In this document: piece after piece, positions 1-52,298 of the stretch
Numbering within the stretch: position 1 is the stretch's first letter
Layout of the letters: each line of letters opens with the position of its first letter
DNA from: Bacteroidales bacterium
Lineage (GTDB): Bacteria; Bacteroidota; Bacteroidia; Bacteroidales; UBA7960
Assembly: GCA_003552075.1 (NCBI GenBank)
Contig: PUOJ01000050.1
Span: forward strand, 1 to 52,298
Length of the DNA stretch: 52,298 nt
Reading direction: 5' to 3'
Made by a program: the position numbers and the translations under genes
Notes under the pieces: model-generated
What the model was told of the DNA's origin: nothing
The model's database searches: none
What the model saw: the letters and a program-made list of their open reading frames with translations, nothing else

Positions 1-1
1 A

Positions 2-1015
2 GGGGTGCGCGACATCGGCATCAGCCGTGGTGCCGAACGTCCGGAGCTGCAGATCATCCCCGACCAGGAGAAGATGTCGGCATTCGGCCTGAACGCCAGT
101 ACCGTGGCCCAAGCCATCCGCAACAGGGTGGAAGGGATGACCGCCTCGCTATACCGCGAAGACGGCTATGAATATGACGTGGTCGTGCGGCATAAAGAAG
201 AATTCCGGAACAGCATCGAACACGTAGAGAACATCTCGGTGCAAAACCCGATGGGCATGATGGTGCGTGTGAAAGAGTTTGCCGACGTACAGGAGTTTCA
301 CGCCCCGCCCAACATCGAAAGGAAAAACCGGGTACGCTACCTGACGGTTTCCAGTGGACTGCACGAGCGCTCCCTGGGCGACGTCACGGCAGACATCCGC
401 GCTGAGCTGGACGAAATGGAGCTGCCAGACGACGTATATGTCGAATTTGGCGGCCAGATCCAGGATCAGCAGGAAGCCTTTGCCGACCTGGGGCTGCTGC
501 TCATCTTAAGCATCTTCCTGGTCTATGTGGTGATGGCTGCCCAGTTTGAGTCATTCCGGATGCCCTTCATCATCATGCTGGCCGTGCCCTTTGCCTTTAC
601 AGGGGTGCTCCTGGCACTGTTCCTTACAGGCACAGAGCTGTCGGTGATTTCGATGATCGGCGGCATCATCCTCGTGGGCATCGTGGTGAAGAACTCCATC
701 GTATTGATAGACTTCACCAACCTGATGTACGCCCGGGGGATGAGCGTAGTACAGTCAGTAGTCACTGCTGGCAAATCGCGTCTGCGCCCCGTGCTGATGA
801 CCAGCCTGACCACCCTGCTGGCGATGATCCCGATGGTACTTGCTACTGGCGAAGGATCGGAGATCTGGGCCCCGATGGCGATTGCCGTGATCGGCGGACT
901 TGCGTTTTCCACCCTCGTGACCCTGGTGTTTGTGCCCGTGGTGTATACGGTGTTCGGCGCTAGGAAGGTGAAGAAGGCACGCAGGCGGGTACATAGGCAG
1001 GTGAATGGCAGTTGA
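2..1015 (+). CDS. RND efflux permease (AcrB/AcrD/AcrF family), C-terminal part, 5'-truncated by the window
   Basis: Motifs YVVMAAQFES, GIVVKNSIVLIDF, RLRPVLMTSLTT and PMAIAVIGGL; the frame is open from the window start. Confidence 0.93.
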   Translation, partial: GVRDIGISRGAERPELQIIPDQEKMSAFGLNASTVAQAIRNRVEGMTASLYREDGYEYDVVVRHKEEFRNSIEHVENISVQNPMGMMVRVKEFADVQEFHAPPNIERKNRVRYLTVSSGLHERSLGDVTADIRAELDEMELPDDVYVEFGGQIQDQQEAFADLGLLLILSIFLVYVVMAAQFESFRMPFIIMLAVPFAFTGVLLALFLTGTELSVISMIGGIILVGIVVKNSIVLIDFTNLMYARGMSVVQSVVTAGKSRLRPVLMTSLTTLLAMIPMVLATGEGSEIWAPMAIAVIGGLAFSTLVTLVFVPVVYTVFGARKVKKARRRVHRQVNGS

Positions 1016-1034
1016 TGACTTGGGGGATGTTGGG

Positions 1035-1062
1035 AGTAAGAAGTAAGCAGTAAGCAGTAAGA
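1035..1062 (+). repeat. Heptamer tandem repeat (AGTAAGM)x4
   Basis: AGTAAGA AGTAAGC AGTAAGC AGTAAGA just downstream of the RND stop codon. Confidence 0.85.
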
Positions 1063-1197
1063 AGGTTAAGGATGAGAATGAGGCAATTTGAGGTTTGAAG
1101 TTACCCGGGGCATTTGTGTGCATTTGTGAAAACCATTTGTGTCAATTTGTGGATAACTTAAAACCTCCTTGCCCTGGCACAAAACACGGCAGACCGG

Positions 1198-1285
1198 GAC
1201 TTTCAGACCTTTTGACTTTTAGACATTTTGTCCTTTTGTCCTTTTGTCCTTTTGTCCTTTTGTCATTTTGTCATTTTGTCATTTC
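1198..1285 (+). repeat. Octamer tandem array (G[A/T]CNTTTN)x11
   Basis: gactttca gacctttt gactttta gacatttt gtcctttt(x4) gtcatttt(x2) gtcatttc, ending 19 nt before ATG 1305. Confidence 0.9.
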
Positions 1286-1304
1286 ACACATTAACAGAGA
1301 GATT

Positions 1305-1598
1305 ATGAAAGCCATATTCATTGTATACAACCAGGCGCTGACTGAGCGTGTGGCGGAGTTGCTGGACAAGGCCGGCGCCCGCGGCTTTACCCAGTGGGAG
1401 GACGTGATGGGGCGCGGCACCAAGACCGGTGAGCCCCACATGGGCACCCACACCTGGCCGGCGATGAACTCCGCCGTCCTCTCGGTGGTGGACGAAGAAA
1501 AAGCGAAAAAGCTGCTCGCCGGGGTGAAGGCCATTGAAGAAAAAGCCAGCCGGCAGGGAATCAGGGCCTTTCAGTGGCCTGTCGAAGAAATGGTCTGA
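1305..1598 (+). CDS. PII-like transporter-associated protein (PG0541 family)
   Basis: MKAIFIVYNQAL...RGFTQWEDVMGRG..GEPHMGTHTWPAMNSA; follows an RND permease. The ORF-track N-terminal extension is repeat-derived, so the start is placed at ATG 1305. Confidence 0.8.
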   Translation: MKAIFIVYNQALTERVAELLDKAGARGFTQWEDVMGRGTKTGEPHMGTHTWPAMNSAVLSVVDEEKAKKLLAGVKAIEEKASRQGIRAFQWPVEEMV

Positions 1599-1641
1599 AC
1601 GACCAGCTCTTAAATACGCCCTGCCAAAAGCCATTTTTTTA

Positions 1642-1649
1642 TACCTTTG
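1642..1649 (+). promoter_or_regulatory. Bacteroidota sigma-A -7 element (TAnnTTTG)
   Basis: TACCTTTG immediately upstream of the structured RNA. Confidence 0.6.
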
Positions 1650-1652
1650 CAC

Positions 1653-1827
1653 CTTCTTAACCAAGGTGGGCCCATGCATGCCCTGGCGCCGGTGAGGTCG
1701 CAGAGATCTTTCCGCAACGCACAAAAGAGCCGGGCATGGGCTTAACCAGGCAAATACCTGCTTTGCAAAGGTGAGAGAAGGTCCGGAACCGGGTCGGCTA
1801 AAGCCTCCCTGACAGCACACCGGGAAG
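1653..1827 (+). ncRNA. Probable 6S-like RNA (Bacteroidales-1/6S-Flavo-type)
   Basis: ~175 nt after a TAnnTTTG promoter. 5' CTTC..CC..GGTG can pair with 3' CACC-GG-GAAG, there is an internal stem GCCCATGC/GCATGGGC, and GCTTTGCAAAGGTGAGAGAAGG resembles my recollection of Bacteroidota 6S-type motifs. Confidence 0.55.
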
Positions 1828-1850
1828 ACCAATTGGTAAAAAAACAGCTG

Positions 1851-2828
1851 ATGGCCAGGCAAGCAAATGAATGGCTGGTAATTGTAAATCCCAATGCCGG
1901 CATTGGAAAGGTAAGCAGAGACTGGGGAAGGATCTCCCAGATGCTCGACAAGCATGGCTTTGATTATAAGGCCCTGTTTACCGATGGACCGCTCCATGCC
2001 ATCACCCTGGTAGCTGAAAACATCCGCTCAGGATACCGCAAGTTCATTGCCGTGGGAGGTGATGGAACCATGAATGAGGTGGTCAACGGCATCTTTTCCC
2101 AAGAAGAAATCCCCACCACAGACATCAAAGCAGGCATGATCCCTGTGGGCACTGGCAATGACTGGGTGCGGACCTGGGGCATCCCAACAGATTACGAACA
2201 GGCCATACAACTGCTCCGGAAGGAATTTACGATGCTGCAGGATGCGGGTCTTGTGAGCTATTACAATAGCAAACGGCAAGGCACCAGGTATTTTGTCAAC
2301 ATGGCCGGACTCGGATTTGACGGCCTGGTGGCACAGAAAACCAATGCCGACAAGCGCAGGGGTAAAGGCAACCCCCTCTTGTACTTCAAGCATCTGCTCG
2401 GCTCTCTTTTCTCTTACAAATCGTGCAACACCACCATCCGGGTGGACGGCAGGGAGGTGAAAGACCTCTATTTCAGCATTGGTGTAGGAATCGGACAATA
2501 TAACGGGGGCGGGATGAGACAGGCTCCGGATGCCATTCCGAATGACGGTCTCTTCGACCTGACGCTGATCAGGGACCTCAGCAAACTGTCGATCGTAGCC
2601 AACGTGCGCCGCCTCTATGATGGGACCATCAAAAAATACCATAAGGTCGAAACCATGCTTGGGAAAAAGATCAGCGTGCACTGCAAGACACCCATTTTGC
2701 TGGAAGCCGACGGAGAGTCCCTGGGGCACTCCCCTTTCACCTTCGACATCATTCCGCAAAGCGTACAAGTGGTGGTGAATGAAAACAAGTGGAGCAAAGC
2801 GAACAAGACCGAGCCCCCGGCCGTTTAG
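1851..2828 (+). CDS. Diacylglycerol/lipid kinase family protein (YegS/DAGK-like)
   Basis: IVNPNAG, AVGGDGTMNEVVNG, PVGTGND, YNGGGM and EADGE motifs. Confidence 0.92.
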   Translation: MARQANEWLVIVNPNAGIGKVSRDWGRISQMLDKHGFDYKALFTDGPLHAITLVAENIRSGYRKFIAVGGDGTMNEVVNGIFSQEEIPTTDIKAGMIPVGTGNDWVRTWGIPTDYEQAIQLLRKEFTMLQDAGLVSYYNSKRQGTRYFVNMAGLGFDGLVAQKTNADKRRGKGNPLLYFKHLLGSLFSYKSCNTTIRVDGREVKDLYFSIGVGIGQYNGGGMRQAPDAIPNDGLFDLTLIRDLSKLSIVANVRRLYDGTIKKYHKVETMLGKKISVHCKTPILLEADGESLGHSPFTFDIIPQSVQVVVNENKWSKANKTEPPAV

Positions 2829-2938
2829 AAAAAAGATCAAATTGCATCTTCACGAAAACAAAGCCCGAAGCCTTGGCTTTTCGAAGGGTTGACATTTCGA
2901 CATCCTGACAAAGACTAAAAACTGAAATCACATAACAT

Positions 2939-4468
2939 ATGAGCAAAGGCGAAGACACGTTCAAAAAAATTATCGCACATTGCAAGGAATACGGTTTTAT
3001 ATTCCAGTCGAGCGAGATCTATGACGGCCTCAGTGCGGTTTATGATTACGGACAGCAGGGTGTGGAGCTGAAAAACAACATCAAGGACTATTGGTGGAAG
3101 TCGATGGTTCAGCACCACGAGGAGATCGTGGGGCTTGATTCCGCCATTTTCATGCACCCCACGGTTTGGAAGGCTTCCGGACACGTGGATGCCTTCAACG
3201 ACCCGCTGATCGACAACAAGGATTCGAAGAAGCGCTATCGCGCCGACGTGCTGATCGAAGACCACATCGCCAAGTTGGAAGACAAGATCAACAAGGAGGT
3301 GAAGAAGGCGGCCAAACGATTCGGGGAGTCTTTCGACGAGGCGATGTTCCGCGAGACGAACCCCCGGGTGCAAGCGAACGTGAAAAAAATCGACGACATC
3401 AACGCGCGCTTTGTGCCAGCCATGGAAGACGGGCAGCTCAGTGACCTGAAGAAGCTCATCGAAGACCTGGAAATCGCATGTCCGGTATCCGGCTCCCGCA
3501 ACTGGACGGACGTCAGGCAGTTTAACCTGATGTTCAGCTCCCAGATGGGATCCACGGGAGAAACCGCATCGACCATCTATTTGCGCCCGGAAACAGCCCA
3601 GGGGATCTTCGTGAACTACCTGAATGTGCAAAAGACTGGCCGGAAAAAACTGCCTTTCGGCATCGCCCAGATCGGGAAAGCCTTCCGCAACGAGATTGTG
3701 GCACGGCAGTTCATCTTCCGTATGCGGGAGTTTGAACAGATGGAGATGCAGTATTTTGTGCGGCCGGGACAGGAAGCCGACTGGTTTGAATACTGGAAGG
3801 AGCAGCGGATGCAGTGGCACCTGGCCCTGGGCATCCCGGAAGAGCTTTTCCGCGTCCACAAGCACGAAAAACTCGCCCACTACGCCAATGCGGCCGTCGA
3901 CATCGAGTTTGACTTTCCCTTTGGCTTCAAGGAGATCGAAGGCGTGCATTCACGCACCGACTTCGACCTCGGCGCACATCAGAAGTTCAGCGGCAAGAAG
4001 CTACAATACTTCGACCCGGAAACCAACGACAGCTATGTGCCTTACGTGGTGGAAACCTCTATCGGTCTCGACAGGATGTTCCTGGCGGTGATCAGCCACG
4101 CCTACAGGGAAGAAAAGCTTGAGGATGGCAGCGAACGGGTGGTGATGAACATCCCCCCGGCTTTGGCACCGACCAAGGTGGCCGTGTTGCCACTTGTCAA
4201 GAAAGACGGCCTGCCCGAAAAGGGGAGGGAGATCTTCGACCGGCTCAAATACGACTTTATGTGCCAATACGAGGACAAGGATGCCATCGGGCGCCGCTAC
4301 CGCCGGCACGATGCCATCGGCACGCCCTATTGCATTACCATCGACCACGAGACCCTGGAGAATGATACCGTCACCATCCGGGAGCGGGATAGCATGAAGC
4401 AGGAGCGGATCCCGGCGGAACGGATTGCTGAAGTTGTACGCCAACGGGTTGTAGTAAGAAGTAAGTAG
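2939..4468 (+). CDS. glyQS: Glycine--tRNA ligase (alpha2 type)
   Basis: YLRPETAQGIF, FRNEI, FRMREFEQME, VVETSIGLDR and an anticodon domain (IGRRYRRHDAIGTP). Confidence 0.97.
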   Translation: MSKGEDTFKKIIAHCKEYGFIFQSSEIYDGLSAVYDYGQQGVELKNNIKDYWWKSMVQHHEEIVGLDSAIFMHPTVWKASGHVDAFNDPLIDNKDSKKRYRADVLIEDHIAKLEDKINKEVKKAAKRFGESFDEAMFRETNPRVQANVKKIDDINARFVPAMEDGQLSDLKKLIEDLEIACPVSGSRNWTDVRQFNLMFSSQMGSTGETASTIYLRPETAQGIFVNYLNVQKTGRKKLPFGIAQIGKAFRNEIVARQFIFRMREFEQMEMQYFVRPGQEADWFEYWKEQRMQWHLALGIPEELFRVHKHEKLAHYANAAVDIEFDFPFGFKEIEGVHSRTDFDLGAHQKFSGKKLQYFDPETNDSYVPYVVETSIGLDRMFLAVISHAYREEKLEDGSERVVMNIPPALAPTKVAVLPLVKKDGLPEKGREIFDRLKYDFMCQYEDKDAIGRRYRRHDAIGTPYCITIDHETLENDTVTIRERDSMKQERIPAERIAEVVRQRVVVRSK

Positions 4469-4500
4469 TAAGCAGTAAGCAGTAGGAAGTAAAAAGTAGC
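4453..4500 (+). repeat. Heptamer tandem repeat (AGTARRN)x7 overlapping the glyQS stop
   Basis: AGTAAGA AGTAAGT AGTAAGC AGTAAGC AGTAGGA AGTAAAA AGTAGC. Confidence 0.85.
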
Positions 4501-4651
4501 CGCAACGCTTGGGCGGAGCATTGGGTCCTTGTCAGGGCCGGACTTGGCCGGCCCCCTTTTTTCCCCAGGAAGAGCCGTAGGGACAGCACTTGGGCTGTCC
4601 ATCAGGGTGCTGGTTTCCAACAGGACCCGCAAAAGGACATATACCTCTGCT

Positions 4652-4686
4652 GCTTACTGCTTACTGCCTACTTCCTACTTCGTACT
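4652..4686 (-). repeat. Heptamer tandem repeat (AGTANGN)x5 overlapping the asd stop
   Basis: Plus strand gcttact gcttact gcctact tcctact tcgtact, an inverted copy of the 4453-4500 array. Confidence 0.85.
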
Positions 4687-5660
4687 TCCCTGGCAATCTC
4701 CGCAATCTGTACCGCATTACCCGCCGCGCCCTTCCGCAGGTTGTCGGCGACAATCCACAAGTCTAGGCCATTGGGCACCGACGGATCCCGCCGGATGCGA
4801 CCCACGAAGACCTCATCCCGGCCTTCCACGAACCGGGGCATTGGGTAGGTGTTGTTTGCCGGGTCGTCCTGCACCACCACGCCCGGGGTTTGCTGCATCA
4901 GGTGACGCACCGCTTCCAATGAAAAATCCTTTTCAAGTTCCAGGTTGACCGCTTCCGAGTGGCCGCCCATTACGGGGATGCGCACCACCGTGGCCGTGAT
5001 GCGGATGTCCTCCGCCTCGAGGATTTTGCGGGTCTCATTCACCAGCTTCATTTCTTCTGCCGTATAGCCGTTGTCCTGGAAATCCCCGCCGTGCGGAAAG
5101 CAGTTCAGGTCGATGGGGTGCGGGTAGGCCTTTTCGCCCTCCTTGCCGGCACGCTCATCCTGCAACTGCTGCACCGCCTTGACGCCGGTACCCGTAACCG
5201 ACTGGTAGGTGGAAATGACCAGCCGGCGGATGCCATATGCCCGGTGGATGGGTGCCAGCGGCACCACCATCTGGATGGTGCTGCAATTGGGATTGGCAAT
5301 GATCCGGGTGTCTTTGGTCACCGTGTGCGGGTTCACCTCCGGAACGACAAGCGGCACGGTCGGATCAGCCCGCCAGGCGGATGAATTATCAATCACCACA
5401 CAGCCTGCGTTGGCAAATGCCTCCGCGTATTTTTTCGAAGTGGCCGATCCGGCAGAAAATAATGCGACATCAGGTCTGGCGGCCAGGCCATCCTCCACCG
5501 ACCTCACCTTGTATGCCTTGTCCCTGAAAAACACCTCGCGCCCTACTGAGCGTGCAGATGCACAAGGGATAAAATCCTTCACCGGGAACTTGCGCTCCTC
5601 CAGGACACGCATCATCACCTCGCCCACCAAACCCGTGGCGCCTATCAATGCTATTACCAT
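4668..5660 (-). CDS. asd: Aspartate-semialdehyde dehydrogenase
   Basis: GATGLVG, IDNSSAWR, ANPNCSTIQ, STYQSVTGTG and DNLRKGAA. Confidence 0.97.
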   Translation of the reverse strand: MVIALIGATGLVGEVMMRVLEERKFPVKDFIPCASARSVGREVFFRDKAYKVRSVEDGLAARPDVALFSAGSATSKKYAEAFANAGCVVIDNSSAWRADPTVPLVVPEVNPHTVTKDTRIIANPNCSTIQMVVPLAPIHRAYGIRRLVISTYQSVTGTGVKAVQQLQDERAGKEGEKAYPHPIDLNCFPHGGDFQDNGYTAEEMKLVNETRKILEAEDIRITATVVRIPVMGGHSEAVNLELEKDFSLEAVRHLMQQTPGVVVQDDPANNTYPMPRFVEGRDEVFVGRIRRDPSVPNGLDLWIVADNLRKGAAGNAVQIAEIAREVRSRK

Positions 5661-5756
5661 ACAACTTGTTTTTTATACCCAAAAGCAAATTTCGTCAAAA
5701 AAAATGAATGTGTTTTAAAAGCGTTTTTGTAATTTTATGTCTAAATTTATAATGCC

Positions 5757-8363
5757 ATGGTTCGTTTTTTGTTGTTTTTTGTCTTTGTTTTTGTGTGTTT
5801 TGCGCTATTTGCGCAGTTTACAGATGATTTCAGCAATGGCAACTTCACGGAGGGTCCATCCTGGATTGGAGACCGCGAAAAATTCATTGTAGATAACGGC
5901 CAGCTTCGCCTGTATGACGATGAAGCCGGGATGGCCTGGCTGTCAACGCAAAGCCAGGTTGTGGCGGACACACAGTGGGATTTCTGGTTGCGCATTGGCT
6001 TCACGCCTTCTGACAATAATCATCCGCGCATTTATCTGGTCAGCGACAAGGCCGACCTGGGCGCACCCCTGAACGGCTACTTTATTCAGGTCGGGAAAAC
6101 CGGTGGCGACATGAAACGCGTATTCCTGTGCCGCCAGGATGGCACGGAAGAGACGGTCCTGGTGGAAGGCCACATGCAGGTGGCAGAGGGAAGCAACAAC
6201 ATCATGCGGATCAGGGTTTTACGCGACGGGGCAGGTACCTGGAGCGTACTGGTGGCACCGGGGGGTGGGGAGCTGTTCATCCCCCAGGGACAGATATTTG
6301 ACAATACCTATACGTCCAGCCATTGGTTTGGCATACGTTGTACATATACCGTCAGCAACAGCAGGCGTTTTTATTTTGATGATTTCCGTGTGGGAGACAT
6401 CTTGCCGGGGGCAGCACCGGAGGTGACGCGGGTCAGGGTGGTGTCGCCGGAGGTCCTCGATGTCTATTTTAATGGGGTATTGCACGCACCTTCGGCACAA
6501 ACAACCGGCAATTATCATGCAGACGGTGGTATGGGAAACCCCCTTATTGCCGCCTTTGACCCCGGAAAGCCCTATGTGGTGCGCTTACAGTTTGCGGATG
6601 CTTTCGCTGAAAACCACGCCTATTCCCTCACGGTGGATAACATCCTCGGCGCTGACGGCCAAGTCATGGTGCCCTACGCCGGGCAGTTTGCCAACCATGT
6701 GCCAGAGATGTTCGATGTGGTCTTCAACGAGGTCATGGCCAACAGCAGGCCGGAGGTCGGCCTGCCACCATACGACTGGGTGGAACTTTATAATACCACC
6801 GACCTGCCCATTGACCTGGAGGGTTGGGTGTTGCAGCACGGAGACACCCGCCGGGAATTGCCATATGCCACCATCTTGCCGAAAGGATACCTGGTGCTTT
6901 GCACAGAAGAAGCCTGTCCGGAGCTGAAGGCCTTTGGTCCTGTGCTGGCTGTGCCTGGCTTATCTGCCACTGCTTTTACCATTGGTGGCAATACGCTCGC
7001 CCTTTGGGACAATGCTGGTCAGCTGCTGTCTTTTGTAGAATACTCCGGCCGGTGGTACCGGGATGCAGCAAAATCAGAGGGTGGATGGTCGCTGGAAAAG
7101 ATCGACCCCTACAATTACGGGCAGGGTGCAGAAAACTGGAAGGCCTCCCGAGATCCGCGAGGCGGAACACCCGGCGAAACCAACTCCAGGAGGGCCGACA
7201 ATCCAAACACCACGCACCCGCGGCTGGTACGCGCAGGGTATGTAGACTCCCTCTCGGTCAGACTGCATTTTTCCGAGCCCATGCATAAGGAATCCCTGCT
7301 GTACGCCGAACATTATCACATCAAAAGTGGACCGGGAAGTCCGCTCGCCGTAACAGCAAACCTGCCGGACCTCACCCGTGCTGAGCTTTCTTTGGAACAG
7401 CCTCTGCAGCCAGGTAAGGTACACGTCATTGAAGTCTGCGGAGACCTGTATGACTGCGACGGCAACATCCTGCTTCAAAACCAGGCCAGGGTTGCCATTC
7501 CTGATGAAGCGCTGCATAATGGCATCGTGATCAACGAGGTACTCTTCAACCCCCCTGCCGGGGGAGCCCGCTACATTGAAATTTACAACCGGTCGGACCA
7601 GGTTTTTGACTTGCAGCAGATGATCCTGGCCTCAAAAGACGCCTTTGACCACAACTTGTCCACGTTGCAGGAGATCAGCGAGGAGAGCTTATTGTTCTTT
7701 CCCGGCGACTACCTGGTGCTGAGCCAGGACACGGGTGCGGTCAGCAGCACATACCACATTCCTGTGCAGGACGTACTATGGGAGCTGGCAGGAATGCCCC
7801 GCATGACAAACACCATGGGTGTGGTCGTGCTGGCGACCAAGGGGCATGTACTCATCGACGAGCTCGCATATGAAGAGGAGATGCACCTCTCGTTGATTGC
7901 CAACCCATCTGGCGTAGCGCTTGAGCGGACACACCCGGACAGGCCGTCAGATGAGGCCTCCTCCTGGCATTCGGCGGCAGCGGCAGCCGGCTATGGCACG
8001 CCTGGTTACCAAAACAGCCAGTATCTTCCACCCCATGCCGAGCCCTTGGGTCACTGGGAGATATATCCACAGGTGTTTTTACCCGATGGCAGTGGGCATC
8101 AGGATCTGCTGCAAATCCATTATTCGTTGGACTCTCCGGGTTGCGTGGCACATATCAGGATCTTTGACCGCCGTGGCCGGAAGGTGCGTACCCTGACTCC
8201 GGGCAAGCTGCTGGCCACGAGTGGCGTCGTCTCCTGGGATGGCACTACCGATGAAGGCGAAAAAGCATCCATTGGCATCTATGTCATCCACGTGGAAATG
8301 ATACACGACAGTGGCAGGGTGCAAACGGAAAAGTTGTGGGCGGTGCTGGGAGGCAGGCTGTAA
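5757..8363 (+). CDS. Secreted lamin-tail-domain protein with Ig-like domains and a T9SS-type C-terminal domain
   Basis: Signal peptide; two LTD-like repeats (VVFNEVMAN..DWVELYN..GTPG and IVINEVLFN..YIEIYN..GTPG); C-terminus IFDRRGRKVRTL..WDGT..GIYVI. Confidence 0.8.
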   Translation: MVRFLLFFVFVFVCFALFAQFTDDFSNGNFTEGPSWIGDREKFIVDNGQLRLYDDEAGMAWLSTQSQVVADTQWDFWLRIGFTPSDNNHPRIYLVSDKADLGAPLNGYFIQVGKTGGDMKRVFLCRQDGTEETVLVEGHMQVAEGSNNIMRIRVLRDGAGTWSVLVAPGGGELFIPQGQIFDNTYTSSHWFGIRCTYTVSNSRRFYFDDFRVGDILPGAAPEVTRVRVVSPEVLDVYFNGVLHAPSAQTTGNYHADGGMGNPLIAAFDPGKPYVVRLQFADAFAENHAYSLTVDNILGADGQVMVPYAGQFANHVPEMFDVVFNEVMANSRPEVGLPPYDWVELYNTTDLPIDLEGWVLQHGDTRRELPYATILPKGYLVLCTEEACPELKAFGPVLAVPGLSATAFTIGGNTLALWDNAGQLLSFVEYSGRWYRDAAKSEGGWSLEKIDPYNYGQGAENWKASRDPRGGTPGETNSRRADNPNTTHPRLVRAGYVDSLSVRLHFSEPMHKESLLYAEHYHIKSGPGSPLAVTANLPDLTRAELSLEQPLQPGKVHVIEVCGDLYDCDGNILLQNQARVAIPDEALHNGIVINEVLFNPPAGGARYIEIYNRSDQVFDLQQMILASKDAFDHNLSTLQEISEESLLFFPGDYLVLSQDTGAVSSTYHIPVQDVLWELAGMPRMTNTMGVVVLATKGHVLIDELAYEEEMHLSLIANPSGVALERTHPDRPSDEASSWHSAAAAAGYGTPGYQNSQYLPPHAEPLGHWEIYPQVFLPDGSGHQDLLQIHYSLDSPGCVAHIRIFDRRGRKVRTLTPGKLLATSGVVSWDGTTDEGEKASIGIYVIHVEMIHDSGRVQTEKLWAVLGGRL

Positions 8364-8460
8364 CGTGCCGGTCAAGATACACATGCGGGTCTTTGCAGCA
8401 CGTATGTGCTGTGAACACCACGCTGCTTGCTGCCAGGCAACTGTTTAGGCATCGTCGTTC

Positions 8461-8517
8461 TTGCACGGATATTGAGCTATTTGCCGGCTGAATTGCACGG
8501 ATGGTGAGCTATTTGCC
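8461..8517. repeat. Direct repeat, 2 x 25 bp, period 32
   Basis: ttgcacggatattgagctatttgcc / ttgcacggatggtgagctatttgcc. Confidence 0.8.
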
Positions 8518-8607
8518 TGCCGACGCTGCGTTACCATGTGTTGTACCAAAGCCCGGACTGCTTCGCGCTTTAACCCTGGCAGGCGGTTTTTTCAACCCCC
8601 TGCTGCA

Positions 8608-9060
8608 TTAACCGCGATCACTTTGCTGGGTTGTGCGCATGATATAGACATCATAATCGCCGAGATAAGCAAACCCCAGTTTTCGGTAAAGGGCGATGGC
8701 TTCTTTATTGGTCTGGTGCACTTCCAGCTTGACCTGCGTGTTTCGTTCGCGGGCATAATGGATTGATTTTTCGCTGAGCAGCAGGCCAATGCCCTGACGC
8801 TGGTATTCGGGCAGCACCCCCAGGTGATGCAGGTGCATGCGCCTTCCATCGTAGGTCATCCAGCTGGTTCCAACAACCCGGCCTTCCGCGGTGCAGGCCA
8901 CCAGCATTTTCCCGCCAAGCTTTATGCTGCGCAGGATGGTCTGCAGGTCATCACCACGGTGCGCACCTCCCAGGTCCGTCGCATTCCATACCTCCATCAC
9001 CTGGGGATAATCCTCTCCGGCGAAATCGCGAATTTTCAGTTGTTGATTGTGGGCGTTCAT
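8608..9060 (-). CDS. GNAT family N-acetyltransferase
   Basis: LGVLPEYQRQGIG acetyl-CoA motif and NKEAIALYRKLGF. Confidence 0.9.
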   Translation of the reverse strand: MNAHNQQLKIRDFAGEDYPQVMEVWNATDLGGAHRGDDLQTILRSIKLGGKMLVACTAEGRVVGTSWMTYDGRRMHLHHLGVLPEYQRQGIGLLLSEKSIHYARERNTQVKLEVHQTNKEAIALYRKLGFAYLGDYDVYIMRTTQQSDRG

Positions 9061-9606
9061 ATGTTTTTGCTTTTACAAAACTCTGTTATTCTACGTTTTG
9101 TGGTTTTGATTTCTCGCAGAGGTTCACTGATGGTTTCGCGGAGGCTCCCGGAGATAAAAACCCATCGGCAATAACCATTCTCCTGTTTGTCAAAGTCCTG
9201 TTCCCAAATGGCCGGGGTTAGCAACTTGGGCCGTTGGCTTTGCGAAGGCAAAAAATACCCGGCTTATCTGTTTGTGGTTTTTAAGCTTGCTGATTTGCCC
9301 GTGTTTAAGTTCCTGGCAAAAGTTCAATGCATGCATTATAGCGGTTTGGGGCTTGATGTTTGACGTTATTCGCGGCCGCGCCACAGCTGTCCAAAGCCTG
9401 AAGTTGCTGCGGGGGGGCGCGATATTGCATACGAAGTTACGGAATTCATCCTGACCAGCAATTACCGCCCGGATGATGTTGCAAGCATTTGTGGCAATGG
9501 CGCAGCATTCGAACGGGCATCCTTGATGGAGGCAACGTTCATAGGAGTAATCCTGGTGGGGTGCAGGGTTCAGCTGGCAGAGCCTGACACTGCTCAGGGG
9601 TGGCAA

Positions 9607-10302
9607 TCAGTCTGTAATGGCCAGTGTGGCAATCCACACTTTTACGCCCGGCACTTGCAGCAGGCTATTGGCGCAGGCCTCCAGGGTGGCACCGGTGGTG
9701 ACCACGTCATCAACAAGCAGCACATGCTGGTTTGCAAGTGCTGCTTCGTCTGTCACTCGGAAGCCCTGGGACACGTTCTCCCAACGGTGGAAGCGGTCCT
9801 TTTTTGTTTGTGTGGCGGTTTCTTCCATCCGCACGAGGAGGTCGCTGCGGGAGGGGATTTGCAGCACGTCTGTCAGACCTCTGCAAATGATTTCGCTCTG
9901 ATTGAATCCGCGGGCACGCGCCTTTGCAGGATGCAGGGGTACGGGGATCATCATGTGGAGGTCCTTATAGTGTGGCGATTTTTTCAGCGACAAGCCAAGC
10001 AGGCCGCCCAAGTATTCGCCAAGTTTGAGGTTTCCGCGGTATTTGAACTGGTGTATGGCTTGCTGCACCAGTCCACCTTTCTGAAAATAATACAATGCCG
10101 TGCCGGTCTCCAGCTGCAAGCGCCCCCAGAATCTGCGGACCAGGGGGTTGTCGGCTTGCATGCAAAAGCCCGTTCGTGGCATGGCCACACGGCAAAAACC
10201 ACAAAGGTGCTTTTCGCCACCGAAAAGCACACACCGGCAGGCGCAACAGGTCTGCGGATAGATCAGCGAAAAAAAAGCATGTAGCGTGTCGCGAAAGCCC
10301 AT
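9607..10302 (-). CDS. comF: ComF family protein (zinc ribbon plus phosphoribosyltransferase domain)
   Basis: CCAC..LCGFC, PVPLHP..RGFNQS and LLVDDVVTTGATL; start taken at ATG 10302. Confidence 0.9.
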   Translation of the reverse strand: MGFRDTLHAFFSLIYPQTCCACRCVLFGGEKHLCGFCRVAMPRTGFCMQADNPLVRRFWGRLQLETGTALYYFQKGGLVQQAIHQFKYRGNLKLGEYLGGLLGLSLKKSPHYKDLHMMIPVPLHPAKARARGFNQSEIICRGLTDVLQIPSRSDLLVRMEETATQTKKDRFHRWENVSQGFRVTDEAALANQHVLLVDDVVTTGATLEACANSLLQVPGVKVWIATLAITD

Positions 10303-10575
10303 GGAAAAAAGCAAAAAGAATCCGTGAATTTTGTATAAATTTGCATGGCTTTTTATGTTCCGGCAATAAAAACCGGGCAAAAAACAGCACCAGCGACCCT
10401 AATTGCAAATTTAGCAAAAAAATTTGTTTTTTTGTCTTAATTTTGCAAGGGCGACCACCGGGCATCGCCACAGCCATCGTACAAAACAAACGGCGTGGCG
10501 GCCGGTACGATACCAGTAAAACTGGTTACGGACTTGTTTTTATCATTGTATTCACCCTTAATTTTTTAAATCAAT

Positions 10576-11502
10576 ATGGACAATAATCAGGTTCAGGGCC
10601 AGCAGGGCACTGACAAAAAACAGAAGAACGACAAGATCGTCCGCACAGTCGTTTGGATCCTTGGGGCGCTGGTGATCCTTTTTGGAGTGCTATGGTTCAC
10701 CACGCACCGATCATTGCAGGAAGTCCGCCACGAGCGCGAGGTCATGGTGGAACGCAATTACGGCCTTCAGCTGGAGCTGGACTCCATTCTCGACGATTAT
10801 CACAACACCAGAATGGAGTATGACAGCATTCTAACTGAACAAGACAGCATCATACAGGCCAACGCAGATGAAATACAGAACCTGATTGCCCGCCAGGCAG
10901 ACTATTATCGTATCCGGAGGCAGTTGTCTCAGCTTCAGGAGATTACACAGCAGTACGTGCAGGAGATGGATAGCTTGTATGCGGAAAACAAGGTGCTGCG
11001 TGAAGAAAACGTGCAGATGCGCGAGGAGATACAGCAGGTACAGCGCCGCACCACCGAGCTTACAGAAGACAAGCAACAGCTGGAGTCCCAGGTAGAAATG
11101 GCTTCCGGCTTGCGTGCCTATGAGATTGAAACAACCCCGTTCCGCATCCGTGGCAGGGGCCGGGAGACGGAAACAGACCGGGCCCGCAGGGTTGAACAGC
11201 TGCGCGTATGTTTCGTGATTGGAGAAAACCCCATTACCCCTGCGGGAGAATACAATGCCTACATGCGCATTGCAGACCCGGCTGGTAACATTTTAAGGCT
11301 CAGTGATGGCATGTCTCATGCATTCATTCACCATGGCGACACCCTGCAGTTTTCTGTAAAAGAGCCGTTTACATACGAAAACAGGGCAAAGAGACAATGC
11401 CTTACCTGGGAACGCACAGCAGAGTTTGAGCCTGGCACCTACTCCATTGCCCTGTTTACCGAAGAGTATCGCCTTGGCGAAACAGCCCTGACATTGCGCT
11501 AG
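10576..11502 (+). CDS. Membrane-anchored coiled-coil hypothetical protein
   Basis: One N-terminal TM helix, a long heptad-rich region and a beta-rich C-terminal domain; TAATTTTG promoter element at 10438-10445. Confidence 0.8.
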   Translation: MDNNQVQGQQGTDKKQKNDKIVRTVVWILGALVILFGVLWFTTHRSLQEVRHEREVMVERNYGLQLELDSILDDYHNTRMEYDSILTEQDSIIQANADEIQNLIARQADYYRIRRQLSQLQEITQQYVQEMDSLYAENKVLREENVQMREEIQQVQRRTTELTEDKQQLESQVEMASGLRAYEIETTPFRIRGRGRETETDRARRVEQLRVCFVIGENPITPAGEYNAYMRIADPAGNILRLSDGMSHAFIHHGDTLQFSVKEPFTYENRAKRQCLTWERTAEFEPGTYSIALFTEEYRLGETALTLR

Positions 11503-11824
11503 TGTCGTGTCAGTGCTGCTGTGACGCATAAGTCGCAGCGTTTTTTTCTCAGCTCGCAAAAGAAAAGCCATACATGGCATGAGCTATCTAAGCGAGTTGT
11601 TTTGCAGCGCTGAGAAAAAAGATAAAGCCCTGGGCTGGCTAAATCAGCGTTGACATGACACCAGTGTCGCGCCAATGCTACGGTGTTGGTTTTTTTCACA
11701 GAGGTTGATCTCCGCTTCATACAGAGAGGCGCGCATGGCATTGGCCATGTAAGGCTTTTATTCTTCTGGGATGAGGGAAAAGATCAAGCCCTGGGCCGGC
11801 TAAGGCAGCGTTGACATGACACGA
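11499..11824. mobile_element. Two tandem ~160-bp MITE/REP-like palindromic units
   Basis: Units 11502-11661 and 11664-11822 each run GTGTC...GACAC with imperfect 18-bp terminal inverted repeats; their right ends share a 45-bp direct repeat. Confidence 0.55.
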
Positions 11825-11869
11825 GCCAAAAACCAACAGCCAACAATTTGACATTTAGACGTTTTTGAT

Positions 11870-12979
11870 ATGAAGGATACCATGAGAAAAAGAGTGTTGA
11901 TCGCCACCGGCGGTGGTGATTGCCCCGGACTAAACGCCGTGATACGCGCCGTAGTGATGCGCGCCTCACAGGAACGTGACTGGGAGGTCGTAGGCAGCAT
12001 CAATGCCTTCGACGGGGTGTTGAATGAACCCAACGAGATCGTCATCCTCGACGAAAAGGAGGTTGCCGGTGTACATATACGCGGAGGTACAATCATTGGC
12101 ACCACCAACAAAGGAGGCCCGTTTGCCTGGCCCATCAAGAACAAGGATGGATCCTGGGGCTCTGCAGACCGCTCAGACGAAATGATGCGCCGATTGCAGT
12201 ATCTTGGTGTAGACGCCGTGATCAATATTGGTGGAGATGGCTCTCAACAAATCTCACAAAAGCTTTTTGAAAAAGGCTGCAACATCATTGGGGTACCGAA
12301 AACCATCGACAATGACCTGTCGGCCACGGATTTTACCTTCGGGTTTCAGACGGCCGTGCAGGAGGCCACCACCGCTGTTGACAAGCTGGTGACTACTGCG
12401 GCCAGCCATAACAGGGTGTTTGTCCTGGAGGTCATGGGACGCTACGCCGGCTGGATCGGCCTGCACGCCGCCGTGGCGGGTGGTGCCGATGTGTGCCTGA
12501 TCCCCGAGATCCCTTATGACCTTGAAGCGGTGAAAGAAAAGATCTATTCCCGGTTCAATCGCGGCCGGGGATATGCCATCATTGTGATCGCAGAGGGTGC
12601 CAAGCCCAAGGATGGCGACCTGCATTATAAGGAGAGCGAGGAGATCGGCTACGACAAGGTGCGTCTTGGCGGCGTGGCTTCCAAGCTGATTGCAGAGCTG
12701 AAAAATGCCGGTCTCGAGACCGACATGCGCGAAACCGTGCTGGGTCACCTCCAGCGTGGGGGCACCCCCATCGCTTACGACAGGATCCTGGCCACCCAGT
12801 TTGGTGTAGAAGCCTTCGAGATGGTCCTTCGCGAAGAGTTCGGCAAGATGGTCGCCTACAGGCACCCAAATATCGTCAGCGTGCCGTTCAGCGAAGCCAT
12901 CAGCCATTATAACTTCGTAAACCCCGACTCTGACCTGATCAAGTCGGCCCGGGGCGTGGGTATCTGCATGGGCGACTAA
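11870..12979 (+). CDS. pfkA: 6-phosphofructokinase (group III type, probably ATP-dependent)
   Basis: TGGGDCPGLN, IGGDGS (Gly at the specificity position), PKTIDND, EVMGR and LGHLQRGG; alternative start at 11882. Confidence 0.95.
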   Translation: MKDTMRKRVLIATGGGDCPGLNAVIRAVVMRASQERDWEVVGSINAFDGVLNEPNEIVILDEKEVAGVHIRGGTIIGTTNKGGPFAWPIKNKDGSWGSADRSDEMMRRLQYLGVDAVINIGGDGSQQISQKLFEKGCNIIGVPKTIDNDLSATDFTFGFQTAVQEATTAVDKLVTTAASHNRVFVLEVMGRYAGWIGLHAAVAGGADVCLIPEIPYDLEAVKEKIYSRFNRGRGYAIIVIAEGAKPKDGDLHYKESEEIGYDKVRLGGVASKLIAELKNAGLETDMRETVLGHLQRGGTPIAYDRILATQFGVEAFEMVLREEFGKMVAYRHPNIVSVPFSEAISHYNFVNPDSDLIKSARGVGICMGD

Positions 12980-13138
12980 TGGCCTTGCCCCCTTTTCCAA
13001 TGCTCCGGAACAGCCTTTTGCCTCCCCGGGCGGATGCCTGAAGCGGAAAGTCCGGAACCCGGAAATGGCTCAATGACAAGCGGAAGCCTCCCCCTTTGGC
13101 GGCGTTCCTGCATTTTCTTAACGTAAAAGTGGGATTTT

Positions 13139-15631
13139 GTGTCGACACGCCTGACCCGATATGCGGATGTTCTGCTGCCTTTGCCGCTGAAGGGCTGCTT
13201 TACCTATCGTGTGCCCTTTGAGCTGAATGACAGGATTCGGCCAGGCCAGCGAGCTGTTGTGCCGTTTGGGCGCAACAAGGTGTATGCTGCCCTTGTTCGC
13301 CGGTTGCATGAAGACCCTCCAGGCTCCGTCCGCACCAAATATATCCACCAGCTGCTCGACGACGCACCAGTCGTCACGGAGCAACAGTTTGCCTTCTGGG
13401 ATTGGGTTGCTGAATACTATATGTGTACGGCCGGGGACGTGATGTCTGCTGCGCTGCCGCCTGCGATGAAGCTGGCCGGAGAAACCCGCATCACCCTCAA
13501 CCCGGCGGCAAGGCCCGAACTGCACACGCTCAATGAAAAAGAGCAGTCCCTGATGGAAGCGCTCGCTAAAAAGGGGCAGGTCACCCTTTCAGAAGCAGCC
13601 AAAACGGCTTCTTTGCCCAAGGTGCTCCCGCTCATCAAGGCGATGATGGAAAAAGGGCTGATCATCACCAAAGAGGAGCTTGAAAACCCCTGGCGCCCGC
13701 GGCTTGTGAAACACGTCCGCCTGACAAAAGCCTGGGCCAGCGAACCAAAGATAGAGGAGCTTTTCAATTACGCGGAGCAAAAGGCCCCGCGCCAGCTTGA
13801 GGTCTTGATGCGCTATATCAGCCAGGCCAAAAGCCTTGAAAAACGACCTGAAATCAGCCAGCAGTCCCTCACCAACAAGGTCAAGGGAGGGCATGCCGCC
13901 CTGCAGGCGCTGGTGAAAAAAGGGGTTTTTGACATTACTGAAAAGGAACTCAGCTACTTCGACCACCTGCAGGTGCAGGACAAGGAGGTTACCCTGAACA
14001 TACACCAGGAAAAAGCCATGGCTGAGGTGAGGAAGGGCCTTGAGGACAAGCAGGTGGTGCTGTTGCACGGGGTGACCTCAAGCGGGAAAACAGAGCTTTA
14101 CATCAAGCTGATCCGGGAAACATTGGCGCGGGGCGAGCAGGTGCTTTACCTGCTTCCTGAGATTGCGCTAACCACCCAGATCATCCGCAAGCTGCAGCAT
14201 CACTTTGGCACCAGGGCCGGAATCTACCACTCGCGGTTCAACCCCATGGAGCGCGTGGAAGTGTGGAATAACCTCTTGCAGGGTGGCATCCAAAGTGGCG
14301 GAGAGCTTATTCGATATGATCTCGTCCTGGGGCCTCGTTCAGCGGTCTTTCTGCCATTCCGCAAGCTGGGTCTGATCATCGTGGATGAAGAACACGAGTC
14401 GGGGTACAAGCAGCATGACCCGGCGCCCCGTTATCACGCGCGGGATGCGGCCATTTACCTGGCCTCGATGCACGGCGCCAGGGTCTTGCTGGGGTCTGCC
14501 ACGCCTTCGCTGGAGGTGTTCTCCAACGCCCAAAGCGGCAAGTTCGGGTATGCCGGTATTGAAAAAAGGCATGGCGAGGTGATGATGCCCGAGGTGCACG
14601 TAGCCAACCTGCGGCACGATAAGCGGGGCAAGGCGATGAAGTCCCACTTTTCGCACCTGTTGTTCAAAAGCATGGAAGAGGCCTTGCAGGATGGGGAACA
14701 GGTGATCCTTTTCCAAAACCGTCGCGGGTTCTCCCCCCGGCTGGAGTGCAATGTCTGCCAGTGGCTTCCGGAGTGCCACCAGTGCGATGTCACGCTGGTA
14801 TATCATAAAAAGATCAACAGGCTCAAATGTCACTATTGTGGACATACCACGGCACCACCAGCCACCTGTCCGTCGTGCACCTCGCCAGCCATCAGGATGA
14901 TTGGCTTTGGTACGGAAAAGATCGAAGAAGAGTTGCCCCTGTTCTTTCCTGATGCCCACATTGCCAGGATGGACCTTGACACCACGCGGTCCAGACACGC
15001 CTGGCGCCGGATCATAGAGGACTTTGAGGCAGGCCGTACCGACATCCTGGTGGGCACGCAGATGGTGAGTAAGGGCCTGGATTTTGACAATGTGGGCGTG
15101 GTTGGCATCCTGAATGCGGACAACATGCTCAACTTTCCTGATTTTCGTGCCCACGAAAGGGCTTTTCAGCTGATGGCGCAGGTCAGCGGCCGTGCCGGTA
15201 GGCACAAAAAACGGGGCAAGGTCATCATCCAGTCGCACAACCCCGGCCATCCCATCATCAAACAGGTACAGGAAAACGATTATGCCGGCATGTACCGGCA
15301 GCAGGTCGCAGAGCGCAGGGAGTTTAACTACCCGCCTTACACCCGCCTCATCAAAGTAAGCCTGATGCATTCGCGCGAAGACTACCTCGACGATGCAGCC
15401 AGGGAGCTCACCACGCGCTTTAGCAAGGCCTTCCCCGGGAAGGTCCTGGGGCCGGAGTACCCCCTGGTGTCGCGGGTACGCAACCAGTACATCAAGAACA
15501 CGCTGATCAAACTGCGCCGCAGTCCCTCCTTGCCTTCCGAAAAACAAAAACTTCGCGACCTGGCCGATCGCTTCCAGGAAGAAAGCAGGTGGAAAGCCAT
15601 CAAGGTGGTATTTCACGTGGACCCTTTGTAG
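13139..15631 (+). CDS. priA: Primosomal protein N' (replication restart helicase)
   Basis: GVTSSGKT, DEEH, CxxC zinc motifs, QVSGRAGR and YPPY. Confidence 0.96.
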   Translation: MSTRLTRYADVLLPLPLKGCFTYRVPFELNDRIRPGQRAVVPFGRNKVYAALVRRLHEDPPGSVRTKYIHQLLDDAPVVTEQQFAFWDWVAEYYMCTAGDVMSAALPPAMKLAGETRITLNPAARPELHTLNEKEQSLMEALAKKGQVTLSEAAKTASLPKVLPLIKAMMEKGLIITKEELENPWRPRLVKHVRLTKAWASEPKIEELFNYAEQKAPRQLEVLMRYISQAKSLEKRPEISQQSLTNKVKGGHAALQALVKKGVFDITEKELSYFDHLQVQDKEVTLNIHQEKAMAEVRKGLEDKQVVLLHGVTSSGKTELYIKLIRETLARGEQVLYLLPEIALTTQIIRKLQHHFGTRAGIYHSRFNPMERVEVWNNLLQGGIQSGGELIRYDLVLGPRSAVFLPFRKLGLIIVDEEHESGYKQHDPAPRYHARDAAIYLASMHGARVLLGSATPSLEVFSNAQSGKFGYAGIEKRHGEVMMPEVHVANLRHDKRGKAMKSHFSHLLFKSMEEALQDGEQVILFQNRRGFSPRLECNVCQWLPECHQCDVTLVYHKKINRLKCHYCGHTTAPPATCPSCTSPAIRMIGFGTEKIEEELPLFFPDAHIARMDLDTTRSRHAWRRIIEDFEAGRTDILVGTQMVSKGLDFDNVGVVGILNADNMLNFPDFRAHERAFQLMAQVSGRAGRHKKRGKVIIQSHNPGHPIIKQVQENDYAGMYRQQVAERREFNYPPYTRLIKVSLMHSREDYLDDAARELTTRFSKAFPGKVLGPEYPLVSRVRNQYIKNTLIKLRRSPSLPSEKQKLRDLADRFQEESRWKAIKVVFHVDPL

Positions 15632-15922
15632 GGGTCTGCATACGGCAAGGAGACCGAAGCCCCCCCTGCCATTTCGCCCAACCGGAGCTGGGAATCAACA
15701 CAGGCGCGGCGTCATCCAGCCTGAACAAAAAGCATGTAACGTACATGCCAAAGAACTGGTAAACAGAAAGGTAATTGTTGTCAGTGGGCGCACAGCGCAA
15801 GAAGGCTTTTGGCTATTGCCATTGATCATTCATAAGAAAGCCAAAAGCCATCCTGTTGAAAACAGCACAAATTTCGTAAAACCGGGGGGTTGCGAAAACA
15901 CAAACAAGCGGTCATGCCGGGG

Positions 15923-16216
15923 TCAGTGTTCTTCCGTGATGATGTAGACGTCTTCTCCTTCTCTTTTCATCAGGTATTTTTCCCGGGCATAGCGTTCGAG
16001 GGCGTCGGGGTCGCTCTGCAGCCGGTCGATCGCCATGCTGTCGCGGCGGATCTCTTCCAGGTAAAACTCCTGTTGTCGCCGAAGGTCGTAGATCTCCCGC
16101 TGCAGGCGCCAATGCTGAATAAGGCTGTAGTTGTCGAAGAAAAGTAACCACACGAACACCACGATCAGGGCGATCACGTATTTGTTGCGCAAGATGGGGG
16201 GGATTCCTGACCACAT
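15923..16216 (-). CDS. Septum formation initiator (FtsB/DivIC family)
   Basis: RNKY, a TM helix and FFD, then a coiled coil and LERYAREKYLMKREGEDVY. Confidence 0.85.
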   Translation of the reverse strand: MWSGIPPILRNKYVIALIVVFVWLLFFDNYSLIQHWRLQREIYDLRRQQEFYLEEIRRDSMAIDRLQSDPDALERYAREKYLMKREGEDVYIITEEH

Positions 16217-16247
16217 AGGCTTCCGGGCTTTTTACAAAGGTAAGGAA

Positions 16248-16976
16248 TTAAGAATAGAGTCCCTTTACCCTGGGTTTGCCTGCCACAAAATTTTTTAGGT
16301 AAAACGGTTCAAAGTAGGCCAGGTCTTCAAACTGCCGGGTGGCAAAGCGCTTTTCTGCTTCCGGCGCCATGCCGCGAACGCTGGCGTGCACGCCATCGAC
16401 ATGCTGCAGATTTGGAGACATCAGCACGTCGCGGCATTTTGCGGCACCATCCCCAAAATAAATGATCTTCGCCTCACGGAGGGCCTCTTCATGCAGGCTC
16501 TTTTCATCCATCACTTCTGCCCGGGTTGCTCTCACCGGATGCAAGGCCCTGTCGAAAAGGGCATAATAGACCTCCATACGGCGCGCATCAATCATCGGAC
16601 AAAACAAGGTTTTTCCGGGTGCCGGGGGAATCACGCCATGGGTGTCGGAAAGGTGCGCAATGCCGGTGGCTGCCAGCGCCTTCATCGTGTCTATGGCCAG
16701 GAGGGGAATGTCCTGTCCGAAACAGATACCTTTGGCCACAGATACGCCAATGCGGAGGCCGGTATAAGAGCCGGGGCCCTGGCTTACCGCCACGGCATCC
16801 AGGTCTCCGGCCTTCATCCCTGCTTCCTTTAAGGCTTCTTCAATAAAGACGGTTAATAATGCCGAGTGCGAATAGTCGGTGCTGACCTCCTCGCGGGAGG
16901 CAACCAGGTCGCCTTGGATTGCAATGCCTGCAGAACAGGCTTTGGTGGTGGATTCAATCAGCAATATGTTCGCCAT
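16248..16976 (-). CDS. tsaB: tRNA t6A biosynthesis protein TsaB
   Basis: IESTT..CS, GPGSYTGLRIG, IDARRMEVY and EPFYLK. Confidence 0.95.
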   Translation of the reverse strand: MANILLIESTTKACSAGIAIQGDLVASREEVSTDYSHSALLTVFIEEALKEAGMKAGDLDAVAVSQGPGSYTGLRIGVSVAKGICFGQDIPLLAIDTMKALAATGIAHLSDTHGVIPPAPGKTLFCPMIDARRMEVYYALFDRALHPVRATRAEVMDEKSLHEEALREAKIIYFGDGAAKCRDVLMSPNLQHVDGVHASVRGMAPEAEKRFATRQFEDLAYFEPFYLKNFVAGKPRVKGLYS

Positions 16977-16989
16977 ATGCGCATTGTGC

Positions 16990-18294
16990 TTATTGAAACA
17001 AATCCTGCCGGTCTACCCGTTTCACCTCGAGTCCTTCGCGCAGCTCCCTGGAAACCAACCGATAGGGGCCGGTTACCACCAGCTGGCCCTCTTCCAGGCC
17101 TTCCCTGATCTCGATATGCTGGTTGTCCTGAATGCCGGAGCGCACCCGTTTCATGCGCACCTTCCCGTCCTCATAGAGGAAGACCACTTCCCGCTGACGG
17201 GTTACGCTTGACCTACCTGAGTCACCCTCTTCATCCTGCGCCGCTCCTTCGCGCGTTGTGACAGCCTGGATGGGCAGGGCCAACACGTCGGTGGCCCGTT
17301 CAGTCTGAATGTCCACTGTGGCAGACATTCCCGGGCGGAATGGCGAAAGGTGCGGCCGGTCGGCACGCTGAAGGTGGCTGTAGGATTCGGGGAGCACGCG
17401 TATGCGCACCTCAAAGTTGGTCACCTGGTCGTCAGACAACATGGCGGCGTCCGCTGAGTTGGCAATAGAGGTGACCACGCCGCGGAACTCCTCCCCGAAG
17501 TAGGCGTCCACCTGGATGAATGCGGTGTCGCCTTCGTTCACCCGGATGATGTCGTTCTCATTGACATCCACCTTCACCTCCATCGCATTGAGGTTGGCAA
17601 TGCGGATGATCTCGGTGCCCGCGTATTGTTGTGTGCCCACGACCCGTTCACCGACCTCGGCGTCGAGGCGCGACACCGTGCCATCCATTGGCGCAAAAAG
17701 GTTGGTTTTGCTGAGGTTGTCGCGGGCCTCGCGGACCCCGGCCTCGGCGCTCATCATCTGATAGCGGGCGGCTTCCTCGCTCTGCTTGCTGGCTTCTACG
17801 TCAGCTTCGGCCACCCGGTATTGGGAGTAGGCGTTGTCATATTCTGATTCGGAGATGGCATTTTCGTCAAAGAGCTGCTTGTTTCGCAGATAGTTGGATC
17901 GGGCGTTGACATACTGGGCTTCGCTTTGCAGCACCCGGGCACGCGAGTTGGCCAGGTTGGCCCGTGCCTGGTTCAGGCTGGCCTCCGCACGATCGAGCAT
18001 AGACTCATAGATGTCCGGGTTGATCCTTGCCAGCAGCTGTCCCCGCTCTACGTATTCGCCTTCTTCCACGTGCAGTTCAATGATCTCTCCGGAGACATCG
18101 GGAGCCATCTTCACCTCGGTAACGGGCCGCACCCGTCCATTGGTGGTCACAATTTCGACAATTTCACGGCGTTCGGCGGCCTCCACGCTGACCCGGTAAC
18201 CATCCTGGTCGCCGCCGCAGCGACCTATGATGCTGATGAGCACCAGTACGCCAACAATGATCAGTGTGATTTTAAGCCATTTTCGTTTTTTCAT
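16990..18294 (-). CDS. Efflux periplasmic adaptor subunit (HlyD/MacA-like)
   Basis: Lipoyl-like SGEIIELHVEEG, helical hairpin, APMDGTV and RPGMSATVDI. Confidence 0.92.
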   Translation of the reverse strand: MKKRKWLKITLIIVGVLVLISIIGRCGGDQDGYRVSVEAAERREIVEIVTTNGRVRPVTEVKMAPDVSGEIIELHVEEGEYVERGQLLARINPDIYESMLDRAEASLNQARANLANSRARVLQSEAQYVNARSNYLRNKQLFDENAISESEYDNAYSQYRVAEADVEASKQSEEAARYQMMSAEAGVREARDNLSKTNLFAPMDGTVSRLDAEVGERVVGTQQYAGTEIIRIANLNAMEVKVDVNENDIIRVNEGDTAFIQVDAYFGEEFRGVVTSIANSADAAMLSDDQVTNFEVRIRVLPESYSHLQRADRPHLSPFRPGMSATVDIQTERATDVLALPIQAVTTREGAAQDEEGDSGRSSVTRQREVVFLYEDGKVRMKRVRSGIQDNQHIEIREGLEEGQLVVTGPYRLVSRELREGLEVKRVDRQDLFQ

Positions 18295-18315
18295 GGTAAG
18301 CTGGGGTGTATCTTG

Positions 18316-19752
18316 TTAATCACGTAAGGTAATGGGGTTTCCTATGTAGAAGTCCAGGATCTGCACCCTGAAGACGTATTCGTATTTGGCCTGCAAAAGC
18401 TCCGACTGGGCTGTGGTGAGCCGGTTTTTCGCATCGTTGTACTCCAGGGTGTTGACCATGCCCACATTGAAGCGTTGCTCGGTGTACCGGAAGGACTCTT
18501 CCAGGGCCTCCACGTTTTTTTCGCTCGCCTTGTAGCGTTGAAGCGCGGCATGCGCATCCTGGTGCGCCTGTTCAATGGTTTTATAGAGTTCGTCACGCAC
18601 GATCTGCCTTTGCAGGCGGGCATTTTCCAGCGATATTGTCCTCTGGCTGATGTTGCTGCGCACCTGGAAGTTATTGAAAATGGGGATTTGCAGGTTTAAC
18701 CCGACGCTGCGGTTGAGGTTTTCGTCAATCTGGTCCATGAAGGGAATCACCTGAGATTCGTAATCAAAGGTGGGCGCAAACACGGCTTCACCAGACGCAG
18801 TCTGTCCGATTTGTTGCGGGTCGGTTTCGATCACCTCAGCGATCTCCAGGCGTGCTTCAGAATACCCGGTGCCCACGCTGCCGCTGAGTGACAGGGAGGG
18901 GTAGCGTCCGCCCCTGGCGATTTCCAATCCTTTTTCGGCGCTGGCTACCTGCATGTCGGCCGACCGGATGTCGGGCTGTATACGCACGGCAGTTTCGTAG
19001 AGCTGCAAGGGGGAATAGTCTACCGTTTCACTGGGTGCAATGCCGATGTCGGGCACTTCAATGGCAAACTCGATGTCTTCACGCAAGTCAAGCAATTGCA
19101 TCAGGTCAAGATAAGCCAGGCGCAATTGGTTTTCGGCATCCACCAGCTGCAGCTCTTCCGAAGCCATCTGCGCTTCGATGTTTAGCAGGCTGCCCCGTGC
19201 CAGGGTGCCGGCATCCACCAGCTTGGCGGTACGCTCCACTTGTTGCCTGGTGATGTCCAGCTGGTTGGCGGCCACCTCCACCAGCTCTTTGCTGAAGAGG
19301 ATCTGCAGATAGGCAGAGGCCACGGCCAGGGAAATGTCGTTTTCCATGGACTCCACATCATAGCGACTGGCCTCCAAGCTATAACGATCCTGTTCGATCA
19401 GGTTACGTATCCGGAAGCCATCAAAGAGGGTCACGCCGGTGCTCATGCTGAAATTGTTGGTTTGCACACGTTCAGTGACAAACTCATTGGTGATCGGGTC
19501 CAGCGTACGACCCCAGTTGTACCGGTGGGTAGCATTTGCGTTTAGTGACGGGTAGCGGTTGGCCCGGCTCTGGCGCAGGTTTTCTTCCGCTACGTCGACG
19601 CCAAGCCGCTGCTGCTGGATGCGCAGGTTGTTCTCTTTGGCGTGGTTTACGCAGTCTTCCAGGGTCCAGACCTCAGCCTGCTGCGCGGTCAATGCCAGGG
19701 GCAGCAAGAAGGTCAAGAAGACAGTGAGGATTAGGATGTTGGATCTTTTCAT
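18316..19752 (-). CDS. TolC family outer membrane efflux protein
   Basis: Signal peptide, WTLEDCV, two OEP repeats and LQIPIFN; start taken at ATG 19752. Confidence 0.92.
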   Translation of the reverse strand: MKRSNILILTVFLTFLLPLALTAQQAEVWTLEDCVNHAKENNLRIQQQRLGVDVAEENLRQSRANRYPSLNANATHRYNWGRTLDPITNEFVTERVQTNNFSMSTGVTLFDGFRIRNLIEQDRYSLEASRYDVESMENDISLAVASAYLQILFSKELVEVAANQLDITRQQVERTAKLVDAGTLARGSLLNIEAQMASEELQLVDAENQLRLAYLDLMQLLDLREDIEFAIEVPDIGIAPSETVDYSPLQLYETAVRIQPDIRSADMQVASAEKGLEIARGGRYPSLSLSGSVGTGYSEARLEIAEVIETDPQQIGQTASGEAVFAPTFDYESQVIPFMDQIDENLNRSVGLNLQIPIFNNFQVRSNISQRTISLENARLQRQIVRDELYKTIEQAHQDAHAALQRYKASEKNVEALEESFRYTEQRFNVGMVNTLEYNDAKNRLTTAQSELLQAKYEYVFRVQILDFYIGNPITLRD

Positions 19753-20010
19753 AGGTGTATAATGTCGAAAGGTCTTAAGGGCCAAAGGTCATGGGCGCTT
19801 TATTTTGCTCTTATAGTGTGAAATAGCAACATGGGCGGGCTGGGCTACCACAACAAAACACAAAAGTAACAAAGAATTGCCGATTCCTGATTAAGTGAAC
19901 CATAAATTCATCTCTTTTGTTTATCTTTAGTGGACATAAAGATTCATATAGACAAACCGGCCCCAGGCTTCGACTTTATCCGCAGCACGATTGTCGCTTC
20001 TGGGCTATTT

Positions 20011-20050
20011 GACCTTTCGACATTCAGACATTTTGACCTTTAGACTTTTT
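20011..20050 (+). repeat. Octamer tandem array (GACNTTYN)x5
   Basis: gacctttc gacattca gacatttt gaccttta gacttttt, ending 4 nt before ATG 20055. Confidence 0.8.
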
Positions 20051-20054
20051 TCCC

Positions 20055-20933
20055 ATGAAAATTGCAATCAGTGGCACAACTGGGTTTTTGGGCGGCAAGG
20101 CTGCCAATTTGTTTCAACTGCAGGGACACGAGGTGATGGCCCTTACGCGGGCACATTTTCGAAAGGACGCGGCGGTGCTGGCAGACCTTTTGCACGACGT
20201 GGATGTGATCATTCATCTGGCGGGGGCCCCGATCATCAAGCGCTGGACGAAAAAGCACATGCGCAGGATTTACGACAGCAGGATACTGACCACCGCCAAG
20301 CTGACAGATGCCATGCACTTGATGGCCATCCCGCCGCATACGTTCATCTCCGCATCAGCCGTGGGGATCTACCCGGAAGCGGGGGTCCATGATGAGCGCA
20401 GCAAGGCGGTGGCCGACAATTTCCTGGGCAAGGTATGCCGCGACTGGGAAGAAGCGGCTTCGAATGTTCCTGCGGGCTGCCGGCCGGTAATGTTGCGCTT
20501 TGGCATCGTATTGGGCAAGGATGGAGGGGCACTGAAACAGATGGCACCGCCTTTTAAGCTGGGGCTGGGCGGACGGATCGGCAATGGCAGGCAGATGATG
20601 CCCTGGGTCCACGTGGAAGACGCCCTGGCTGCGATCGATTTTGCAAGCACAAAGAAACAGCTTAAAGGTCCGGTAAACGTGTGTGCTCCGGAGGCGGTCG
20701 ACAACAGGCACTTCACCAAAACGCTCGCAAAAAGCCTGAACCGTCCGGCATTTTTCCCGCTTCCAGCCTTCATGCTCAGGCTCGTCTTTGGCAAAGGGGC
20801 CATTGTGCTCACCAGGGGGCAACAGGTCACGCCGGCGCGACTCCAGGAAAACGACTTCAACTTTCGTTTTCCCACACTTGACGATGCCCTTGGAGACATC
20901 TTTGCCGGCTCAGACGGCACCAACAAGGCTTGA
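20055..20933 (+). CDS. TIGR01777 (YfcH-like) NAD-dependent oxidoreductase
   Basis: SGTTGFLG, HLAGAPI, SASAVG and GLGGRIGNGRQMMPWVH. Confidence 0.92.
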   Translation: MKIAISGTTGFLGGKAANLFQLQGHEVMALTRAHFRKDAAVLADLLHDVDVIIHLAGAPIIKRWTKKHMRRIYDSRILTTAKLTDAMHLMAIPPHTFISASAVGIYPEAGVHDERSKAVADNFLGKVCRDWEEAASNVPAGCRPVMLRFGIVLGKDGGALKQMAPPFKLGLGGRIGNGRQMMPWVHVEDALAAIDFASTKKQLKGPVNVCAPEAVDNRHFTKTLAKSLNRPAFFPLPAFMLRLVFGKGAIVLTRGQQVTPARLQENDFNFRFPTLDDALGDIFAGSDGTNKA

Positions 20934-21140
20934 ATTGCCCGTATAAACCCTTGAAATGCCCGTATAAGCCCAAGAAACGTGCACAAGCTTGCAGGTGCTT
21001 TGACCAAGTGATCATAAGAGACTGGGAGGCAGTAACAAGGCTGCGGGTTCGCTTGCCACGTGTCCATATGAAACCCCCATGACAAGGTTTTTGACACAGA
21101 GTGGGGTGATTATTGTCATGGGGGGCATTCAGATTAAGTG

Positions 21141-21200
21141 GGCTATTGGCTATTGGCTATTGGCAATAAAGCCAAAAGCTAAAAGCCAACAGCCAATGGC
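21141..21200. repeat. Inverted pair of GGCTATT/AAAGCC-type heptamer arrays (hairpin-forming)
   Basis: (ggctatt)x3 ggcaat followed by aaagcc aaaagct aaaagcc aacagcc aatggc. Confidence 0.75.
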
Positions 21201-21688
21201 AGCCCTGCTGAAAACACAAGCGCCAGATAACCAATAAGTTGACCTTTTATAAACAGATGATAAGATGGATCTGGCCCTTCAGCAACAACCTATAGGGAAG
21301 TCTGCATTTTTTTATATCTTTACAGTCTTGTTTTCATGGTTGCAGAGGGAAAACCAACATACGTAACTGTTGCGGTTTTCCCTTTCTTTTTACACGGCCC
21401 TGGCACACCTGTTTTTTTGTTGCTGGCCGACAGCAGTACCCCGCAGCATCATGAAGCCCTGGGCCCCGGTGTCACAGAGGCAGCGCCCATCATGCTGTTC
21501 CGGTTAAGGCGAAGGGGAGCTGTACGGGAAGCGGGTTGCTCCCTGTGCAAAAAAGCGCGTCAGACATGGCCTGGGTTTTCTGGGGGTCTGTTTGGCCACG
21601 ACACGGGAAGGTCAATGTGCGGGCCTGCTAAAACGCAGCGTTGACATGAAAACAGCATGGCTTATACACTACAAAAAACACAGGATTT

Positions 21689-23059
21689 ATGACCAGGGTA
21701 AAGACCGCTTTTTTCTGCAGCAGTTGTGGCGCTCAGTCGCCCAAGTGGATGGGGCGCTGCACCTCTTGTGGCGAATGGAACACCTATGTGGAAGAGGTGC
21801 TACAGAAGGATGCAAAGGGTGGCCGTGCCTCATCGGGCGCTGCGGCACACCGGACCTCATCCCGTCCCACCCTCATCCACGAGGTGAAAAGCGACACGGT
21901 TGCGCGCAGCTTTTCGGGCAGCGGAGAGCTGGACCGGGTCCTGGGCGGCGGCATTGTTCCCGGTGCGCTAATGCTGATCGGCGGGGAGCCCGGCATCGGC
22001 AAGTCCACGCTGATGCTGCAAGTGGCCATGCAGATGAAGGATAAGAAGGTGCTGTACATCTCCGGCGAGGAAAGCGAGATGCAGCTGAGCATGCGGGCCC
22101 GGCGCCTGGGGCACGAACACCCGGCCTGTTATGTGCTCACCGCCACGGACACCGGCAGCATCTTCACCCATGTGGACAGCCTCAAGCCCGACATCGTGGT
22201 GATCGACTCCATCCAGACACTGACCACGCCGCACCTGGACTCTGCTGCCGGAAGCATCTCACAGATCCGGGAATGTGCCGCTGAATTTCAGCGCCACGCC
22301 AAGGAGTCTGGCACCCCGGTCTTTCTCATCGGGCACATCACCAAGGAAGGTGCACTCGCCGGGCCTAAGCTGCTGGAGCATATGGTAGACACGGTCCTGC
22401 AGTTTGAAGGTGACCACAACCACATGTACCGCATCCTGCGGGCCGCCAAAAACCGTTTTGGAAGCACGAGCGAACTGGGCATTTATGAGATGCACGAGAA
22501 AGGTCTGCGCGAAGTGACCAACCCCTCCGAGCTCCTGCTTTCCCAGCGCGAGGATTCCGTGAGCGGGGTGACCATCTCGGCTACCATCGAAGGGATGCGC
22601 CCCATGCTGATCGAAACGCAAGCCCTGGTCAGCTCCGCAGCATACGGCACGCCACAACGCTCTGCTACCGGCTTCGACCTCCGGCGGATGAATATGCTGC
22701 TGGCCGTGCTGGAAAAGCGATGCGGCTTCCGCATTGCCGCAAAGGATGTCTTCCTCAACGTCACCGGTGGACTCAAGGTGGATGATCCGGCCATTGACCT
22801 GGGGGTGATCTGTGCCGTGCTCTCTTCGAATGAAGACATCGCGATCAGCGAGAAGTGCTGCTTTGCCGCAGAGGTAGGGCTTACCGGTGAAATCAGGCCG
22901 GTAACGCGCATCGGACAACGCATCTCAGAGGCTAGCAAGCTTGGCTTCGAAGAAATCTTCATCTCCAAACACAACATGAAAGGCATCCCGGAGCACAACG
23001 ACATCAAGGTTCACCCGGTGACACGCATCGACCAGGTGTTCTCCCACCTGTTTGGATAA
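21689..23059 (+). CDS. radA: DNA repair protein RadA/Sms
   Basis: C4 zinc finger, GEPGIGKST, KNRFG and a Lon-like C-terminal domain. Confidence 0.97.
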   Translation: MTRVKTAFFCSSCGAQSPKWMGRCTSCGEWNTYVEEVLQKDAKGGRASSGAAAHRTSSRPTLIHEVKSDTVARSFSGSGELDRVLGGGIVPGALMLIGGEPGIGKSTLMLQVAMQMKDKKVLYISGEESEMQLSMRARRLGHEHPACYVLTATDTGSIFTHVDSLKPDIVVIDSIQTLTTPHLDSAAGSISQIRECAAEFQRHAKESGTPVFLIGHITKEGALAGPKLLEHMVDTVLQFEGDHNHMYRILRAAKNRFGSTSELGIYEMHEKGLREVTNPSELLLSQREDSVSGVTISATIEGMRPMLIETQALVSSAAYGTPQRSATGFDLRRMNMLLAVLEKRCGFRIAAKDVFLNVTGGLKVDDPAIDLGVICAVLSSNEDIAISEKCCFAAEVGLTGEIRPVTRIGQRISEASKLGFEEIFISKHNMKGIPEHNDIKVHPVTRIDQVFSHLFG

Positions 23060-23066
23060 CCTAATT

Positions 23067-23168
23067 TACATGTGTGTATTTCCCTGCAAGGAAAAAGGCT
23101 CGCTTTTTTGGGGCTGCCCCATACATGATGTGTTTCCCTGAAAGGAAAATGCTCGCATTTTGAAGCAG
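23067..23168. repeat. Imperfect tandem duplication, period ~55 bp
   Basis: tacatg..tttccctgcaaggaaaaaggctcgc / tacatg..tttccctgaaaggaaaatgctcgc. Confidence 0.7.
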
Positions 23169-23451
23169 TACATCATTAATGGATACCTGGCTAACCTGAA
23201 TTCTTCTACAGGCTAAAAACATCCTGATGGCAGATCGTACAATTACTTGCCACTGTGGCGATACTTCCCCAACTTGTGGCTGCCAGCCACAGCTGCCACG
23301 GCTTTTCTCCTCCCCAAAAGATCATTGAGCAGCTATAAACTGCTGACTATCAAAGGGAAAGTGGCGGATTTGTCGTGGGCGGGTGCTTTCTGGCACAAAT
23401 TTTTATCTTTGTGTGATGCGAACCCTAAACTTCAAGCTTATGAGACACACA

Positions 23452-24084
23452 ATGAAATTTATCCCGGTATTGGGACTGTTATTTGTTTTTGCTGCCTGTC
23501 AGCCAGAGGTGCACCACGAGGCAGAGGTGGTTGACCCTATACATGTGGCCGTGCTCACAGGAGAGGGCTTCCACGATGGTGAGGCCTACATGCCCATTGG
23601 CTACCTTGTAAATCGTGGTGCTGTGGTGACCGTGATCGGATCCGAGACCGGTCTGGTAACCGCATACAATAGCGACTTCACCATTCAAGTCGAAAAAACC
23701 GTGGATGAGGTGGCTGTGGACGACTTTGACGCTTTGATTCTCCCTGGTGGACAGGCACCATCCGCCCTGCGTGAGCACGAGTCGGTGGTAAACTTTGCCC
23801 GTGACTTTTTTGATTCGGGCAAAACGGTGGCGGCCATCTGCCACGGACCGCAGATCCTGATCACGGCGGGCGTGATGGACGGACTGAATGCCACTGGTTT
23901 TGGTGGCATCCAGGAGGAAATGGAAGAAGCCGGAGTGAACTACCAGGATGAATCGGTGGTGATTCACGACAACCTGATCACTTCCCGCACTCCTCCGGAC
24001 CTGTATGATTTCTCCCTTGCGATCGAACAGGCCATCATGCTGGAGCCCACAATTGAAGACATTCCGGAGCAGCCTGGGGTTTAA
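23452..24084 (+). CDS. DJ-1/PfpI family protein with a lipoprotein signal
   Basis: GFHDGE, LILPGG, AAICHGP and ITSRTP; lipobox FAAC. In-frame upstream ATGs at 23416 and 23440 are alternative starts. Confidence 0.88.
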   Translation: MKFIPVLGLLFVFAACQPEVHHEAEVVDPIHVAVLTGEGFHDGEAYMPIGYLVNRGAVVTVIGSETGLVTAYNSDFTIQVEKTVDEVAVDDFDALILPGGQAPSALREHESVVNFARDFFDSGKTVAAICHGPQILITAGVMDGLNATGFGGIQEEMEEAGVNYQDESVVIHDNLITSRTPPDLYDFSLAIEQAIMLEPTIEDIPEQPGV

Positions 24085-24242
24085 TTGACGCACATTCCCG
24101 GCCCCGGCAGGCTTGTCAAAACAGGCAGGCTGCCGCCGGGAGTGGCCATCTTATAAACCCTCTGTTCTATCTTTTTCGATGACAACCCTGGTCCTGGCCA
24201 ATGATGCAGGTGCAGGTGTCATCGGTTAAAACGGTTATTGAC

Positions 24243-25388
24243 ATGCCATTAATGACGAGAAAGATTTTTCACGAACTTGCTGAAGTAAAACAACACCCTT
24301 GTGTTTCCATTTATATCCCCACCGAGCGCGTGGGTGAAAACAAAAAGGCCTGGATCCGTTTCAAGAACCTGGTGCAGGAAACAAGAAATGAGCTGCACGA
24401 GCGGGGCATGCAGGGGCAAAAGATTCTGGAGTTTACACAACCGCTGGATATGCTTCTTGATGATTCAGAGGTGTGGCGACACATGTCCGACGGGCTGGCC
24501 GTATTTCTCAGTCCGGGAAAGTTCGCCTATTCCACCTTCCCTATTCGCTTCAAGGATTATGCGGAGGTAAACGCCCACTTTTACCTGTTGCCGCTGATGC
24601 CGGTCTTCAACGGGGACGGTCGTTTTTTCATCCTGGCGCTCAGCCTTAACCAGGTGCGGCTGCTGGAGGGCACCCGGGACCACGTAATTGAGATCCCGGT
24701 TGATGACCTGGTGCCGCAGACCATGGAAGAAACCGTGGGTGCGGACTACGAGCAAAAGTCCATACAGTACCGGACGGGCCAGACCGGTGGCGAGCAGGGA
24801 CTTTACCACGGACAGGGGCGTGGCAAGGACTTTAAAAAGGAGGAGGTGGCCAAGCATCTTCGTGAGGTAGACAGGGGCCTGGCAGGCTTGCTACAGGGCC
24901 ATGACGCGCCCCTCGTGGTGGCCGGCGTGGACTACGTATTTGCGATTTACCGGGATCTGTGTGCATACAACCGCCTGTTTAAGAAGCATATTTCCGGCAA
25001 CCCTGATGAGATGCACATGCAGGAGCTGCACCAGAAGGCCTGGCCGCTGCTGGAGGATTATTTTATGAAGCATCGCCGCGACACGCTCAGGCAATACGAC
25101 TTTCTGGCGAGCAAGGGCCGGACGACCTCCATACTTGCCGACATCGTATTTGCCGCAGACGAAGGCCGGGTGGACTCCCTGTTCGTGGCAAAGGACCAGC
25201 GGGCATATGGTTTGGTGGACAGGGAAAGCCACGCGGTGCAGCTTCAGGAAGAAAAAACGAAGGAAAACCATTGCTTGCTCGACAGGGCAGCGAAGGCCAC
25301 GTTCATGCAGGGAGGCCGGGTTTACCTGCTTGACTGGGAGGAAATGCCGGAAAAAGAATCGGTGGCCACGGCCACCTTGCGGTATTAA
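24243..25388 (+). CDS. Bacterial archaeo-eukaryotic release factor-like protein (baeRF3/baeRF7 type)
   Basis: PCVSIYIPT..IRFKNL..WRHMSDGLAVF..FYLLPL..YHGQG..PLVVAG..GRVDSLFV..GGRVY..LRY. Confidence 0.75.
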   Translation: MPLMTRKIFHELAEVKQHPCVSIYIPTERVGENKKAWIRFKNLVQETRNELHERGMQGQKILEFTQPLDMLLDDSEVWRHMSDGLAVFLSPGKFAYSTFPIRFKDYAEVNAHFYLLPLMPVFNGDGRFFILALSLNQVRLLEGTRDHVIEIPVDDLVPQTMEETVGADYEQKSIQYRTGQTGGEQGLYHGQGRGKDFKKEEVAKHLREVDRGLAGLLQGHDAPLVVAGVDYVFAIYRDLCAYNRLFKKHISGNPDEMHMQELHQKAWPLLEDYFMKHRRDTLRQYDFLASKGRTTSILADIVFAADEGRVDSLFVAKDQRAYGLVDRESHAVQLQEEKTKENHCLLDRAAKATFMQGGRVYLLDWEEMPEKESVATATLRY

Positions 25389-26734
25389 TCGACCCTGATG
25401 CTGTATTCACGCATTTTGTTGTAAAGGGTCTTCCGGTCGACCTTTAAGAGCTGTGCAGCTTTCGACTTGTTGTAACCGGACTCATTCAGGGCTGTGATGA
25501 TGGCTTCCCTTTCGGCTATCATTGCGGCCTTTTTAAGTGACACTGGCTGTTTCAGCTTGCCCCTGAGGGTTTGTTCAAGGCCGGACTCGTCCGCATGTTG
25601 CAGGATCTCTTCGGGAAGGGTGTCCGCCCGCACATATTCCCCCTGCTCAAGCAACACACAGCGATGCACCACGTTTTCAAGCTCCCGGATATTCCCAGGC
25701 CAGGAATACCGGAGAAAGATGTCCTGTACATCCGCTGCAAACCCCTTCACTTGCTTCCCAAAGTCGTGGTTGGCCTGCTCGCGAAACCGGTCAGCAAAGG
25801 CAAGAATGTCTTCCTTACGCCGGCGCAAGGGGGGCAACATGATCTTAAAACCATTGATGCGGTGGTAGAGATCTTCCCGGAAACTGCCCTCGTGCACGTC
25901 CTTGATCAGGTCATCATTGGTGGCGGAAATGATGCGCACATCCACATCCCTCACCTTGTTATCACCCAGCCGGCTGATTGATTTTTCCTGTATGGTGCGC
26001 AACAGCCTGACCTGGTTCTCGTGTGTCAGGTTTCCGATCTCATCCAGGAAAAGGGTCCCTCCTTCAGCTTCTTCGAAGCACCCGGCCTTGTCCTGGATGG
26101 CGCCGGTAAATGCCCCTTTCACATGCCCGAAAAGCTCGCTGTTTGCAAGTTCGCCTGGCAACGCCCCGCAGTCGAGTGCAAGAAAGGGTTTCTCTTTGCG
26201 CGGACTGCGATAATGTATGGCCCGGGCGATGAATTCCTTGCCCGACCCCGTCTCTCCTTCTATAAGTACACTCAAGTCGGTTGGGGCCACCATGTCCACG
26301 TGCCTCATCACGTTTTGCATGGCAGGGTCTTCTCCCATAATAAAGCGGTGTTCAAAGCTGAGTATGTCTTCGGCCCTGACTTTAATCCCCTTGTTGATGG
26401 TTTTGATGATCACTTCAGGAAGGATGGGTTTCGTAATATAGTCAAAGGCTCCGGCACGGATCATCTTGACGGCCGTGCGGAGATCCGCATAGGCCGTCAA
26501 GATGACAACCGGCAAATGGGGCTCCCTTTTTTTAATGCGCCGGAAAACCTCCATTCCATCCGCATCAGGAAGCCGGTAATCGCAAAACACAAAGTCCACC
26601 CCGCCACGCTTGACCTCCTTGATGCCATTGTTGGCAGTATAAGCCAGACGCACGTGGTATCCATGCTTTTTCAGGAGGGTGTTCAGCTGTTTGCAGACAT
26701 AGGTGTCGTCATCAATGATCAGGATGGTGGACAT
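25385..26734 (-). CDS. Sigma-54-dependent response regulator (NtrC family)
   Basis: Receiver domain (IIDDD, CDYRLPD), GETGSGKE, GAFTGA, WPGNIRELEN and a Fis-type HTH. Confidence 0.95.
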   Translation of the reverse strand: MSTILIIDDDTYVCKQLNTLLKKHGYHVRLAYTANNGIKEVKRGGVDFVFCDYRLPDADGMEVFRRIKKREPHLPVVILTAYADLRTAVKMIRAGAFDYITKPILPEVIIKTINKGIKVRAEDILSFEHRFIMGEDPAMQNVMRHVDMVAPTDLSVLIEGETGSGKEFIARAIHYRSPRKEKPFLALDCGALPGELANSELFGHVKGAFTGAIQDKAGCFEEAEGGTLFLDEIGNLTHENQVRLLRTIQEKSISRLGDNKVRDVDVRIISATNDDLIKDVHEGSFREDLYHRINGFKIMLPPLRRRKEDILAFADRFREQANHDFGKQVKGFAADVQDIFLRYSWPGNIRELENVVHRCVLLEQGEYVRADTLPEEILQHADESGLEQTLRGKLKQPVSLKKAAMIAEREAIITALNESGYNKSKAAQLLKVDRKTLYNKMREYSIRVD

Positions 26735-26923
26735 GGTTGGTTGTTTTGTGGAAAGAGTTCTACACTTTCAAAGATAGGAAAAAGAATTCAGTACCTGGCC
26801 GCAAACAGTTGTTTAAAAACTGTCCGTTGTCGCATGGGTGATGTACGCAAGCGAACACTTTTGTGGGTGTCAACGAGAAGTCATCCAGGCATAACTTTCT
26901 GTTATTTAGCTTTTTATTGGTTT

Positions 26924-26938
26924 TGGCACAGTAATGGA
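26924..26938 (+). promoter_or_regulatory. Candidate sigma-54 promoter
   Basis: TGGCACAGTAATGGA has a perfect -24 and a weak -12; it lies divergent from the NtrC-type regulator. Confidence 0.4.
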
Positions 26939-26999
26939 TATATGTATGGCGAACACGCAAAAGCAAACAAGAACAGAAACCATAAAAAAACTTAAAGTC

Positions 27000-27323
27000 A
27001 TGACAACACGCATCCTCATCACCGCAGCCTTGATCATCACCATGGGAGCAGCCCATGCAGCCATGTCAACCTCACTGATCTTCACCACTTCCGATGGGAA
27101 GGAGCTTGTCCAGCCCACCATGCCAGAAGAAACGGAAGAAGTGCTTCCGTTTGAAGTCAGGCAGGAAATGGAAAAATCACAAACCAGCCCGGCCAGCTTC
27201 CAGTTTGACATCACAAGCTATAGCCAGCCAGAAGAAGAAGAGCCGTTGCCTTTTGACCTCCGCACAGAGTTTCTCAGGGCCAGGATGTACCAGGCTGACA
27301 GCCGCATACACATTCGCCGCTAA
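27000..27323 (+). CDS. Small secreted hypothetical protein with a duplicated PEE..E.LPF(E/D) motif
   Basis: Signal peptide ending AHA-A; repeats PEETEEVLPFEVRQE and PEEEEPLPFDLRTE. Confidence 0.7.
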   Translation: MTTRILITAALIITMGAAHAAMSTSLIFTTSDGKELVQPTMPEETEEVLPFEVRQEMEKSQTSPASFQFDITSYSQPEEEEPLPFDLRTEFLRARMYQADSRIHIRR

Positions 27324-27481
27324 GCAGACAGCTTGCCACATGCTGCGGTTGCGCAGCACATGGCTTGCCGCACGCAGCAGTCAATATACACCCCTGCAAA
27401 AATACACGGCATCCACACCGCCACCGGCAAAACCGCCTAAGCCGTAACCGGACCCCGGCAACAAACAACCTTCTAACCCAC

Positions 27482-27510
27482 AAACCCGCCTGTATGAGGC
27501 GGGTTTTTTT
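27482..27510 (+). terminator. Rho-independent terminator
   Basis: AAACCCGCCT-gtatg-AGGCGGGTTT followed by a T-tract. Confidence 0.85.
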
Positions 27511-27792
27511 GTGCGTCTACTTTTTCCGCCCAAACGCACGCTAGCGCATTTAAAGATTATTTTTGTTCTTTTGTGTGTTTTTTAATGTTGTTTGTCTTAT
27601 TTTTGTGTTCACAAGCGCCCCCTGAGCCAAATCTTGTCATTGGCAAACAAGCGCATGTGCAAATCTGGGTTCATACCGGGTTAACCGCCCAAAGCCGGGG
27701 ATGTGAAAGCGAAAAACGGCATGAAAGAACAGAGTAGCATTTGTGGGAAAGTCCCTCAAATAAGGAGTCAAGGAATAAAAACATACAGTATC

Positions 27793-28452
27793 ATGGAAAA
27801 GTTGAGCAAACTGGTTGCGGTCGTCGTTGGCGCCCTCCTGGCCATGGCTTCCTGTCAGGACGACAAGGTGTTGTCGCCGGAAGCTGAACCTGCTGAAGAG
27901 GCGGTAACCTATGAAATCAAGTTGATCAGGTGGGCAGACAAGCAAGAGCTTGCACTTGCCGGCAGTTTTTTGTCCGAAAAAGTCCCAAACGGAAAAACAG
28001 CATTCCATTTTGGAGAGGACTATGACACGGTAGATGTGGTGGAATACACAAATGTTGAAGGAAAGGGGATTGTCATCACTTATGGCAGCGGAAGCAAAAA
28101 CAGGGATGAATTGTCGCTTATCCTGGCGGCCGACGAAAACAATAAGCTGATTACCTACTACGAACACGAAAGAAGGGACCTGGGGGATACTTATGCTGTA
28201 ACCGTTTACCACGAAGGAATTGCTTGGTTTGCTGCCGAGGTGGACGCTGAGGCTGAGGATGTCATAGATCATATTGTTTTTAATACAAAATCGGGCGGCA
28301 ACAATGAGTCAGAGGGGGTCAGTTTTTCAGAATGCCTGGGTATTGCCATTGGCGCCTGCCTGGATGATTCCCAATGCGCCTTTATGTGCGGAATCATGTG
28401 GAAGTATTGCCTGAGCAGCATTGCGCTGGCCTGCGCCCTGGTGGCCATGTAG
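27793..28452 (+). CDS. Lipoprotein with a Cys-rich hydrophobic C-terminal domain (candidate bacteriocin precursor)
   Basis: Lipobox MASC then QDDK; the 50 aa after TKSGG hold 6 Cys; TATTTTTG promoter element at 27598-27605. Confidence 0.75.
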   Translation: MEKLSKLVAVVVGALLAMASCQDDKVLSPEAEPAEEAVTYEIKLIRWADKQELALAGSFLSEKVPNGKTAFHFGEDYDTVDVVEYTNVEGKGIVITYGSGSKNRDELSLILAADENNKLITYYEHERRDLGDTYAVTVYHEGIAWFAAEVDAEAEDVIDHIVFNTKSGGNNESEGVSFSECLGIAIGACLDDSQCAFMCGIMWKYCLSSIALACALVAM

Positions 28453-28594
28453 TGCCACGCAAACCGAAAGCGGTGGCCAAGCCCGGTCATCATGCTACAC
28501 CCCTGGCAATGGTGACATGGGGCAGTCCCGGAAATGAAGCTGCCTTGCGCACGAAATACGTTGTTTTATGACCATTCACAAAAAAAATTAGCCA

Positions 28595-28777
28595 ATGAAC
28601 ATCACACATGTGTACTGTTTTTTTGCAATCCTGCTGATCTTGCTGGCCGCCACGCTGATGATCATGGCCATCAAGGACATTCTGCGGAACCAGCAGCGCA
28701 GGATATTGATTTTGCTGCTGTTGTTGGCCCCCATCGTGGGACCACTGATTTATTTTCAGACAAGGCAAAAGAGGTAA
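28595..28777 (+). CDS. Small two-helix membrane protein (PLDc_N-like), candidate immunity protein
   Basis: 60 aa; AIKDILRN...ILLLLLAPIVGPLIYF with a basic tail. Confidence 0.7.
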   Translation: MNITHVYCFFAILLILLAATLMIMAIKDILRNQQRRILILLLLLAPIVGPLIYFQTRQKR

Positions 28778-29010
28778 AAACCTGTTTGGATGCTTACTGG
28801 AAGCAACCGGGGCCAGTTTTTTTCTGCACCGGTTGTTTCCTTTTCCACATTGCTGCGTTTCGGACACCGTTTAACCTGTATCATGCATTCAAACAAGCAT
28901 TTGTTGCATCTGGCAGGGTGGGTGATCCCAAGAACAGCTGCCTGACCTGCCTCCAATTGTTTGCCTGTGATGAATCATTCCGATTAACAATTTAATACTA
29001 CTTTTGTGGT

Positions 29011-30018
29011 ATGGAAACAGTTGTAAGCGGAATACGGTCTACAGGGCACCTGCACTTGGGCAATTACTTTGGTGCCATCAAGAACTTTGTAAAGATGCAG
29101 CATCAGCATCGCTGCTATTTTTTCATTGCAGACTATCATTCTTTGACCACCCACCCCACCCCGGATGACCTTTATCGAAATGTGCGGCAGGTACTCATCG
29201 AATACCTGGCCGCAGGCATCGACCCGGAGGTGGCCACCCTATACATACAGAGCGATGTGCCTGAGGTGGCGGAGCTTTATCTTTTGCTCAACATGAATGC
29301 CTATAAGGGGGAGCTGGAGCGGTGCACTTCCTTTAAGGACAAGGTGCGAACCCAGCCCGACAATGTGAATGCGGGCTTGCTGACCTACCCTGTGCTGATG
29401 GCAGCCGACATCATCATCCACAAGGCCACCAAAGTGCCTGTGGGCAAGGACCAGGAACAACACATGGAGATGGCGCGCACCTTTGCCAACCGTTTTAACA
29501 GGCTGTACAAGACGGAATGTTTTCCGCCGCCTTATGCATATAACTTCGATGAAGCGCTGGTGAAGGTTCCTGGCCTGGACGGCAGCACCAAGATGGGCAA
29601 GTCCGGGGCAGAGGGCAATGCCATCTTCCTGGCCGACGAACCCGCGGTGATCCGCAAAAAGGTCATGCGGGCCACGACCGACTCCGGGCCTTCGCAGCCC
29701 GGGGAGCCTGTCTCGCAACCCATACAGAACCTGTTTGACCTGATGGGCATCGTGAGCGACCAGGGCACCCTGACACACTACCAGGATGCATACAAGCAGG
29801 GGACCATTCGCTATGGTGACATGAAGAAACAGCTTGCCGAAGACATGATTGCCTTCACGGCACCGGTGCGCGAACGTATCCTGGCCATTGATGCAGATGA
29901 AAACTACCTCCGGAAGGTGGCCCGCATGGGAGCAGAAAAGGCAAGGGAAAGCGCGCGACAAACGATCAGGGAGGTGCGGGAGATCATTGGATTTGCCTCC
30001 GCACTACCGGTTAATTGA
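29011..30018 (+). CDS. trpS: Tryptophan--tRNA ligase
   Basis: HLGNY, YPVLMAADI, VPVGKDQEQH and KMGKS. Confidence 0.97.
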   Translation: METVVSGIRSTGHLHLGNYFGAIKNFVKMQHQHRCYFFIADYHSLTTHPTPDDLYRNVRQVLIEYLAAGIDPEVATLYIQSDVPEVAELYLLLNMNAYKGELERCTSFKDKVRTQPDNVNAGLLTYPVLMAADIIIHKATKVPVGKDQEQHMEMARTFANRFNRLYKTECFPPPYAYNFDEALVKVPGLDGSTKMGKSGAEGNAIFLADEPAVIRKKVMRATTDSGPSQPGEPVSQPIQNLFDLMGIVSDQGTLTHYQDAYKQGTIRYGDMKKQLAEDMIAFTAPVRERILAIDADENYLRKVARMGAEKARESARQTIREVREIIGFASALPVN

Positions 30019-30038
30019 CAAGGAACGAAAAGCATTGC

Positions 30039-31235
30039 ATGCAAAAACACATAGAAATCAAGAAAGAGAAGGAGCGGGCGGTGCTTGTTGGCGTGATCAC
30101 CCGCGATGAGCCCGAAGAGCGGGTGGCAGAATACCTGGATGAACTTGCTTTCCTGGTGGACACTGCCGGCGGGGTGGTCTTGAAGAAGTTTACGCAGAAG
30201 ATCGACAAGCCGGACCCGGCCACTTACATCGGCAAAGGAAAGGCAGAAGAGATTAAAGAATACATCAGGGAGGTCAAAGCTGACCTGGTGGTTTTTGATG
30301 ACGAGCTGACGGCTTCGCAGCAACGCAACTTAGACAGGGCCTTTAAAACCCGTGTGATTGACCGCAGCAACCTGATCCTGGACATCTTTGCCATGCGGGC
30401 CCGCACCGCGCATGCACGCACCCAGGTGGAGCTGGCCCAGTATCAGTACCTGCTGCCTCGCCTGGCCGGGATGTGGACCCACCTTGAGCGACAAAAGGGG
30501 GGCATCGGACTAAAAGGACCCGGGGAGAAAGAGATCGAGACAGACCGACGGATCGTTCGTGACAAAATCGCCCTGCTCAAAAAGAAGCTTCAGCAGATAG
30601 ACAAACAAAAGGCCACCCAGCGCTCCAACCGCGGCAACCTAGTCAGGGTAGCCCTTGTGGGCTATACCAACGTGGGCAAGTCGACCATCATGAACATGCT
30701 CAGCAAAACAGACGTGTTCGCTGAAGACAAGCTCTTTGCCACGCTAGACACGACCGTCAGAAAGATCGTGATCGGCAACCTGCCATTCCTGCTTTCCGAC
30801 ACCGTAGGCTTCATTCGCAAGCTCCCCCACCACCTCATCGAATCCTTTAAATCAACCCTGGACGAGGTGCGTGAGTCAGATGTGTTGCTGCACGTGGCAG
30901 ACATTTCGCACCCCAACTTTGAGGAGCAGCTCCGGGTGGTCAGGGACACGTTGGCAGAGATTACCGAAAATGAAGAAAAACAGACCATCGTGGTTTTCAA
31001 CAAGATGGATAAGTACAGCTGGGTGGAAAAGGAGGAGGACGACCTGACTCCTGCCACAGAGGAGAACATCAGCCTGGAGGAGATGAAGGAAACATGGATG
31101 GGAAAGATGAATGCCCCCTGTATCTTCATTTCGGCGAAAAAGAAAGAAAACATTGAAGCGTTCAGGCGGTTGCTATACGATACCGTGGTGGAAATCCACC
31201 AAAAGCGTTACCCTTACGATCATTTTTTGTATTGA
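30039..31235 (+). CDS. hflX: GTPase HflX
   Basis: GPGEKEIETDRR, GYTNVGKST, LFATLD, DTVGF and NKMD. Confidence 0.97.
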   Translation: MQKHIEIKKEKERAVLVGVITRDEPEERVAEYLDELAFLVDTAGGVVLKKFTQKIDKPDPATYIGKGKAEEIKEYIREVKADLVVFDDELTASQQRNLDRAFKTRVIDRSNLILDIFAMRARTAHARTQVELAQYQYLLPRLAGMWTHLERQKGGIGLKGPGEKEIETDRRIVRDKIALLKKKLQQIDKQKATQRSNRGNLVRVALVGYTNVGKSTIMNMLSKTDVFAEDKLFATLDTTVRKIVIGNLPFLLSDTVGFIRKLPHHLIESFKSTLDEVRESDVLLHVADISHPNFEEQLRVVRDTLAEITENEEKQTIVVFNKMDKYSWVEKEEDDLTPATEENISLEEMKETWMGKMNAPCIFISAKKKENIEAFRRLLYDTVVEIHQKRYPYDHFLY

Positions 31236-31397
31236 TCCATATTGTTGCCGCCACGTGACAGGCCGCCCAGGGGCCACGAGGCGATCAGTGACGCACACAC
31301 CCCCCTGGGGTCGCGTCGGGGCAAATAACCGCTTAGGCGGCGCCCCAGGGCCCTTAAAACGGCCCCCGGAATTCATCAAAGACCCTATCTTTGTCAC

Positions 31398-32282
31398 ATG
31401 CTCACACGAATCTTAACAGCTGTAGTCCGCTTGCTTGCCTATTTGCCTTTCTGGGCGCTGCATGGCATTGCTTCCATCCAGGCCTTCATGATGGCCCGGG
31501 TGTTAAGGTACCGCAGAAAGGTTATATTGACCAACCTGCGCAATGCCTTTCCGGAAAAGCAGGAAAGGGAGATCCGCCGGATTGCCATTGCCTTTTACCA
31601 TCACCTGTCAGATGTGTTGGTAGAGATGATCAAGCTTCGCACCATTTCTGAAAAAGAATTCCTGCGGCGTTGCAGCATGCCGGAGGAGGGTCGCCGGTTG
31701 TTGCTGGCGCATTACGAAAGGGGTGAACACCTGGTCGGCCTGCTGGGCCATACCGGCAACTGGGAGTGGGTGCCTCCTTTGGTTACGATGAACGTGCCGT
31801 ACCTGGTCGCGCCCGTATACAAGCCCCTGAAGGACAAGCACCTTGACCGCCTGATCCTGGAAACGCGAAGCCGGTTCGCGCACGAGCTGTTGCCCAAGAC
31901 ACAGGTCGGCCGTGCAATGGTTCGTTACATACATCAAGGCAGGCCATTCATCCTGGGCTTGATTGCTGACCAGACGCCCAGGCCGGAAGGGGCGCAGTGG
32001 CTCACTTTTTTGTCGCAGGACACCCCCGTGAATGCCGGACCAGAAAAGGTAGCCCGCAGCAGGAAGATGCCTGCCTATTTTGTTTCCCTTCGACGCGTAC
32101 GCCGTGGTCATTACAAGTTACACCTGGAGTTGTTGAGCGAACAGCCGTGGAAGCTTCAGGATGGGGCGCTGACAGCCCTTTTCATGGCGAAGCTGGAGGA
32201 GGAAATCCGCTCCAGGCCAGAGGCCTGGCTGTGGTCGCATCGCCGTTGGAAATATTCGCGGAACCGTGAAACATCAGTATAA
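31398..32282 (+). CDS. Lipid A late acyltransferase-like protein (LpxL/HtrB family)
   Basis: NLRNAFPE, GHTGNWE, LIADQTP and WLWSHRRWK. Confidence 0.88.
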   Translation: MLTRILTAVVRLLAYLPFWALHGIASIQAFMMARVLRYRRKVILTNLRNAFPEKQEREIRRIAIAFYHHLSDVLVEMIKLRTISEKEFLRRCSMPEEGRRLLLAHYERGEHLVGLLGHTGNWEWVPPLVTMNVPYLVAPVYKPLKDKHLDRLILETRSRFAHELLPKTQVGRAMVRYIHQGRPFILGLIADQTPRPEGAQWLTFLSQDTPVNAGPEKVARSRKMPAYFVSLRRVRRGHYKLHLELLSEQPWKLQDGALTALFMAKLEEEIRSRPEAWLWSHRRWKYSRNRETSV

Positions 32283-32399
32283 ACAGGTCTTAGTAACAGA
32301 CCTTGGCTTTTCCTTCCTTTTGCGGCACATCCGACAGGCTTCCCTGTGCGCCGGGGCAAAGCGCTGAATCCGTCCGACGGCGCGCTTTGTCAATTTCCC

Positions 32400-33668
32400 T
32401 TACTTTCTGGACACCTCAAAAAAGTCGCCAATGGCGAAAGTAACCGTTCTGCCGTCAGACTTGGTTTCGCCATCTACCACAACGGGTTGGCCCAGGAGGT
32501 TGTTGATGCTGCCGAACCCACGGCGGGCATACCGGCCCAGCAGAGATGCGTCTGTATGCAACAGCTCTTCCGCCTGGTCAATGGGCAGCCCTGTTCGTTC
32601 TGTAAGCTCGTTCCGGGCTAGCTGGGCCAGTGTAAGGTCTTGCCTGTCGGCCGTTCGGGGATCGTCAGCATGCTCTGCGAATAAGTCTGCGCGGTCGCGG
32701 TAAGCAAGCCAGTAATATTCCTGTCGTTTGCGGAGAGGTTCCTGTGGTCTTTGTGTTGCGCCAACGGGAGTCTGTGGCATCACACGATGCATCTGCGATG
32801 CCAGGAGTGGTCTTAGCGCGGGGGTTTCGTAGCCAGGGTCTGCATAAGCTGCAGGCACACCAGGGTCCGCTGACTGGCGGTCAACTTGCAGGGAGGTCAG
32901 CCGGCTTGATGTGGTAGCAAGGTGGATGCCCGGCCGGGAGCTGGCAGGCAGCTGATTTGGAGGAATGGGGGTCATCGCCCGGGCTGACCTCTGCAGCAGA
33001 CCGGGAGCTTCCGCAACGGCCTCCGTCAGCTCCCGGTCGATGCCAGCAGGGGTGTCTTGTGTAAACTCCGGCGTCGTGTGGTCAGGCATGAAGTGCCACA
33101 TGATCACCGCCATCAGCACGGCAGCCGCAGCAGCTGCTGCCGTGTGGCTGTAACGACGCACAAAAGCTCCGATGGGATGTCGCTTCAGAGCTTGCTTTCC
33201 GGGGCACGTCGCTGCCGGTTCGGGGCGCAGACGGGCTGCACGCAACAATTCAAGGTCCTTTTGATACGCCGGGTTGGCTGACAAAAAGGCACGGGCCGCC
33301 TCTTCCTGTTCCTTGTCCAGGTCTCCTTCAGTGAAAGCAATAAGCACCGTGTCCACGCGTGCGGGCCGCACGCGAAGAACACCCTGGTCGTCAGGGGCAA
33401 AAAGATCCTCCGAAAGGATGGCCACTTCCGTCTCCGCATGTGCAGGTCCATGGGCAGCCGCCCAAAGGTCCTTTTTCAGGCTGTCCTTTCCGGGAAACTC
33501 AACCTGGTCCGCACCCTCCAGGCCCACCATCTCAAAGGCCTCAAACTCTGCCCGCAGGTCAGGATGGCTTTCAAGGAACACCAAAAGCTCTCGCCTGCCT
33601 TCGTCTGAAAGCCTGCCCTCAAAATGGTCGAGGAAATAGAGCGGATAGTTTTCCCGGTTGATCTTCAT
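32400..33668 (-). CDS. Putative anti-sigma factor (membrane protein)
   Basis: N-terminal INRENY..FLDHFEGRLS repeated internally (IAFTEGDLD..FLSANP); one TM helix; directly downstream of an ECF sigma gene. Confidence 0.65.
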   Translation of the reverse strand: MKINRENYPLYFLDHFEGRLSDEGRRELLVFLESHPDLRAEFEAFEMVGLEGADQVEFPGKDSLKKDLWAAAHGPAHAETEVAILSEDLFAPDDQGVLRVRPARVDTVLIAFTEGDLDKEQEEAARAFLSANPAYQKDLELLRAARLRPEPAATCPGKQALKRHPIGAFVRRYSHTAAAAAAAVLMAVIMWHFMPDHTTPEFTQDTPAGIDRELTEAVAEAPGLLQRSARAMTPIPPNQLPASSRPGIHLATTSSRLTSLQVDRQSADPGVPAAYADPGYETPALRPLLASQMHRVMPQTPVGATQRPQEPLRKRQEYYWLAYRDRADLFAEHADDPRTADRQDLTLAQLARNELTERTGLPIDQAEELLHTDASLLGRYARRGFGSINNLLGQPVVVDGETKSDGRTVTFAIGDFFEVSRK

Positions 33669-33761
33669 TGTCTCTTTGATGGTTTCAGGCCGAAAGCCAG
33701 GCTTCATGTGCATGGTGCATCCATTTGCCAAGATGCCGGGGCCGGGGGCCTTGATTGATTG

Positions 33762-34247
33762 TCATATGACCACGTCCATGCTTCCAATGTACTTTTTTAA
33801 AAACAGGCGCGCCCGGTAAATGTACACCTTTACCTGCGACTCGCTCAGGCCAGTAATTTGACCGATCTCGTGGTAGGAATACCCTTCATAATCGCGCAAC
33901 ATGATCACTGCACGTTGATCGGAAGGCAGGCGCGAAAGCCCTTCTTCCAGTATTTCCCCAAGCCCGGAGTATTCCTGCTGGTATCCTTCTGTCTGCATAG
34001 GAACTTCATCGCACAGGTCTTCCTTTTTTCCCTTTCTCAGGCTGTCGATCATCGCGTGATAGGCCGTGCTGAACAGGTAAGCGCGGGCTTTATCCACATG
34101 GACTTCACGATGGCGAAGCCAGAGCCTTTCAAAGCTGTCCTGCACCACATCCTGTGCCCGGGCATCGTCGCGCAGGTTTTTCAGGATAAAGCGATACACG
34201 CCATCCGCATAGCGGTCTACACACTGATTGTATTCGGCCGTTGTCAT
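33762..34247 (-). CDS. ECF RNA polymerase sigma factor
   Basis: AQDVVQDSF (region 2) and LRDYEGYSYHEIG..SQVKVYIYRAR (region 4). Confidence 0.93.
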   Translation of the reverse strand: MTTAEYNQCVDRYADGVYRFILKNLRDDARAQDVVQDSFERLWLRHREVHVDKARAYLFSTAYHAMIDSLRKGKKEDLCDEVPMQTEGYQQEYSGLGEILEEGLSRLPSDQRAVIMLRDYEGYSYHEIGQITGLSESQVKVYIYRARLFLKKYIGSMDVVI

Positions 34248-34544
34248 GTGTTCCGGTTAGCTCCTGTTTATCTGCCGCTTGCCTCCATTTGTAGCGGCTT
34301 TTTCAAGTCAGCATCCAATGCTTTGTCGTTGGTGGTTGGTTCAGCTGCACGTTCAGCGCCTGTTTATCAGTCACTGCAGGCCAACTCAGATTTTCAGCAA
34401 GTTCCATTTCCCCTGTCTCTCCTCACCTGCCTTTGGGCTCCGTGGCTTCATTGCCGTTGATCGTGCCTTCTCAAATCCGGTGCAGGCCCCTTTTATCTCA
34501 CCTGGGCGTATCCTTGCTGGACATTCCACCTGCATGCAACAGTA

Positions 34545-34572
34545 AGACGTACTTCAAGTGAAAAAAGTTACA
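34545..34572 (-). promoter_or_regulatory. ECF-type promoter, likely autoregulatory
   Basis: Minus strand TGTAAC-N17-CGTCT upstream of the ECF sigma gene. Confidence 0.65.
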
Positions 34573-34815
34573 CCAAAGCAAAGGTACGGATTGTTTTTAT
34601 ATCTTATCCGCTTATAGCGTGCAACTTACAGGCAGCTGTGTGCGCAGCCAATTTGGGTGTTTGAGGCAATATGGGCTACAGTACCCTCCGAATGTTATTC
34701 TCCGTAAAGCAGGCCTTCCTGGTGGCACATTATCCCCAGGGGCTTTACGCAGGCTGCACATTCGTTCAGTAGCGTAAAGAAGCTTGATGCAACAGCGCCC
34801 TCTTCGTTTTTGTAG

Positions 34816-36123
34816 TTATTTTTTTACCCAAGGCTTGCTTATGGAGGAATTGCCGCTTGTCAGGCGCACGACATATGCACCTGCGGGCAGGTTGGAGATG
34901 TCTATGGCCATTGTCTTTCCAGGAATGTAGCTGCGCTTTTCACTTATCACCAGGTGGCCGGCGGCAGAAAGCAGGTCGACATGCACGTGCTTTCCCGTCT
35001 CATCCGGACTGATCTCTTTTATCCTTACGTGCAGCATCTTATCGGCAGGGTTGGGGTAGAGCTTTAGTTTGGCCGGCTGCTTTTCAGGAAGCAGGACACC
35101 GGTCTCATCGTCCACTTCAGCAACCAGCAGCTCGCCATCGACCACGTACCAGTAATGCCATTCTCCGCCTTCGCCTTCATCCCAGTTGTCGATATCAAAC
35201 CACCCGCTGCCCTCAAAGTCTCCTTTCACTTGGTATACCAGGATGGCTTCCCCGCCCTGCTCCCAGTGGAGAGGCTCTCCTGGCACGCAAGTTTCGGGGG
35301 GTCCCCCATGTTTTTGAAGGAAGTAGGCATAGTCATCATAGGATGGATGTCCGAACACCCGGGCCTGCCCGGCTTGATCAACCGCAATGGCGGTATATTC
35401 ATTGGCGGCGATCCCACGGGCATCCATTTGCCAGTCGGCGATCATCCTGGCCATGAAGCCCACATGCCGCCCATGGCGATCCATTCCGTCATCATGGATG
35501 CGGTTGTAGTGGCTGTCGGTTACCGTTTGCTCCATGAAGGGCACCTGCAGGAAGTCCTTTTCCAGCTTCACCCGCCAGTGGTAGGGATCCGAGAGTGCTT
35601 CCGAAGACCATACCGTGCCGTTTTCTGCGCCGAAAACCACCTCTCCGAGTACCGCCATCCCGGCGCTGGTGCCGCCAATGGTGATTTTTTTGTTGGTGAT
35701 CAGCTCGTTAAGCATGTCCAGCATCTCGCTGTCGCGCCATTCGTCCACATAGTGCCACTGGTTGCCACCGGCAATGAATACCACCTCCGCTTCCGCGAGA
35801 ATGTCGAGCACCTCCGGGCTTTCGGTGTCTTCCGGACCGGTGATCACGATAGACGTTACCGAGTTGACCTCCACGCCCAATCCGCTGTAGAAGTAGTTGT
35901 TGTATCCGTCCGAGCCGGAGGCCCGTAATACCACCACGTCGCCTCCATCTGCGCGCTGCAGCATCCAGGCCATGGCATCGTCGTTGTCGGTCTCACCGCC
36001 AGCCAGCACAAGCCCTGGCAGATGATCTGTGTCCACGGACTCCTCATTGCCCGTGTGATAGATCTCCTGTGTCCATCCGAAGAGCACTGTCAAAACCAAT
36101 AAAATCGTCAATAAAATTTTCAT
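34816..36123 (-). CDS. Secreted cyanophycinase-like serine peptidase (S51) with a T9SS type A C-terminal domain
   Basis: Signal peptide; FIAGGNQ, GGTSAG (Ser), TDSHY (His) and ANE (Glu); CTD LKLYPNPA..IDISNLPAGAYVVRL..KPWVKK. Confidence 0.8.
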   Translation of the reverse strand: MKILLTILLVLTVLFGWTQEIYHTGNEESVDTDHLPGLVLAGGETDNDDAMAWMLQRADGGDVVVLRASGSDGYNNYFYSGLGVEVNSVTSIVITGPEDTESPEVLDILAEAEVVFIAGGNQWHYVDEWRDSEMLDMLNELITNKKITIGGTSAGMAVLGEVVFGAENGTVWSSEALSDPYHWRVKLEKDFLQVPFMEQTVTDSHYNRIHDDGMDRHGRHVGFMARMIADWQMDARGIAANEYTAIAVDQAGQARVFGHPSYDDYAYFLQKHGGPPETCVPGEPLHWEQGGEAILVYQVKGDFEGSGWFDIDNWDEGEGGEWHYWYVVDGELLVAEVDDETGVLLPEKQPAKLKLYPNPADKMLHVRIKEISPDETGKHVHVDLLSAAGHLVISEKRSYIPGKTMAIDISNLPAGAYVVRLTSGNSSISKPWVKK

Positions 36124-36345
36124 ACGTCTCGTTTTTGTCAAAAACAGGGGGGCGTAATGCCTTAAAGCCTCATATCCAGGTGGCTTGGTAACACTCCGCC
36201 CCGACACGAACTTTCCAAAACACCTTCTTAGGGGTCAAAGCGCGAGCCTTTGCTAATCGTGCCGCCCCTCAATCTTCCAGGGCGGTCAGCACCTTCATCG
36301 CGTCCCGGGCCCTGGCTGAAGGCTAGCCTGTGTCATTCATGCAAC

Positions 36346-37959
36346 CTAAAACCCCGAAAGGTCCATTGTCACCGTCGGGATGAGCAGCAGGAAGCCCAGC
36401 AGGATCAGGATGGCGATGAGTGGGGTGACCCATTTGACCCATTTATGGTATGGGATGCGTGCAACGCCGAGCACGGCGATCAGCACGCCGGAGGTGGGGG
36501 TGATCATGTTGGTGAAGCCATCGCCAAACTGGAAGGCCATCACGGTGGCCTGCCGGGAGATGTCGATGAGGTCACTGAAGGGCGCCATGATGGGCATGGT
36601 GATGGCCGCTTTGGCTGAGCCGCTTGGGATTACTATGTTGACAATGGTCTGGATCACGTACATCACCCCGACGGAGGCCACGCTGCCAAACTGGCCGAGC
36701 GAACGACTCAGTCCGTAGAGGATGCTGTCGATGATGCCACCATCTTCGAGCACCACGATGATGCCCCCTGCGAGTCCGACGATGATGGCTGCCGACATGA
36801 TGTCCTTCACCCCGTCGAGGAAGGAGGTGGCGATGTCGTTGGCATCCTTTTGTACGGCAAGTCCTGCAGCGATCCCCATCCCCAGGAAGAGGGTGGCGAT
36901 CTCCATCACGTACCACTGGTATCCCATCACGCCCACGATAAGGAAAAGGATGGTGTAGGCCAGCAGGAGGAGGATAAAGAAGTGCACTGACTTGCGGAGG
37001 GTCCATATCCCGGCCAGGGCAAAGATCACGGTGGCCACGGGGATCACGGTGATGGTAGCCGATGAGGCGCCCACGGTCAGCGTGGACAGCGGGTACATCA
37101 CAGAAAAAATGGCGAGTACCAGCAAGACCGCCGCATATACGTACCAGGCCATCCTGGGCGTATAATAGGTGATGTTGTTCACGTCGCTGGCCTCTCGTTT
37201 TCGCCAGTAGCTGTCTTCTTCATACATGGTGGATCGCGTGGGGTCTTTTCGTATTCTGGACACATAGCGCAGCACAAAGGCAATGCCCACGATGTTGATC
37301 ACCACCCATGCAAAGAGGCGGTATTCGAGGCCTGAAAACAGGGGCAGGTCGGCCAGGCCCTGGGCGATTCCGATGGTGAAGGGGTTCAGGATGGCTCCGG
37401 CAAAGCCAAGATGGGCGCCGATGTATACCATGCAGACTCCCGTAATGCTGTCGTAGCCCATGGAGATCGCCAGCGGGATCAGGATGATCACGAAGGCGAT
37501 CGTCTCCTCGCTCATCCCGAAAATGGCACCAAAGGCACTGAAGAGCAGCATCACCATCACAATGATGATGTTGTCCACACCCAGCCGGCGCATGGTGGCA
37601 TTGCTTTCGAGTTTGCGTGCATAGCGCAGGAAGGACATGATTCCCACATCGATGGCCTTGGTCTGGTTCATGATCCAGAAGGCGCCGCCGATCATCAGGA
37701 TGAACACGATGATGTTGGACTGTCGTACAAAACCGTTGAAGAGCGCCGACAGCACCTGCCAGGTCTGCGGCTGGCTGTCGAGTGTGTGCCCCTCCGGAAG
37801 TTGGTCCTCGTAATAAAAGACCATGGTGCTTTGTTCTCTGCCGTCGATGACCACCGTCTCCTCAATGTATTTTCCCGGTGGGATGAACCAGGTGAGGACG
37901 GCTGCCAGGATGATGATGAAAAATACGATGACGTAGGTGTGGGGTATCTTCTTCAGCAT
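36346..37959 (-). CDS. YfcC-family inner-membrane transporter
   Basis: IPHTYVI, FGMSEETIAF, NPFTIGIAQG, PSGSAKA and FQFGDGFTNMITPTSG. Confidence 0.88.
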   Translation of the reverse strand: MLKKIPHTYVIVFFIIILAAVLTWFIPPGKYIEETVVIDGREQSTMVFYYEDQLPEGHTLDSQPQTWQVLSALFNGFVRQSNIIVFILMIGGAFWIMNQTKAIDVGIMSFLRYARKLESNATMRRLGVDNIIIVMVMLLFSAFGAIFGMSEETIAFVIILIPLAISMGYDSITGVCMVYIGAHLGFAGAILNPFTIGIAQGLADLPLFSGLEYRLFAWVVINIVGIAFVLRYVSRIRKDPTRSTMYEEDSYWRKREASDVNNITYYTPRMAWYVYAAVLLVLAIFSVMYPLSTLTVGASSATITVIPVATVIFALAGIWTLRKSVHFFILLLLAYTILFLIVGVMGYQWYVMEIATLFLGMGIAAGLAVQKDANDIATSFLDGVKDIMSAAIIVGLAGGIIVVLEDGGIIDSILYGLSRSLGQFGSVASVGVMYVIQTIVNIVIPSGSAKAAITMPIMAPFSDLIDISRQATVMAFQFGDGFTNMITPTSGVLIAVLGVARIPYHKWVKWVTPLIAILILLGFLLLIPTVTMDLSGF

Positions 37960-38011
37960 GGGTCAACGATTTAAGACTTGCTTGTACACGGGTTAAACGG
38001 GGTTGCAGTGT

Positions 38012-38077
38012 TGCTGTTGGCCATTGGCTGTTGGCTATTCGCTGTTAGCGATCGGTTATCGGCTGTTGGCTGATGGC
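38012..38077 (-). repeat. Heptamer array (plus strand GGCTRTT-like)x9 overlapping the cyanophycinase C-terminus
   Basis: tgctgtt ggccatt ggctgtt ggctatt cgctgtt agcgatc ggttatc ggctgtt ggctgat; it encodes AISQQPITDR and the stop. Confidence 0.75.
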
Positions 38078-38923
38078 AAAGCGTTCGCCGGGCAGGAATA
38101 TGTCGAGCTGCAGGTTTCGGCCGCCCAGTTTGTGTTCGTATTGGGTTTTGGAGGCGTCGGGGTTTCTGTACACCAGCACCTGGGCTATTCCTATCACTTC
38201 TGCCTCATTTCCGTTGACCAGGATGGCGGTGGATTCGTCGATGCCGATTCCGGGCAGCTCCGGGTGTTCCAGCACGGAGGTGATCAGGCGGTTGTGGCGG
38301 CTTCTCCACACGAAGTGCTGGTCGATCACGGCGGTGGTCAGCAGGCCGAGTCCTTCGGCCAGTTCAAGGTTTTCTGATTCGATCACCGGGAAGGTGGGCC
38401 GGTATTCGGGGTAGCGCAGTTCATCGCCGGTGATCATCTTTTCGCTCATCACGGCGGCGCCGGCACTGGTCCCGGCGATCACGGCGCCACCGGCGTAGGC
38501 TTCGTGGATCGCCTCCATCACCGGACCGTCGTACACGATGTCCATGAAGCGGTTCTGGTCGCCGCCACTGATGTAGATCAGCGGGGCTTGTCTGAGGGAG
38601 TCGACCCATTCCTGGCGTGGTTCCTCGTCCGGAAGAAAGTTAAAACCGGCTATGCGGCTGATTCCTTGTTCCAGGAACTGTTCGCTGGCCCATATGATGG
38701 CCGAGTCGGGCTCGGAGCTGGACATCGGCAGGATGGCCACATAGCCCTCATCCCAGATGCCGGCCTCATCAATCATCCGCTCCACCATCTCGGCCGGGCG
38801 GCTGCCGCCACCGATGATGAAAAGCGAGCCTTCCGGATGATGCGCTTCTGTCCGCTCTGCCGCGGGCTGGCAAGCCCACAGGGTGGCCAATACAATGGCT
38901 AATACAAGAATGTGTGTCTTCAT
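38045..38923 (-). CDS. cphB: Cyanophycinase (peptidase S51), lipoprotein
   Basis: Lipobox LWAC; LFIIGGG, SGGDQ, GTSAGA, IDQHFVWRSRHNRL and GIDESTA give the Ser-His-Glu triad plus the Arg-rich substrate motif. Confidence 0.9.
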   Translation of the reverse strand: MKTHILVLAIVLATLWACQPAAERTEAHHPEGSLFIIGGGSRPAEMVERMIDEAGIWDEGYVAILPMSSSEPDSAIIWASEQFLEQGISRIAGFNFLPDEEPRQEWVDSLRQAPLIYISGGDQNRFMDIVYDGPVMEAIHEAYAGGAVIAGTSAGAAVMSEKMITGDELRYPEYRPTFPVIESENLELAEGLGLLTTAVIDQHFVWRSRHNRLITSVLEHPELPGIGIDESTAILVNGNEAEVIGIAQVLVYRNPDASKTQYEHKLGGRNLQLDIFLPGERFAISQQPITDR

Positions 38924-39807
38924 TTGCTCCCGATAAAGAGGTGAATATCTGTCAGTACGATCGAATACAGGTCGGTGGAGTCGTGGTGGCGGAAGGCCAC
39001 GTGGATCTCTTCTCCTGCAAAGTCAGCGAGGTCAATGCTTCGAAGCTGCCACACCCAATTTTCCATTTCGGGGTCCAGCCGTTCGCTATAGATGGTTTCA
39101 AAGTCTTCCACATCGGTCCCGGTGGTTGACACCAGCACGCTGTACTTTTCCGTCCTGAACTCCGGTCCGGAGGCACGCGGGGTCACATAAAACTCAAGCA
39201 TTACCTCTTCCTGTTCGCTTAAGTCGATCTTTGGCGTGACGATCCAGTTGTCGGGCTCCAGTACTTCGCCTGTTGCTGCATCCCAGGAGTCGGACATGAT
39301 GTAATACTCTGTTTCGTCATCGCCCTCGAAGCTGTCCCAGTACCAGTTGCGGCCGTCGCCATTGAGGTCGATCAGCGTCCACCCTTCCGGCGGGAAGTCT
39401 TCCTCCAGTGCCGGGTCATCAAATCGTTCCCGGAAGAGTGTTGACACGAGGCTCAGTCGCTCCGTGGCCTCCAGCTTGTTGTAATGCAGCTCCCTTTCCG
39501 GCTCCACCCTCAGGGTCACTTCATACACGCCATCCTCTTCGTAAATTGCCACGGGGTGTTCCTCGTCAGAGGTGTTTCCATCGCCGAAGTCCCAGTGGTA
39601 GCCCACTGCATTCAGGGATTTGTTTTCAAAGGAGACCTCATAATAGATCTCCCCGGTCTCTGAGTCGGTCAGGACCTCAAACGCATAGTCAAATGCTGCC
39701 TGGGTGCTCGCTGCAGGCACCTCCATCTCATCCTCCGAGCAGGCCTGCAAGGCCACGATGAGTGCCGGAACGAGAAGCAGGCTCATTATTTTCAGCAAGG
39801 TTTTCAT
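38920..39807 (-). CDS. Surface lipoprotein with PKD and cleaved-adhesin (choice-of-anchor J-like) domains
   Basis: Lipobox LQAC then acidic SEDE; YHWDFGDG..YEVTL (PKD); WTLIDLNGDGRNW..PDNWIVTP..VAFRHHD; ATGA overlap with the next gene. Confidence 0.82.
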   Translation of the reverse strand: MKTLLKIMSLLLVPALIVALQACSEDEMEVPAASTQAAFDYAFEVLTDSETGEIYYEVSFENKSLNAVGYHWDFGDGNTSDEEHPVAIYEEDGVYEVTLRVEPERELHYNKLEATERLSLVSTLFRERFDDPALEEDFPPEGWTLIDLNGDGRNWYWDSFEGDDETEYYIMSDSWDAATGEVLEPDNWIVTPKIDLSEQEEVMLEFYVTPRASGPEFRTEKYSVLVSTTGTDVEDFETIYSERLDPEMENWVWQLRSIDLADFAGEEIHVAFRHHDSTDLYSIVLTDIHLFIGSK

Positions 39808-39914
39808 ATTGTGGTGTTGTTTTGTGAATATTTTCTAAAGGTGTGCATGTCAAACGGCAAAAGGTCTAAAAGGATGCTTTTGCTGCTGGCTTTTGGCCGT
39901 TTGTTCTTCGTTTT

Positions 39915-41258
39915 TTAGTAACAGTCGTTCTGGTACATCTCATCGTGGAAGTTGGTCAGCAGCTCACCCAGCGGGATGGGGAAGCGCGTATAACACTCCT
40001 CGTCAAGGCCGTCGAGCTCTTCCACTGCCCTGCCACTGCGCACAAGGTCAAACCAGCGGTGCCCTTCGAAGGCAAACTCTTTTTGCCTGGTTTCATGGAT
40101 GATGTCGAGCAGTTGTCCGGGGTCGGTGGTTTCAATGGGGTCCAGCCCGGCTCTTTCAAGCACCATGTTGACGTCGGCGCGTGCCTGGTCGAGTGATTCC
40201 CCGAGCAGGGCATAAGCTTCCGCACGGATGAGGTACATCTCTGCCAGTCGCATGACATAGACGTTGTCGGTTCCTGTTTCGATGTCATTGTATTTGATGG
40301 CATAATGGTTGTCTCCGTCGAGTGCGATGGAGAGGTCCCGGCGCACATCATGTTCAGCATACCTTTCGTAGAGCGTTTCGGTTGGCGAGAACTCCCTTCT
40401 TCCGCTCAGGGATGTCGGGAAGAAATACTCTGCCAGCCTGTTGCGGGCCTGCTCATAGAAGTCCACTTCGAAAATGCTTTCACTGTTGCCTCCATCGGCA
40501 AACAGGGTTTCGAAGGGCACCAGCTCCAGCCCGTAATCTTCGATGACGGCTGTAGCTTCGGCTGCAGCGGTGTTGAGTTGAACATCTTGCCCGGTGATGG
40601 CGTGTTCAAAGAGGCTGACCCTTGCTCTCAGTGCCTGTACGGCAGCCCTGGAGGCCAGGCCCTGTTCCACGCTGGTTCGCAGGTAGGCTTCAGCAAAGTC
40701 GAGGTCGTCGTGCACCTGCAGGTATACCTCGGCATAGGGCCTTCGTGGCACGTTGAGGTCGTCTTCATCTTCCGTGGCGGGCTCTGTGCGGATGGGCACG
40801 GGGCCAAACAAGCGCACCAGGTCGAAATGGGCCAGGGCGCGCAGGAACTTCAGCTCGGCGAGGTAGGCGTTGGCCTCCTCATCGCTTAGCTCATCCACCT
40901 GGGGAATTTTGGCGATGGTATGGTTTGCCCTGTTGATCATCCGATAGATGGCCGACCAGGTTCCTTCCACGATCACATTGTCGGCAAGGATGCTGTTGTT
41001 ATCCATCTGGTTATAGCCTGCCGTGGTCCCTGTCCAGGTCAGGTTGTCGGCCGACAGGTCGCCGGCCACGAGGAAGTTCCGGCCATAGTAGCCGGCTGCC
41101 TGCAGCGCAGAGTAAGTGCCGGTGATGGCACTTTCCACGTCGGCTCTGCTTTCAATGGCATCTTCGCCCGGAATGCTGTGATAGGGCTCCACGTCCAGCA
41201 CGTCGCATGCGGAGAGCACAAAAACCAGCATAATGGGCAGCAAAAATATTTTTTTCAT
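39915..41258 (-). CDS. susD: SusD/RagB family nutrient-binding lipoprotein
   Basis: Lipobox LSAC; ELKFLRALAHFDLVRLFG, RLAEMYLIRAEA and EFAFEGHRWFDL. Confidence 0.95.
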   Translation of the reverse strand: MKKIFLLPIMLVFVLSACDVLDVEPYHSIPGEDAIESRADVESAITGTYSALQAAGYYGRNFLVAGDLSADNLTWTGTTAGYNQMDNNSILADNVIVEGTWSAIYRMINRANHTIAKIPQVDELSDEEANAYLAELKFLRALAHFDLVRLFGPVPIRTEPATEDEDDLNVPRRPYAEVYLQVHDDLDFAEAYLRTSVEQGLASRAAVQALRARVSLFEHAITGQDVQLNTAAAEATAVIEDYGLELVPFETLFADGGNSESIFEVDFYEQARNRLAEYFFPTSLSGRREFSPTETLYERYAEHDVRRDLSIALDGDNHYAIKYNDIETGTDNVYVMRLAEMYLIRAEAYALLGESLDQARADVNMVLERAGLDPIETTDPGQLLDIIHETRQKEFAFEGHRWFDLVRSGRAVEELDGLDEECYTRFPIPLGELLTNFHDEMYQNDCY

Positions 41259-41374
41259 GATATGTCTTTGATTTACTTGTTTTTACAATGCGTCGGGTGC
41301 CTGTGCTTCCGGTTCATTGCCTTTGCTTTGTCGTTCAGGCAAAGGGCCCGGAGGCACCGCTTTTTCCTTTGGCT

Positions 41375-44314
41375 TTATATGTCGAGGCTGAGCCCGAGTG
41401 AAATGGTACGTACCTGCGGGTGGGTAAAGAAGTCGGTGCCCCTTCTGAGGTCATCGGCACCGGCATAGTTCACTTCCGGATCCATGCCGCTGTAGTTGGT
41501 AAAGGTGAGCAGGTTTTCGCCTGACACGAAGACCCGTGCACTCCTCATCCCCATCCTGGCCACCACGTCCGGGTCGAACCGGTAGGACAGCCGCAAGTTT
41601 TTCACCCGGAGGTAGGAGCCATCTTCAATGAAACGGCTGGATATCCTGTTGTTATTGTTCGGATCCAGCTCCGAAGCCCTGGGGACGTCGGTTTCGTCGC
41701 CAGGCTGCTGCCAGCGGTCAAGTACCGCAGTGGTCTGGTTGTCGCTGCCCTTCATGGACTCGATATAGATGCGGGTGCCATTGAAAATGTCGTTGCCATA
41801 AGAGAACTGCAGGAAGACACTCAGCTCGAAGTTCTGATACCTGAACCGGTTGGTAAGGCCTCCGGTGAAGTCTGGGTTAGGATCTCCAATTTTGGTCCGG
41901 TCTTCCGAGGTGACCTGTCCGTCGCCGGTGATGTCGGCAAATACGATGTCGCCGGTCGAGGGGTCCACGCCCAGGCTCTTGTATCCATAGAAGATCCCGA
42001 TGGGCTCTCCTTCTCGCACGCTGTTGCTTCCCCTGCCGAGGTTATCCAGGGGCTGGCCCTGGTACAGCTCGAGCACCTTGTTGCGGTTTCTGCTGATATT
42101 GAAGTCGGTAGACCAGGAGAACACCGTGTTGTCGATGTTGACGGTGCTCAGGGTGAGTTCGATGCCCCGGTTTTCCAGTTCGCCGATGTTGGAGGTGATG
42201 CTGCCATATCCTGTGGTATAGGATATGGGGCGGCTAAAGAGCAGGTCCTTGGTGTGGTTGTAGTAGTAGTCGACGCTCATTTCGATGCGGTCGTCATACA
42301 GGCCCACATCCACGCCTGCGTTGTACTGGTAGGTTGTTTCCCATTTGAGGTCTGGGTTGGCGATGCCACGTGGGAAGATCCCGGACTGCCCGAGGTAGTT
42401 TGCGCCTCCTCCGTAGAGTGAGAGGTAGGCAAAGTCGGGGATGCCGTCGTTACCGGTGATGCCATACCCGGCACGCCACCGCAGCTCGCTTATGGGGGTT
42501 CCCCAGGCGCGGAAGAAGTCTTCTTCTGACATGCGCCAGGCCACGGATGCGGCAGGGAAGAAGCCGTAACGGTTTTCATCCCAAAAGCGTGAAGAGCCGT
42601 CATAGCGTGCGGTAAAGGAGAGGATGTAGCGGTAGTCATAGTTATAGCGCAGCTGGCCAAAGAAGGAGTTCATCCCGCGGTCTGTAGCATTGGCGGAGGC
42701 TTCTGATATGGTGCCTGCCTCTGCCACATACTGAAAGTAGGCGTTGGGAAAGTCTACACCGCGGATGAAGGAGTTGCGGCGCTCAAACCGTTCAAACGAG
42801 TAGCCGCCAAGCACTTCCATGTTGTGCACTTCGTCGAAGGTGTTAAGGTAGCGCAGGGTATTGTTCGACACGATGTTGAGCACGTTGCTCAGACCTTCCA
42901 GGCCGATGCCGTTGGAGCGTGCGCCCTGGCGCGTGATGGCCGGGTCATAGCTGTGTTCGCGCAGGCTCAGGTAGTCAAAGCCCCAGGTGGTATTGAAGGT
43001 GAGGTTGTCGAGAATGCGGTAGTCGGCGAAGATGTTACCAATGGTCCTATAGTTATGTGCTTCATTGATGGCTTCCTTGCCGATGGCTACCGGGTTGGCG
43101 AAGGGGGCATCTTCGTTATACGTGCCATCTTCATTGTATACCGGATAGATGGAAGGGTTGGCGATGGCGTTGGCCAGCGGCGCATTTAGCGACTGGTCGC
43201 CTTCCACCCGGTTGTTCAGGGCATAGGACACCCCCACGTTCATCCCGATGTCGAGGCGTTCATTGACCGTGTGGTCAAGATTGAGCCGGCCGCTAAGCCG
43301 CTCGTATGAAGTGCCGATCAGCACCCCTTCCTGGTTCAGGTAGCTGCCCGACACATAAAACTGGGTTTGCTCCTCCCCGCCCCTGGCGGAGAGCTCGTAG
43401 TTCATCGTTGGGGCAGTCGACAGGACCTCGCTGAGCCAATCGGTGTCCACCATGGCTGCTGGATCACCGGGCTGTGTCCCTTTCAGTTCGTGCCATTGCT
43501 GCGCGTTGAGCATGTCCAGGCGATTTTCTATGTCTTGCATGCCGGTGGTGGCATTGAAGCTGATTTGCGTCTCTGCCTGGTCTCCTCGTTTGGTGGTGAT
43601 CAGGATAACGCCATTGGTGGCCCTTGCCCCGTATATGGCTGCCGCCGAGGCGTCTTTCAGGACGGTGACGGACTCGATGTCGTTGGGGTTGATGTCTGAC
43701 AGGGCGTCGATGCCTTGTCCGGAAAATCCAACCTGTCCGAAGTCACCGGTGGTCACCGGGATGCCGTCTACCACCACCAGCGGTTGGTTGCCGGCCGAGA
43801 TGGAGCTGCTTCCCCTGATCCGGATGGCGTTGGCGGCACCAGGGGTGCCGGAGCTCTGGGTGATCTGTAAGCCCGCCGAGCGCCCTTGCAGCACACCGTC
43901 GATGGTACGCATGTTTGACTCTTCCAGGTCTTCGGAGCTCACTACGCCGACAGATCCGGATATCAGGCGCCGGGACTCTGTGCCGTAGCCGGTGACGATC
44001 ACTTCGCCCAGCTCAGCCACATCGAGCTCCATCCCGACGTTAATCACGCTGCGGCCTTCGACCGGGATGGTTTCTGGACGCATGCCCACGAAGGTGAAGC
44101 GCAGGGTGTCTTCTGGCGAAACGGCGATCTCATAGCGTCCGTCGCCATCGGTGATGGTGCCACGGGTGGTTCCCTGCACCGTCACGGTAACCCCGGGAAG
44201 GGTAATATCGCCTTCGTCGACCGAGGTCACCACGCCGCTCACCGTCATGCGGTCGGCTTTCACCACAAGGGTGGCCATCAATAAGATGAGCATGGAAAGA
44301 AAGATGTTCTTCAT
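41375..44314 (-). CDS. susC: SusC/RagA family TonB-dependent transporter
   Basis: N-terminal extension domain, EVIVTGYG, IRIRG, LKDASAAAIYGARATNGVILITTKRG, NPDLKWE and YSGMDPE. Confidence 0.96.
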   Translation of the reverse strand: MKNIFLSMLILLMATLVVKADRMTVSGVVTSVDEGDITLPGVTVTVQGTTRGTITDGDGRYEIAVSPEDTLRFTFVGMRPETIPVEGRSVINVGMELDVAELGEVIVTGYGTESRRLISGSVGVVSSEDLEESNMRTIDGVLQGRSAGLQITQSSGTPGAANAIRIRGSSSISAGNQPLVVVDGIPVTTGDFGQVGFSGQGIDALSDINPNDIESVTVLKDASAAAIYGARATNGVILITTKRGDQAETQISFNATTGMQDIENRLDMLNAQQWHELKGTQPGDPAAMVDTDWLSEVLSTAPTMNYELSARGGEEQTQFYVSGSYLNQEGVLIGTSYERLSGRLNLDHTVNERLDIGMNVGVSYALNNRVEGDQSLNAPLANAIANPSIYPVYNEDGTYNEDAPFANPVAIGKEAINEAHNYRTIGNIFADYRILDNLTFNTTWGFDYLSLREHSYDPAITRQGARSNGIGLEGLSNVLNIVSNNTLRYLNTFDEVHNMEVLGGYSFERFERRNSFIRGVDFPNAYFQYVAEAGTISEASANATDRGMNSFFGQLRYNYDYRYILSFTARYDGSSRFWDENRYGFFPAASVAWRMSEEDFFRAWGTPISELRWRAGYGITGNDGIPDFAYLSLYGGGANYLGQSGIFPRGIANPDLKWETTYQYNAGVDVGLYDDRIEMSVDYYYNHTKDLLFSRPISYTTGYGSITSNIGELENRGIELTLSTVNIDNTVFSWSTDFNISRNRNKVLELYQGQPLDNLGRGSNSVREGEPIGIFYGYKSLGVDPSTGDIVFADITGDGQVTSEDRTKIGDPNPDFTGGLTNRFRYQNFELSVFLQFSYGNDIFNGTRIYIESMKGSDNQTTAVLDRWQQPGDETDVPRASELDPNNNNRISSRFIEDGSYLRVKNLRLSYRFDPDVVARMGMRSARVFVSGENLLTFTNYSGMDPEVNYAGADDLRRGTDFFTHPQVRTISLGLSLDI

Positions 44315-44398
44315 AGTGATTGCGTATTTGGTTTATTGATTATGATGTGATGTACACGGGTTAAAGGGCTACTGAGGGGTGCGGTTTGGTGTGTCTGG

Positions 44399-45556
44399 TT
44401 ATTCATACGTGCCTTTCCGCAACATTTTTCCGTCCTTCACCATCATCTTGCCCCTGGCACAGAGGTGAACGATGCGAAAGTCCTTGTCCACCAACAGGAG
44501 GTCGGCATCTTTTCCCGGGGCGACACGGCCTTTGCCTTGCAGCTTGAGGATGTCAGCCACGTTGGAGGTGACGGGCTGCAGTGCTTTTTCCAGGGGCAGG
44601 TCTTCTTCCAGGACACAATCCCGCAGCTCATCCATCATCGATTTCAGTCCGCCGGATTCCAGCCTCACCAGCTCTCCCTTTTCGTTGAACTGTGGCAGGG
44701 AGCCTGCGCCGTCGCTGCTCATCGTGACATGTGCCAGGGGCACGCCGGCTTTTAATAGTGCCACAATGCCTTTAGACGGTTTAATTTCCTCGTCAGGAAA
44801 GATGGGATATGCACTTGTGGTGAAGTCCACGTAGCCGTGTTTGCCGTATTCTTTGGCGTCTTCAAAAATATATTCATTGCGGTTACAGTGCGTTGGCAGA
44901 AACTGTGTCAGCTTGAGTTCACTGAAGTTGACGGCATCATAGAGCGGCTGAAATGGGTTTTCCGCATCGCCCATATGGATGTTTACGATGCCCGACTTGC
45001 CGCCCAGCATTGCGCCTACGCGCGAATGTGCGGCCAGCCGGATAAGCTCCGACACCGTGGGCGTCGAAGACCGGTGGTCCGACAAGGCGATCTCCCCGGT
45101 ACCGATCACCTCTTCGATCATGCTGATGTCTTTGCCGACATCTCCCAGGATGGTGGGAGTTGGCACCTGGTAGGCCCCAGTATACATATACGCACTGACG
45201 CCTTCTGCGCGCAGGCCTTTGGCTTTCATGAGCACGGAGCGCAGGTCGCGGGTGAGGCCGTCGGTGCCGAGGCAGCCCACAACGGTAGTCACGCCGGCTT
45301 CTAGCATCCTGCTTAAGGGCATCTCTGGCGTCCGGCTGGCCGGGCCACCCTCTCCGCCCGCGCCGGCGATGTGCACGTGTGAGTCGATGAGTCCGGGAAA
45401 CAGGCGGAGCCCCGTCCCGTCAATGACGTCCACATCCAGGTTTTCAGGTGGTGTAATCTTTTTGCCGACGGCCACGACCTGGGTGGCAGCCACCAGGACA
45501 TCCATTGGCCCGAGGTGATCCGGTGCATACACCTCGCAGTTGGTGAACAGTATCAT
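44399..45556 (-). CDS. iadA: Beta-aspartyl (isoaspartyl) dipeptidase, metallo type
   Basis: DSHVHIAGAGGEGG, GCLGTDG, GEIALSDHRSS, PTHCNR and SSDGAGSLP. Confidence 0.95.
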   Translation of the reverse strand: MILFTNCEVYAPDHLGPMDVLVAATQVVAVGKKITPPENLDVDVIDGTGLRLFPGLIDSHVHIAGAGGEGGPASRTPEMPLSRMLEAGVTTVVGCLGTDGLTRDLRSVLMKAKGLRAEGVSAYMYTGAYQVPTPTILGDVGKDISMIEEVIGTGEIALSDHRSSTPTVSELIRLAAHSRVGAMLGGKSGIVNIHMGDAENPFQPLYDAVNFSELKLTQFLPTHCNRNEYIFEDAKEYGKHGYVDFTTSAYPIFPDEEIKPSKGIVALLKAGVPLAHVTMSSDGAGSLPQFNEKGELVRLESGGLKSMMDELRDCVLEEDLPLEKALQPVTSNVADILKLQGKGRVAPGKDADLLLVDKDFRIVHLCARGKMMVKDGKMLRKGTYE

Positions 45557-45674
45557 TATGTGTGTATTTAAGGTCAGCACTAATAAAGTCGAAAAGCACT
45601 GGCTTGCCAGGCATGATGGGTTTTGGCAACCCCATGACAGTTATTGGCCTTCAGGCTCCTCATTGCAACAAAGA

Positions 45675-45682
45675 CAAATTTA
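45675..45682 (-). promoter_or_regulatory. TAnnTTTG promoter element for the iadA-susC operon
   Basis: Minus strand TAAATTTG in an AT-rich divergent region ~120 nt upstream of iadA. Confidence 0.5.
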
Positions 45683-45820
45683 GTAAGTTTTTTAAAATAT
45701 TTATTAATTCGGCTCTTATTTCTTTCGCGGTCATCAAATACACCTTTGCTGTATCCATTTTAAAAATATATTACCTTTACAGGTCGAAAATTGTGGCACA
45801 CAAATTAAAAATCGTGACCT

Positions 45821-46681
45821 ATGACGGATTTTACCAACACACCTGAGATTGCTGATGAGGACATCCGGCAACGTACGGAAACAATATTGCAGGATGCGCG
45901 TGAAACTTCCGATATGGGAAAGGTTTATCGTGAATTGCTTGGGGTGATCGACCTGACCACCCTGGAGGGCACCGACACGAAGAGGCGGGTGGAAGAGCTT
46001 TGCAACCAGGCGGTGTCATTTTCGGCTTTGCCTGATGGGTTGCCTGATGTGGCGGCGGTTTGTGTCTATCCGCCTTTTGTGGCGCAGGCCCGCAAGTTGT
46101 TGGAAAACACAGGCATCAGTGTGGCGTCCGTAGCCGGTGCCTTCCCTTCCGGTCAGTCGCCGCTTTTTGTAAAGATGGCGGAGGTACGGTATGCTGTGGA
46201 CGAGGGTGCACAGGAGATCGACATGGTCATCTCACGCGGGAAGTTCCTGGAGGGCGAATACAGTGAGGTTTTTGATGAGATCGCCGCCATCAGGGAAGCC
46301 TGTAAGGATGCGCACCTGAAGGTTATTTTGGAGACTGGGGAGTTGAAGACGGCCACCAACATTCGTCGTGCCAGCGAGATCGCCTTGGAGGCAGGGTGTC
46401 ATTTCCTCAAGACTTCCACGGGGAAGGTCAAGCCGGCGGCCACGCCGGAGGCCATGCTGGTGATGCTGGAGGCGATCCGCGACCACCACAAAAAAACCGG
46501 CCTGATGACCGGTATCAAGCCTGCCGGGGGCATTTCTGACCCCGAGACGGCCCTTGCTTATTATCGTCTCACCCGCGAGGTGCTTGGCTCCAAGCGGCTG
46601 AGCAAAAAGTGGTTCCGCATAGGAGCCAGCCGCCTGGCCGGCTCCCTGGTGGAGGCTATCCGCAATGCAAAAAACGCCTGA
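45821..46681 (+). CDS. deoC: Deoxyribose-phosphate aldolase
   Basis: IDLTTL, AAVCVYP, EIDMVI, LKVILETGEL, KTSTGK, KPAGGI and RIGAS. Confidence 0.95.
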   Translation: MTDFTNTPEIADEDIRQRTETILQDARETSDMGKVYRELLGVIDLTTLEGTDTKRRVEELCNQAVSFSALPDGLPDVAAVCVYPPFVAQARKLLENTGISVASVAGAFPSGQSPLFVKMAEVRYAVDEGAQEIDMVISRGKFLEGEYSEVFDEIAAIREACKDAHLKVILETGELKTATNIRRASEIALEAGCHFLKTSTGKVKPAATPEAMLVMLEAIRDHHKKTGLMTGIKPAGGISDPETALAYYRLTREVLGSKRLSKKWFRIGASRLAGSLVEAIRNAKNA

Positions 46682-48161
46682 CCAGCTTCATGGTCTCTTC
46701 GGTGTTTCCGCTTAGCTTTTCCCTCAAGTTCTCGTCATCGTAAGCTTCCAGCGTGTTGATCACGCCATCCAGCAAGGTGTCGGGGAACACGTCATACTTT
46801 TTGTACACCTCGGCCTGTTCCCTAAGGTAGGATGCGGCCTTCCTGCAGGAATAGGGCAGCTGGGCCAACTGTTGCTGGCGTTCCTTGTGTTTTTCATCAA
46901 AGATGTTGACATCCACATAGGTCTTTTCGGCCAGCTCGAGGGCGTTGGGCATCTCCAGTCCGTGGCGTGCGCCCACGCAGAGGCCTGCGATCAGCAGGTA
47001 GATGTCTGCGGAGCCATCAGGGCAACGGAACTCAAAGGTCTGCTTGTCTCGCAGGTCTTTATCCTGTGGACATTCATTCGGGTTTTCCCTGGCGACCATG
47101 TCGCCCGATCCGACCCAGCCGAGGGGTACGCGCACGAGGGTGGAACGGTTACGTTCACCCCAACATACGTTGGTAGGCGCTTCCTGGTGGGGTACCAGGC
47201 GAAAATAGCTGGTAGGAATGGTGTTGCCAAAGGCAGAGAGCGAAGGTGCGAGGTCGAGGATCCCGGCGATGACCTTGCGTGCGGGGTCGCTGATGCGGTC
47301 ATTCTCAAGGGTCACATTCTCCCCGTCTTTCATGATGCGCATGTGGATGTGCATGCCGCTTCCGGCCTTGCCTGCCGTGATCTTGGGTGCGAGACTCATG
47401 GTCACGCCGTACTGGTAAGCCACCTGGCGCAGGATCCACTTGGCAATGATCAGTTGGTCGGCAGCAGACTCCACGTCTGTAGGCAGAAATTCGATCTCGT
47501 TTTGCTCATAATCAAATTCATCATCAGAAAAATTGCCCACCTCCGAATGGGAATATTTGATCTGCGCCCCGGTTTGTGCCATGGCCATCATCGCATCCAT
47601 CCGAAGCTGCTCCCACTTCACGAAAGGCACCGACTCGTGGTAGGCACGCTGGTCAGTCGCCCGGTACAGCGGGTCTTTCTCACTGATCACATAGTATTCG
47701 ATCTCTCCCATCACCTCCATTCCATAACCGGTCTGTTCCAGGAGCTCCTGGTGTGCCTTGCGCATGATGTTCTCCGGTGCACTCGCCAGGGGCTTGCCAT
47801 CCTTGTCGTAATAGGAACAGAGGATGTCCAGCGTCGGGATCTCCGTGAACGGGTTCATGAAGGCCGTGCGAAAGCGGGGGACGACATACAGGTCGGAAGA
47901 CCCGGCCTCCAGAAAGGAGAACAAGCTGCTGCCATCTACGCGCTCTCCCGTCGACAGGATGGTGTCCAGGTGTTCCCTGCTCTGGATCACAAAGTTCAGG
48001 GCCTTGAGGCGGCCATCGCCGCCCACATAACGAAAGTTTACTACCTCGATTTCGTTTTCCTGCACAAAGCGGATGATGTCCTCCTTGGTAAAATCAGCAG
48101 GGGATTTGTGCAAATAACGAACCAGTGGGTTGGGGTTTAACAGATATTGATTTTCTTCCAT
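46656..48161 (-). CDS. glnA: Glutamine synthetase family protein (type I-like)
   Basis: VDGSS, HSEVG, QNEIEF, GSGMHIH, RLVPHQEAP and FEFRCPD. Confidence 0.9.
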   Translation of the reverse strand: MEENQYLLNPNPLVRYLHKSPADFTKEDIIRFVQENEIEVVNFRYVGGDGRLKALNFVIQSREHLDTILSTGERVDGSSLFSFLEAGSSDLYVVPRFRTAFMNPFTEIPTLDILCSYYDKDGKPLASAPENIMRKAHQELLEQTGYGMEVMGEIEYYVISEKDPLYRATDQRAYHESVPFVKWEQLRMDAMMAMAQTGAQIKYSHSEVGNFSDDEFDYEQNEIEFLPTDVESAADQLIIAKWILRQVAYQYGVTMSLAPKITAGKAGSGMHIHMRIMKDGENVTLENDRISDPARKVIAGILDLAPSLSAFGNTIPTSYFRLVPHQEAPTNVCWGERNRSTLVRVPLGWVGSGDMVARENPNECPQDKDLRDKQTFEFRCPDGSADIYLLIAGLCVGARHGLEMPNALELAEKTYVDVNIFDEKHKERQQQLAQLPYSCRKAASYLREQAEVYKKYDVFPDTLLDGVINTLEAYDDENLREKLSGNTEETMKLVRRFLHCG

Positions 48162-48344
48162 GGTAGATGAGATTTTATATGGTTAATACTCGCTTTTTGC
48201 CTGTATGTTTGAAAGGAGCGCCAAACATAAGGAAAAAAAACAAACCGGCGAAAATCAAGCCAAAATGGCTGGTTTTTTGCGGGGCAACGTGATTTTGACC
48301 TGCTATTCGCGCCAAATTGTCTGGTTTTGCCTTTGGATTTACAA

Positions 48345-48359
48345 CGGAACGGCTTTTGT
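48345..48359 (+). promoter_or_regulatory. Candidate sigma-54-like promoter of the Hsp20 gene
   Basis: CGGAACGGCTTTTGT has GG and TTG at the -24/-12 spacing. Confidence 0.35.
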
Positions 48360-48406
48360 TCCATGTTGGACAGCAAAAATGATGTATCACAAAAAAGGAA
48401 AGAATC

Positions 48407-48814
48407 ATGACTATTATCAGATGGCATAAGCGTCCCCTGATGGACAACAGGTTTGAAAGGGATTTTGACACCGGCTTTGAAAGAAGCTGCGGTTGCGTTC
48501 CCGCCACCAACATCCTGGAAAACGAGCAGGCATTTGACATTCAGCTGGCTGTTCCGGGCATGAACAAAGAGGACTTCAAGATGGAGATGGAAGAGAACAT
48601 CCTGACGGTTACCTTTGAAAAGAAGGAAGAAGAAAAGCCTGCGGGCGAATATTTGCGCCGTGAGTTTGAGTTGGATGATTTCACCCGCTCCTTCTCCATC
48701 CCCAAAACTGCTGATGCAGAAAATATCAGGGCAAAATACGACAATGGAATCCTGCACATCACCGTGCCCAAGATCGACAAGGCAAGGTTGAGCAAGCAGA
48801 TCAAGGTTTCCTAA
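48407..48814 (+). CDS. Hsp20/alpha-crystallin small heat-shock protein
   Basis: PATNILE, AVPGMNKEDF, FTRSFSIP and AKYDNGILHITVPK. Confidence 0.95.
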   Translation: MTIIRWHKRPLMDNRFERDFDTGFERSCGCVPATNILENEQAFDIQLAVPGMNKEDFKMEMEENILTVTFEKKEEEKPAGEYLRREFELDDFTRSFSIPKTADAENIRAKYDNGILHITVPKIDKARLSKQIKVS

Positions 48815-48885
48815 AGGCAAAGGTCCGCCAGCGCATCATCACGCACAAAGGACGTGTCCTTCCAGATTAACCAACACAGGGTGTC

Positions 48886-50166
48886 TCAATTTTGAGGCGC
48901 CCTTTTTTTATAATATGCTTTATACCAGTCGACAAAGGCTTCAATGCCTTTTTGCACCGGGGTGCCGGGTTTATGTCCGGTGGTGTCTTCGAGGGCTTTG
49001 GTATCAGCCCAGGTGGCTGGCACGTCTCCTGGCTGCATGGGCATCATGTTCTTTGACGCGGTTTTGCCCAGGGCGTTTTCGAGTGCTTCTATGAAGTCCA
49101 TCAGTTTCACCGGGTTGCCATTGCCTATGTTGTACACGCAATGGGGCACATTGCTGGTTCCCGGGTCGGGCACTTTCCCATCCCACTGGGGGTTCGGCCT
49201 TGCAGGGTGTTCCGTCACCCTGATGACGCCTTCGACAATATCATCCACGTAAGTGAAATCCCGCATCATGTGGCCATTGTTAAAGACCTGTATGGGTTGA
49301 CCTTCCAGGATGGCTTTTGTAAAGAGGAACAGGGCCATGTCGGGGCGCCCCCAGGGGCCGTAAACGGTAAAAAAGCGCAACCCGGTGGCGGGGATGTCAA
49401 AAAGGTGGCTATAGGTATGTGCCATCAGCTCATTGCTTTTCTTGCTGGCGGCATATAGCGACACGGGATGGTCCACGTTGTCGTTTACGGAAAAGGGCAT
49501 GTCGGTGTTCTTGCCGTAAACAGAGCTGGAGGAGGCGTACACCAGGTGCTTTACGGGATGCGCCCTGCAGGCTTCAAGGATGTTGAGGAAGCCGGTGATG
49601 TTGGCATCCACGTAAGCCTGCGGGTGGGTCAGCGAATAGCGCACACCGGCCTGTGCGGCCAGGTGGATCACGTAGTCGAAGCGCTCTTCGGCAAACAATG
49701 CCATCAGGGCGTCCCGGTCGGCCAAGTCCAGCTTATGGAAGGTGTAAGGCTTGTTGGGATGCGAGGCCCGGGGGTGATGGCGAGGTGCCAGTTTGGCACC
49801 GTGTGGCTCTTCCGCTTGTGGGCTTGCGTTTTCCGGACCTGTGGCACTGTGCGATTGCGTGTGCGGCTTATGTGTTGGGTGTGGCGTTGGCTGCGGATTC
49901 CTTTGTGTATGCGGGCTTGTGCCTGGTGCTGCGTGTCTTTCTGTTGGATGTGGGTCTTCGGATGGTTCCGCGCGCTCTTGCTGCGGATTTTCTTCCACGG
50001 CGGAAGGGTCTATCCCGGCCTGCCTGAGGCGGTCGTATTTCAGGCGGACATCGTAATAGTCGTTGATACTGTCCAGGCCCACAACCTGGTAACCCCTGTC
50101 AAGCATGGCATTGGCGACATGAAACCCAATAAATCCGGCCGTTCCGGTGATGAGAACTTTCTTCAT
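48886..50166 (-). CDS. NAD-dependent epimerase (UDP-glucuronate 4-epimerase-like) with a low-complexity insertion
   Basis: [25 protein letters not shown] and [15 protein letters not shown]. Confidence 0.92.
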
Positions 50167-50197
50167 GGGTGTGATTTATTTCTATATGTTCGTCTAT

Positions 50198-50261
50198 ATA
50201 CGGTCGAAAGGACAAAATAATAAAACGACAAAAGGTCGAAAAGTCAAAAGGTCGAAAAGTC
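50198..50261 (-). repeat. Octamer tandem array (GACYTTTY-like)x8
   Basis: Minus strand gacttttc gacctttt gacttttc gacctttt gtcgtttt attatttt gtcctttc gaccgtat, upstream of ATG 50166. Confidence 0.8.
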
Positions 50262-50565
50262 CGGGGATGCGGTGTTTTGTGCCTGTGCGAAGGAAAACCC
50301 TTTCCTCTGCAAACCCCCTGCGAAAACCTCTGCATTCTTCTGCGAGCAACATCCCCCAAAAACCCGCTTCGGGCAACTCCAGGTAGTCCAGGTGCTTTCC
50401 CCGCAAACTTCCAACCCAACGCTTCAAGCCCAGCTCGTCATCATTCCAAAAACCAGTGCAAACGCGAACCCAGTGATCCCTTAACCCAGCAACAGCCTGC
50501 TTTCATCCAGGCCATCATAAATGCCGCGGGCAACTTCAGCCACCCGACGGTCCAAGCGCTCTCCC

Positions 50566-51471
50566 CTACCGGCTTGCCATTCTGATTTGTTGTGCGATCT
50601 CCACGCTTGGGCGGGCGGCTTCCACGCGGAAACCCCGGCCGGCAAATATTTCCCGGTAGCTTTCAGTGTGCAGGTCGGTAAATCCGTCGCTAAATTCCAC
50701 TTCTTCCTTGTCCACGGTAATGCTGCGGTATGTTCTTTTACCTTGCTCAATGGCTTTTCGGGGCAAGTCTTTTTCATTGACACTCAGGAACCAGTTTACC
50801 TTTGCCTTTTCGAATTCCAGCAGGCCTTTGGCTTTTTCCGGCCGGCTTTCGTGCACCTCCAGGGCTTTCATGTCGCCGAACACCCAACTGAGCATATCAA
50901 AAAAGTGGATCCCGATATTGGTGGCCACCCCGCCGGATTTCTGCATGTCGCCTTTCCAAGAGAAGAAGTACCACCTCCCGCGTCCCGTAATATACTGAAG
51001 ATCAATGTCATATACTTTATCTGCAGGTCCTTCAGTGATTTTTTGCTTAAGTTTTTTGATGCTTGGATGCAGTCTTAGTTGCAGAATCGTATAGATATGC
51101 TTGCCTGACTCGGCTTCCAGTTCGCACAAGGATTCAAGGTTCCAGGGGTTTAGCACGATGGGTTTTTCGCAAATGGCGTGGGCATGGTTGCGCACGGCCA
51201 TCCGGATATGGGCGTCGTGCAAATAGTTTGGCGAACAGATGCTCACATAGTCGACGCTTCCTTTGCCTTGCCTATGCAGTTTATCGAGGTGGCGGTCAAA
51301 ACGTTCGGGTTCGGTAAAGAAGTCGGCATGTGGGAAGAAGCTGTCAATGATGCCCACGCCGTCATAGGGGTCAAGCGCACATACCAGTTCGTGGCCTGTG
51401 TCCTTGATGGCCCGCATATGTCTTGGTGCGATGTAGCCTGCTGCTCCGATCAGTGCAAAGTTTTTCTGCAT
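50566..51471 (-). CDS. wbpB: Gfo/Idh/MocA oxidoreductase, WbpB-like UDP-GlcNAcA 3-dehydrogenase
   Basis: FALIGAAGYIAPRH, ICSPNYLHDAH, CEKP, SGGVATNIGIHFFD and FSDGFTDLHT. Confidence 0.88.
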   Translation of the reverse strand: MQKNFALIGAAGYIAPRHMRAIKDTGHELVCALDPYDGVGIIDSFFPHADFFTEPERFDRHLDKLHRQGKGSVDYVSICSPNYLHDAHIRMAVRNHAHAICEKPIVLNPWNLESLCELEAESGKHIYTILQLRLHPSIKKLKQKITEGPADKVYDIDLQYITGRGRWYFFSWKGDMQKSGGVATNIGIHFFDMLSWVFGDMKALEVHESRPEKAKGLLEFEKAKVNWFLSVNEKDLPRKAIEQGKRTYRSITVDKEEVEFSDGFTDLHTESYREIFAGRGFRVEAARPSVEIAQQIRMASR

Positions 51472-52107
51472 ATTTCTATGGTATTATTCAGGGCTTGTTG
51501 TGTGTAAAAGGTGCCCATATAGGTCTGTTTATTCGTTGCACCTGCATAATTATTCATGCGCAAACCCCATCGCGCGAACAGATGGATCAATGAACTTGCG
51601 CCGTTTCTTTTTGCTTGACACCAAATGTCTTTTCTTCGCGGTGATTTACTGTTGGGACTTTACCCCCGGGGGTTCTGTGTGTAAAACTGCGTTGCAAAGC
51701 AAAAACCAGGGTGATAGCCAAGCACGTATGGTGGTGGACAGCCCGGTCTGCGAAATTTTTCATGCGCGTTTGCTGCCAGGTGCAAACCTGGATTTAATTG
51801 CTTAAACCCAAAGCCTTTGCTTTTTTCAATTGTTTGTTTGACAAAAAATTAAACGCATTAATCATGCTTAATGCCGGTGTCATATGTTTTTGACTACAAA
51901 GATAAAATAAAGCTGGACATGGGCGCATGGATGTTGGATTGCTCCTGCATCCTTTATTATCGTGAGGGTTACAACGCTTTTACATGAACAATTCGGTGAT
52001 GCATTGCTTCTGGGTGTTTTTCATCCCTGTTTGCTGGCCAATCAAGCGTGTAACTTGCCAGGCTCCATTGCTGGTAAGTGTGTAGTGAAGGCACTTTCTT
52101 TAGTTTA

Positions 52108-52298
52108 ACTTGGAAACCCACTGTCAAAGACGGTGGTAATGTTCTTTTTTGCTTTGCATTTACAATTCTTTGCTCATTTACTGGATAAGCGGCTGGTTGG
52201 AGCGGCTTGTGCGACACAGAAGGCTTTGCCTTCTGGCTTAGCAGTCCACCTTCTAAGAAGGTAGTCGTTTAATTTGACTTGGAAACCCACCGTCTTTG
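52108..52298. repeat. Two REP-like palindromic units, the second truncated by the window end
   Basis: ACTTGGAAAC-CCACTGTC-AAA-GACGGTGG (52108-52136) and ACTTGGAAAC-CCACCGTC-TTTG (52277-end). Confidence 0.6.

Follow-up and report, generated by a model that had tools for sequence, protein, structure and literature searches.

Seven genes lie together on the reverse strand of the window, the 52,298-nucleotide stretch of contig PUOJ01000050.1 that was analysed, from an uncultured Bacteroidales bacterium of a salt or soda lake. They follow in the order isoaspartyl dipeptidase, SusC, SusD, PKD and choice-of-anchor-J lipoprotein, canonical cyanophycinase, YfcC-type permease and divergent S51 peptidase with a T9SS domain (Table 1). 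In the ORF list they are spaced by gaps of 84-222 bases, with a single overlap of 4 bases between the start of the canonical cyanophycinase and the stop of its upstream gene. The initial annotation dealt with the two S51 genes, both of which are present as open reading frames, but left out the five further genes of the system, which extend up to 45580. Scanning for promoters and terminators returned fewer sites than did shuffled sequences. The most likely function of the cluster is the harvesting of cyanophycin, a polymer in which other bacteria store nitrogen.

Table 1. Genes of the cluster and segments of the divergent S51 enzyme, in window coordinates
Feature	Position	Strand	Support
Isoaspartyl (beta-aspartyl) dipeptidase IadA, predicted cytoplasmic	44399..45580	-	TIGR01975 476.8 bits, cut-off 331.25
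SusC/RagA-type TonB-dependent outer-membrane transporter	41375..44314	-	TIGR04056 874.5 bits
SusD-family surface lipoprotein	39915..41258	-	PF07980 87.4 bits, PF14322 86.5 bits
Lipoprotein, PKD + Cleaved_Adhesin / choice-of-anchor-J	38920..39807	-	PF07675 88.5, PF18911 46.7, NF038128 87.3 bits
Canonical cyanophycinase, 292 aa	38045..38923	-	TIGR02069 151.2 bits, over cut-off 126.6
YfcC/DcuC-family inner-membrane permease	36346..37959	-	PF03606 347.1 bits
Divergent S51 peptidase + T9SS type-A C-terminal domain, 435 aa from ATG	34816..36123	-	PF03575 37.2 bits, PF18962 41.3 bits
Divergent S51, leader (residues 1-20)	36064-36123	-	hydrophobic, MKILLTILLVLTVLFGWT then QE
Divergent S51, catalytic domain (about residues 21-336)	35116-36063	-	
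Divergent S51, C-terminal domain after linker (residues 355-435)	34819-35061	-	PF18962, TIGR04183

The adjoining SusC and SusD genes are separated by 116 bases on one strand and have degradative enzymes alongside, as in a SusC/SusD utilization locus. A cyanophycin utilization locus, in the definition given in PMC10206079, groups cyanophycinase(s), an isoaspartyl dipeptidase and a transporter in a genome that lacks cphA1. Such genes are clustered here, and cphA was not found in the genome by profile search (best TIGR02068 match 92.7 bits, cut-off 850); with the genome at 86.5% completeness, the gene could just be missing from the assembly.

The domain search found plug, barrel and CarboxypepD_reg domains in SusC, with no STN domain among its listed domain matches, and the seven-gene cluster shows no regulator of the hybrid two-component or STN-linked kind. 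SusD begins, from its Cys, with C then DVLDVEP, and its orthologues at five other loci begin with C then DVL[DE]VEP. The PKD/anchor-J lipoprotein carries an acidic patch (C then SEDEMEV, three acidic residues in +1..+5) and presumably binds substrate at the surface, occupying the place of a SusE/F-type binder; in two Bacteroidales genomes the divergent S51 has the same anchor-J domain fused to its N-terminus, in one by Pfam and in the other by tblastn only. The permease scores 368.7 bits against NF008611 (YfcC), under the cut-off of 500, and its gene lies between or beside both S51 genes at three other loci and as a fragment at a fourth; we infer that it imports beta-Asp-Arg. IadA would perform the last step, the splitting of beta-Asp-Arg into Asp and Arg. 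The TIGR01975 family occurs in only 5 of the 300 genomes of a phylum sample, and a canonical cyanophycinase is present in four of these as well.

Judged by family score and motifs, the 292-residue S51 protein is a canonical cyanophycinase. The motifs GGDQ and DQHFVWRSRHNRL are present as first described, together with GTSAG and GIGIDEST, and alignment to 3en0 and 7uqv places the Ser-His-Glu triad and all six pocket residues of CphB, listed in PMC3235067 (citing Law et al. 2009) as Q101, D172, Q173, R178, R180 and R183. Residues Q123, S153, D201, Q202, H203, R207, R209, R212 and E230 do not vary among 7 orthologues. The sequence matches in the PDB are 7uqv_A (4.8e-26) and 3en0_A (8.6e-22), the best of them being an entry titled 'pseudo-CphB'. 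The N-terminus reads MKTHILVLAIVLATLWAC followed by QPAAERTE. The lipobox without an acidic patch that had been proposed is thus there (LWAC, then QPAAERTE), but it is atypical, with Trp at -2, and is missed by a lipobox pattern search.

The second S51 protein has an alternative GTG start at 36207 in its stop-to-stop frame, and its homologues align from the ATG. It reaches 45.3 bits against TIGR02069, under the cut-off of 126.6. Besides GTSAG, its divergent motifs GGNQ, DSHY and NRIHDDGMDRHGRH are present as reported, and the insertion is real, amounting to five residues after the His when compared with the canonical clade and with the shorter members of its own clade. The 'extra Trp-rich segment' of the initial annotation is mostly not extra: the alignment to CphB spans residues 34..319, and only a beta-hairpin (about 320-336) and a low-confidence linker (339-350) of the AlphaFold model (pLDDT 89.9) lie beyond the cyanophycinase fold. 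The structural comparison proposed earlier bears out the relation to CphB, since the model matches 3en0_B with Z 27.5 and rmsd 2.4 over 251 of 265 CphB residues; 7uqw_A follows with Z 27.4 and a further cyanophycinase with 26.7, and the peptidase E entries reach Z 14-18.

The triad S153, H205 and E242 is invariant in 29 sequences, and by two independent alignments, one with HMMER and one with hhalign (the latter at a probability of 98.5%), Q101, D172, R180 and R183 of CphB map to the invariant Q122, D203, R216 and R219, so that four of the six pocket residues are kept. Q173 is replaced by S204, and the position of Arg178, listed as critical for CphB in PMC3235067, is M214 here and variable across the clade, with no conserved residue; the substrate contacts are therefore unlikely to be identical to those of CphB or CphE. 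The spacing from Ser to His is 52 residues against 42 in CphB. On its sequence and predicted model the protein looks like a working cyanophycinase relative. A literature search, in which Ben Hania et al. 2017 was covered through the papers citing it, found no assay of any member of the divergent clade.

Both targeting signals claimed for this enzyme were recovered. By eye the leader is hydrophobic and of Sec type, and the C-terminal domain exceeds the cut-offs of PF18962 (27) and TIGR04183 (38 bits against 23) and resembles solved T9SS C-terminal domains in the model (Z 12.2 and 11.3). The genome encodes the T9SS machinery, SprA (2617.5 bits) and GldM (271.5 bits) being over cut-off, and 38 of its 41 T9SS C-terminal-domain matches are over cut-off. 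Sorting domain, Sec leader and genome-encoded machinery together are those of a type-A T9SS cargo. PF18962 is found on 109 of the 120 best database relatives, and all nine fetched members of the clade which are without a T9SS domain have a lipobox by eye.

An acidic export signal after the Cys is said by Lauber et al. 2016 to mark surface-exposed lipoproteins of Bacteroidota. The canonical cyanophycinase has one acidic residue in +1..+5 after its Cys, fewer than the 2-3 seen in all five SusD-like lipoproteins of the genome, although the rule is statistical and 58 of the 87 crude lipoprotein candidates in the genome have 0-1. Among the canonical partners, leaders read by eye are of signal-peptidase-I type in 8 of 12 (cleavage site of the Ala|Gln type, no lipobox) and have a lipobox in 4; none of the 12 has a T9SS domain, and the other three lipobox forms continue after the Cys with NAPKK, DQTKK and QSKLN, which are not acidic patches. 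As eight partners have a signal-peptidase-I site in place of a lipobox, it is periplasmic residence, not lipid anchoring, that would be the conserved trait, and we infer that the canonical enzyme is periplasmic. The split of compartments suggested at the outset, with the divergent enzyme outside the cell and the canonical one in the periplasm, is thus supported by comparison of predicted signals.

The pairing of the two enzymes was also traced in other genomes. A second S51 gene lies within 10 kb at 9 of 80 genome loci, 5-6 of these nine also having SusC/SusD, and on the family tree this neighbour label needs at least 6 changes. In the phylum sample, a cyanophycinase over cut-off is present in 9 of the 14 genomes that carry the divergent clade and in 55 of the 286 that do not, the genomes being related and so not an independent test; the remaining 5 of the 14 have none over cut-off. 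The two S51 genes are at most 1.6 kb apart in 5 of the 14 genomes, and SusC/SusD adjoin in all five. At 25 of the 31 loci whose flanks extend 8 kb or more in each direction there is no second S51 nearby and the neighbours are housekeeping genes.

We regard it as reasonably probable, from the gene and protein sequences, that this is a Bacteroidota cyanophycin utilization locus of SusC/SusD design, in which one S51 gene encodes the outer hydrolase and the other the inner one. This reading rests on gene content and order, targeting signals, fold, catalytic residues, the recurring pairing and the fact that no cphA was found. The divergent enzyme would pass through the inner membrane via Sec and through the outer one via T9SS, and there attack cyanophycin from lysed producers, with the substrate held at the surface by the acidic-patch PKD/anchor-J lipoprotein and SusD. 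Soluble fragments would be imported by SusC and cut in the periplasm by the canonical cyanophycinase to beta-Asp-Arg, which may be carried into the cytoplasm by the YfcC-type permease and split there by IadA. Oligomers may be released outside and dipeptides inside, on the reasoning that a periplasmic cyanophycinase would need polymeric substrate arriving through SusCD. More tentatively, and as a possibility that should be held with considerable doubt, the clade of T9SS- or lipid-anchored S51 proteins may be a distinct oligomer-releasing depolymerase of insoluble granules which feeds 'selfish' SusCD import, with anchor-J as a cyanophycin-binding module; the altered pocket, with no equivalent of Arg178, a longer Ser-to-His loop and an extra hairpin, would be what makes it release oligomers rather than dipeptides.

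The idea of a cyanophycin locus with a surface S51 and a second S51 is not new. For Salinivirga cyanobacteriivorans L21-Spi-D4, Ben Hania et al. in Environ Microbiol (2017) reportedly described such a locus and its homology to polysaccharide utilization loci. PMC10206079 names that study as the source of the locus type, and the pair of a plain and a Por-domain S51 was noted in 2018 (PMC6243061). As far as these citing papers describe it, the two S51 proteins of the Salinivirga locus likewise differ in structure, and one of them has a Por (T9SS) domain; features seen here are the PKD/anchor-J lipoprotein and the fusion of its domain to S51 elsewhere, the signal-peptidase-I leaders of canonical partners and the lost Arg178. 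Polysaccharide loci of the SusC/SusD type, such as the starch utilization system, share SusC/SusD, a binding lipoprotein right after susD, outer and periplasmic enzymes and a permease, but here a polyamide takes the place of the polysaccharide, it is degraded by serine peptidases of family S51, and the outer enzyme is a T9SS cargo rather than a lipoprotein. RagAB of Porphyromonas gingivalis, a peptide importer, is a comparable system of SusC/SusD type.

CphB of Synechocystis PCC 6803 (PDB 3EN0, 7UQW) shares triad and complete pocket with the canonical enzyme, and fold, triad and four pocket residues with the divergent one, which departs from it by the Ser at Q173, the missing R178 counterpart, the five-residue insertion, the hairpin and the T9SS domain. 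CphB is cytoplasmic, whereas both enzymes here are predicted to be exported. CphE of Pseudomonas anguilliseptica / P. alcaligenes, according to the account in PMC3235067 and compared by published residue numbers rather than by sequence alignment, resembles the divergent enzyme in its Sec leader, in being larger than CphB (43.6 kDa mature), in a hydroxyl residue at Gln173 (Thr223 in CphE) and in a Ser-to-His spacing of 53 (Ser171, His224); unlike it, CphE keeps R228, R230 and R233 and is without a T9SS domain.

The same locus and compartments could also work with no split by product size, an exported CphE-like exopeptidase freeing beta-Asp-Arg outside while SusCD and the periplasmic enzyme handle only the short remnants or serve as a back-up of high affinity. 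The characterised cyanophycinases, CphE included, are exo-acting producers of dipeptide in the accounts of PMC10206079 and PMC9974463, and as the pocket Asp and most pocket residues are kept along with the triad, the outer enzyme could equally release dipeptides; the 25 flanked loci without adjoining SusCD or second S51 are also what a self-sufficient secreted enzyme would give. We nevertheless consider this rather unlikely: a periplasmic cyanophycinase with SusC/SusD recurs alongside in at least six places of the tree, a recurrence that is difficult to account for if nothing but dipeptides is taken up, and the loss of the Arg178 position implies contacts differing from those of CphB or CphE.

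The T9SS-linked clade may, on another account, be no cyanophycinase, but a secreted peptidase which acts on a different substrate that contains aspartate and serves as a general nitrogen-scavenging accessory. Its score under the TIGR02069 cut-off, the unconserved Arg178 position, the lack of a nearby cyanophycin gene at most of its loci and the five genomes without a canonical enzyme fit this account, and the title 'pseudo-CphB' of a solved homologue that has every canonical motif suggests that motifs by themselves may be no guarantee of activity. Yet its nearest solved folds are cyanophycinases, well over peptidase E, and the clade is enriched in genomes (related ones) with the canonical enzyme and repeatedly adjoins it, SusCD, YfcC or a dipeptidase, which makes this account distinctly unlikely. 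Very improbable is an arrangement with both enzymes outside and none in the periplasm, where the lipoprotein cyanophycinase would be flipped to the surface despite its weak acidic patch; the lipobox-like LWAC with Glu at +5 speaks for it, as does the neighbouring SusD, which has no more than two acidic residues and is presumably exposed at the surface, while the eight partners with a signal-peptidase-I-type site and no Cys, the missing T9SS domains and the non-acidic lipobox forms of the other three speak against it.

Cyanophycin is a widespread store of nitrogen and carbon, and its recycling after lysis of the producer is poorly known. SusCD-based cyanophycin loci were predicted in 2017, as related in PMC10206079 and PMC6243061, and no report of an experimental test of them was found in the literature search. 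The present locus is a further clean example, from a bacterium of a salt or soda lake, and offers three testable points of comparison: an outer enzyme which appears always to be surface-targeted by one of two routes and to have no counterpart of one arginine that CphB needs, and an inner enzyme which is usually predicted to be soluble in the periplasm. If the outer enzyme is endo-acting, it would represent an activity new to family S51 and may be useful for making defined cyanophycin oligomers.

Seven genes on the minus strand at 34816-45580 are closely spaced, with intergenic gaps of 84-222 bases and one 4-base overlap, and their positions and profile matches are given in the table. A promoter and terminator scan of 34000-46000 returned 4 promoter-like hits (6.5 in shuffles) and 6 terminator-like hits (11.4 in shuffles), with a consensus that is unsuited to Bacteroidota, and does not help to delimit the operon. 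An ECF sigma factor (33762-34247, minus strand) and a 443-aa protein (32400-33731, minus strand; zero Pfam or NCBIfam matches) are located downstream of the cluster on the same strand. Both were considered as regulators of the locus, and since the SusC has no STN domain the link is doubtful for each of them and they were left out of the locus parts. An ESM Atlas look-up, used as a lead only, gave nearest clusters named 'putative Cyanophycinase' (scores 0.95-0.96) from Cyanobacteriota and Bacteroidota.

Positions and profile matches of the seven clustered genes and of the sorting domain
Feature	Position	Strand	Profile matches
Beta-aspartyl dipeptidase IadA	44399-45580	-	TIGR01975 476.8 bits, cut-off 331.25
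SusC-family transporter	41375-44314	-	TIGR04056 874.5 bits
SusD-family lipoprotein	39915-41258	-	PF07980, PF14322
Lipoprotein, PKD and Cleaved_Adhesin / choice-of-anchor-J	38920-39807	-	PF07675 88.5 bits, NF038128 87.3 bits
292-aa S51 peptidase (canonical, inner)	38045-38923	-	TIGR02069 151.2 bits, cut-off 126.6
YfcC/DcuC-type permease	36346-37959	-	PF03606 347.1 bits; NF008611 368.7 bits, below cut-off 500
435-aa S51 peptidase with T9SS domain (divergent, outer)	34816-36123	-	PF03575 37.2; TIGR02069 45.3 bits, below cut-off
T9SS domain of the divergent enzyme	residues 355-435	-	PF18962 41.3 bits, TIGR04183 38 bits

The structural comparison with CphB, the Synechocystis cyanophycinase, which the initial annotation had suggested, was done with an AlphaFold model of the divergent enzyme (mean pLDDT 89.9, built on 29 relatives). 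Residues 34-319 superpose on CphB with Z 27.5 and rmsd 2.4 over 251/265 residues; they also fit 7UQW and 7UQV, and peptidase E scores far lower (Z 14-18). For residues 351-435 the matches are T9SS C-terminal domains of known structure (Z 11-12). Outside the cyanophycinase fold and the C-terminal domain the only additions in the model are a disordered linker and one hairpin (about 320-336), and what had been annotated as an extra Trp-rich segment largely belongs to the C-terminal sheet of that fold.

The nucleophile S153 along with H205 and E242 is invariant in a 29-sequence alignment of the divergent clade. The residues needed by CphB are given in passages of PMC3235067 as Gln101, Asp172, Gln173, Arg178, Arg180 and Arg183, and they were transferred by a HMMER profile alignment to 7UQV which agrees with a profile-profile alignment to the canonical clade (probability 98.5%, 233 columns). 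Four counterparts are invariant across the clade, namely Q122 (Gln101), D203 (Asp172), R216 (Arg180) and R219 (Arg183); the position of Gln173 is S204 in the divergent enzyme and Ser or Thr across the clade, and that of Arg178 is M214 and variable. The extracellular CphE of Pseudomonas has Thr where CphB has Gln173 (from the same passages of PMC3235067), the comparison with the divergent clade being by published residue numbers. The insertion reported for the divergent enzyme was also recovered: it consists of five additional residues that separate the His from R216 and are absent from shorter members of the clade in the 29-sequence alignment. With the triad invariant and four of the six pocket residues retained, the divergent enzyme is almost certainly catalytically active as a serine peptidase of cyanophycinase type, with one substrate contact changed and a score that misses the curated family threshold.

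An alignment of the canonical enzyme with six orthologues taken from related loci shows no variation in the triad or in any of the six pocket residues. Its best solved relative by sequence is 7UQV (E 4.8e-26) followed by CphB 3EN0 (8.6e-22). The entry 7UQV is titled 'pseudo-CphB' in the structure library, and the printed alignment nonetheless shows GTSAG, DQHF..RGRFGR and IDEDT, so that the title counsels caution wherever a homologue is called a cyanophycinase on the basis of its motifs only. All motifs quoted earlier for the two enzymes are present.

Both SprA (2617.5 bits) and GldM (271.5 bits) are encoded in the genome (2.39-Mb assembly, 198 contigs, 86.5% complete), and of its 41 hits to the type-A sorting domain 38 exceed the cut-off, which makes the predicted T9SS export of the divergent enzyme well founded. 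Acidic residues placed directly after the lipoprotein Cys reportedly act as a surface-export signal in Bacteroidota lipoproteins. Among positions +1 to +5 the canonical enzyme has 1 acidic residue and the PKD lipoprotein has 3, and 2-3 are found in each of the five SusD-like lipoproteins encoded immediately behind SusC-like genes of the genome. In the 87 lipoprotein candidates 58 have 0-1 and 29 have 2-4; the pattern behind these candidates is crude, since it gives clear false positives and misses two lipoproteins of this locus, and its use is limited to the SusD controls and an approximate background. This rule therefore gives a weak negative for surface export of the canonical enzyme. The lipobox of the initial annotation is present, with the correction that it reads LWAC, has an unusual Trp at -2 and is missed by our own lipobox pattern.

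The N-termini of 12 canonical partners, i.e. the canonical genes paired with divergent ones (that of the window and 11 from other genomes), were read by eye. Eight have no Cys and a leader whose last residue is Ala or Ser, with Gln next, which we read as probable signal-peptidase-I sites, the Bacteroidota 'Q-rule' for these sites being known; the other four have a lipobox followed by non-acidic residues, and the T9SS domain was found in 0/12. For the divergent enzyme PF18962 is listed in 109/120 of the best database relatives, and the members without it that were fetched from sampled genomes all begin with a lipobox (9/9), several with S-E-N-D, S-S-E or S-G-D after it. In every case, then, the outer enzyme appears to be either exported or tethered, with two routes in use, and the inner enzyme seems usually to be a soluble periplasmic protein. 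This supports and refines the compartment split of the initial annotation: the predicted periplasmic placement of the canonical enzyme stands, and its lipidation is probably incidental. In three close database relatives (P0043, P0050 and P0053; 66% identity, 73-78% of query) a dockerin domain (PF00404) replaces the T9SS domain, which would make a third route to an extracellular position.

The recurrence of the pairing was surveyed by a degenerate-pattern scan with one genome per species, in which at least 600 stretches matched and 513 among the matches listed encode relatives of the divergent enzyme. The best 80 of at least 513 relatives were kept, and all but two are labelled as Bacteroidota lineages. 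Of these 80 loci 9 have a second S51 within 10 kb of the divergent gene; SusC is in the neighbourhood in 6, SusD in 5 and YfcC in 3. Where at least 8 kb is available on both sides (31 of the same 80) a second S51 is present in 6 and absent in 25, the neighbours in these 25 being housekeeping genes shared by synteny. The label 'second S51 nearby' changes at least 6 times on a maximum-likelihood tree of 81 proteins, and it is carried by Bacteroidales, Tenuifilaceae, Saprospiraceae, Flavobacteriaceae and two unplaced lineages.

In a search of 300 genomes sampled evenly across the phylum the divergent clade, called at 150 bits or more, is present in 14. Cyanophycinase over the TIGR02069 cut-off is found in 9/14 of these versus 55/286 of those without the clade, a comparison that is not independent because these genomes are related. 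Five of the 14, representing two genera, have the canonical and divergent genes 0.2-1.5 kb apart; all five pairs adjoin SusC/SusD, and one has YfcC between the two S51 genes as in the window. IadA over its cut-off is found in only 5 of the 300 sampled genomes, 4 of which have a canonical cyanophycinase. A third class of S51, in open frames 661-707 aa long that score 78-108 bits, is located at 0.2-11 kb from a canonical cyanophycinase in the genomes G020, G177, G145, G272, G131, G010 and G173, and in G131 it also adjoins IadA.

The locus also varies in its parts. Anchor-J is fused N-terminally to the divergent enzyme in the loci L014 (Pfam) and L020 (tblastn) and in the protein P0119 (precomputed Pfam), whereas in the window it is on a separate lipoprotein; these fusions tie the PKD/anchor-J lipoprotein to the task of the outer enzyme. 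In the Flavobacteriaceae loci L016 (8584-9897) and L034 (7855-9156) an M20 peptidase lies between the two S51 genes where the window has the permease; no IadA was seen within their fetched flanks, and the M20 peptidase may be the dipeptidase of these loci. The lipoproteins after SusD there (L016:5210-7697, L034:12278-14760) have PKD with DUF5050 (propeller-like) and not PKD with anchor-J, and surface binders would differ between locus versions. At the nearest relative locus (L004:371-3678) the permease is 96% identical to that of the window and the T9SS enzyme only 70%, and the exported enzyme seems to evolve much faster than its neighbouring permease. A protein-L-isoaspartate O-methyltransferase gene neighbours the divergent S51 in 15 of the best 80 of at least 513 relatives, including L019:9422-9943, where it is directly upstream on the same strand (NF001453 189.9 bits); this may be simple synteny within a single family, or it may point to an isoaspartyl theme.

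Cyanophycin synthetase was not found in this 86.5%-complete genome, in which the best TIGR02068 match is 92.7 bits versus a cut-off of 850. Its third S51 gene (G000:C187:14750-15361, locus L001) is an ordinary PepE (NF003642 301.6 bits, cut-off 156) and unrelated to the locus. Among public sequencing runs 15 DNA entries contain part of the stretch, with at least half its words in 6, and no RNA run with it was listed. The labels of these runs are freshwater sediment, salt lake, lake water and soda lake metagenome, and near-identical DNA is in those from salt lake, lake water and soda lake.

PMC10206079 credits Ben Hania et al. (2017) for the cyanophycin utilization locus, and PMC6243061 describes a Por secretion domain on one of two S51 proteins, likening the case to that of Salinivirga cyanobacteriivorans; the locus is therefore of a known kind. 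The changed Arg178 position, the two alternative surface-targeting routes and the anchor-J fusion, all of the outer enzyme, and the mostly soluble inner enzyme are possibly new, as read from sequence.

The proposed chain follows the SusC/SusD paradigm, and we infer every enzymatic step of it. The divergent enzyme would be exported by Sec plus T9SS, substrate would be captured at the cell surface and imported through SusC, the canonical enzyme would cleave it in the periplasm, and the products would be taken up by the YfcC-type permease and then pass to IadA. An endo-acting outer enzyme is made less likely by its retained pocket and by the exo-action of known cyanophycinases, as described in parts of PMC10206079 and PMC9974463. 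For the import of oligomers there is one argument, a logical one: a conserved periplasmic cyanophycinase would serve no purpose if nothing longer than a single dipeptide entered the periplasm.

Follow-up and report, generated by a model that had tools for sequence, protein, structure and literature searches.

A locus for scavenging cyanophycin has already been described in Bacteroidota. Sharon et al. 2023 (PMC10206079) attribute to Ben Hania et al. 2017 the description of a "cyanophycin utilization locus" from a Bacteroidetes strain that scavenges cyanobacteria, and name scavenging clusters in L21-Spi-D4 and Flammeovirga pacifica WPAGA1. According to a short account of the Salinivirga cyanobacteriivorans L21-Spi-D4 locus (Ben Hania et al. 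2017, Environ Microbiol 19:1134, via PMC6243061), it encodes two S51 proteins that differ in structure, and one of them has a Por secretion domain. A further system is the Pseudomonas aeruginosa aot operon with CphZ, which has been tested experimentally and scavenges beta-Asp-Arg in an organism without cphA (Sharon et al. 2023 PNAS, PMC9974463). We found no biochemical characterisation of a SusCD system for cyanophycin in the literature. This part of the novelty claimed in an earlier, sequence-only reading of the present locus was not contradicted by our literature searches; the locus type itself is not new as a concept, having been in print since 2017. The abstract of that first description reportedly calls the locus homologous to polysaccharide utilization loci (PULs).

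The window analysed here is a stretch of 52,298 nucleotides. Profile searches of its open reading frames identified seven co-oriented genes on the minus strand (34816-45580), all in the families that had been named for them from the letters alone. We read them, with good confidence, as a cyanophycin utilisation locus: an accessory, operon-like cluster with which the cell most likely feeds on cyanophycin, a polymer in which cyanobacteria store nitrogen. The genes iadA, susCD and yfcC and two S51 genes share one strand and span no more than 10.8 kb. The intergenic gaps run from -4 to 222 nt, with 116 nt between susC and susD, and five of the seven proteins have export signals or are membrane transporters by identity. 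As had been stated, glycoside hydrolase families are missing from the cluster; the profile search found none there or in the flanks (29011 to 50166), and no lyase or esterase families among the seven genes or flanks. The locus is thus PUL-like in architecture only, because an adjacent susC/susD pair is present without carbohydrate-active enzymes. No regulator gene lies inside the cluster. An AT-rich region upstream of iadA on the same strand (45557..45820, 36% GC) is a candidate operon promoter, as it contains TAAATTTG at 45682-45675, a match to what we take to be the Bacteroidota-type -7 consensus. This is the sole copy in the cluster (the motif occurs at 0.25 per kb on the same strand), and all six internal gaps lack it. 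DNA of the locus occurs in salt-lake, soda-lake and lake-water metagenomes, and no RNA run containing it was listed.

The lipoprotein enzyme of the S51 family, P0001 (38045..38923), scores 151.2 bits on TIGR02069, over the equivalog cut-off of 126.6, and only 35.2 bits on the PepE model (cut-off 156). Its motifs GTSAG, DQHFVWRSRHNRL and GIDEST align with the CphB chains 3EN0 and 7UQV, and it retains the Ser-His-Glu triad and the Arg-rich DQHFxxRxRxxR segment of both. The lipobox is LWAC, and its Cys18 is invariant in a 16-sequence alignment (A1). By cut-off and catalytic motifs, P0001 is a predicted cyanophycinase homologue. The S51 family also includes PepE-type alpha-aspartyl dipeptidases, which speaks for a different substrate. 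The locus might import and degrade some other aspartate-rich or isoaspartyl peptide, such as general protein or peptide debris, polyaspartate-like material or peptidyl compounds, and its S51 enzymes would then be alpha- or beta-aspartyl peptidases. We give this a small but real chance. It is favoured by the best PDB sequence match of P0001, which is 7UQV (94.9 bits, against 81.0 for 3EN0), an entry titled "pseudo-CphB"; for this reason the cyanophycin activity of the P0001 clade is not secured. Against it stand the equivalog score of P0001 together with the whole CphB Arg-rich motif, and the fact that a true PepE is encoded elsewhere: the third S51 gene of the genome, outside the cluster, scores 318.4 bits on that model against the cut-off of 156.

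The second S51 enzyme, P0002 (34816..36123; PF03575, 37.1 bits), lends the other-peptide explanation some weight, as its TIGR02069 score of 45.1 bits is far below the cyanophycinase cut-off of 126.6. It is likewise distant from the PepE model (29 bits against a cut-off of 156). The Ser-His-Glu triad (S181, H233, E270) is invariant across 22 sequences, and hhalign gives 98.2% for the match to the cyanophycinase alignment. The best Foldseek matches of its AF2 model (pLDDT 85.1) are cyanophycinases, with target TM-scores of 0.74-0.78. Identity to solved chains is 15-21%. DSH replaces DQH, and the Arg-rich segment has a 5-residue insertion, after which two of its three Arg align. The open reading frame extends to a GTG at 36207, and homologue alignment sets the start at M29 (coordinate 36123), which a hydrophobic N-terminus follows. 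The protein is built from a signal peptide, the S51 domain, a beta-rich extension and a type-A C-terminal sorting domain (Por_Secre_tail PF18962, 41.2 bits; TIGR04183, 37.8 bits). The genome encodes T9SS machinery (GldK, 549.9 bits against a cut-off of 350) and carries type-A tails over cut-off in 38 other ORFs. The signal peptide, the tail and the genomic machinery together mark P0002 as predicted T9SS cargo.

The remaining five genes could supply binding, transport and the final cleavage. The PKD/Cleaved_Adhesin surface lipoprotein (38920..39807; PF07675 88.5, PF18911 (PKD_4) 46.7, NF038128 87.3 bits) has one PKD domain and a Cleaved_Adhesin / choice-of-anchor J domain, with the lipobox LQAC followed by SEDEME. 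The start of the P0001 gene overlaps the stop of this gene by 4 nt. A Cleaved_Adhesin domain is also fused to 8 of 120 P0002 homologues listed, and that of the lipoprotein shares 40-44% identity with its counterpart in the S51 fusion protein P0189. The lipoprotein is the candidate substrate-binding protein. SusD (39915..41258; PF07980 87.4, PF14322 86.5 bits) is a surface lipoprotein in which the lipobox LSAC precedes the acidic stretch DVLDVE. The TonB-dependent outer-membrane transporter SusC (41375..44314) scores 874.5 bits on TIGR04056 (cut-off 368) and has CarboxypepD_reg, Plug and barrel domains and the TIGR04057 signature; no STN domain is among its family matches. Its orthologues in congeners are 79-83% identical, and its paralogues in the same genome at most 36% over the full length. 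The isoaspartyl (beta-aspartyl) dipeptidase IadA (44399..45556) aligns with TIGR01975 over residues 11-393 of 393 at 476.8 bits, above the equivalog cut-off of 331.25. Its open reading frame reaches a GTG at 45580, and the likely start is the ATG at 45556, which coincides with the gene end given earlier. No signal peptide was found, and the enzyme is probably cytoplasmic. The inner-membrane transporter (36346..37959) belongs to the wider DcuC family (PF03606, 347.1 bits) but reaches only 368.7 of the 500 bits set for the YfcC equivalog NF008611. Per-gene profile searches, which the sequence-only reading had proposed, thus bore out IadA, SusC, SusD, the PKD lipoprotein and P0001, and left YfcC and P0002 below their cut-offs. 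The transporter is a candidate beta-Asp-Arg importer. Among 57 unbiased regions, 13 have a YfcC homologue within ~10 kb of the cyanophycinase homologue, usually directly adjoining it; the same is true of 16 among 80 named loci.

Domains and context suggest the following relay. Type IX secretion would export P0002 to the cell surface or medium, where it would attack the polymer, and SusD and the PKD/Cleaved_Adhesin lipoprotein would hold the polymer or its fragments at the surface. SusC would import beta-Asp-Arg units, as dipeptide or short oligomers, with TonB energy. P0001 would complete cleavage to beta-Asp-Arg, the YfcC-family carrier would take the dipeptide across the inner membrane, and cytoplasmic IadA would split it into Asp and Arg. 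Here we infer the location of P0001, import by SusC and the cleavage target of P0002. The dipeptide that known cyanophycinases release has a mass of about 290 Da and does not obviously need a SusCD transporter. This counts against the cyanophycin reading, as do the YfcC score and the lack of a regulator in the cluster. Sharon et al. 2023 (PMC10206079) observed promiscuity in clustered IadA and IaaA enzymes, which again would suit another peptide. The habitat, in contrast, is rich in cyanobacteria, and earlier authors also arrived at cyanophycin (PMC6243061, PMC10206079).

Feeding on foreign cyanophycin also has to be weighed against turnover of the cell's own. The window has no cphA, as previously noted, and the whole MAG yields no TIGR02068 match over cut-off (best 92.7 bits against 850). 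The MAG is 86.5% complete, so cphA might lie in the unassembled 13.5% and the cluster might serve internal stores. In an even sample of 401 phylum genomes (linkage window ~10 kb), SusCD lay near 13 of 58 mid-scoring cyanophycinase genes, and five of the 13 genomes concerned do carry cphA elsewhere. We nevertheless consider own turnover highly improbable. Of the seven cluster proteins, five are either membrane transporters or bear an export signal. In at least five genomes (G091, G179, G259, G292 and G307) cphA sits beside a CphB of its own that belongs to a different clade, so the SusCD-linked copy represents a system apart. SusCD was found near none of the 20 top-scoring cyanophycinase genes of the even sample, most of which adjoin cphA. 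The phylogeny places every one of the 13 SusCD-linked rows, including that of the window, in a single clade of 23 rows (SH-aLRT 99) that is distinct from the cphA-linked CphB clade. The linkage does not extend to the whole clade, a further point against the cyanophycin reading: nine rows of the 23 have neither SusCD nor YfcC within ~10 kb, and in a tenth only YfcC is present.

The cluster is real and widely conserved. A cyanophycinase orthologue (70-75% identity) is present in 8 of 24 congener species genomes, and all eight preserve the gene order up to the ends of their contigs; one locus (L246) has all seven genes. We also surveyed named loci across Bacteroidota, taking the best 80 of 553 confirmed relatives, 47 of them with full flanks. 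SusC and SusD lie near the orthologous cyanophycinase in 41 of the 80 and in 33 of the 47, so the susCD linkage, for which a synteny search had been suggested, is conserved. In 29 of the 47, SusC, SusD and cyanophycinase follow one another in this sequence on a single strand, an arrangement that recurs across several orders. The full functional set was found in 7 of the best 80, including that of Flammeovirga pacifica WPAGA1. Control regions gave 0/20 and 0/20. A reverse search in the even sample gave a weak result that counts against the cyanophycin reading: an S51 gene lay beside only 1 of the 20 best SusD matches (SusC 53% identical). Flavobacterium-type loci also carry penicillin amidase and dienelactone hydrolase, which would fit a different peptide; an isoaspartyl dipeptidase (IadA or IaaA) in the flanks of 17 of the 41 SusCD-linked named loci argues the other way. 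Since synteny is conserved across orders, the arrangement is far beyond chance. That the genes are neighbours by accident or only partly related, for example a generic SusCD beside amino-acid catabolism genes, is the least credible explanation: it draws on the missing regulator and on the presence of the locus in only 8 of 24 congeners, and it is opposed by the order kept in all eight of these, the recurrence across orders, the empty controls, the short gaps and the 4-nt overlap. Together, profile matches, catalytic residues, export signals and synteny support the proposal of a PUL-like SusCD locus that would scavenge cyanophycin.

The enzymes of the window share the S51 fold, the Ser-His-Glu triad and the Arg-rich substrate segment with CphB (3EN0, 7UQW). 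Unlike CphB, P0001 is a lipoprotein, and its clade is a separate one that is often linked to SusCD; P0002 is far more divergent, with its beta-rich extension, T9SS tail and sub-threshold TIGR02069 score. CphE of Pseudomonas anguilliseptica is an extracellular cyanophycinase; by description rather than by sequence, it resembles the window enzymes in its extracytoplasmic site, which for them is predicted.

Classical PULs and the RagAB peptide importer likewise combine an adjacent SusC/SusD pair with lipoproteins at the surface and hydrolases that are secreted. Among solved SusC chains, 8AA4_A comes closest (518 bits), and RagA scores 312 bits. In contrast to classical PULs, the hydrolases here are S51 peptidases instead of glycoside hydrolases, the presumed substrate is a non-ribosomal polyamide, and the cluster has no hybrid two-component or SusR regulator. 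The P. aeruginosa aot operon likewise scavenges a breakdown product of cyanophycin without cphA, as proposed here. Its importer is of the ABC type and its dipeptidase of the M14 type, and it has neither a cyanophycinase nor an outer-membrane SusCD.

The nearest relatives are the scavenging clusters themselves. The S. cyanobacteriivorans L21-Spi-D4 locus is likened to ours through the brief descriptions in citing papers; the host here is an uncultured organism of a different genus, represented by a MAG from a salt or soda lake. The F. pacifica WPAGA1 locus (L084) is a homologous cluster, all on one strand. It differs from the window in having IaaA (Asparaginase_2) instead of IadA, and an extra S51 homologue of the 667-aa type upstream of SusC. 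It shares a PKD-type lipoprotein with the window, and its other proteins match at 51% (SusC), 35% (SusD), 46% (cyanophycinase), 37% (YfcC) and 32% (T9SS-type S51) identity.

The reading of this cluster as a cyanophycin-scavenging SusCD locus is well supported, and we consider it probable. The cluster itself is as the sequence-only reading described it. ORF calling places seven minus-strand ORFs at 34816-45580, each with a match in Pfam or NCBIfam. In transcription order, the first three encode IadA (TIGR01975, 476.8 bits against a cut-off of 331), SusC (TIGR04056, 874.5 bits, with CarboxypepD_reg, Plug, and barrel domains), and SusD (PF07980 and PF14322). The fourth encodes a 295-aa protein with PKD and Cleaved_Adhesin/choice-of-anchor J domains. 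The fifth is an S51 peptidase of 292 aa, P0001 (38045-38923, minus strand), which passes the cyanophycinase equivalog model TIGR02069 (151.2 bits, cut-off 126.6). A 537-aa carrier of the DcuC/YfcC family follows (PF03606, 347 bits; YfcC equivalog 368.7, below its cut-off of 500). The last, P0002 (34816-36207, minus strand), spans 463 aa as an ORF; it matches S51 weakly (PF03575, 37 bits; TIGR02069, 45 bits, under its cut-off) and has a T9SS sorting tail of type A. Judged by alignment of homologues, its translation begins at M29 (coordinate 36123), and a hydrophobic signal sequence comes next. In translation, SusD, the PKD protein, and the cyanophycinase carry lipoboxes, and IadA lacks a signal peptide. 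The intergenic gaps are, in order, 84, 116, 107, -4, 85, and 222 nt. Pfam and NCBIfam searches found no glycoside hydrolase in the cluster, as previously claimed, or in its flanks, and base composition has no step at the cluster borders. A match of SusD to NanU (85.6 bits, cut-off 425) was rejected as functionally meaningful.

The flanking genes are unrelated to the cluster. On one side, a DeoC/LacD-family aldolase gene (45821-46681, plus strand) diverges from iadA, and beyond it lies the gene for a 501-aa glutamine synthetase (46656-48161, minus strand), a nitrogen-assimilation gene near a presumed nitrogen-scavenging cluster. On the other side, an ECF sigma factor gene (33762-34247, minus strand) lies 568 nt downstream on the same strand as the cluster. 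After it comes a 443-aa ORF (32400-33731, minus strand) with no Pfam match, which could be the anti-sigma partner. A link between this sigma factor and the cluster is doubtful because SusC matched no STN domain family. One Bacteroidota-type -7 motif (45682-45675) is located 126 nt upstream of iadA, and the internal gaps have none. This placement is compatible with a single transcript but is weak evidence. A sigma-70 promoter scan returned fewer sites than shuffled sequence (4 vs 7.1; 9 vs 12.8) and is therefore uninformative for Bacteroidota. Among the sequence holders listed, there were no RNA runs containing 34816-44800.

P0001 aligns with solved cyanophycinases over nearly its full length. 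In this alignment it keeps GGDQ, the nucleophile motif GTSAG, DQHFVWRSRHNRL, and GIDEST. Its best PDB sequence match is 7UQV (94.9 bits), with 3EN0 at 81.0. The PDB title of 7UQV, 'Pseudobacteroides cellulosolvens pseudo-CphB', is a caveat on P0001 as a cyanophycinase. The lipobox cysteine of P0001 is invariant in an alignment of 16 sequences. Acidic residues after a lipid-anchored cysteine mark surface lipoproteins, and by such residues SusD and the PKD protein would be surface-exposed. P0001 reads CQPAAERTE after its anchor, without a clear acidic surface-export signal, and it may therefore sit on either side of the outer membrane.

P0002 is far more divergent than P0001. Residues S181, H233, and E270 are invariant in 22 homologues, and profile-profile alignment with cyanophycinases has a probability of 98.2% with the triad aligned. 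An AlphaFold model of P0002 (mean pLDDT 85.1) finds its best structural matches among cyanophycinases (target TM-score 0.74-0.78, 15-21% identity). Enzymes of the PepE type, alpha-aspartyl dipeptidases that also belong to S51, rank beneath these, and the PepE model gives only 35 and 29 bits on P0001 and P0002. The sole other S51 gene of the host metagenome-assembled genome (MAG) is a clear PepE (318.4 bits, cut-off 156; G000:C187:14750-15361, L009:1414-2124) with no link to the cluster. P0002 has DSH in place of DQH and an insertion in the Arg-rich segment. Its export by T9SS is well founded; the MAG encodes GldK (549.9 against 350) and 38 further ORFs with type-A tails. At E <= 1e-5 P0002 has at least 1382 relatives, and all 120 of those listed contain an S51 domain. 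Eight of the 120 listed (P0189, P0192, P0197, P0198, P0212, P0214, P0217, and P0219) are fused to a Cleaved_Adhesin domain, forming proteins of ~790 aa made up of a T9SS-type S51 domain, PF18998, Cleaved_Adhesin, and a Por tail. The fused Cleaved_Adhesin domain is 40-44% identical to that of the PKD lipoprotein in the window. This fusion ties the P0002 and PKD lipoprotein genes together functionally.

The window is contig C97 of a MAG of 2.39 Mb in 198 contigs. The lack of cphA, the cyanophycin synthetase gene, first seen in the window extends to the assembled genome, where none passes the cut-off (best 92.7 bits against 850, on a different contig), though the MAG is 86.5% complete. No Asparaginase_2 gene was found in the MAG, and its remaining SusC genes are at most 36% identical to the cluster SusC over full length. 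Salt-lake, soda-lake, and lake-water metagenomes contain near-identical DNA, and those with the best matches may be the source sample itself.

Within the genus, 8 of 24 congener species genomes carry an orthologue of the cyanophycinase (70-75% identity), and all eight keep the gene order of the window as far as their contigs reach. The neighbors recovered in these eight are PKD (8), SusD (7), YfcC (7), SusC (6), IadA (4), and the T9SS enzyme (3). One locus (L246) has all seven genes on one contig, and in another (L241) the 7 kb downstream contain no gene for the T9SS enzyme. The locus was not found in several genus g1 genomes (G401-G424) that are at least 92% complete (G402, G403, G407, G412, G416, and G423). 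The order shared by 8 of 24 congeners makes the cluster an accessory block inherited or lost as a unit, and the patchy distribution points to gain or loss as a block.

Beyond the genus, we examined the best 80 of 553 confirmed relatives from a pattern scan with one genome per species. SusC and SusD are in the flanks of 41 of these 80 named loci. Where full 10-kb flanks were available (47 loci), 33 have both genes, and in 29 SusC, SusD, and the cyanophycinase follow in that order on the same strand. The susCD-cyanophycinase linkage, whose lack in relatives would have counted against the sequence-only reading, is thus conserved in relatives, though not in all. A second S51 gene is found in 24 of the best 80, YfcC in 16, and IadA or IaaA in 24. 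Seven of the 80 have the whole functional set, Flammeovirga pacifica WPAGA1 among them. Further carriers include Gelidibacter algens, Dawidia cretensis, Cloacibacterium rupense, Sphingobacterium athyrii, several Flavobacterium species, and Balneolaceae MAGs; judged by their record titles, L041 and L058 are Balneolales loci of this type. Cultured carriers include Flammeovirga pacifica WPAGA1, Gelidibacter algens ACAM 536, Dawidia cretensis PWU5, and several Flavobacterium species. Many named loci have two PKD plus beta-propeller-like lipoproteins instead of the single PKD/adhesin gene of the window.

A further S51 protein of ~667 aa, usually upstream of SusC, occurs in 16 of the best 80 named loci (L015, L016, L020, L023, L025, L026, L034, L038, L039, L045, L057, L060, L071, for example at L071:5871-7874, L077, L078, and L084). 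It scores 100.8 bits with TIGR02069, below the cut-off, and its ~400 C-terminal residues have no family match. This protein is a predicted third kind of cyanophycinase-like enzyme in these loci.

Even sampling of the phylum gave 401 genomes, of which 89 encode a cyanophycinase above the cut-off and 50 encode cphA. We fetched all 58 hits scoring from the cut-off to 200 bits, the class to which the enzyme of the window belongs, and 20 top-scoring hits. Of the 58 mid-scoring hits, 13 have SusC and SusD within ~10 kb; none of the 20 top-scoring hits, most of which adjoin cphA, has them nearby. IaaA or IadA adjoins 16 of these 20. SusCD-linked cyanophycinases are present in 13 of 400 evenly sampled phylum genomes, and the sample counts indicate that the locus type is widespread in Bacteroidota. 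A maximum-likelihood tree of 76 enzymes was built by quick search, with a midpoint root for drawing only; it omits L172 and L232, which had no hit at 50% coverage, as well as L122. All 13 SusCD-linked rows, including the window, fall in one 23-row clade (SH-aLRT 99), and 19 top-scoring rows fall in a distinct 25-row clade (SH-aLRT 99). The third group mostly has the YfcC pairing alone. Of the 13 sample genomes carrying a SusCD-linked cyanophycinase, five also encode cphA at another site, and at least five such cphA genes sit next to a CphB of their own. This speaks for a different, external substrate of the SusCD-linked copy.

In a separate clade, the cyanophycinase homologues are 32-40% identical to the enzyme of the window, and their genes directly adjoin a YfcC-family gene with SusCD absent nearby (L164, L165, L169, L176, L179, L182-L186, and L196). 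This arrangement suggests a simpler two-gene scavenging module.

The reverse test, starting from SusD in the even sample, was weakly informative: an S51 gene adjoins 1 of the 20 best fetched matches (its SusC 53% identical) and lies near none of 20 low-scoring control matches. The very best SusD match is on a 3.8-kb contig and was left out. SusC genes of ~41% identity represent another locus type and lie beside a conserved 1070-aa protein in 6 of 19 such loci. This protein (L123, L124, L126, L127, L128, and L132) follows the SusCD pairs closest to that of the window outside cyanophycinase loci, and its match to the F510_1955 glycosylhydrolase family stays below threshold (147 bits, cut-off 175).

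The most likely mechanism, with qualifications, is the relay proposed at the outset. The T9SS-exported S51 enzyme would act first, SusD and the PKD protein would bind, and SusC would take up the product, which would then pass to the lipoprotein cyanophycinase, YfcC, and cytoplasmic IadA. Known cyanophycinases release a dipeptide of ~290 Da, and the need for a SusCD pair then calls for an explanation. The pair may capture a scarce dipeptide with high affinity, as NanOU, a SusCD-type system, does for sialic acid. Alternatively, one of the two S51 enzymes may yield oligomers. An extended version of the relay is tentative, and we regard it as rather unlikely in its entirety. In it, the S51 enzymes with T9SS tails would form a new class of cyanophycin depolymerase that works outside the cell, differs from CphB and CphE, and may make internal cuts in the polymer to give soluble oligomers. 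The Cleaved_Adhesin/choice-of-anchor J domain would be a cyanophycin-binding module, SusCD would import (beta-Asp-Arg)n oligomers, and the lipoprotein cyanophycinase would be a periplasmic exo-enzyme. If true, the locus would provide the first SusCD pair dedicated to a non-ribosomal polyamide.

Cyanobacterial mats and blooms hold a major reservoir of fixed nitrogen in cyanophycin, and the way heterotrophs recover it therefore shapes nitrogen recycling in these habitats. A full-text literature search, with subscription journals largely outside it, found no paper biochemically characterizing a cyanophycin SusCD system and none contradicting the earlier statement that no such system is characterized. 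The SusC, SusD, PKD/adhesin, and T9SS S51 proteins all appear to be uncharacterized. In the abstract of Ben Hania et al. 2017, the complex is reportedly described as a homologue of polysaccharide utilization loci. Passages of Sharon et al. 2023 (PMC10206079) describe scavenging clusters in strain L21-Spi-D4 and Flammeovirga pacifica WPAGA1 and credit Ben Hania et al. with the 'cyanophycin utilization locus'. A section of another paper (PMC6243061) reports two S51 proteins of different structure, of which one has a Por secretion domain, in Salinivirga cyanobacteriivorans and Cyclonatronum. The locus is a member of a kind already predicted in print from genomes, and because the idea stands there as a genomic prediction, its remaining value is experimental. 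In 12-13 Flavobacterium-type loci (L055, L059, L062-L064, L067, L068, L074, L085, L087, L089, and L091), the neighbors of the cyanophycinase are an Lrp/AsnC regulator, a class-III aminotransferase, a penicillin-amidase-family protein, and a dienelactone hydrolase, an accessory set that differs from that of the window. The locus type would carry the SusCD/PUL logic from glycans over to a polyamide.
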